DNA of 64,000 nucleotides. Origin: Scyliorhinus canicula (taxonomy: Eukaryota). The notes under the pieces were generated by a model. The model did no database searches. It was not told the DNA's origin and was given only the letters and a program-made list of their open reading frames with translations. The translations under genes were made by a program, and so were the position numbers. Every line of letters begins with the position of its first letter. The first letter of the stretch is position 1. Of the stretch, positions 1 to 64,000 are shown one piece after another. Location: positions 11,470,001-11,534,000 of the forward strand of contig NC_052168.1 in the NCBI RefSeq assembly GCF_902713615.1, written 5' to 3'.

Positions 1-1
1 G

Positions 2-154
2 GCGGCGGCGATATGCGAGTGGGTCGCCGCGATGATCCTGCTCCTCCTCTTCGGCCTGTTCGCGGTGGATTTCCAGCACATCGGTGGCCATTACTTCCAC
101 GTGATTCAGGAGAAGAGCAGAATCCAAAACTCGACCACCACGTTGGAGTTGTAG
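2..154 (+). CDS. TMEM150B: 3' terminal coding exon (5' partial) of a TMEM150B/DRAM-family membrane protein
   Basis: Frame 2 from base 2 reads AAAICEWVAAMILLLLFGLFAVDFQHIGGHYFHVIQEKSRIQNSTTTLEL* (TAG 152-154). The A-x-C-E-W...LFGL-x-AVDF helix matches the last TM segment of TMEM150B as I recall it. The ORF track shows only the wrong frame (13..204). Confidence 0.8.
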   Translation, partial: AAAICEWVAAMILLLLFGLFAVDFQHIGGHYFHVIQEKSRIQNSTTTLEL

Positions 155-899
155 CAGGAGCGACATGGGAACGTGACGCCCATCCGTTCCTCAGAGAAAA
201 GTAACGTCTTACAGGGCCCGACCTTCGCTGCTCCCGGCGTGCGGCGGGGGACGTTTTGTCACCTCAAAAGATGCTATAGAAATGCAAGACTGGCATTGTA
301 TGAACGAATGCAAAGCATCGGCCTACCTCAAAATTGGGGAAAGGTGATTAACATTGTTCTGCTTGTTCTTAATCCACCTTGTTTGATCTGTGCATCTCTG
401 CCTGGTATTAAGGTGACATTCACCAACCCCCACCGGTCAGTCAACTCATCAAATTGTTGTGGCGGACTGACTGGGGGGTGCGGTCGTCACTGTGCCTGAC
501 CATGTCGGGGTGCTGGATTAACAGCAATAGACATTACAAATGCATTTCTATAGCACCATGCTCTAATCTCAGAGTGTCCCCAAAGTGCTCAACAATCAAT
601 GAATTACTTTGGAAATGTTCGGAAGTATGGCGACACCAACCTGTACCGCATAGCACCTGGATAATGGGGGGAAACAGTCCAAGGTGCTCCACAGGGGCCA
701 CGTAAGGAGATGTTAGGGCAGCTTGATGAATATTTAGAATGAAGAGGTAAGCTTTAAACAGAGTCTAAAGGAGGAGGGGAAGATAGAGAGAGAGAGGTTT
801 AGAGAGGCGGTTGCTTGGAACTTAGGGTGTTGGCTATTCAAGGCACAGATACTAATACTGGCAAGATACAACTCAGGAATAAACAACATGCCAGAATTG

Positions 900-1165
900 G
901 GGGCGGCACAGTGGTTAGCACTGTTCCCTCACAACACCAGGGACCCGGATTCAATTCCGGCCTCGGGTGACTATCTGTCCTCCCCGTGTGTGCATGGGTT
1001 TCCTCCCACAGTCCAAAGATGTGCCGCTTAGGTGGATTGGCAGTGCCACAATTGCCCCTTAAGTGTCCAAAAGGTGAATGGGTTGGGTGGGGAGTGCTCT
1101 TTCAGAGGGTCGGTGCAGACTCTATGGGCCGAATGGCCTCCTCCTGCATTGTAGCGGTTCTATGA
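900..1165 (+). mobile_element. HE1-like tRNA-derived V-SINE, CR1-type tail
   Basis: tRNA-like A/B boxes (tggttagcac; ggattcaattcc), V-domain core tgggtttcctcccacagtccaaagatgtg, tail gggccgaatggcctcctcctgca. Confidence 0.8.
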
Positions 1166-1305
1166 TTTGGAGGAGCGCAGAGGGTTTTGGGCTGGAGGGG
1201 ATTGGGAGGGGTGAGGCCAATTCAAAGCTATCACAAGCGTTTTCAAATTGCGACGGGCTACTGTCGGTTAGCGGACATGGGGGTGATGGGTAAACGGCAG
1301 TCAGT

Positions 1306-1927
1306 GGGCGGGACTCTCTCAGCCCGGGGCCGGGCCGAATCGCGCCACACTGCCCCGACTCCGGCACGCGATGCTCCGCAAATTGGCGCTGGCGTGGTTG
1401 GTGCGGCGCCGGTCGATTCTCGGCCCGGGATGGGCTGAGCGGCCATTGTGAAAAACCCGAGTCCTGCCGGCGGGGTCCACTCCTGTTCTCAGCCGGCGGG
1501 AACTCGGCGTTGGAAGGGTCGGGGGGGGTGGCCTGTCAGGGGGGGATGGGGGGGGGGGGGTCCGACCCCGGGGGGGGGGGAACCCCCGATGTGGCCTGGC
1601 CCGTGATCGGGGCCCACCGATCGCCGGGCCGGCCTCTCTGGCTGGGCGGCCTCCTTTCTCTCGTGCCGGCCCCTGTAGCCCTGCGTGGGGCCGACACGTT
1701 GAAGGGAGCCACTGCGCATGCGCGCGTTGGCGCTGGTGCCACTGCACATGCGTGGATCCCGCGGCGCCCAGTTCACGACAGGATCAGCAGCTGGAGCGGC
1801 GTGAACCGCTCCAGTGCCATGCTGGCCCCCTGTAGGGGCCAGAATTGCCGTGTTGACACCGTCGAGAGAACGCGACGCCGTTTCCGACGGCGTCAACACT
1901 TAGCCTCAGAATCACAGAATCCCGCCC
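1306..1927. mobile_element. GC-rich non-autonomous DNA transposon (MITE), Harbinger/PIF-like
   Basis: Terminal inverted repeats gggcgggactct / agaatcccgccc with a 3-bp duplication (agt) on both sides; related copy at 38583-39203. Superfamily inferred from the 3-bp TSD. Confidence 0.65.
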
Positions 1928-2776
1928 AGTGTGTCCGCAGCCAGCTCCCACTGACAGCAATGTGATAGCGACCAAATCATCTGTTTCATTGTCTTGTTGA
2001 CTGAGGGATAAAGCTTGACCAGGAGACTGACGGGGGGGGGGTTTTGGACAACTCTTCCCCGCTTGCCCTTCTTCAAAACAGCGCAAAAGGGACCTCGCGT
2101 GTCAACATCTCGTCTGAAACATTGCAGCTCAGCAGTGCAAAACTGAACTGCGTGTAGAGAGACAGCACATGATGGCAGATGGGAAGGACTATTGAGCGAG
2201 GGCTCGATGAGAGGAAGATGGATGAACGGCAATGCCGTCACTGAGCTGGGTCCACCGGCCTTGTCCTCGCTACCTCAGCTCCTTGACGTCAAAGTTCAAT
2301 GTCTCCTCTCAATGTCGCCAGTGCAATTCTACGATTGTTATCCACACACTCCATTGATTGATGTTTAGCGATACGAACGGGTGTACGGAGAGCAATTATG
2401 AGTGACGGTTGTTAGGGCCGTGACTGCTGAAGACATGAAGAGTGGCCAAGTGACTGAGGCACAAAACTGCACAGGAGCAATCATCATCCCGCCACCCCAC
2501 CCTTTCCACAGGTTAATCCACAATGCCAAGCAACAGAGGCCGTCAAGAGGAAACAATCTCGTCCTTCGCCAAAGATCACATTCTCTTGGAGGCACACTGT
2601 ATATAATTGTATTACGTACAAGGTTCTGAAACAAAGGCAAGATGGGTATATTTTTAAAGAAAACCAACTGGAAAGCAGCTTAATCATTGTATTTATTTAA
2701 CTTATCTGTTGTCTGATGGCCTGTAATGAATTTCGTTGAACAGCAGAAGCTGCCTGATTTGTACATTCACAGACAC

Positions 2777-3063
2777 GGGCGGCACGTCGATCATCACCGC
2801 TGCCTCACAGCGCCAGGGTCCCAGGTTCGACTCCCGGCCTCGGGTCACTGACTGTGTGGAGTTGTCTGCGTGGGTTTCCTCCGGGTTTCCTCCCACAAGT
2901 CCCGAAAGGCGTGCTTGTTTGGTGAATGGGAAAAATTTCCCCTTAAGTGTCCAAAGATGGGCAGGTTTGGGGTGGGGGAGATGGGCCTAGCTTGCAGGCT
3001 CTTTCGAAGGGTCAGTGCAGACGCGATGGGCCTAATGTCCGCCTTCCTCTCGGGATTCTATGG
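2777..3063 (+). mobile_element. HE1-like V-SINE (diverged)
   Basis: cagcgccagggtcccaggttcga head, V-core, gtcagtgcagacgcgatgggcc tail. Confidence 0.7.
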
Positions 3064-3461
3064 GTGAATTTGAATCGATGAGGGGTTGGTCAGTCCGATT
3101 TGAGCAAAATGCGGCCTTTCGCAGGAGGAATGCAGTGACAGGAGGAGGCCATTCAGCCCATGGGGGACCATGCTAGCCTTTGAGGGACATCCCAGTTAGC
3201 TCTGCTGCCCGGCTCTTTCAGCACAATCCTACATTTATTTTTATTCTCTTCAAGTTCGGTCCCATCATCTGTTGAGAGATGATCATGCGAGCATTCGATT
3301 GAAAGGATTCAGCCTTAGAGCCTGTCTGCCATTCGATAAGATCACGGCTGACCAGTTTGTGTTTCAAATTCCACATTTATCCCCGATAACTTTCATTCCC
3401 TCGCCTAACAAGAATCTATCTACCTCTGCCTTACAAATATTCAGTGATTCCGCTTCCTCCT

Positions 3462-3766
3462 TGTTGGAACCAACAATTCTACGGACACGTGCTTGTAGGA
3501 TTAGAATAGCGGTTTTAATATACTCACAACTGAGCCAGCCTGTTAGCCATTGAACTTTCGGTGAACTGGCCGGCTGACCATGTGGCACTGAGCTTTTATA
3601 CAGCAGCTTCCGGGGGAGGAGTCCTGGGCAGAGCCAAGGGAGAAGCCCCATACAACTCGAGCATTCCCAGAGCTACTCCCCCTGGAGGACAGGTAGTGCA
3701 ACTGCACTTACAAGACAGACACATGTATATACAGATTATAATCCGGTGTGAATCGCATTCACCACA
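3462..3766. mobile_element. Solo LTR inserted in a CR1 fragment
   Basis: TGT...ACA termini; perfect 5-bp TSD ctcct (3457-3461, 3767-3771); related copy ends at 9112. Confidence 0.75.
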
Positions 3767-4729
3767 CTCCTGAGGTAGAGTTTCAAAGTCACACAACCCT
3801 CCCAGAGAAATCATTTATCTTCATCTCTATCCCGTAAAGGCGACCCCTCGTTGTAAAACAGTGCCCTGTAAACTCCATCCCCCTTCCAATAAAGGCGAGC
3901 ATTCCATTTCCCTTCCTAATTACTTGCTGCACTTCAAGCTAATGTTCTTGTGACTCACACACAAAGGCATCCAAGTCCCTCTTCTATTGCAGCCTCGGAA
4001 CAACCAATCAGATAGCATGCTGTGCTCGACAGGACCACACCGGGGGAAGGGAGAGTCTAGTCTTCATCTTCAACCATCTCCAGTAGCAAGGCTGTGGTTG
4101 GGACGTCATTGCCAAGGGGAAAATCATTCACATTTAACCAACCCAACACACCACTGCAGTATCCCACGGCACCTTTACAGTGTCTCGGGGAAGAAATGAT
4201 TCTGTCACAAAATAAAATACTTCCCCCCCCCCCCCAACATGGATTCCCTGTGTCCACATGATCTGTCTTTGTCCCTGTTGTGGTAGGGTTTAATTATACT
4301 GTGGGCCTGCTTTGCCTACTTTACTTAGCTGTCTCCCCCTGCATCCTGACATTCCAGGCCCCGGAGCCCTGGCGACTCGGGCCTTTCGGCACGGCTTCAA
4401 TCTTGTCGGCTGAGAGATTTGAATCCGGGCAGGATTCTCCGGCCTCGCTCGCCGGGCGACCGGAAATCCCCGCCCGAGGTCGATGGACCTTTTACTTGGC
4501 CCGCGTCCCGCCCGTGGCGATCTTGCGGCGGGCAGGGGGCGGACGAATCTAGCCCCAGAGGTGCTCTTCGCGCCTTGTCGCGTTGCTGAATAAACACTCG
4601 TTCTGTATTGTCAAATTGAGATTGTCTGTAAACGAACGGAAACATGGATTTAAAGTTTTATATAATAAAAAGAGAATCTATTCCAGTTAGGTTTCTTGAG
4701 CAGCCAAAGCTTCTCTGTTTCTGAGACTC

Positions 4730-5903
4730 AAGTGTTGACGCCAACATCGAATCCGGGGAGTTTAACGACAGTAAGCCCGGCGCCGCACCGGGACTGACTC
4801 CGTTACCGTTGAGGGGCTATCACCGGTGCCGTGTCAAACACTATTGACTCCAGTAAGGAATGGTTCAGGATTCGCCAGATCCGTGATTAACTCTGGGGAG
4901 GCTGACAAGCAGCAGTCGCGTTTACGCATTATACTCCCCACACACACTCATCCCAGCCAACAAAATGGTACTGGTTGTGCTGGAGCGTGCCCATACCGCT
5001 GATGGGTCGGCTGGGTCTAGAGGATGCCTTGGGGGGGCACCTATACGACCCATGGCACTAAGTACACAGTGGGCTGTTAGCGGCGTGCGCAGTTGCATTG
5101 GCTGTCTATCCGGCTGCGATAATGCGAGTTCCCTGCCATCTACCCTGACCCCATAGCCCACTCCTGGCCACCCTCCCCGCTCTTGCAGAAGCTCACCCCC
5201 CCCCCCCCCCGTGAGTGGACAACTGTCAGCAGACTACAGCGATGTTGGGGGGGGTGTCCAATCTATATGCCCTCTCTCTCTCCCTCAGCAGACGCCACAC
5301 CGTTTCACTATTTTTAAAAGCACAAATGAACCACGCTGACGGGAACTCGGTCCATTAGATATAGAACAGTACAGCACAGAACAGGCCCTTCGGCCTTCGA
5401 TGTTGTGCCGAGCAATGATCACCCTACTCAAACCCACGTATCCACCCTATACCCGTACTTTTTAGGACACTACGGGCAATTTAGCATGGCCAATCCACCT
5501 AACCCCGCACATCTTTGGATTGTGGGAGGAAACCGGAGCACCCGGAGGAAACCCACGCACACACGGGGAGGACGTGCAGACTCCGCACAGACAGTGACCC
5601 AGCCGGGAATCGAACCTGGGACCCTGGAGCTGTGAAGCATTTATGCTAACCACCATGCTACCGTGCTGTCCATTGGAGGCGGAGAATCGCGGAGGCCCCG
5701 GGGAATACCGGGTCTGGCCTGCTAATGGTATGCAAACATCGTCTACTGTATGTGCGTTCCAGAACACATTGATGCTGCCGTCGAGGTGCTGGAGCATTGC
5801 GATTTGGCATAAAATCGGCGCCTGCCGCGATTTTGGCGGCGGAACAGATTCTCTGACCAATCGCCTTTCCCGATTTCAGCGTCAGCCAACGGAGAATCCC
5901 GCG
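4730..5903. mobile_element. GC-rich MITE-like element containing a nested V-SINE (5357-5669, minus strand)
   Basis: Ends in ggagaatcccgcg like the other MITEs; the SINE has a tcggcacaacatcg...ctgttctat tail. Confidence 0.55.
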
Positions 5904-5939
5904 CAGTGGCTCCAAACGCAGGTTAGACCCTGGGGGTAC

Positions 5940-6520
5940 CATGAGTGACTCGCCTCCTGATTCTCCAAAGTTCTTCCACCATCAATAAAACGCATGTCGC
6001 AAGTGTAATGATATACTCTCTACTTGCCTGGATGAGTGCAGCTCCAACAGCAAGAAGCTCCACACTGCCTAGAATAAAGGCCACTTGTCCAGCACCTTAA
6101 ACATTCGCTCCCTCCGCCACCACAGCACAGTGGCTACAGTGCACAAGACGTACTGCAGTAACTTAAGGCTCCTTTCTCATCACTTTCTGGTTATGCAAAC
6201 TGGCTCATCCAGAAGATGAAGGGCAGGAGATGCACAGGAACACCACCACCTCCAGAGTGCACCTTCAAAACCCACGGACCCTACCATTCGAAAGGACAAG
6301 GGCCGCAGGCCCATGGGAATGCCGCTAACTGGAGAATCCCCTCCAAGTCACTCGCCCTCCTAACTTCCATTCCTTCACTGTCACTGGGTTGAAACCCTGG
6401 AACTCCCTCCCCAACAGCACTATGGGTGTACCTACACCAACACAGGTGGCTCACCCCCACCTTCTCAAGGGCAAGGACAATAAATCCTTGCCATAGATGC
6501 CCACAGCCTGAGAAGAATTT
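5940..6520 (+). mobile_element. 3' fragment of an L2/CR1-group LINE
   Basis: Homologous to the reverse complement of 48060-48600 (cctggaactccctccc-aacagcac-tgggtgtacctacacca). Confidence 0.6.
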
Positions 6521-6931
6521 TTTTTTTTAAAAACCCAAGGGACGTAACATTAAAATTTGAGTTAGGCATTAACTGATGTCAGGAAGTACTTCACAAAAAA
6601 GGATGGAGGAAATTTGGAACTTCCACTCAAACAATCGTTGAGGTTGGATTGTGGTCTATGAAGATTTCAAACTGAGTTTCATCGGGTTGATCTTTTGCCA
6701 AGGTTAAGGTTGATGGAACTTGGGGCATATTCAGCAGATTTGAGAGGCTGATGGCCTCCTCCAGTTCCTATGTTCCTTCCTGCGACACCTGGATAACACG
6801 TGAACACAGCCCTATGCAGTCCCCCTAGTCAAAGGTATGAAACGTCCTAACCCACCTCACGCAAGTGCCTCGGGAGCACAGGGTGACGCACTAGTCATCC
6901 TCTGGAATAAACTGACAAAACGAGTTGTTTG

Positions 6932-7251
6932 GGGGCAGCGCAGTAGCATAGTGGTTAGCACAATCGCTTCACAGCTCCAGGGTCCCAGGTTCGATTCCGT
7001 CTTGGGTCACTGTCTGTGTGGAGTCTGCGCATCCTCCCCGTGTGTGCGTGGGTTTCCTCCCACAGTCCAAAGATGTGCAGGCTAGGTGGATTGGCCATGA
7101 TAAATTGTCCCTAGTGTCTAAAGTTGCCCTTAATGTTGGGTGGGGTTACTGGGGATAGGGTGGAGGCGTTAACCTTGGGTAGTGTGCTCTTTCCAGGAGT
7201 CGGTGCAGACTCGATGGGCCGAATGGCCTCCTTCTGCACTGTAAATTCTAT
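6932..7251 (+). mobile_element. HE1-like V-SINE, full length
   Basis: Head, V-core and tail ...tggcctccttctgcactgtaaattctatg. Confidence 0.85.
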
Positions 7252-7594
7252 GTCAAACTTTCTGGCAAGTTCTGTGAGGATTCATTGCATGACCTTTCAC
7301 CTCCGACTGTCCCCACTCCCACAATTGATCATTGAAGCAACCATCCATGTTGTCCTCCCATTCCCCATGCCAATTGGAAAGTCAATAGTTTCTTCCAAGG
7401 ATCTCGCCCAGATCGCCAATAACTTTTGTAACAAACGAAAGCTTTCAAAGAAAAATGTTTTTTTTTTTTTTTAATTGACTGATTTATCTCCCACTTTTGG
7501 TCCAAGATAAAATCCTGGAGAGTTGGTGAGCCCACCCTTCACTATGGCACAGCATGTAATCTGTAATACTAACATTAATAAAATTGCTTTTTTT

Positions 7595-7812
7595 AGGGTA
7601 AAACGGTGGCGCCAGTGGTCAACACAGTTGCCTCAAGGCGCCGAGGTTCCAGGTTCGATCCCGGTTCTGGGTCACTGTCCGTGTGGAGTTTGCACATTCT
7701 ACCAGTGTTTGCGTGGGTTTTGCCCCCACAACCTAAAAGATATGCAGGATAAGTGGATTGGCCTTTAATTGGAAAAAATGAATTGGGTACTCTAAATTTA
7801 TATTTAAAAAAT
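7595..7812 (+). mobile_element. Short poly(A)-tailed V-SINE variant
   Basis: V-core followed by ttaattggaaaaaatgaattgggtactctaaattt and an A-rich end. Confidence 0.75.
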
Positions 7813-10300
7813 GCTTTTTTAAACAAACAATTAGGTGCTGCAGCTTCCGATGGATGGGTAATTGAAATCGGATTGCCAACCTGGTTTGAAAGCTCTTATC
7901 CCGTTCTTCCCAGTGTCCGCGTGGGATTTCCGAGAACTCCAGTTTTCTCCTATGCAGGTTAGGTGGATTGGCTATGCTAAATTACCCTTCAGTGGTATCC
8001 GATGCGCAGGTTAGGCAGGGTACAGAATTGATGGGCTGAATGGCCTCCTTCGGCACTGTAGGGATTCTCTGAAAATCCAGTTGCCCCCCCCCCCCGGCTC
8101 AGGCAGATGAGATCTGGGCAACACAGCCCCCAGGGCCTAGCATCGAAGAGACGTTGAGCCGAACGCACGCAAGACACACCCACCTTTAACAGTACCAGCC
8201 ACAAGCTGCCATAAACCAGGGAGGATTAAATGGGTAGGATTTAGTTAGAGTGGGTGAGAGAGTTCAGATGGGGGGGGGGTCGAGATTTTTGGTGGGGGTG
8301 GCCATATGGAGCCTGTTTGGGGGGGTTGGGTTAGACCTGGAGGGGCTAGTTGGGAGATATCCCCTGGGGGCTGGGACACACGCACACGAGAGAAAGAGAA
8401 TGGGCTGGATTCTCTGTTGTCAGGAACGTCCCTTTCCCTGGTAACACACTCATCCACAGATTTTCCGACAGCGTGTGGGTTCCCACAATGGGAAATCCAA
8501 TTGGCCGGCTGCCGGGAAGGAGGATGCCGTTGCCTGCACCACACTGGAAAAGGGGTGCGGCGGGACAGAGAATCCTACCCAATATAACATTTTTGCACCA
8601 CTACAGATTCAAATATTGTTAATGGAGAAAGTTAGAGGATCACTCGGGTCTAGATTCTAGTCAATAGCCCATTTATTTTAATTAACTGGAGAATATTAGT
8701 CACAACGCCATGTAACCGTTTAGAGTTTGGTCAATTAAAGTTGTTTGCAACATACAGAAAATGACTAACTCAGAGGGTGGAAACCTGTGCAAACGGAACA
8801 CCCAACTGAGCACAAGAGGTTTTTGAAGAGTGGGTTAATTTAGACATGAATTTAAGACATAATTTAAGATATGAACAGTGGTTTTAATCTACTTACTACA
8901 GAGCCAACCTGTTACCCGATGAACTGCAGGCTGGCTCTGGACAAGGGTATTTACACAATCCAGGGGGAGGAGTTGTGGGCGGAGCCAAGGGTGGAGCCCT
9001 GTACAAACTCCTGAGCATTCCCAGAGCTACTCCCCTAGTGGTCGGATAACACTACTGCACTTACAATGGCATTGGTAAATACAGTATGAATTGCCAAGTT
9101 ACATTCACCACACCTTTGTACCGTATTTACCTTCAATGGAGAAGTAGAACTGCAATTGTCAACTTGGAACCCTTCACGATGCTCATCGTCAGTCAGGTGA
9201 AAGGCTCCACCTGAAACATGGATTTTAATGTTGGTAAACTGGGTACAACTCAACCCTCATTCCTTAGATCTTCTCAACTCGAGTGGGTATGATGTAGTTG
9301 GAAGCAAGATGAAGTAAGAGGCATTGAGGATATGGTTGGTGGTATATGCCAAGTTAAGGGAAACTTTAAACAACTGCACTCATTTTTGCGATTTGGTATA
9401 AATTCAGGATTAGTTTAAAATCCAGAGAATGATGTCCAGAAAAGTAAATGTTTAAACAATAAAAAAACATTTAACTTTGAGACATTGGTTATATAGAGGC
9501 AGTGGCATAGTGGCATTATCACTGGACCAGTAATCCAGAGTCCCAGGGTAATGATCTGGGGACTAGAGTTTGAATCTAACAGGTGCAATTTAAACTCTGG
9601 CATTAAAAGTCTAATGATTGCTACGATCTACTTCACGAATATCCTTCAGGGAAGGACACCTGCCATGCTTACCTGGTCTGGCCTAATGTGGTTGATGAAA
9701 TTCCCTAGCAAACCACTCCGTTGTATTCAACTGCTCAAACACAAAAGGAACAAAACTAGATGGATCACCTGGCATCGATCTAGGCACCAGAAATGGCAAA
9801 CCCAGCCTCGTCAACCCTGCAAAATCCTTCTTACTAACATCTGGGGGCTTGCAACAAAGTTAGGAAAGCTGTCTCAGCCTAGTCAAGCAACAACCGGATG
9901 CTATATCCCAGACACCACTCACCATTCCTGGTTTTCTTGCCTCTCAGCAGGAAAGAGCCAGAGGTGATAGTCACAAAGGCCCACCTTCTCAAAGGCCCAC
10001 CTTCTCAACCTTGGCCTCTCCTGAAGTATGGTGATACTCAATTTAAACCAGTCAGCTCTCCAGGAAAGCCTGTGGTCATCGGTGACTTTATAGACTACAG
10101 GCAGGATTAGGAACCCGCATTGACTTTGGACCCAATGAAACCAGGCAGTAGGCATCAACTAATTGGACTTGCAAACTATTAGCTCAAAAAAAAAACAGCA
10201 AGTATTCATTTTGTGAATGATGTTTAATTTAATTCCTCAGTTGGAAAAGCACATCACACAGCAGCCAACTCATCTACAGATCAGATCCTGGATGTGACAT

Positions 10301-14076
<3,776 letters not shown>

Positions 14077-14151
14077 TCTGACTATGGACTGTTTCACAAA
14101 TTTACAATGAACACCAACAATACCAAAACCCTCTCAGCCCTAGTACTTGGA

Positions 14152-14302
14152 TTTATACCCCAGGTCCACAGCCTCAGTGTGTTAAGCAGGAAATGACATA
14201 GTCAATGATGGCCAAGCACTCTTGTTAATTAATCAAACAGTTGCCTTGTCCAATTAGATTCCAATCGGCCCAGGAGAGGATTTGGGAGTCAGGAACCAAT
14301 AA
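14152..14302 (-). promoter_or_regulatory. Proximal promoter of ferritin copy 1
   Basis: TATAAA (tttata 14152-14157), gcaggaaatgacata at 14186-14200, CCAAT boxes near 14250, 14262 and 14296; same layout in all five copies. Confidence 0.7.
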
Positions 14303-14619
14303 TAATGTTCAAGGAGAGGGTCCATTGATTGACAATCAATTATGGTGAAATTACTGTTGTACCGTTGACCCTCTTCACAAGTGCCAACTCTGAAAATGTC
14401 TCTACCTCAAACTGATTAGCACTGCTGCCTCACAGATATTTTCTGCTCCTGTTTAGATAGAATTACAGTGAATGTACAGCACAGAACTGTCCCTCAGCCC
14501 AGGTGTTATGTCACGTGATGTCCTCCCACTTTACAATTAATTCCATAATGGACTGGTGGCCTTTGAGGAACTGGAGAATTGAAGATTCCCACTCAATTAA
14601 AAGGGATGATCAAAGACTT

Positions 14620-15840
14620 GTGTGTGTGCATATAGGAATTGGGAGCAGAGGTAGGCATTTCAGCCCTTCGAGCCTGCTCCACCATGGCTGATCACTTCCT
14701 CATCTCAAATCCACCTCCCTGCCTGTTCCCCACATCCCTTTAACCCGTTTTATAAAAACCCAAAATATATCCATCTCCTTCTTGAGACCATTTAATGACT
14801 CAGATTCCACCGCACTATGGGACAGCGAGTTCCAGATATTCGCCCCCCTCTGCGAGAAGTAGTTGCTCCTCATCTCAGTTCTAAATGGGCAGCACGGTAT
14901 CACAGTGGTTAGCACTGTTGCCAGGGTCACAGCGCCAGGGTCCCAGGTACGATTTACCACTGGGTCACTGTCTGTGCAGAGTCTGCACGTTCTCCCCGTG
15001 TCTGCGTGGGTTTCCTCCGGGTGCTCTGGTTTGCTCCCACAGTCCAAAGATGTGCAGGTTAGGTGGGTTGGGCATGCTAAATTGCCCTTCGTGTGCAAAG
15101 GGGTTAGGAAGGGTAGGAAGGGTGGCAGGAGTTACGGGGATAGGGTGGAAGTGAGAGCTTAAGTGGGTCGGTGCTGACTCAATGGGCCGAATGGCCTCCT
15201 TCTGCACTGTATGTTCTAAGTTCTAAATCTACCGCCTCCCAACCTATATCTTTCACCTCTCAATCTAGATTGTCGACAGGGGGGAGCATTTGGTTTACAT
15301 TTACTTTATCAATCCCTCTTAGTATTTGTATACCTCGGTCAGATCCCGTCTTATAATGCAAAATCAGCAGGTATAAACCCAAACTGTTTAATCTCTCCTC
15401 ATACATTAATCTTTTAATTCCCGGAATCAATGTGGAGAATCTCCCCTGAACTGCCTCCAATGTCACCACATCCTTCCTCAAATCAGACCAAAACTGGACA
15501 CAATACTCCAGATGTGGTCTAACCAACACCCTCCACAATTGCAACAACAATTCTCTACTTTGATACTCCAGTCCTTTTGCCATAAATGCTAGAATTCCAT
15601 TTGCCTTTTTAATTACAGGCTGTACCTGCACACCGACTTTCTGCGATTCATGAACAAAGACACCCAGATCCCTCTGCCCAGGCACATCTTGAATCTGCCT
15701 TCCATTTAGATAATAATTTGCCTTTCTATATTTTTGGCCAAAATAGATAACCTCACACTTATTTAAACTGCATCTGCCAAACTTTGGCCCATTCTCCTAG
15801 CCGATCTATATCCGTCTGTAATCTCTTCATCTCCTTGACA
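14620..15840 (-). mobile_element. CR1 LINE 3' fragment interrupted by a V-SINE (14887-15220, + strand)
   Basis: QRDLGVFVHESQKV...VLVRPHLEYCVQFWS...YEERLNSLGLY; sequence resumes across the SINE at ttctaaat. Confidence 0.85.
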
Positions 15841-16450
15841 CATAGTTTGGTGGAAGTGAGTTACTTTTGTCCAGTAGTTGCTTCAAATGCCAAGTTGCAG
15901 TCTAGCCCCACCTTATTGGAGTCACTAACGAATTTGGATGTTTCAGCAGAGCTGTAACAGGACTAGTGATGTATATGCTGTGGCAACTAGAGCAGCTCGG
16001 AGTTTATGAATTTTATGGCGGGTAACTCACCTCCTGGCTCCCCGAAGTCGGTCCACCGTCTACGAGGCTGAAATCATGGAGAGTGATGGTGGAATACCCT
16101 CCAATCGCCTGGATGAGTGCGACACCATCCAGAACGGAGAAGCTAACGTGATCAGCGTGGCCGACCAAGTGGTCACATGATGACGCGGTTATGAGCGAGG
16201 CTATGGGTCGGGACGGGTGTGAGTTGGGTGGGAGTTCCCCCCCTCGGGTGGGAGTACCCCCTCCCCCTCCCCCAACCCCCCCACCCCGGCAGAGTACAAG
16301 CACAAAGTAGCTGCTAAGCTAGTGAATCAACGTCTCTACGTTCTAACTCCATTGTTGTCAGTGCATCCAAGCACCCCATCCGAAATGTGAAACATTCACT
16401 CCCTATAACCCTGTCACACTGTGGCAGCCATGTGTACCATCTACAAGACA

Positions 16451-16647
16451 GCAAGAAGTCTTACAACACCAGATTAAAGTCCAACAGGTTTGTTTCGAAT
16501 CGCTAGCTTTCGGAGCGCAGCTCCTTCCTCAGGTGAATGAAGAGGCGGGTTCCAGAAACATATACATAGACAAAGTCAAAGATGCAATACGACACTTTGA
16601 ATGCGAGTCTTTGCAGATAATTAAGTCTACAGGTCCAGACGGAGCAT
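16451..16647. mobile_element. Penelope-like element terminal fragment inside an L2-like LINE remnant
   Basis: aagtcttacaacaccagattaaagtccaacaggtttgtttcgaat...agctttcggagc...ccttcctcagg resembles Penelope termini (recalled); flanked by duplicated catctacaaga. Confidence 0.5.
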
Positions 16648-16784
16648 CATCTACAAGATACACTGCAGTAACTCGCTGAGGCTCCTTTAACAGCCCTTTC
16701 CAAACCCATGGCCTCCATTATCTAGGAGGACAAGGGACAGTAGATGCTCAAGAACAACAAAGTCTGCAAGTTCCCATTCGAGAA

Positions 16785-17085
16785 AGCACAGTGGTTAGCA
16801 CTGTTCCTTCAAAGTGGCAGGGGCCCGGGTTCGATTCCCGGCTTGGGTCACTGTCTGTGCGGAGTCTGCACGTTCTCCCCGTGTCTGCGTGGGTTTCCTC
16901 CGGGCGCTCCGGTTTCCTCCCACAAGTCCCCGAAAGACGTGCTTGTTAGGTGAATTGGACATTCTGAATTCTCCCTCCGTGTACCCGAACAGGCGCCAGC
17001 GTGTGGCGACTAGGGGCTTTTCACAGTAAATTAATTGCAGCGTTAATGTAAGTCTACTTGTGACAATAAAGATTATGATTATTGT
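16785..17085 (+). mobile_element. V-SINE with alternative (L2-like) tail
   Basis: Core, then ggcgactaggggcttttcacagtaa...gtgacaataaagattatgattatt. Confidence 0.8.
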
Positions 17086-17196
17086 TAAGTCTCTCAGCTT
17101 CATGACTTTAAACTATATCATCGCTCAGTCAGAGCCCTGGAACTCCCTCTCCCACAGCCCCCTGGCTCTTCCCCCACCAGATGTTGTGCAGTGGTT

Positions 17197-17450
17197 TGTG
17201 ATGATATGATCTGCATACTCGTCTGCCATTGGGCCAGAACGTCGGCTTACCATTGGCCCTGGTCGGTCATGTGCCTCTCGACCGATTGGCCGAGAGGCTG
17301 AGTTAACCACGCCTCTATCAACGAGGTATAAATGCTCAGAAGCCTGACGATCGTCCCTTTCCACTGTAGACGATCGCCAGGCTGTGTTCTAGTTAATTAA
17401 AGCCTGACATTGGTAAATCACTCGCCTCGCGTGCAATCGATGGTGCATCA
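17197..17450 (+). mobile_element. Solo LTR
   Basis: TG...CA termini, perfect TSD tggtt (17192-17196, 17451-17455), internal TATAAA and ATTAAA. Confidence 0.8.
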
Positions 17451-17807
17451 TGGTTCATAAAGGCGGCTCACCCCCACCTTCTCAAGTATAATTGGGATGG
17501 ACAATAAAGGTAGGGCAACTATTGACACTTATAACCCACGATCAAATCTGCAAAAAGCATGCTGTGCAATATCACACGATAAGAAGCTGTTCCTCTGTCT
17601 GGTACTTTATTGAATGCATGAAGTTGTTCAAAATTAATGGATTAACTTGGGGTCAAAACAGCATGTCAAGTGGCGTAAAGTTCCACTCCCTTTACCGAGG
17701 CTGCAGCGTCTGCGGCATCTACAGGATGCACTGCAGCAACTCATAGAGGCATCTCTTATAGGCATCTCCTAACCCAAGACCTCCACCAAGCACAGGCACA
17801 TACTCCA

Positions 17808-18166
17808 TAGAATCATAGAATTTACAGTGCAGAAGGAGGCCATTCGGCCCATCGAGTCTGCACCGGCTCTTGGAAAGAGCACCCTACCCAAGGTCAACAC
17901 CTCCACCTGATCCCCATAACCCAGTAACCCCACCCAACACGAAGGGCAATTTTGGACGCTAAGGGCAATTTATCACGGCCAATCCACCTTACCTGCACAT
18001 CTTTGGACTGTGGGAGGAAACCGGAGCACCCGGAGGAAACCCACACACACACACACACACGGGGAGAACGTGCAGACTCCACACAGACAGTGACCAAAGC
18101 CGGGAATCGAACCTGGGACCCAGGAGCTGTGAAGCAATCGTGCTATCCACAATGCTACCGTGCTGT
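17808..18166 (-). mobile_element. HE1-like V-SINE
   Basis: Full-length reverse copy. Confidence 0.85.
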
Positions 18167-18697
18167 CCAAACCATCTATAAGGAAAAAGGAAGCAGGTGG
18201 GTGGGAACACCATCGCCTCCGGCCTTCCCCTCGGAGTCACACATCATCCTGACTTGACGGAAATCGCCGCTCCTTCGTCAGCACTGGGTAGAATTCCCGG
18301 GACTCTACCATTCGCCACCTGCGCTTCGAGGCAGCAGCAGTACAGCACACAAATTTCACAAAGGCAATAACTGCTGACTTTGTCATCGAGTCTCACATCC
18401 CCCGCATAAATGTTTTACCCAATAATGTTGCAGTGTCATGTCCAGGCCACCATTCTCCTGTTCTCTTTGGCAATTTGTGACATCGAAGTAAATGCTAATT
18501 CAGTGGAGTATCAATGAGAAGGAAAAAGGTTCTGCGCTCAGTTCCCAGAACATTGCTGCTGTGAAACCTTGGGCTGATTACCCCTCAGCTCGGAGGTGGC
18601 TGGCCCAGTGTGTGCAGAGAAACAGCACCACCAAGATGGCTCACCAATCCATTCCTGCCATTGAGGGGAAAACGTGGATTGGAATATGGATTTGCTT

Positions 18698-19028
18698 CAT
18701 AGATTCATAGAATTTACAGTGCAGAAGGAGGCCATTCGGCCCATTGAGTCTGCACCGGCCCTTGGAAAGAGCACCCTTCCCAACCGCACACCTCCACCCT
18801 ATCCCCATAACCCAGTAACCCCACCCAAGACTAAGGGCAATTTTGGCCAATCCACCTAACCTGCACATCTTTGGACTGTGGGAGGAAACCGGAGCGCCCG
18901 GAGGAAACCCACGCACACACGGGGAGAACGTGCAGACTCCGCACAGACAGTGACCCAAGCCGGGAATTGAACCTGGGACCCTGGAGCTGTGAAGCAATTG
19001 TGCTAATCACTATGCCACTGTGCTGCCC
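18698..19028 (-). mobile_element. HE1-like V-SINE
   Basis: Full-length reverse copy. Confidence 0.85.
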
Positions 19029-19926
19029 ACCGTGGTTGACCATGGAATGAGTGCCACAACCAATTTGAAAACATGGTTCTACTGGGGAACACCCAGAAAC
19101 GCTGGAGGATTGGCTAGGGCTTTATTCCTGGCAGGGTGACATCACAGTCTGCCCCAAATGAAATGAAAATTGCTTATTGTCACAAGTAGGCTTCAAATGA
19201 AGTTACTGTGAAAAGCCCCTAGTCGCCACATTCCGGCGCCTGTTCGGAGTGGCAGGTACGGGAATCATGGGAATCAGGATTCATGGGGACTTCCACATTG
19301 AAAATTAACACCTATTGTACCTCCCCTTCAGCACCACAGCCATATGATACGAAACTTGGGAAAAAAACAGTACAAGCATGGAACACAAAGATTGAGACAG
19401 GTTAACCCAGGACATGATGGGTGGTGTCACTCCTCTCCCCCCCTCCCCAAACAAAAACCCCTCCTCGAAGATATATTCCTGCACCAGAGTGAAGAGCCAG
19501 AGTCTTGAAAGATGAGGCTGAGAAATAACTAGAATTGCAGCTCTGAAAGCTGCAATTAAAAATCTCTTCTTCAACCCCCTCACCATAAGGACTGAAGGAA
19601 CTGAATTGGGATGACAAGCTCATGGATCTGAAGGGGTACTGACAGGGTGGATGCATAGAGACGTGTCCTCGCATCAGAGATTCAAGAACAAAGGGTCACT
19701 AAAGAGGTACCATTCAACACAGACGGAGAGAATCTTTGTCTCTTATTGAGAGGGGCACGAATCTTGAACACTGCTCCCGAAACCCCCTCCCACCCACGCT
19801 TTGCCTTCTTCCAGACCCTTCCATCAGGCAGAAGTCTGAAGACCCGCACAACCAGATATAGGAACAGCTTCTTCCCCACAGCTACTAGACTCAACGACTC
19901 TCCCTCAGACTGATCTGTTCCCTGTG

Positions 19927-21567
19927 TCCAGGGTTTAGAGAACCCCAAAGTGCATCATGGAGGTCACCTCATCCACGACTTTTACTAGATTGTGGTATGG
20001 GGAGCACACGGCCCACTCCAAAAGTGTGTACAGCAGAAATGGAAAAGTATTTTTTAAAGCAAAACAATGTTTATTCTATGAACTCAAGTTAACCTTTTTA
20101 AAACAGTGAAGATCTTCGCAACCATTAATTCAAATACAACCCCCAAAGAATACAACACTAAGTAATCCTTAAGCTTTCCTTTTTAACATCCATAAGGAAT
20201 AAAAAAAACACATTTTAACAGAAGCATATCAGGTTTAAATTCACTACTGAGAACAGTTATCACTCTGAATTCACCAAATGATCAAGAGATAGTCTTTACA
20301 TGGCAGAGAGAACAGCAGTACACCTCCTCTGGCTGACTGCAGCTCCAACACTAAAACGAAAGCCAAAAAAAAACACAGACGCACCCAAGCTTTTCTCAAA
20401 GTGAAACCGAAAAGCAGAGCCAGAGCTTTTTTTTTTTTTTTTTTTTTATAAATTTAGATTACCCAATTATTTTTTCCAATTAAGGGGCAATTTAGCGTGG
20501 CCAATCCACCTACTCTGCACATTTTTGGGTTGTGGGGGCGAAACCCACGCAAACACGGGGAGAATGTGCAAACTCCACACGGACAGTGACCCAGAGCCGG
20601 GATCGAACCTGGGACCTCAGCGCCGTGAGGCGGTTATGCTAACCACTTGGCCACCATGCTGCCCTAGCAGAGCCAGAGCTAGGCTCCACCCACACTGACA
20701 TCACTGCAGCCAGAGCTAGGCTCCACCCACACTCTGACATCACTGCAGCCAGAGCTCGGCTCCACCCACACTCTGACATCACTCCAGCCAGAGCTCGGCT
20801 CCACCCACACTCTGATATCACTGCAGCCAGAGCTAGGCTCCACCCACACTCTGACATCACTGCAGCCAGAGCTCAGCTCCACCCACACTCTGACATCACT
20901 GCAGCCAGAGCTCGGCTCCACCCACACTCTGACATCACTGCAGCCAGAGCTCAGCTCCACCCACACTCTGACATCACTGCAGCCAGAGCTCAGCTCCACC
21001 CACACTCTGACATCACTGCAGCCAGAACTCGGCTCCACCCACACTCTGACATCACTGCAGCCAGAGCTCGGCTCCACCCACACTCTGACATCACTGCAGC
21101 CAGAGCTTGGCTCCACCCACACTCTGATATCACTGCAGCCAGAGCTAGGCTCCACCCACACTCTGACATCACTGCAGCCAGAGCTCAGCTCCACCCACAC
21201 TCTGACATCACTGCAGCCAGAGCTCAGCTCCACCCACACTCTGACATCACTGCAGCCAGAGCTCAGCTCCACCCACACTCTGACATCACTGCAGCCAGAG
21301 CTCGGCTCCACCCACACTCTGACATCACTGCAGCCAGAGCTAGGCTCCACCCACACTCTGACATCACTGCAGCCAGAGCTCAGCTCCACCCACACTCTGA
21401 CATCACTGCAGCCAGAGCTCAGCTCCACCCACACTGACATCACTGCAGCCAGAGCTCAGCTCCACCCACACTCTGACATCACTGCAGCCAGAGCTCAGCT
21501 CCACCCACACTCTGACATCACTGCAGCCAGAGCTAGGCTCCACCCACACTCTGACATCACTGCAGTA
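19927..21567 (-). mobile_element. LTR (same family as 29748-30294, inverted) containing a poly(A) SINE (20428-20665) and a minisatellite
   Basis: 19927-20427 is the reverse complement of 29830-30285; the SINE is flanked by a 15-bp TSD agcagagccagagct (20413-20427, 20666-20680). Confidence 0.75.
20666..21567. repeat. 39-bp minisatellite, about 23 units (gcagccagagctcagctccacccacactctgacatcact)
   Basis: Read directly; gives the 13-aa periodic ORF 20679..21443; two units are 2 bp shorter. Confidence 0.95.
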
Positions 21568-21694
21568 ACATGAGCAGATAGGACGTCTGCCTCTTTCTTC
21601 TCCTGGATTCCCGGATCTTGCGACACCCCAAAAATCACCACCTCTGGACTCAATGCCACCCTTGTTTTTGACTACCTTAGACATAACATCTGAA

Positions 21695-21920
21695 GGGCAG
21701 CACGGTGGCACAGTGGTTAGCATTGCTGCCTACGGCGCTGAGGACCCGGGTTCGAATCCCGGCCCTGGGTCACTGTCTGTGTGGAGTTTGCACATTCTCC
21801 CCGTGTCTGCGTGGGTTTCGCCCCCACAACCCAAAAGATGTGCAGGTTAGGTGAATTGGCCACGCTAAATTGCCCCTTAATTGGAAAAAATAATTGGGTA
21901 CTCTAAATTAAAAAAAAAAA
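21695..21920 (+). mobile_element. Short poly(A)-tailed V-SINE
   Basis: Head, core, aattgggtactctaaatt and poly(A). Confidence 0.8.
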
Positions 21921-22510
21921 CACATGACATCTGCAAACCCCAGCCAAAATCCCCTAAGCTTTGGATAGGCCCAGAACATGTGAACATGTTCACTGGCCCT
22001 CCCACACACCTGCCTTCCACCCCAAAGAATCTGCTCATCCGGGCCACTGTCATGTGGGCCCGGTGAACCGCCTTGAATTGAATCAGGCCGAGCCTGGCAC
22101 ATGTTGCAGTTGCATTAACTCTACTCAACTCTTCTGCCCAAAGGTCCCCCTCTATTTCTCCTCCCACTTACGCTTCAGCACCTCAGTCTATGTTTCCCCT
22201 GATGCCATAAGTTCCTTGTAAATGTCAGAGACGCTCCCCTCTCCTACCCAGCCTCTGGAAACTACCCTGTCCTGAAATCCCCTTTAGCAGCAGGAGTGGG
22301 AAAGTTGATACTTGTCTATGCAGAAAGTCCCTCACCTGCAGATATCCAAATTAGTTTCCCCTTACCAACACAATCTTCTCCTCCAGCACCCTCATACTCA
22401 GAAAGCTCCCCTCTATAAACAAGTCCCCCATCCTCCTCAGTCCCCACCATATTCAGAACCCCCCCATCTCTACTCCCCAGGGCAAACTGGTGATTAGCAC
22501 AGATTGGGAC
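21921..22510 (-). mobile_element. LINE-1-like ORF2 C-terminal fragment
   Basis: LWAEELSRVNATATCARLGLIQFKAVHRAH...HVHMFWAYPKL; related piece at 13520-13690. Confidence 0.65.
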
Positions 22511-22980
22511 CAACCACTATTTGTTGATGCGCTGATTCTTTTTGTCTAATGTGTACATTCCCTTGGCTGCAGAAAAATACTTTTCACTGGCACATGTGAC
22601 AATCAATCAAGCAGAGCCCTTGAATATTTTAAAGATGGGCACAAGGAGAGGAAAGGTTATGTGGGGGGGGGGGGGCTGCTGGAGTTACAATCACAAATGG
22701 TGGAACAGGCTCTAGGTACCTACTACCCATTCTTTGTTTGGAAGAGAAGCCAGGTTGGCAATTGCTCCACAAAAGCTATTGTGAGCACCTGAGGTATCAA
22801 TTTCAAAGAAGTGTTGAATGATGAGCAATACACAAGATCAGCAAAAGATTTTTTATTCACTTAATTGTGGGGTAACAGTTTTTGATTCAAGTTTATTGTT
22901 CCTGGAGAAAGTCAAATGGTGCAGGTGTATTGGAAATACAGCAGCCAAGTCATCTAAAAATCAAATCCTGGCTGTGACAT

Positions 22981-27100
<4,120 letters not shown>

Positions 27101-27200
27101 TTTGTGAGTGTTGCCTTCTTTACCCTAATTATTTTACCACAATCTCAAATTTAGACCAAAACCCAACAATACCTAAAAGCTCACACCCTAAGCACATGCA

Positions 27201-27352
27201 TTTATACTCCAGGACCACAAAGTAATTTTATGGAGCAGGAAATGACATCACCAATGATAGCCAAGCACTCTTGTTGACCAATCAAAGAGTTGCCTTGTCC
27301 AATTGGATTCCAATCAGCACAGATAGGATTTGGGGCCCAGGAACCAATCAGA
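27201..27352 (-). promoter_or_regulatory. Proximal promoter of ferritin copy 2
   Basis: TATAAA 27201-27206, gcaggaaatgacatca 27235-27250, five CCAAT boxes between 27251 and 27350. Confidence 0.72.
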
Positions 27353-27927
27353 ATGTTAAAGAAGAGGTTCAATTGATTGACAACTCAACCATAATAGAAT
27401 TGGTGATTGACCTTTGACCTGCACTTTGGAGGCATTTCTCACTGAAAAATCATACTTTGACATTTGAGAGATGGTATTAAGACAAGCTTGGTGTAGATGC
27501 ACAGAGTTACATTCTTTGGTTCCTCTGAGTGACTCTTTATTTCTAAACTTTGAAGGACAGTATTGGAGGTTTTTGGAAAATTGAGACATCATTTGAAGAA
27601 TAATTTTTCCTGCTCGTTTGCAGCAACTGGAACAATGTGATATGGGACGTCCAATACGGAGATCTGAGGATAGGTTGACAAATGATGAATGTGTGGACCC
27701 ATTCTGTACCTCTTGTGATCACATTGAAGATTCCCTGGCTTGTAGGAATTCCAGTTTGAAACATTATGCTGTAATGTTCTGCAGAGCACCCGAGCTGTAT
27801 GGTAGGCCTCGGGCCTCCAGGTCTAATTTCCCCCAGAATCAGTTGCTGGAAGCATGTCACCGACCCACCATTGTAATATCTCTATATTCAGTGTTCTATC
27901 ATTCCAATGGACAACCCTCTACTGACA

Positions 27928-28412
27928 TGGGAGGCACATTGGCGCAGTGGTCAGCACTGCTGCCTCACAGCACCAGGAACCTGGGTTCAATTCCGGCCTT
28001 GTGTGTCTGTCCGTGTGGAGTTTGCACATTCTCCCCGTGTTTGTGTGGATTTCACCGCCACAATGCAAAGATGCGTTTAGGAGGAACTTCTTCACCCAAA
28101 GGGTTGTGAATCTATGGAATTCCTTGCCCAGTGAAGCAGTTGAGGCTCCTTCATTACATGTTTTTAAGGTAAAGATAGATAGTTTTTTGAAGAATAAAGG
28201 GATTAAGGGTTATGGTGTTCGGGCCGGAAAGTGGAGCTTTGTCCACAAAAGATCAGCCATGATCTAATTGAATGGCGGAGCAGGCTCGAGGGGCCAGATG
28301 GCCTACTCCTGCTCCTAGTTCTTATGTTCTTATGTTCTTATGCGCAGGCTAGGTGAGCTAAATTCACTCTTAATTGTGGAAAATGTATTGGGTACTCTAA
28401 ATTTAAAAAAAT
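27928..28412 (+). mobile_element. Poly(A) V-SINE interrupted by a CR1 3' fragment (28076-28339)
   Basis: The SINE breaks at aaagatgcg and resumes at atgcgcagg; the insert reads RRNFFTQRVVNLWNSLP and ends in (tcttatgt)n. Confidence 0.75.
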
Positions 28413-29515
28413 GTAGAGAATTGTTGTTGCAATTGTATAGAGTGTTGGTGAGACCACATCTGGAATATTGTGTCTGGTTTCAATATCCATTGGAGGCTGT
28501 TCAGGGGCGGGTCACCAAATGGATTCTGGAGATGAAAGGATTGACGTATGAGGAAAGATTGAAGAGTTTGGGTATATACTCGTTTAGAAGAATGAGAGGA
28601 TCTGATCGAGATATATATGGGATTGATAAAGTAAACGTAGACCAAATGTTTCCAGTTTGTAGAGCAATCTAGGACAAGAGACCACAGATATAGGTTGAGA
28701 GGCGGTAGATTTAGAACTGAGATGAGGAGGAACTACTTCTCGTAGAGGGGGGGTGAATTTGTGGAACTCGCTGTCCCATTGTGCGGTCGAGTCTGAGTCA
28801 TTAAATGGTCTCAGAAGGAGATGGATATATTTCTGATTTTTCAAAATGGGTTAAAGGGATATAGGGAACAGGCAGGAAGGTGGATTGAGATGAGGGAGTG
28901 ATCAGCCAATGCGGAGCAGGCTCGAAGGGCTGAAATGCCTACCTCTGCTCCTAATTCCTATATACGCACAGATGTCTTTGATCATACCTTCTAACTGAGT
29001 GGGAATCTTCAATTCTCCAGTTCCTCAAAGGCCAGCAGTCCATTTTGGAATTAATTGTAAAGTGGGAAGACATCACGTGACATGGCAGCACGGTATCATT
29101 GTGGATAGCACAATCGCTTCACAGCTCCAGGGTCCCAGGTTCGATTCCGGCTTGGGTCACTGTCTGTGCGGAGTCTGCACATCCTCCCCGTGTGTGCGTG
29201 GGTTTCCTCCGGGTGCTCCGGTTTCCTCCCACAGTCCAAAAATGTGCAGGTTAGGTGGATTGGCCATGATAAATTGCCCTTAGTGTCCAAAATTGCCCTT
29301 AGTGTTGGGTGGGGTTACTGGGTTATGGGGATCAGGTGGAGGTGTGGGCTTGGGTAGGGTGCTCTTTCCAAGAGCCGGTGCAAACTCGATGGGCCGAATG
29401 GCCTCCTTCTTCACTGTAAATTCTATGTAATATCTATGTAATAATACCTGGGCTGAGTGACAGTTCCTGTGCTGTACATTCACTGTAATTCTATCTAAAC
29501 AGTAGCAGAAAATAG
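28413..29515 (+). repeat. CR1 fragment + unique flank + V-SINE (29083-29428); inverted homologue of 14440-15560
   Basis: Reverse complement aligns with the region upstream of copy 1, which lacks this SINE. Confidence 0.75.
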
Positions 29516-29747
29516 CTAATCGGAAATGTTCTTCATAGAATCCCAGTGCACAGTGCAGAATGTGGCCATTCGGTCCATTGGGAGACATTGGCAAATTCCA
29601 CACGGACAGTGACCCGGAGCTGGGAACTTGGGACCTCAGCGCCGTGAGGGAGCAGTGCTAACTACTGCCCCACTGTGCTGTCCCAACACCTCTCTACTTT
29701 TATACTCCAGCCCTTTTGCAATAAACACCAATGTTTCATTTGCTTTT

Positions 29748-30294
29748 TGTCATGTGAGTGTACCTTTAAGAAATGGGTGTTTATTACTGCAGTGGTGTCA
29801 GAGAGTGGGTGGAGCTGGGCTGTCTGTCAGCTTTTTACTTTCATTTTTGAGCAGGCTGTTTTAGTTTAATTTTGAATGTTGGAGCTGAAGCCAGACCAAG
29901 CAGGTGTACTGCTGTTCTCTCTGCCATGAAAAGACTATCTCTTGATCATTTGGTGAATTCCGAATTATAAATGTTCGCAGTAGTGAATGTAAAGCTAATG
30001 TGCTTCTGTTGAAAGGTGTTTCTTCTGGATGCTGTTTGGGAAGTTAAGCATTACTTAGTGTTGTATTCTTTGGGGGTTGTATTTAAATTGATGGTTGCCA
30101 AGTTCACTGTCTATTTTAAAAAGGTTAACTTATAGAATAAACATTGTTTTGCTTTTAAAAAATACTTTTCCATTTCTGCTGTACCACACCTGCAGAGTGG
30201 GCCGTGTGCTCCCCATACCACAATCTATTAAAAGTTATGGGTCAGGTGAACTCCATGATACACTTTGGGGTTCTCTAAACCTTGGCCCATAACA
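29748..30294 (+). mobile_element. Solo LTR
   Basis: tgtcatg...cataaca inverted termini; second copy at 19927-21567; TSD imperfect (ctttt/ctatt). Confidence 0.7.
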
Positions 30295-30771
30295 CTATTA
30301 CATTTTGTACCCACATACTAACTGCAATTCATGAACGGCATTCAGATCCCTCTGCAAAAATGCATTTAGATATTGCTAGTGAGTCCTTGGGCTGTTTGCC
30401 CCTCTTCTCTGAGTTGGCTGGTCCAGTGGCTAAAGAGCATCAAAATAGTACAAGCTTGGAACAGAAGGAATTGGGACGAGGTAACACAAGATGAGATGGA
30501 TGGTGTACTGTCCTGCCACCAAATTTTAAAAAGCCTCCTTGAAGATACTTTGTTGCTCAAGAGTAAAAAGTTAAATATGGCAAAGGCATTCAAAGATGAA
30601 GTTGGGGGAAGAACTAATTGCAGCTCCGAAAAGCCATTAAGAATTATTGAACCCCCTCACCATTCTGCAGGAATAGAATTGGAACGATGTCTAGGTGAAT
30701 GTGTCTTTTAGAGGCAATGAGTCTCGAACACTTCCTCCAGAGCCAGTGGAAGCAGAGCACCTGGGAATATT

Positions 30772-30999
30772 TTTAAATTTTTTTTTATAAATTTAGAGTA
30801 GCCAATTCATTTTTTCCAATTAAGGGGCAATTTAGCATGGCCAATCCACCTCCCCTGCACATCTTTGGGTTGTGAGGGCGAAACCCACACAAACACTGGG
30901 AGAATGTGCAAACTCCACACGGACAGTGACCCAGAGCCGGGATCGAACCTGGGGGCCGTGAGGCTGCAGGGTTAACCCACTGTGCCACCGTGCTGCCCT
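30772..30999 (-). mobile_element. Short poly(A)-tailed V-SINE with TSD
   Basis: Flanked by tgggaatattt on both sides. Confidence 0.8.
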
Positions 31000-31205
31000 G
31001 GGAATATTTAAGGTTGGGCACAAGGGATTAACTACTGTGAGGTGTTAAGTGTTGAATGAAGAGCAACAAGATTTGTGAAATATTATTTTAATCGTGGGGC
31101 AACAATTTAATTCTTTGCTGCAAGTTCATTCTTCTCTGAGAAAGCCAAGAGTTCCAGGTGTAGTTGGAAATGCACATCACACAACAGCCAATCCTGGATG
31201 TGACA

Positions 31206-34883
<3,678 letters not shown>

Positions 34884-34976
34884 TTTGTGAGTGTTGCCTT
34901 CTTTACCCTAATTCTTTTACCACAACCTCAAATTTAGACCAATAATACCTAAAAGCTCACACACAAAGCACTTGCA

Positions 34977-35130
34977 TTTATACACCAGGACCACAAAGTA
35001 ATTTTATGGAGCAGGAAATGACATCACCAATGATAGCCAAGCACTCTTGTTGACCAATCAAAGAGTTGCCTTGTCCAATTGGATTCCAATCAGCACAGAT
35101 AGGATTTGGGGCCCAGGAACCAATCAGAAT
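34977..35130 (-). promoter_or_regulatory. Proximal promoter of ferritin copy 3
   Basis: TATAAA 34977-34982, gcaggaaatgacatca 35011-35026, CCAAT cluster; nearly identical to the copy 2 promoter. Confidence 0.72.
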
Positions 35131-35932
35131 GATAAAGAAGAGGTTCCATTGATTGACACGTCAACCATAATAGAATTGGTGATTGACCTTTGACCCTCAC
35201 TCTGGAAGTGTTTCTACCCAAAAACAACAATAAAATATCCTCTCAAATCTTATTTTTGACTTTGAGAGGTGGTATTAAGACAAGCTTGTTGCAGATGCAC
35301 AGTTACATTTTTTGGTTCCTCTGAGGGAGTCTTTATTTCTAACTTTTGAAAGAAAAGGTTGGAGCTTGTTGGAAAATAGAGATATAATTTGAAAAAGGCA
35401 TTTTCAGGCTGGTTTGCAGCAACTGAAACAATGTGATGTGGACCATCCAAGACGAGAATGTGATGATAGGTTGACAAACGATGAACTTGTGGACCCATTC
35501 TGTATTTCCTGTGGTCACGTTGAGGATTCCCTGGGTTGCAGGAAGCCAAGTTTGAAAAATAATGCTGTAACCTTCTGCAGAGAACCTCAGATGTATGGTA
35601 GGCCTCAGGCCTCCATATCTAATCCCCCCAGAATCAATTACTGGGAGCCTGCCCACCATTGTATTATCTCCATCAGTTTTTTTTGGACCAACGGACAACC
35701 ATCTACCGTCAAGAACATTTCCGATGAGATATTTTCCGCTCCTGTTGATGTAGAATATGTGCAGCACAGAGCCTGGCTACCCAGCCCAACTGCTTCGTGA
35801 GGCAATTATGGCCAGGATTTCATGGCTCTCCCTCAGCGAATCTCCCACCCCCACCGGTAGTCGTGGCGACCCATTCAAATGGCCATTCAGTTTGGCAAGA
35901 CTGGGTGAGAGTGGCCACAAAAGCCTGGCCAC

Positions 35933-36195
35933 TAGGATTTGGGGCCCAGGAACCAATCAGAATGATAAAGAAGAGGTTCCATTGATTGACAACTCAACCA
36001 TAATAGAATTGGTGATTGGCCTTTGACCCTAACTCTGTAAGTGTTTCTACCCAAAAACAACAATAAAATATCCTCTCAAATCTTATTTTGACTTTGAGAG
36101 GCTGTATTAAGACAAGCTTGTTGCAGATGCGCAGAGTTACATTCTTTGGTTCCTCTGAGGGAGTCTTTATTTCTAACTTTTGAAAGACAAGGTTG
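35933..36195 (+). repeat. Direct duplicate of distal promoter segment 35100-35361
   Basis: Near-identical taggatttggggcccaggaaccaatcag...cttttgaaag. Confidence 0.9.
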
Positions 36196-36236
36196 AAAAA
36201 TAAGGGTCTCCAAGGCGCCCACCCACCCTATAGCAC

Positions 36237-36550
36237 ATAATAATAATAATCTTTATTGGTGTCACACGTAGACTTACATTAACACTGCAATGACATTACT
36301 GTGAAAAGCCCCTAGTTGCCACATTCGGGCGCCTCCTCGGGTACACTGAGGGAGAATTCAGAATGTCCAATTCACCTAACAGCACGTCTTTTGGGACTTG
36401 TGGGAGGAAACTGGAGCACCCGGAGGAAACCCACGCACACACGGGGAGAACGTGCAGACTCCGCACAGACAGTGACCCAAGCCGGGAATCGAACGTGGGA
36501 TCCTGGACATGTGAAGCAACAGTGATAACCACTGTGCTACCGTGCTGCCC
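36237..36550 (-). mobile_element. V-SINE with alternative (L2-like) tail
   Basis: Reverse copy ending in (att)n. Confidence 0.8.
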
Positions 36551-36569
36551 CTTCCCTTAAGCATCCAAA

Positions 36570-38480
36570 TTAGGAGCAGTTTCAAGCCATTCAGTCCCTC
36601 GAGCCATTCAATAAGATCATGGCTGATCTAATTTGAACTTCAACCCCACATTCCTACCTATGTCGATTACCTTTCACCAACCCTTGCTTATCAAGAATTA
36701 TCATAGATATCATAGAACTTACAGTGCAGAAGGAGGCCATTCGGCCCATCGAGTCTGCACCGGCTCTTGGAAAGAGCACCCTACCCAAGGTCAACACCCC
36801 CACCCTATCCCCATAACCCAGTAACCCCACCCAACACAGGGCAATTTTGGGCCCTAAGGGCAATTTATCGTGGCCAATCCACCTAACCTGCACATCTTTG
36901 GATTGTGGGAGGAAACCGGAGCACCCGGAGGAAACCCACACAGACACAGGGAGGATGTGCAGACTCCATACAGACAGTGACCCAAGCCGGAATCGAACCT
37001 GGGACCCTGGAGCTGTGAAGCAATTGTGCTATCCACAAGGCTACCGTGCTGCCCGATTATCCACCTCTGTCTCACAGATATTCTTCCTTGACCACCTTTT
37101 GACGAAGAGAATTCCCCAAGGGAATTTGCTCTGAGAGGAAAATTATTTCCTCGTCTCTGTTTATAAAATGGCCGACCCTTTATTTTTAGAGAATGGCCCC
37201 GAGTTCTAGATTCTCCCACAAGAGGGAACATCCTCTCCACATCCATCCTGTCAAGTCCCCTCAGGACTCTATATGTTTCAATCAAGCCACCTCTTCCTCT
37301 TCTAAACTTCAACCTTTTCTCATAAGACAACTCAACCATTCCAGATATTAGTCTAGTAAGTCTCGGGCGGCACGGTCATCCAGATGTTATTCTCGCTAAT
37401 GTCCTTTATATTTGAAGCATAACGTCCCTATTTTTGTAATCAATTCGGCTAGCAAAAAATGAAAGCATTTTATTAGCTTTGCTAATTATTTGCTGCACTT
37501 ACTCTCCAGCCTGTTGTGATTCGTGCAGTAGGACACCCAGATCCCTCTGCATCTCAGAGCTCTGTAATCTCTCACCATTTAAACAATCTGCTTTTTTTTT
37601 CAATCCTCCTTCCAAAATGGACAACCTCATTTTTCCCCACATTATATTCCATTTGTCAGACCTGTGCCCACTGCCCAACCCTATTTATAACCTTTCATAA
37701 CCTTCTCATGTCCTCTTCACAATTTACTTTCCTACCTATTTTTGTGTCATCAGCAAATTTAGCAACCAGACCTTCGGTCCCTTCATCTAACTCATTTGCA
37801 AAAATTGTAAAGGGTTGAGGCCCCAGCACTGATCCCTGTGGTGTACCCTTCATACATCCTGCCAACCACAGATTTACACATTTATGCTTACAGTCTGTTT
37901 CCTCTTAGATAGCTAATCTTCTATCCATGCCAATATGTTACTCCCCCCCCCCCCCCCCCACCACCCCAACACCAACACCAACACCATCTTACATTTTCCA
38001 CAATGACCTTTTTTTAAAATAAATTTAGAGTACCCGATTTTTTTTTTTTCCATTTAAGGGGCAATTTAGCGTGGCCAATACACCTAACCTGCACATCTTT
38101 GGGTTGTGGGGGTGAAACCCATGCAGACATGGGGAGAATGTGCAAACTCCACACGGAGAGCGACCCAGAGCCGGGATTCGAACCTGGGTCCTCAGCGCCG
38201 CAGTCCCAGTGCTATCCACTGCTCCACATGCCACCTTTTCCACAATGACCTTTGATGTGGCACCTTATTAAATGCCCTCTGGAAATCTAAGTACAGTACA
38301 TCCACTGGTTCACCCTCTGGAAATCTAAGTACAGTGCATCCACCCATTCCCCTTTATCCACAGCTTCTGTTATTTCTTCAAAGAACTGCAATAAATTGGT
38401 TAAATGTAATTTCCCTCTCATTAAAAATATGTTGACTTTGCCTGATTATCTTGAATGTACCTAAGTGCTCTGTTATAACC
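36570..38480 (-). mobile_element. Fragmented CR1 LINE with nested SINEs (36702-37054, 38010-38236)
   Basis: LIETYRVLRGLDRMDVERMFPLVGESRTRGHSLKI; the second SINE has TSD ttttccacaatgacc. Confidence 0.75.
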
Positions 38481-38582
38481 TGCTGTCTGTAAACTGTCAG
38501 ACACTTTGACCAGTTTATTAGTAAACCGTTTTACCCAAAGTCTTTACCCACTAATACCGCAGCATTATTTCCAGGTCACCAT

Positions 38583-39203
38583 GGGTGCAATTCTCCAACA
38601 TGGAGACAGAGTGTTCGTGCCGTCGTGAACGTTGTCGTGTTTCATGATGGCGCGAAACAGGCACGGGGTCTACCAATTCTGGCCCCCACAGGGGGCCAGC
38701 ACAGCACTGGAGCAGTTCACGCCGCTCCAGCCTCCCTTCCCGCCGCCAAATGGACACCGCGCCAACCCGCGCATGCGTGGGGGGACTTCCTCAGTGCGCC
38801 AGCCCCGACGCAACATGGCGTAGGGGTTCTGGGGCCGGCCACGTAGTATAGTAGAGCTGGGGCTGGAGAGGCCAGCCCGCCGATCCTTGTGCCCCGATCA
38901 CGGGCCAGACCCCATTGGAGGCCCCACCCGGTGAAGGAGCGCTTTTCCCCACCCCACAGGCCGTCCCCCGACACTTTGCGCAGAGTTCCCGCCGGCAGCT
39001 ACCAGGTGTGAATGGCGCCAGCGGGACTCTGCCGTTTCCGCGTGGCCGCTCGGCCCATCAAGGCCGGAGAATCGCGCCGGCGCAAATGGCGCCGATTCTC
39101 CGCTCCTCGGAGAATTGCCTGCCGCGTCAGACCGGCGCCGTGGGAAAAAATGGCGTGAACGGCGATTCTGCCATACGGTGCAGCATGGGAGAATCACGCA
39201 CCC
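38583..39203. mobile_element. GC-rich MITE, same family as 1306-1927
   Basis: Termini gggtgcaattctcc / ggagaatcacgcaccc; internal similarity to 1306-1927 in reverse. Confidence 0.6.
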
Positions 39204-39893
39204 TGTTCTTGTTCCCTTCCCCAGCAGTGGGCAGAGTGGAAATCAAAACTATAATCCAATGGAGTTCAGGTCTCTGTCAATTGAAGAAAGTTTGATTTGA
39301 ACTCAGTTCCTGGAGTGTTACTGCTGTGAAATGATTTTTTAAAAAATCCCAAACCCTTGGGTGGCTGACTCAAAGGCACAGGAGTTATTTAAGCAGGGGG
39401 TCCACCCTAGGATGGCTTATCAATGTTGCCTATTGAATGGAGGTGAAGGAATTAATCTTTGACACCCAGCAACTGTGGAGGAAATGTTTTGATGTCCAAT
39501 TGAGGTAGATGGTGATACAAAGTAAACTTCACATTCTGGCTCCAAGTTACACAAACTTTGACATCCAAAAAAAACACCTGTTATACTTTGTACCCCCAAC
39601 ACATTTAAAAACTGGAGCAGAATCTAAGATTGGGACAGATGGGTGGCCCAATCTTCCTTCCCACGGGAAAAAACTTCTCCTTTTAAGTTATTTCGCAAAA
39701 TAAGCAAACTGGTTTATGTGCCTAGCCTCAACAAATGAACCCATTACCAAACCCCTTGAATCACTTAAAGCAAAACCCAGGCTGACCCAGAGAGAAGATG
39801 TACAAATTTAATTGCATTAAAGGCCAGGGATAGAAATTGTTAATACCTGCAGGCCCCCTTCTGTCATAACAATCTCAAATTCAGGACAAGCCT

Positions 39894-41740
39894 ATGGCAG
39901 ACAAACTGAATAGTTACTTGGCATCAGTCTTCACAGTGGGAGACACCAGTAGGATGCCAGAGCTCCAGGAGAATCAGGGGGCAGAGGTGAGTGCAGTGAC
40001 CATTACTAAGGAGAAGGTTCTGGGGAAACTGAAAGATCTGAAGGCGGATAAGTCACCTGGATGGATGGACTGCACCCAGGGTCCTAAAAGAGATAGCTGA
40101 GGAAATTGTGGAGGCATTAGTGATGATCTTTCAGGAATCACTGGAAGCAGAAAGGGTCCCAGAGGACTGGAAAGTGGCTAATGTAACACCACTGTTTAAG
40201 AAGGGAGGGAGGCAGAAGATGGGAAATTCTAGGCCGGTTAGCCGGACTTCGGTCATTGGTAAGATTTTAGAGTCTGTTATTAAAGATGAGATGAAATGAA
40301 AATGAAAATCGCTTATTGTCACGAGTAGGCTTCAATGAAGTTACTGTGAAAAGCCCCTAGTCGCCACATTCCGGCGCCTGTCCGGGGAGGCTGGTACGGG
40401 AATTGAACCGTGCTGCTGGCCTGCTTGAAAAGCCAGCGATTTAGCCTGGTGAGCTAAACCAGCCCCTTCGCAAAGCACTTGGAAATGCATGATAAAGTGG
40501 AACTGAGTCAGCACGGCTTTGTCAAAGGGAAGTCATGTCTGACAAATCTGTTAGAGTTCTTGGAGGTAACAATGAAGTTAGACAAAGGAGAACCAACCAG
40601 TGGATGAGATTTATTTAGATTTCCAGAAGGTCTTTGACAAGGTGCTGCATAGGAGATTGTTAAATAAGTTAAGAGCCCATAGTGCCAAGGGCCAGATCCT
40701 GGCATGGATAGAGGATTGGCTGACTGGCAGAAGGCAGAGAGTGGGGATAAAGGGGTCTTTTTCAGGATGGCAGCCGGTGACTAGTGATGTGTCTCAGGGG
40801 TCTGTGCTGGGACCACAACTTTTCACGATATACATTAATGATCTGGAAGGAGGAACTGAAGGTACTGTTGCTAAGTTTGCAGATGATACAAAGATCTGTA
40901 GAGGGACAGTTAGTATTGAGGAAGCAAGGGGGCTGCAGAAGGATTTGAAGCAATGAAGTGGCAAATTAAATACAATGTGGAAAAGTGTGAGGTTATGTAT
41001 GCGGAAGGAGGAGTTTAGGCATAGGCTATTTTCTAAATGGGGAAATGCTTAGGAAATCAGAAGCACAGAAGGGACTTGGGGAGTCCTTGTTCATGATTCT
41101 CAAGGTTAATGTGGAGGATCAGTCGGCGGTTAGGAAGGCAAATGCAATGTTAGCATTCATGTCAAGAGGGCTAGAATACAAGGCTTCTGAGGCGGTCCAA
41201 GGCTCTGGTCAGACCAATTTGGAGTATTGTGAGCAGATTTGAGCCTCATAACTAGGGAAGGATGTGCTGGCCTTGGAAAGGGTCTAGAGGAAGATCACAA
41301 GAATGATCTCTGGAATGACGAGAATGGTTGAGGACTATGGGTCTGTACTTGGGGAGTGTAGAAGGATGGGGGGGGGGGGGGGGGAAGAGATCTTATGAAA
41401 CTTACAGGATAATGCGAGGCATGGATAAGTGGATGTGGTAGGAAAAACTAGCGGCAGAGGACAATCTCAGACTAAAGGGATGATCCTTTAAAACAGAGAT
41501 GAGGAGGAATTTCTTCAGCCAGAGGGTGGTGAATCTGTGGAACTCTGCCATAGAAGGCTGTGGAGGCCATAGAAGGCTGTGGAGGCCAAATCACTGAGTG
41601 TCTTTAAGACAGATAAGATGAATAAGGGGATTGGGGGTCACGGGGAGAAGGCAGGAGAAGGAGAAAAATCAGCTACAATTGAATGTCAGAGCAGACTTAG
41701 TGGGCCGAGTGGCCTAATTCTGTTTCTATGTCTCATGGAC
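39894..41740 (+). mobile_element. Degenerate CR1 LINE (RT domain to 3' end) with nested SINE (40292-40467)
   Basis: VPEDWKVANVTPLFKKG; YLDFQKVFDKV; QGSVLGPQLFTIYINDL; KFADDTK; frameshifts present. Confidence 0.9.
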
Positions 41741-42009
41741 ATGTTCAGTGTGACAGAAGTCCACAAGTCAACAGACATCATCCTCCCAAATCTGAAGGGA
41801 TGATCTACAGGATCACAAGCTATTGGAATTTGTTAAACCAGTCAATAACTGAAGCTACAAGTAAAGTTAGCAAGCATCTTTTTATTCAATTAATTTGACA
41901 CAGCAAGTCAATTTCTTCTGCCTGGAGACAGCCAAATGGTCCAGGTATAGGTGGCAATGCACATCACACGGTAGCCAAGACATCTACAAATCAAATCCTG
42001 GATGCGACA

Positions 42010-46455
<4,446 letters not shown>

Positions 46456-46576
46456 TCTATGATCAGGGATTGATATTTTTTTTTCTTTCCCAAATGGCCC
46501 ACAAAACACAAACCTTTATCACAAATTCAGGCACAACCCTAACTGTGGCTAAAACCCCTCTGCCAAAGAACTTGGA

Positions 46577-46720
46577 TTTATACTCCAGGCACCAAAGTGA
46601 TTTTCTTGAGCAGGAAATGACATCATCAATGATGGCCAATCACTCTTGTTGACCAATCAATCAGCTGCCTTGTCCAATTGGATTCCAATCAGCACAGGAG
46701 ACGATGGGGGACCAATCAGA
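46577..46720 (-). promoter_or_regulatory. Proximal promoter of ferritin copy 4
   Basis: TATAAA 46577-46582, gcaggaaatgacatca 46610-46625, CCAAT cluster. Confidence 0.72.
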
Positions 46721-46951
46721 ATGTTCAAAGAGAGGCTTATGAGAATGGAAACTCAACCATCGTAGAAATACTGATTGATCTTCACCTGAAAATGCCAGCA
46801 CTCTAAAAGCCCTTTGAGTGGAGGTATTAGGACATGTTCAATGTACTTTAGTGGGAGTTTCTCCCCTAATTGCTGGGAATCCCAATTAGAACATTGTTTG
46901 CAGAAAACATTTCCCCATTTGTGTACAAAGCAAAGTGCTGGAGATCCTCCA

Positions 46952-47230
46952 GCCTGACCGTCTGCCCATCTTCCGCGGCCTCGTTCGAGGCCGGGTGTCC
47001 CTGGAGAGGGAGCATGTGGTATCCACGGGGCACACTCGAGGCCTTCCGTGCTCGGTGGGCACCGCAGGGATTGGATTGCCTTATCGTCCCCGATTTTCTC
47101 ACACTTTAATTTGACGGGTTTGTGATAAGTTTTTGTTTCCTTTCTCGTTCTTTTTGGGCTGTGCTCCACTCGTTATTTTGGGGCCCTCCCCTCTTTTGTT
47201 TTATCCATCAGTTACTTTATGTTCTTTTGC
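46952..47230 (+). mobile_element. Tx1-like (L1 clade) retrotransposon 3' fragment just upstream of the copy 4 promoter
   Basis: GTLEAFRARWAPQGLDCLI resembles Tx1-type ORF2 C-termini (recalled); absent at the paralogous site of copy 5 (near 57370). Confidence 0.55.
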
Positions 47231-48059
47231 TGGGTTGTCACACCCAGCATCACGCCAGTGCCAGTGGCGGATGCTGGCCTAATCCGGCCCGTGTAGACAA
47301 ACGTGCAGGTCATAAATTCACAAACAAAACACCAAAAAAAACAAAGTCAAGTGGTGTGGGGCATCCAATCTCGGGATCTGATGGTAGATTGACGGATGAT
47401 GACGCTGTGGACCCATGCTGATCACAGGAAGCCCAGTTTGAAATCCAGTGCTGAAAACTCCGGCTACGTGGTAGGCCTCAGGCCTCAGTGTCTAATTTCC
47501 ACTTACTGGATGCATATTGTGTGGCTGCCATTGTGTTATCTCCATTTGGGTGATTATTTGTTACAACAACAACCATCCGCGCTCAAGAACATTTCAGTCG
47601 AGGCATTTTCTGGTACTGGTTACGTAAAATGGACAGCAAAGAAACCAGGCCCCAGGCCCAGGCCAAGAACCATCCTCCAATATTATCGCCGTGCCATTTG
47701 CAGGCCACTATTTTCCTACATGTTCACTGCACCAACAGAGGTGGCATCGGAGGCAGACCATAATACACCTCAGCTCAGGCCAGTGTCAATTCCAAGGGTA
47801 ACTTTTTGAGGTCAGATTCCAGAACTAGTTGATATGGAATCTTGATGTTGTTCAGCAAGGCGGGTTGATGGGTGTGTGGTGTAGTTAAATAGCATGGAGT
47901 CACATAGGGACAGCTCCCCCCCCCCCCCCCCAATGTATTCCTACCGCCAGAACGCCTCCCCAAGATGGATTGAGATGCACACCAGCTGTTCTCGAACAAA
48001 GGTCAGCAACCGTAAGGTGAGTTCTGAAAAATAATTAATTAATACTGGATCCGGTCTTC

Positions 48060-49980
48060 GATGCCCCTTCCTAATTGCTCTTGAGAAGGTGACGGTGAGC
48101 TGCCTTCTTGACCGCTGCAGTCTATATGGTGTAGGTGCACCCACAGTGCTGTTAGGGAGGGATTCCTGGGTGTTGACCCAGTGACAATGAAGGAACGGCC
48201 GATATATTTCCAAGTCAGGATGGTGAGTGACTCGGAGGGGAACTTCCAAGTGATGGTGCTCCCAGGAATCTGCTGCCCTTGTCTTTTTAGATGGTAGTGG
48301 CTTTGGAAGGCAATGTTGAAGGATCCTTGGGGAGTTCCTGCAATGCATCTTGTAGATGGTGCACACGGCTGCGATGTGCAATGGAGGTGGAAGGAGTAAA
48401 TGTTTGTGGAAGGGGTGCCAATCAAATTGGTTGTTTTGTCCTGGATGGTGTTGAGCTTCTTGAGCTACATTCATCCAGGTAAATGGAGAGTATTCCACCA
48501 CACTCCTGGCTTCTGCCTTGTCGATGGTGGACAGGCTTTGGGGGATCAGGAGATGAGTTACTCACCACAGGATTCCCAGCCTCTGACCTGCTCTTGTAGC
48601 CACAGTATTTATATGAATAGTCCAATTCAGTTTCTGGTGAATGGAAATCTCCCTGAATGTTGATTGTGGGGGAATTCAGTGATGGTAATGCCATTGAATG
48701 CCAAAGGGCGATGGTTAGATCCTCTTTTATAGAAGATGGTCATTGCCTGGCACTTGTGTGGCCCAAATGTAACTTGCCACTTGTCAGCCCAAGCCTAGAT
48801 ATTGTCCAGGTCTTGCTGCATTTCCAGGTAAACTGCTTCATTATCTGAGGAGTGTCGAATGGTGCTGAACATTGTGCAATCATCAGCGAACATCCCTACA
48901 TCTGACCTTATGTTAGAAGGAAGATCATTGATGAAGCAGTTGAGGTTGGCTGGGTTTAGGAGACTATCCTGAGGAACTCCTGAGGTGATGTCCTGGGACT
49001 GAGATGATTGACCTCCAACCACCACAACCATCGTCCTTTGTGCCGGGTATGACTCCAACCAGCGGAGAGTGTTCCCCCTGATTCCCATTGACTCCAGTTT
49101 AGCTCGGGCTCCTTGATGTCAAACTCAATCACATGCTACCTTGACGTCAATGGCAGTCACTCTTGTCCCACCTCTAGAATTCAGCTCTTTTGTCCATCTT
49201 AGAGCTAAGGCAGTAATGAGGTCAGGAGCTAAGTGACCCTGGCGAAACCCTTAGTCAGCAGGTTATTGCTGAGTAAGTGGCGCTTGATAGCACCGTTGAT
49301 GACCCCTTTCCATCACTTTGCTGATGAGTGATAGGACTGTAATAGTCCAGGTTGGATTTGTCCTGCTTCTTGTGTACAGGACATACCTGGGCAATTTCCC
49401 ACCATTCTGGGTAGATGCCAATGTAGCTGCACTGGAACAGCTTGGCTGGGGCTGCAGCAAATTTGGAGCACAAGTCTTCAGTATTATTATTGGAATATTG
49501 TCAGGGCCCATAGCCTTTGCAATAGCCAGAACCTTCAACCATTTCTTGATATCACATGGGATGAATCGTATTGGTTGAAGACTGACATCTGTGATGTTGG
49601 GGACCTCTGGAGGAGACCGAGATGGGACAGCCACTCGGCACTTCCAGCTGAAGACTATTTCAAATGCTTCAGCCTTTGCTTTTGCACAGAGTTAATGTAA
49701 GCCTACTTGTGACACTAATAAAGATTATTATTAACATTATATGTGTTGGGCTCCCTATCATTGAGGACTGGGTTATTTGTGGAGTTTCCTCTTCCAGTGA
49801 GTTGTTCAATAGTCCACCACCAGTCATAGCTGGATCTGGTAGGACTACAGAGTTTAGTTCTGATCCATTGGTTGTGGGATCGCTTACCTCTGTCTATCAC
49901 ATGCCATTAATGCCAGTGTTATAGTTGTACCTGAACAGCTTGGCTAGGGGCACAGCTAGCTCTGGAGCACAAGCCTCATG
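48060..49980 (-). mobile_element. Degenerate L2/CR1-group LINE (RT domain and 3' end); second piece continues at 52175-52710
   Basis: GIRGNTLRWLESY...ITSGVPQDS...FINDLP...MFADDCT; KAMGPDNIP. Confidence 0.8.
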
Positions 49981-49982
49981 TA

Positions 49983-50554
49983 GAGCAGCACAGTAGCACA
50001 GTGCTTAGCACTGTTGCTTCACAGCGCCAGGGTCCCAGGTTCAATTCCCGGCATGGGTCACTGTCTGTGTGGAGTCTGCACATTCCCCCCGTGTCTGCGT
50101 GGGTTTCATCCGGGTGCTCCGGTTTCCTCCAACAAGTTTCGGAAGACGTGCTTGTTAGGTGAATTGGACATTCTGAATTCTCCCTCCGTGTACCCGAACA
50201 GGCGCCGGAGTGTGGCAACTAGGGGCTTTTCACAGTAACTTCATTGCAGTGTTAATGTAAGCCTACTTGTGACACTAATAAAGATTAGGGCAGCATGGTG
50301 GCACAGTAGTTAGCACTGCTGCCTCACAGCGTCAGGGACCCGGGTTCGATTCCGGCCTTGGGTGACTGTCTGTATGGAGTTTGTATTTTCTCCGCATGTC
50401 TGCGTGGGTTTCCTCCGGGTGTTCCGGTTTCCTCCCACAACCCAAAGATGAGCAGGTTTGGTGGATTGGTTATGCTAAATTTGGCCATGCCAAAAGATTA
50501 GATGGAGTAGCTAGGTTACAGGGATAGGGTGGAGGCGTGGGCTTGGGTAGGGTG
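49983..50554 (+). mobile_element. Two tandem V-SINEs; the second is split by an LTR and resumes at 52097-52165
   Basis: ...gcttgggtagggtg | insert | gggtgctctttccaagggcc... Confidence 0.8.
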
Positions 50555-52096
50555 TGTCTTGTTATGCTCTTGGCGTAGCATAAGCTGCTTCCTTGATGTT
50601 CACTCTGACAAAGGAAGGTTCAGACATGGAGATAACTTCAACACGTTTATTAAACTATTTACAATTCTACTACTCAGATTCTCCACTAATTCCTTCTATA
50701 GCTACTCAGACTGATGAACCAGTCTGCTACAATCCACGTGGTGGGTGTGATGTTGAATCAACCCTGTGTCTGTATTCACTGAGTGTCTCCACTGGAAAGA
50801 GGAAGACCATGTGTGCGGTGTCCTTTATATATGGGTTGGTGTAATGCCCCCTGTGGTAGTGTCACCTCTGTGTGTATCGTGAATGCCCATTGGTCGTGTC
50901 CTATCTTACTGACCTATTGGTTAAATGTCTGTGTGTCATGTCTCTGGTGCTCCCTCTAGTGTCTAGCTAGTCTGCATGCACTTACATTAACCCCTGTGTA
51001 TCTACAGTGATGCATATTTTTAGAATTTTAGAACATTACAGCGCAGTACGGGCCCTTCGGTCCTCGATGTTGCGCCGACCCGTGAAACCATCTGAAGCCT
51101 ATCTGACCTACACTATTCCATTTTCATCAATATGTCTATCCAGTGACCACTTAAATACCCTTAAATTTGGCGAGTCTACTACTGTTGCAGGCAGGGCGTT
51201 CCACACCCCTACTACTCTCTGAGTAAAGAAACTGCCTCTGACATCTGTCCTATATCTACCACCCCTCAATTTAAAGCTATGTCCCCTCATGTTGGCCATC
51301 ACCATCCGAGGAAAAAGATTCTCACTGTCCACCCTATCTAACCCTCTGACTATCTTATATGTCTCTGTTAAGTCACCTCTCAGCCTTCTCCTCTCTAACG
51401 AAAACAACCTCAAGTCCCTGAGCCTTTCCTCGTAAGACCTTCCCTCCATACCAGGCAACATCCTAGTAAATCTCCTCTGAACCCTTTCCAAAGCTTCCAC
51501 ATCGTTCCTATAATGTGGTGACCAGAACTGCACGCAGTACTCCAGGTGCGGCCGCACCAGAGTTTTGTACAGCTGCAGCATGACCTCGTGGCTCCGAAAC
51601 TCAATCCCCCTACTGATAAAGGCTAGCACACCATATGCCTTCTTAACAGCCCTATTAACCTGGGTGGCAACATTCAGGGATTTATGTACCTGGATGCCGA
51701 GATCTCTCTGATCATCTACACTACCAAGAATCTTGCCATTAGCCCAGTACTCTACATTCCTGTTACTCCTTCCAAAGTGAACCACCTCACACTTTTCCGC
51801 ATTAAACTCCATCTGCCACCTCTCAGCCCAGCTCTGCAGCTTATCTATGTCCCTCTGTAACCTATAACATCCTTCAGCACTATCCACAACTCCATTAACC
51901 TTCGTGTCATCTGCAAATTTACTAACCCATCCTTCTACACCCTTTTCCAGGTCATTTATAAAAATGACAAACAGCAGTGGCCCCAAAACAGATCCTTGCG
52001 GTACACCACTAGTAACTGAACTCCAGGATGAACATTTACCATCAACCACCACCCTCTGTCTTCTTTCAGCTAGCCAATTACTGATACATCACCACA
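50555..52096 (-). mobile_element. Solo LTR interrupted by a CR1 insertion
   Basis: TGT...ACA termini, TSD gggtg (50550-50554, 52097-52101), reverse-strand TATA and AATAAA motifs. Confidence 0.75.
51018..52083 (-). mobile_element. Young 5'-truncated CR1 LINE with uninterrupted 314-aa RT C-terminal frame
   Basis: ORF 51108..52052 VTSGVPQGSVLGPLLF...KFADDTK...RPHLEYCVQFWSP; intact 3' tail. Confidence 0.92.
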
Positions 52097-54315
52097 GGGT
52101 GCTCTTTCCAAGGGCCGGTGCAGACTCAATGGGCCGAATGGCCTCCATCTGTACAGTAAATTTTATTATTCTATACTATTGTTGGAATATTGTCAGGGCC
52201 ATAGCCTTTGTAATATCCAGTGCCAATAACCATTTCCTGACATCACGGAGGGCTTAAGACTGGTACCCCTGATGCTGGGGGATGCCTGGAGGAGATGGTA
52301 CTTCTGGCTGAAGATTATTGCGAATGCTTCAGTCTTGTCTTTTGCACTGATGTGCTGGGCTCCTCCATGATGGAGGATGGGGATATTTGTGGAGACTCCT
52401 CCTCCAGTGAGTTGTTTAATTGTTCACTACCAGTCATGGCTGGTGGGACAGGACTGCAGAGCTTAATTCTTATCCGATGGTTGTGGGAACGCTTACCTCT
52501 GTCTTGAAGCTTCAACAGGTTAACACCTCTTTTTTGGTAATCCTGGCACTTTATTGAAGCAGGGTTGATCCCCTGGCTTGGTGGCAATGGTAGCATGGGG
52601 TTATGCCAGACCATGAGGTCACAGATTGTGGCGGAGTACAATTCTGTAGCTGATGGCTCACGGTGACCAGTCTTGGGAGATGCTAGATCCGTTGTGAATC
52701 TATCCCATTTTCAAACGAATCATGGATATACCTATTTAGCTGGTTGTCATGATATGACAAAAGGGGGGAGTGTGGTATTGTGTGAAGCAAATAATGGCAT
52801 GATGGGAAAAGTAGTCAAGTTTTCTTGGTACACGTGAATTTTTTTTAAAAAATTTAGATTAACCAATTATTTTTTCCAATTAAGGGGCAATTTAGCGTGG
52901 CCAATCCACCTACTCTGCACATTTTTGGGTTGTGGGGGCGAAACCCACGCAGACACGGGGAGAACGTGCAAACTCCAAACGGACAGTGACCCAGAGCCGG
53001 GATCGAACCTGGGACCTCAGCGCCGTGAGGCGGTTGTGCTAACCACTAGGCCACCGTGCTGCCCTGGTACAAGTGAATTTAAACTGATTTTCATATAACC
53101 TAAGGCACAGAATACACAGACAGCATGTCCTGAGAACTGGGTGACTCTGAGAGTCTAGATAAGGCTTGTTCATCATGAACCTAGAAGCAGTCTCAATGCA
53201 TATCAAGCTGAACAACTGTCTCTTCCTGTTCGTAAACAAATTTGTCCCTTTCTTAAAACAAAGACAAGATAATGATATGAAACTCCATTCCCCTAAAGGT
53301 GAGCAAGGTGACGCCATTGTAACGATTATTACTTATGTTTTACTTTCAATTAAATTCCTGACCAAGTTGTATTCATGTTATCTTGATCCTATAATGTATA
53401 AAAATCGCCTTATTCTTCTGTACTATCGCAGACTTGGGACGGACTCAGCAGTTTGTACTTGACTGCTTTCCGACTCCAAGTATCAGCCATTACTGCTAGC
53501 AGTCAGTTCTAATTCGGAAATAAAGTTAGTTTTGCTTACCTAATGAATCATGTTTGCATTTCTCTATCACAGTCAAGCAGGGAAAATATTGAATACGACA
53601 TCCTTGCCCATGTTGAGCTTCAGGTCAAACAGGAACTAGGAATAGAACAATAAAGTAGCCAGTCGAGGGTGTTTATGACATGGCAGTAGTTCTGGACACG
53701 TCATACTTTATGTAAACTAGTCTTGTCCTCCAGCCCTCTGATCTGAAAACAGCTTAAACTGTTGATGCACATGGAACCCAAGAACAAAACTACATGAGTG
53801 GACTTACTCCCCTCCCTAAAAAAGCTCAAGTACATTTTTGTAGGAATCGAATGAAACATTCACATCTACAGAGAACTGCTCTCAATAGTGCATCAGTCAC
53901 TGCCTTGAAGTATTTTTAATTTGATGCAAATTGACATCACATGGATATCATCACCAAACCTTTGCACCAGCCCAATTGAAGTTACCCCTTATTTCTGGGT
54001 TATCAGCAGGCATGTAGAACCTGGAGATCTGTTCTCCACCCCAAGTCCATGGACAATCCAGTCTCATTGCTATTGCAATCCAATAACGTTGCTGCAAAGT
54101 TTTGCTACTTAAGGTTTCAAATTAAAGGGAGCAATATTCTGAATAAGAGACAATAGACAAGATCAGGGAAAGAATTTTTTTTATTTCAATCCATATTTTT
54201 TTTGCTAGAATTTAATTCTTTGCTACAATTTCATTCTTCCAAATGGTCAAGTGTAGTTGGAAATGCACATCACGCAGCTGCCAAGTCATCTACAAATCAA
54301 ATCCTGGATGTGACA

Positions 54316-56866
<2,551 letters not shown>

Positions 56867-56979
56867 TCTGAGACTGTGGACTTTTTTGTTTGCAAATAGC
56901 CAACAAAACACAAACCTCTGTCACAAATTCAGGAACAACACTAACTATAGCAAAAAACCACACTGTCAAAGGCCTTGTA

Positions 56980-57132
56980 TTTATACTCCAGGCAACAAAG
57001 TGATTTCAGTGAGCAGGAAATTACATCATCAACAATGGTCAAACACACTTGTTGACCAATCAATCAGCTGCCTTGTCCAGTTGGATTCCAATCAGCACAG
57101 GAGATGATTTGGGACTCAGGAACCAATCAGAA
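56980..57132 (-). promoter_or_regulatory. Proximal promoter of ferritin copy 5
   Basis: TATAAA 56980-56985, gcaggaaattacatca 57013-57028, CCAAT cluster. Confidence 0.7.
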
Positions 57133-57544
57133 TGAGGCTCATGTGAATGGAAACTCAACCATGATCGAAATACTGATTGATCTTTGACCTCAGTCTCCAT
57201 CTAAAAATGCCAACACTCTTTGACCTTTGAGTGGAGGTATGGTGCAGACTCATAGAGTTACTTCAGTTTGTTACTTTGAGGGATTTCCCACCTAATTTAT
57301 GAAAGACATTGCTGGGACCAATTAGAGATGTTGCTGACAGAAAACATTTTCCTATTGGTGGACAAAACGAAGTGCTGTTGGGCATCCAACATAGGGATCT
57401 GATGGCAGATTGACAAAGAATGACATTATGGGGAAGGTGGGTGGTTAGAATAGTAAAATAGCTACATAGGGAAAGCTTCCCCAATGTATTCCTACAACCA
57501 GGACGTTTTTCCCATTATGGATTGAGATGTAGATCAGCTATGAT

Positions 57545-57870
57545 GGGCGGCTCTGTGTCACAGTGGTTAGCACTGGTGCCTCGCAGCACCAGGGACCCAG
57601 GTTCAATTCCGGCTTTGGGTCACTGTCTGTGTGGAGTCTGTACATTCTCCCCGTGTGTGCGTGGGTTTCCTCCGGGTGCTCCGGTTTCCTCCCACAGTTC
57701 AGAAGCTCTGCAGGCTAGGTGGATTGGACATAATCAATTGCTCCGTAGTGTCCAGGGATGTGTAGGTTAGGAAAAGGGGTTGTTGGGATAGGGTGGAGTG
57801 CTCTTTGAGAGGGTCGGTGCAAACTCGACGGGCCAAATGGCCTCCTTCTGCACTCTAGGGAATCTATGAT
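57545..57870 (+). mobile_element. HE1-like V-SINE
   Basis: Head, core and CR1-type tail. Confidence 0.8.
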
Positions 57871-57879
57871 CGGCAATTG

Positions 57880-60800
57880 CAAGGAGAATAATTAAAGCCC
57901 AACAGCATGTTTCTGACCCAGGACTAATGGACAATTTGTAATATGGCCGATTGAGGATGGATGTGACATGCAGAGGTCACTGGTGTGACCTGGCTGACAT
58001 GGTATCACATTTTGGCTCCTGTGGTACTGTAGCCGAACAACCCGAATTCAGGTCTGCTCTCAATGACATGTTGAGAGACAGGCTGGTCTGTGGTGTTAAC
58101 GACACGACCATACAAAATAAATTGCTAGCCAAGGCAGAAATGACCTTAAAGATGGCATCAAAGGTATCCCAAGCTATGGAAAACACCAAATAAGGAGCAG
58201 GGAGGCGATGGAGTTTCAGAGCATCCAAGCAGGCAAGGTCCACCAGGTTTGGCGGGAAGCCGCCGGCAGTCGTGATACCAGAGGTGATGGTACAGAAACC
58301 GTGGAGAAACCGTGGAGAAAAGTGGCTCAGACCATAAGAGAGTGTAGAGATATGGGGAATTTGGTCTGCAGACCAGGAATTTTCAAGAATGCATCTAGTG
58401 TGGGAGAGATCACCCCTGGGGAAAAGGTAAATTCAGGGAAATACCTGTTATGCCTGCAACAGAAGGGGGCACATTAGGAGGAAACGGAAGACTCAGTAAA
58501 GCCCACAGGGGCGAATTTTTAAAAAATGTTCCATCTTCAGTACACAGTATTAAGAATAACCCTGCAGGGTAGCATGGTGGTTAGCATAAATGCTTCACAG
58601 CTCCAGGGTCCCAGGTTCGATTCCCGGCTGGGTCACTGTCTGTGTGGAGTCTGCACGTCCTCCCCCTGTGTGCGTGGGTTTCCTCCGGGTGCTCCGGTTT
58701 CCTCCCACAGTCCAAAGATGTGCGGGTTAGGTGGATTGGCCATGCTAAATTGCCCGTAGTGTCCTAATAAAAGTAAGGTTAAGGGGGGGTTGTTGGGTTA
58801 CGGGTTATAGGGTGGATACGTGGGTTTGAGTAGGGTGATCATGGGTCGGCACAACATTGAGGGCCGAAGGGCCTGTTCTGTGCTGTACTGTTCTATGTTC
58901 TATGAAGCTGAGGTACACAGTTGAAATATCAAAATGGGCAAGGCCACAATTATGATTCTAGTCAATGGCTGACCACTTAGAATGGAGGTGGACACAGGGG
59001 CCTCTGCTACAGTTGTAGATGAGCAAACATACAATTATGTGCAAGCCCCGAAAGTGTTAAGTACACGAAGGCCAGGCTAGCCATCTATGCTGGAGAATCT
59101 TTATGTATCCTAGGAATGACCAGAATGCCCGTCAGCTACCGGGACCGGCCAGCTCAACTCCCCCTAATAGTAGTGGAGGGAGGTAGGGGGCTGGGTGACG
59201 CGCTAAGGTCCAATCTGATGGGTCGTGATTGGCTCCACCAAGTCAAAATAAATTGGTTGGACATCTTTTTTAGCACAGGGCTAATCGCTGGCTTTGAAAG
59301 CAGACCAAGCAGGCCAACAGCACGGTTCGATTCCCGTAACAGCCTCCCCAAACAGGCGCCGGAATGTGGCGACTAGGGGCTTTTCACAGTAACTTCATTT
59401 GAAGCCTACTCGTGACAATAAGCGATTTTCATTTCATTTCATTTCATTTAAAGGAACCTGCATGATGTCTTAAAAAACGATCAGGATGTTTTCCAAGACA
59501 AGTTAGGCAAGACACAGGATTTATCCGGATCCCACGCCATGCCCAGGTTTTTCAGAGTTCGACCTGTCCCCTCCACCTTAAATGAAAAGGTTGAATCTGA
59601 ACTCAAGCGACTAGAAGAATTGGGGATCTTCAAAGCTGTACAGTCTTTGCAGTGGGCGGCTCCAATTGTGCCTGTATTGAAGCCAGATGGAACCATCAGA
59701 ATATGCGGGGACTACAAACTAGCTGTCAATCAGGCAGTCAAGGTGTACTGTACCACCTATCAAGAATTGATGATTAATATGCCAAATTAGCAAGAGGTTT
59801 AACTTAAGCCAAACTTGATATGAGTCATGTGCACCAACAATTAGAGTTAGACAAATCTTCCGGGGAATTTGTTACCATAAACACCAACAAAGGCCAGTAT
59901 ACCTGGCCACTCTTCGGAGTCTCATCTGCCACTGAAATTCCAGCGCCCAAAGGAAGGTTTACCTCAGGACCTATCAAAGGTGGTTTTCTCCATCGATGAT
60001 GTACTAATCACAGGAGAGTCTGAAGCGGAGCACCTAGCAGATCTCAAAGACGTCTTAAAGAGCATTTGAGAAGGCCAGAGTGAGGCTGAAACGGGAAAAG
60101 TGTACGTTCCAAACTCAGGCAGTGACATACTTGGGAGACAGGGTAAACGCCAAGTTAAACGTCCTATTGAGGAGATCAGAGTGATGAAAGTAGCACCAGT
60201 CCCCAAAAAATACGTCGGGATTGAAATCTGTTTTAGGAATGGTAAACTACTATGATAGCTTCATTCCCGAATTTCCCTATTGATGGCACCCTCCTCAAAA
60301 AACACCAGGGGTGGTATTGGAAAGAGCCTCGGAAAGAAGCTTTTGAACAAGTTAAATTAGGTTTACAGTCATCCAGTCTTGTGACCCATCGAAAAAGATA
60401 ATCCTTACCTGTGACTTAGAGAATAGGGCAGGTTTTGGCCCATAAGGTGGTGCCGAGAGGCCGATCACTTACAGCTTGGGGACTTTTGACCAGTGCTGAA
60501 TAAGCTTACTCCCAAATTGAAAAGGAGGAACTGGCCGTAATATTCGGAGTCAAGAAGTTCCACCAATACACCTATGGGAGCCATTTCATGGTTGTCACCG
60601 ACTACAATCCCCCCGTTGGGGTTATTGAGGGAGGATAGGGCCATTCCCACCAGAACTTCAGCTAGGGTCAGCACTGGGCTCTATGGTTAGCAACGCATGT
60701 GTGCGCGTTTCAACATAGCATTCATATTTGGTTGCCCGGCCTATGTGCCGTCACCTCCTACCTCGGAGTGTACCACCTCCACCAGTAGTGCTAGTGAGGC

Positions 60801-63363
60801 AGGTCAAGGTTTGAATCAAAAAGGACCCCTTATTAACTCAAGTCTTAGGGGGCAGCACGGTAGCATGGTGGTTAGCATAAATGCTTCACAGCTCCAGGGT
60901 CCCAGGTTCGGTTCCCGGCTTGGGTCACTGTCTGTGCGGAGTCTGCACATCCTTCCCGTGCGTGCGTGGGTTTCCTCCGGGTGCTCCGGTTTCCTCCCAC
61001 AGTCCAAAGATGTGCGGGTTAGGTGGATTGGCCATGCTAAATTGCCCGTAGTCTTCTAAAAAGTAAGGTTAAGGGGGGGGTTGTTGGGTTGCGGGTATAG
61101 GGTGGATACGTGGGTTTGAGTAGGGTGATCATTGCTCGGCACAACATGGAGGGCCGAAGGGCCTGTTCTGTGCTGTACTGTTCTATGTTCTATGTTCAAG
61201 TCAACCAAATGGTCCTTCACGGCTGGCATTATGACAACAGGTCTGAATAGCTGCAGCCCTTTCAGATAAGAAAGGTTGAGCTCAGTCGAAAGGTGGTGTA
61301 TTATTAATGGAGAGCTACGGTTGTCGTTCCCACCCCTGCGAGGAAGCTATCGTTACAGGAGCTACACTGCGCCCATCAGGGAATGACAGGAACAAAGGGG
61401 CTTGCACGCAGTTACATGTGGAGGTACGGAATGGACATCCAACGAGAGATAATCTGGCCAAACAATGTGACCAGTGGCACATGCAGCAACGCTTGCCACC
61501 TGCAACCCTCATGCAACAATAGAGAAAGTGCGACAGACATTCGCCAGGGTTGCCCAAGGTTCTGCTCTCAGGTAGTGGGACTGTTTTCACAAGTAAAGAA
61601 TTCCAACGTTTTACGAGGCGCAATGGCATCCAGCATATTGGGGCGGCACGGTAGCACAAGTGGATAGCACTGTGGCTTCGCAGCGCCAGGGTCCCAGGTT
61701 CGATTCCCCGCTGGGTCACTGTCTGTGTGGTGTCTGCAGGTTCTCCCCGTGTCTGCGTGGGTTGCCTCCGGGTGCTCCGGTTTCCTCCCACAGTCCAAAG
61801 ATGTGCAGGTTAGGTGGATTGGCCGTGCTAAATTGCCCTTAGTGTCCAAAAGAGTTAGGAGGGGTTATTGGGTTACGGGGATAGGGTGGTAGTGAGGGCT
61901 TAAGTGGGTCGGTGCAGACTCGATGGGCTGAATGGCCTTCTTCTGCACTGTATGTTCTATGTTCTATATTCAAATTGCTTCCAAAAACCCTGTGGTGTTC
62001 TTGATGTTGCTACATTCAGGATGGTTGGCGTAGTGTTCACAAAGGCCACAAAATAGCTTTAACTTGAACAAAGCTATAATTTAACACTACTAATTTGGAT
62101 TCAACACATACCCCTAAATAATATACAGTTGGCAATAAACATATAATCCGCACTCATCTACTACTAATCTCTACACTATAACATTAACTATGATCTGCTC
62201 TCACTCACACTATCTTTCTTTCATTCTGCTATCTCCTTCATTTCTCTCCCGTAGGGCTTAGCATTCTTTGCTTGTACATCTAACTCCCTCTAGTGGTTGA
62301 GTTATGCATTTCATTAATCCTTGCAGTTATAATACCACACACCCTGGTTCAAATGGACTGACTGCAAAAGCCATCCAAATATTCAAGGCCGCCATGAAAA
62401 AGTAGTCACGGGCCTCTTTGCAACTCAGACTGGTCCAGTTCCTACTCCCATATCGTGCTACCCCCTCACACCACCACAGGGCCTTCGCCCACCCAGCTGC
62501 TAGTGGGCAGACGCACTAGAACACAAATGGACCATACATTTCCAAATTTGGTGAGGAAGACGGAGGCTAAATAAGACGAGAAGAAAAGACACCACGATTC
62601 ACAAATAGTTGAAACAACTTTTGTCGTGGGTGATTTAGTTTACATCAAGAATTTTGGTGCTGGTCCAAATGGGGCTCCCGGGAAAGGTTGCGGCCAAAAC
62701 ATGTCCCGTGTCGGACAAGGTAGAGGTTCAAGGGAGGTGGTTTAAAAAAAACAAACATCTGAACCACTTGAGAGAAGCACACGCCAAACTATAGGGACAT
62801 CCTGGCCCTAGTAGACTTGTCAGCCAGATGGATATAAATGAAGGTAAAGCCACAGCAAGCTGCCCAAGAGAACAAACCCAGTATTGTTTTGGGGAGGGGG
62901 GGGGGGGGGGGTGTGGAAAACAGAGAAAACTACCTGTATGGAGTCATATTCACCTATTGAGTGTAAATCAAACTCTTGAGGACCAAACACCAGTCACTGC
63001 TGAAGCGCCCATTGTGGAGTTGCATCACTCTAAAGGACTAAGAAGTTTCCTTACAGACTGACACAAGAGACAGCTTGGAGAGCCGCTTCTACACAAATTC
63101 CTTTGTTATTAATGTTGGTTGGGGGGGGGGGGGGGGGAAGGAGAGAAAGAGGAGGGATGTAGCAGTTTTTTTTAAAGGGGGCAGGTCCCTGGAGGGTCAT
63201 GGGACACAATCAGCCAATGGGGCAGAGCATGTGAACCCTCGGGCAGAATACTGGTTGCCAGGTCATTGGGAGCTTAGAGTATTGGATCACATGCACTTTT
63301 ACCTTGCTCAGTGTATAGTTTCATTTGTTAATCCATCCAGTGGTTGCCTGTCAGGATGTTACA
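57880..63363 (+). mobile_element. Decayed Gypsy/Ty3 LTR retrotransposon (gag-PR-RT-RH-IN, PPT, 3' LTR 63158-63363) with nested SINEs and a solo LTR
   Basis: gag LNDMLRDRLVCGVND (near 58060), protease MEVDTGAS (58982), RT WAAPIVPVLKPDGTIRICGDYK (59650) and IDDVLITG, RNase H YSQIEKEELAVIFGVKKFHQY (60507), integrase ELHCAHQGMTGTKGLARSYMW (61360), purine tract followed by tgtagc...gttaca. Many stops and frameshifts. Nested SINEs at 58566-58903, 59268-59448, 60849-61196 and 61641-61967. Confidence 0.88.
61991..62339. mobile_element. Solo LTR nested in the Gypsy integrase region
   Basis: tgtggt...accaca inverted termini, flanks aaccc / caccc. Confidence 0.65.
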
Positions 63364-63874
63364 GTTAAACACTATTCACCCTCCGGCTCCCTGATCTGTA
63401 GATGCATATGGATTCCCAAGATCGTTTCCAGAACAAAACTAGATAGGTGTGCTTGTAACATGTTCTTACATAAACCTGATGAAACATCCTCACATCTGTG
63501 GCTAGGTAGGAAGACAGAGCTGCTACCAAGCATCAGCTACAGCCTGGAGGTATTTTTAGTTTGACTTCTGATAGACATCAGACCAATATCTCCACCAAAC
63601 CTTCACACCATCTCAACTGCAGTTACCTCCTCTCATACAGACTTGTTGTTGTGGAGGACTTGCTCCTGGGGGAATCACAGAGGATCAGGAGAAGTCAGCA
63701 GGCAAGTAAAAGCCTAGACATCAGTTCTCCACCCGTTCCTGATCTGAAAGAGTCCAGTGGAAGATGATCCACAGTCCACTAATGTAATTTGACAAGTCAG
63801 TAAATGTTCCTGATTAACTTTCAAACAACTGTTGAGTGCTTAAGGTGTCAAGTTAGAATTATTCTTAATGATTG

Positions 63875-64000
63875 ACAGCAGACAAGATCAGAGAAAGATT
63901 TTTTTACGATCCATATTACAATTCTTTGCTACAAGTTCTTTCTTCCTGGAGAAAGCCAAAATGGTCCAGGTGTAGTTGGAAATGCACATCACACAGTAGC
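63875..64000 (-). other. 3' UTR / 3' flank of a probable sixth ferritin copy continuing beyond the window
   Basis: gacaagatca...attctttgctacaag...ggtgtagttggaaatgcacatcacac aligns with sequence just downstream of the stop codons of copies 3-5 (e.g. 54156-54280, 41920-41975). Confidence 0.8.

Follow-up and report, generated by a model that had tools for sequence, protein, structure and literature searches.

Few regulatory RNA elements of animal ferritin are as conserved as the 5′ iron-responsive element (IRE). Bullfrog M ferritin mRNA has a classical IRE, and L chains are marked by Tyr27, Gly65 and extra nucleation glutamates at positions 57 and 60. Vertebrate ferritins known to escape the IRE, FTMT for example, are retrogenes that lost it by retroposition. 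FTHL17, an intronless retrogene without a known IRE, presumably counts among them. FTMT is a vertebrate ferritin outside IRE/IRP regulation (PMC7760355). Mammalian FTHL17 carries Glu62Lys, has no ferroxidase activity, is expressed in germ cells, is multi-copy in mouse and lies on the X chromosome; in this protein, Glu62Lys alone is reported to be enough to remove ferroxidase activity (PMC7760355). In sharks, FTH1/FTL clusters have been reported, including an H-type array of the catshark (bioRxiv 10.1101/2024.09.09.611499). The largest shark cluster is reported to show ovary-specific expression, and the preprint makes no mention of the IRE (10.1101/2024.09.09.611499). No published account of the IRE status of shark ferritins was found in the literature searched.

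The catshark genes analysed here differ from each of these systems. Like FTHL17 they have Lys at position 62, but the origin is independent, FTHL17 also has Glu61Asp, and the shark genes retain introns, an ancestral promoter and an in-place relic of the IRE. FTMT, unlike the shark genes, is intronless, has a mitochondrial presequence and keeps all ferroxidase residues; its IRE was lost by retroposition, whereas that of the shark genes decayed in place. Tetrapod FTL shares Lys62 with the shark genes and is a non-oxidising partner subunit, as theirs probably is, but keeps its IRE. Bullfrog M ferritin has the bridging glutamate (frog Glu58) where the shark genes have lysine. Within the catshark genome itself, the canonical genes (an M-like gene at chr 23:5,626,465 and FTH1 on contig 9) are of the same family and have the same exon 1 layout, and the M-like gene also shares a TATA-type promoter; unlike the genes studied here, they have an IRE (43 bits, about 40 nt past the TATA box) and retain Glu62. 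The H-type array (chr 23:5.58-5.97 Mb, 50+ copies) is similar in its four exons, its CCAAT/CRE-like/TATA promoter and its short leader without IRE, but it keeps Glu62 together with all ferroxidase ligands and has far more copies.

Eight intact ferritin genes in tandem

The window is a 64-kb stretch of Scyliorhinus canicula DNA (chr 23:11,470,001-11,534,000). It contains five intact ferritin genes, head to tail on the minus strand, and copies 6-8 lie just past its end, giving an array of eight. A DNA search of the 4.2-Gb genome with exon 4 returned exactly eight copies, all in chr 23:11,480,304-11,550,358; it revealed no retrocopy elsewhere in the genome and no intronless Lys62 copy. Genes in the window, in window coordinates, are as follows.

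10301..14076, minus strand: copy 1 gene, ATG at 14076; exons 13975-14076, 12211-12357, 11830-11955, 10301-10456 (stop included); 176 aa
22981..27100, minus strand: copy 2 gene, ATG at 27100; exons 26999-27100, 24462-24608, 24057-24182, 22981-23136; Lys62 and His65Leu
31206..34883, minus strand: copy 3 gene, ATG at 34883; exons 34782-34883, 32902-33048, 32474-32599, 31206-31361
42010..46455, minus strand: copy 4 gene, ATG at 46455; exons 46354-46455, 44242-44388, 43863-43988, 42010-42165
54316..56866, minus strand: copy 5 gene, ATG at 56866; exons 56765-56866, 55443-55589, 55014-55139, 54316-54471

Each window gene has four exons, GT-AG introns and an intact protein of 176 residues, and reading frames and splice sites are intact in all eight array genes (8/8). 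The copy 1 protein is fully identical to RefSeq XP_038639503.1, 'ferritin, middle subunit-like'. The ferritin domain PF00210 was matched on the exons by Pfam, and the best match among solved structures was bullfrog M ferritin (PDB 1MFR, 4MJY), gapless over 176 residues with an E-value of about 1e-88. The full-length ferritin domain and the vertebrate-type layout of four exons with GT-AG introns place these genes among eukaryotic H/M-type ferritins. They are not of the FTHL17 type, an intronless X-linked retrogene, having three introns and a tandem arrangement.

The ferroxidase ligands considered were, in human H numbering, Glu27, Tyr34, Glu61, Glu62, His65, Glu107 and Gln141. All eight catshark copies have Lys in place of Glu62; the remaining ligands are unchanged except in copy 2. 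Compared with bullfrog M ferritin, the only ligand changed is the bridging glutamate, copy 2 having in addition Leu at His65; the full ligand set of catalytically active H/M ferritin is therefore not present. Set against the L chain, the shark proteins share Lys62, while Glu27, His57, Gln60 and His65 (except in copy 2) are H/M-like. The Lys62 subunit is probably a non-oxidising, L-like partner in ferritin shells. Copy 2 alone combines His65Leu with an Arg-to-Gln change in the FDRDD motif, its dN/dS is among the higher values, and it may be drifting further from the metal-binding site.

A protein search with exon 2 recovered the same ferritin type in Mustelus, Scyliorhinus torazame, Heterodontus, Chiloscyllium, Hemiscyllium, Stegostoma, Rhincodon and Heptranchias. 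Lysine occupies the position of human H-chain Glu62 in every sequence examined (S. canicula, S. torazame, Mustelus, Heterodontus, Chiloscyllium, Stegostoma and Heptranchias). Among these Lys62-type genes, dN/dS is 0.06-0.33 within and between species, which indicates that they are maintained by purifying selection. In the zebra shark Stegostoma tigrinum (CM060546.1), one identical Lys62 protein is encoded at 13.21, 13.73 and 13.86 Mb, three places spread over 650 kb, so the zebra shark has a much larger Lys62 array than the catshark with its eight copies.

Absence of an IRE from the leaders

A TATAAA box precedes the ATG of each window gene on the minus strand. An earlier note on this DNA had placed these boxes 76-122 nt from the ATG and had claimed that none of the five intervals holds an IRE. 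The intervals match exactly, the distances given there being the intervals plus one. The leaders and boxes are listed below with the interval lengths.

14077..14151, minus strand: copy 1 leader interval, 75 nt, without IRE by Rfam, motif scan and fold; predicted transcribed part about 14077-14127
14152..14157, minus strand: copy 1 TATAAA box (14152-14157), a column block conserved in alignments
27101..27206, minus strand: copy 2 leader interval, 100 nt, and TATAAA box (27201-27206), without IRE by Rfam, motif scan and fold
34884..34982, minus strand: copy 3 leader interval, 93 nt, and TATAAA box (34977-34982), without IRE by Rfam, motif scan and fold
46456..46582, minus strand: copy 4 leader interval, 121 nt, and TATAAA box (46577-46582), without IRE by Rfam, motif scan and fold
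56867..56985, minus strand: copy 5 leader interval, 113 nt, and TATAAA box (56980-56985), without IRE by Rfam, motif scan and fold
C10:41036678-41036714, and a second on contig 1 (local 1803-1838): processed FTH1 pseudogenes with IRE, used as internal controls

Three methods agree with the claimed absence. The Rfam search that the earlier note had put forward as a check, with the IRE_I model (RF00037, cut-off 34 bits), gave no match in the whole window at the gathering score, nor at E<=10 on either strand. The copy 1 leader searched alone (111 nt) with the laxest filters contained no IRE, and none was found at E<=10 in copies 6-8. A scan of both strands for an unpaired C, an upper stem of 5 bp and a loop CAGUG, CAGAG, UAGUA, CAGGG, CAAUG or CAGCG detected no IRE in any of the five leaders; the nearest weak matches, at 35204 and 36037, concern copy 3 only, lie upstream of the promoter and have hardly any lower stem. 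Finally, the predicted leaders of copies 1-5 fold no better than their dinucleotide shuffles (z from -0.58 to +0.39), the canonical catshark ferritin leader used as a control folding as a textbook IRE (z -3.3).

Absence of the motif from about 100 nt is what chance alone would give; it gains meaning only from the ready recognition of this genome's two canonical, intron-containing genes, whose IRE_I scores are 42.9 bits (M-like gene, chr 23:5,626,465) and 42.7 bits (FTH1, contig 9). Even processed FTH1 pseudogenes that have in-frame stops reach 42.7 and 37.5 bits. The IRE is thus truly missing from the array genes. Outside the catshark, none was found in Lys62-type genes of Stegostoma (2 loci scanned) or Heptranchias (3 examined, 2 scanned).

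Other weak Rfam matches in the window, a U7-like one at 23400-23449 and several lncRNA fragments (E 2-8), were taken as chance.

A relic of the ancestral IRE

In one Lys62 copy of the sevengill shark (Heptranchias), a stretch of 36 nt that lies 32 nt downstream of the TATA box can be aligned to the canonical IRE of the catshark, with 11 identical bases across the loop and the 3′ stem. The alignment score was reached by none of 20,000 shuffles (0/20,000). The stretch occupies the expected cap-proximal place, at the same distance from the TATA box as the canonical IRE. It is disabled by three changes: 3 nt are inserted between the bulge C and the upper stem, the middle stem pair is broken, and the loop C is changed to U. 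Even a search confined to 121 nt gave no Rfam match to it, and the fold that it adopts is a different one, a triloop stem. The third sevengill copy showed no significant alignment to the canonical IRE (p=0.09). In this third copy (local 2640-2760), GC-rich sequence has replaced the distal promoter upstream of about -240, the proximal CCAAT/CRE/TATA part being kept.

Of this relic, catshark leaders retain just the 5′ half, with its offset unchanged.

14110..14126, minus strand: copy 1 relic 5′ half, 17 nt, 15/17 identical to the sevengill relic, p=0.0035
27164-27176, minus strand: copy 2 relic 5′ half, p about 0.06
34932-34952, minus strand: copy 3 relic 5′ half, p about 0.06
56930-56944, minus strand: copy 5 relic 5′ half, p=0.034

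Aligned directly to the canonical IRE, the catshark leaders gave no significant score (p>0.06), and their IRE homology is drawn from one sevengill copy and short shared blocks. The sevengill relic and the catshark 5′ halves together indicate that an IRE once stood in exon 1 and decayed there; its loss is secondary, the ancestral element having decayed in place.

Sub-families of the H-type array (chr 23:5.69-5.80 Mb) retain different fragments of the old IRE, one keeping the 5′ half with the insertion and others a CAGTTTTTGAAC-like loop with the 3′ half.

Probable order of IRE loss and ferroxidase change

In a maximum-likelihood tree, which included no FTL, the Lys62 clade is monophyletic (support 100/99) and is sister to the H-type array clade with moderate support (93/85). 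The IRE-bearing M-like gene is in turn the sister of the two clades combined. At E<=10, no IRE was found in thirteen H-type array copies, for which the internal control scored 37.5 bits. Their promoter is plainly homologous to that of the Lys62 array. Moreover, an exact derived 12-mer is common to three H-type copies and the sevengill Lys62 relic (p 0.0003-0.0013); it includes the insertion after the bulge C, and the offsets are nearby (29 versus 38 nt after TATAAA).

These observations bear on the suggestion, made in the earlier note, that loss of the IRE fits loss of the ferroxidase site. Such a link now looks weak, since the sister array keeps Glu62 and yet lacks an IRE, with the same derived leader sequence. 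The IRE loss would thus not be tied to the ferroxidase loss; most likely it was independent of the ferroxidase change and preceded it. We lean towards the IRE having been inactivated once, in an ancestor shared by both arrays and ahead of Glu62Lys, as the rather more probable course of events. The best-surviving alternative is that the two arrays lost the IRE independently, the loss in the Lys62 lineage coming after that of the ferroxidase site. The sevengill Lys62 copy keeps much of the IRE and the catshark copies do not, so that decay went on separately in each lineage. However, the 12-mer with its C-bulge-displacing insertion is common to the sevengill relic and three H-type copies, and the two clades are sisters with the same promoter, so that we regard separate losses as unlikely, if still worth weighing.

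Conserved promoter and divergent leader

The promoter, taken as 170 nt up to and including the TATA box, contains several inverted CCAAT boxes, a CRE/ATF-like TGATGTCA and a block GTATAAAT. The CRE/ATF-like TGATGTCA is located about 40 nt before the TATA box in most copies, and is degenerate in copies 1, 5 and 8; a scan with TGAYRTCA gave no match to the site of copy 1, ACTATGTCA. Copies 2, 3, 5 and 7 have a direct repeat of DR1 type (AGGTCA-A-AGGTCA or a near variant) about 310-325 nt upstream of the ATG, and the zebra shark genes have one at -275 from the ATG.

14158..14400, minus strand: copy 1 promoter, with inverted CCAAT boxes, degenerate CRE-like ACTATGTCA and a distal degenerate DR1-like site
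27408-27420, 35184-35196 and 57178-57190, minus strand: DR1-type sites of copies 2, 3 and 5

This DR1-type site is of the kind bound by HNF4/RXR/COUP-TF-type receptors and may point to liver or gonad expression. No metal, antioxidant, hypoxia, NF-kB or STAT motif is conserved in the promoters. The transcriptional control proposed in the earlier note, by tissue, stress or immune signals, stands in part: it fits the conserved promoter directly upstream, and no finding singles out stress or immune signals.

Promoter identity is 0.75 when the catshark copies are compared with one another and 0.61 when they are compared with the zebra shark and sevengill shark genes, against 0.44 and 0.35, respectively, for the leader between TATA and ATG. 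The conservation spans three shark orders, Carcharhiniformes, Orectolobiformes and Hexanchiformes, across which a classical core promoter is kept directly on the coding exon. That the promoter is conserved while the leader diverges argues against a hidden upstream exon, and so against the possibility that an IRE is present on an unannotated non-coding leader exon, or downstream of an alternative upstream start, and is spliced onto exon 1. A CAG or TAG lies 3-12 nt before the ATG in copies 1 and 4-7 and could in principle serve as a splice acceptor, but no AG is found close to the ATG of copies 2, 3 and 8. Furthermore, searches of both strands over about 94 kb, which took in the entire array plus 9 kb upstream of its first gene, recovered no IRE, and neither did those of the 3 kb preceding the zebra shark and sevengill shark orthologues. 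The relic lies between TATA and ATG, just as the canonical genes have IRE and ATG in exon 1. We consider a spliced leader of this kind improbable.

A non-canonical hairpin or other element in the leaders that still binds IRP1/2 or senses iron is less probable again. Some loop variants are tolerated by IRPs, and the loop of the sevengill relic is UAGUGU; against this, the leaders differ widely from copy to copy and from species to species, their alignments reveal no shared hairpin, they fold no better than shuffles, and the sevengill relic forms a different, triloop stem and has no Rfam match.

RNA-like sequencing runs contained 13-18% of the copy 1 gene's words, about the share expected from the size of an mRNA, and 15-61% of 13 words from exon 1 and the leader, which is compatible with a leader that is transcribed or not. 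Although the protein search returned no Lys62-type protein from transcript assemblies and copy 2 has extra changes including His65Leu, a silent or decaying array whose IRE eroded neutrally in dead genes is hardly credible in view of the intact frames and splice sites of all eight genes, the low dN/dS, the promoter conserved in three orders, the mRNA-sized word share of copy 1 and the identical protein modelled by RefSeq.

Proposed regulation and significance

Having weighed these alternatives, we consider it likely that the array comprises eight functional tandem genes of the Lys62 clade whose IRE decayed in place, and whose output is set by the promoter instead of by IRP control. Transcription would start about 30 nt after the conserved TATAAA and produce a short unstructured leader of about 50-100 nt, which IRP1/2 could not clamp so as to block 43S loading. 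The amount of subunit would then depend on the promoter, through its NF-Y-type CCAAT boxes, the CRE/ATF-like site and, in some copies, the DR1-type site, and not on labile iron. The Lys62 subunit, predicted to be unable to oxidise iron alone, would serve as an L-like partner in shells built jointly with H/M-type subunits. The disabling of the IRE would have happened once, in the common ancestor of the Lys62 clade and the H-type array, before Glu62Lys. On these grounds we infer that the array is uncoupled from IRP control.

As to function, oocyte provisioning is a reasonable guess for the Lys62 genes, by analogy with the ovary-specific expression of the largest shark cluster; liver expression would fit the DR1-type site of several copies and of the zebra shark. 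More speculatively, one ancient cluster of mutations, including the 3-nt insertion, may have disabled the IRE of one gene before living sharks radiated and so freed a ferritin lineage that later gave rise to two arrays, one of them ferroxidase-dead and L-like; we offer this scenario only tentatively. If it is true, sharks run a promoter-driven ferritin beside an iron-sensed one, perhaps stocking oocytes or liver regardless of cellular iron, and the freed lineage amounts to 60+ genes in the catshark.

The shark case concerns a family of genes that contain introns, conserve their promoter and are under selection, with an IRE that decayed in place and left a datable relic. Taken with the sister H-type array, the majority of shark ferritin genes would lie outside IRP control, which bears on how the published, reportedly ovary-expressed clusters are read. 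The array is also a natural experiment on ferritin function uncoupled from iron sensing and on the origin of an L-like subunit. Shark ferritin arrays as such were already published; new here are the significant in-place IRE relic for the Lys62 clade, the conservation of its promoter against divergence of its leader, and the derived leader motif by which both arrays are linked and the loss of the IRE is set apart from that of ferroxidase.

Intron 1 of copy 2 also contains an open frame on the plus strand (25320-25634) that resembles the C-terminal part of a LINE reverse transcriptase, by a weak tblastn match.
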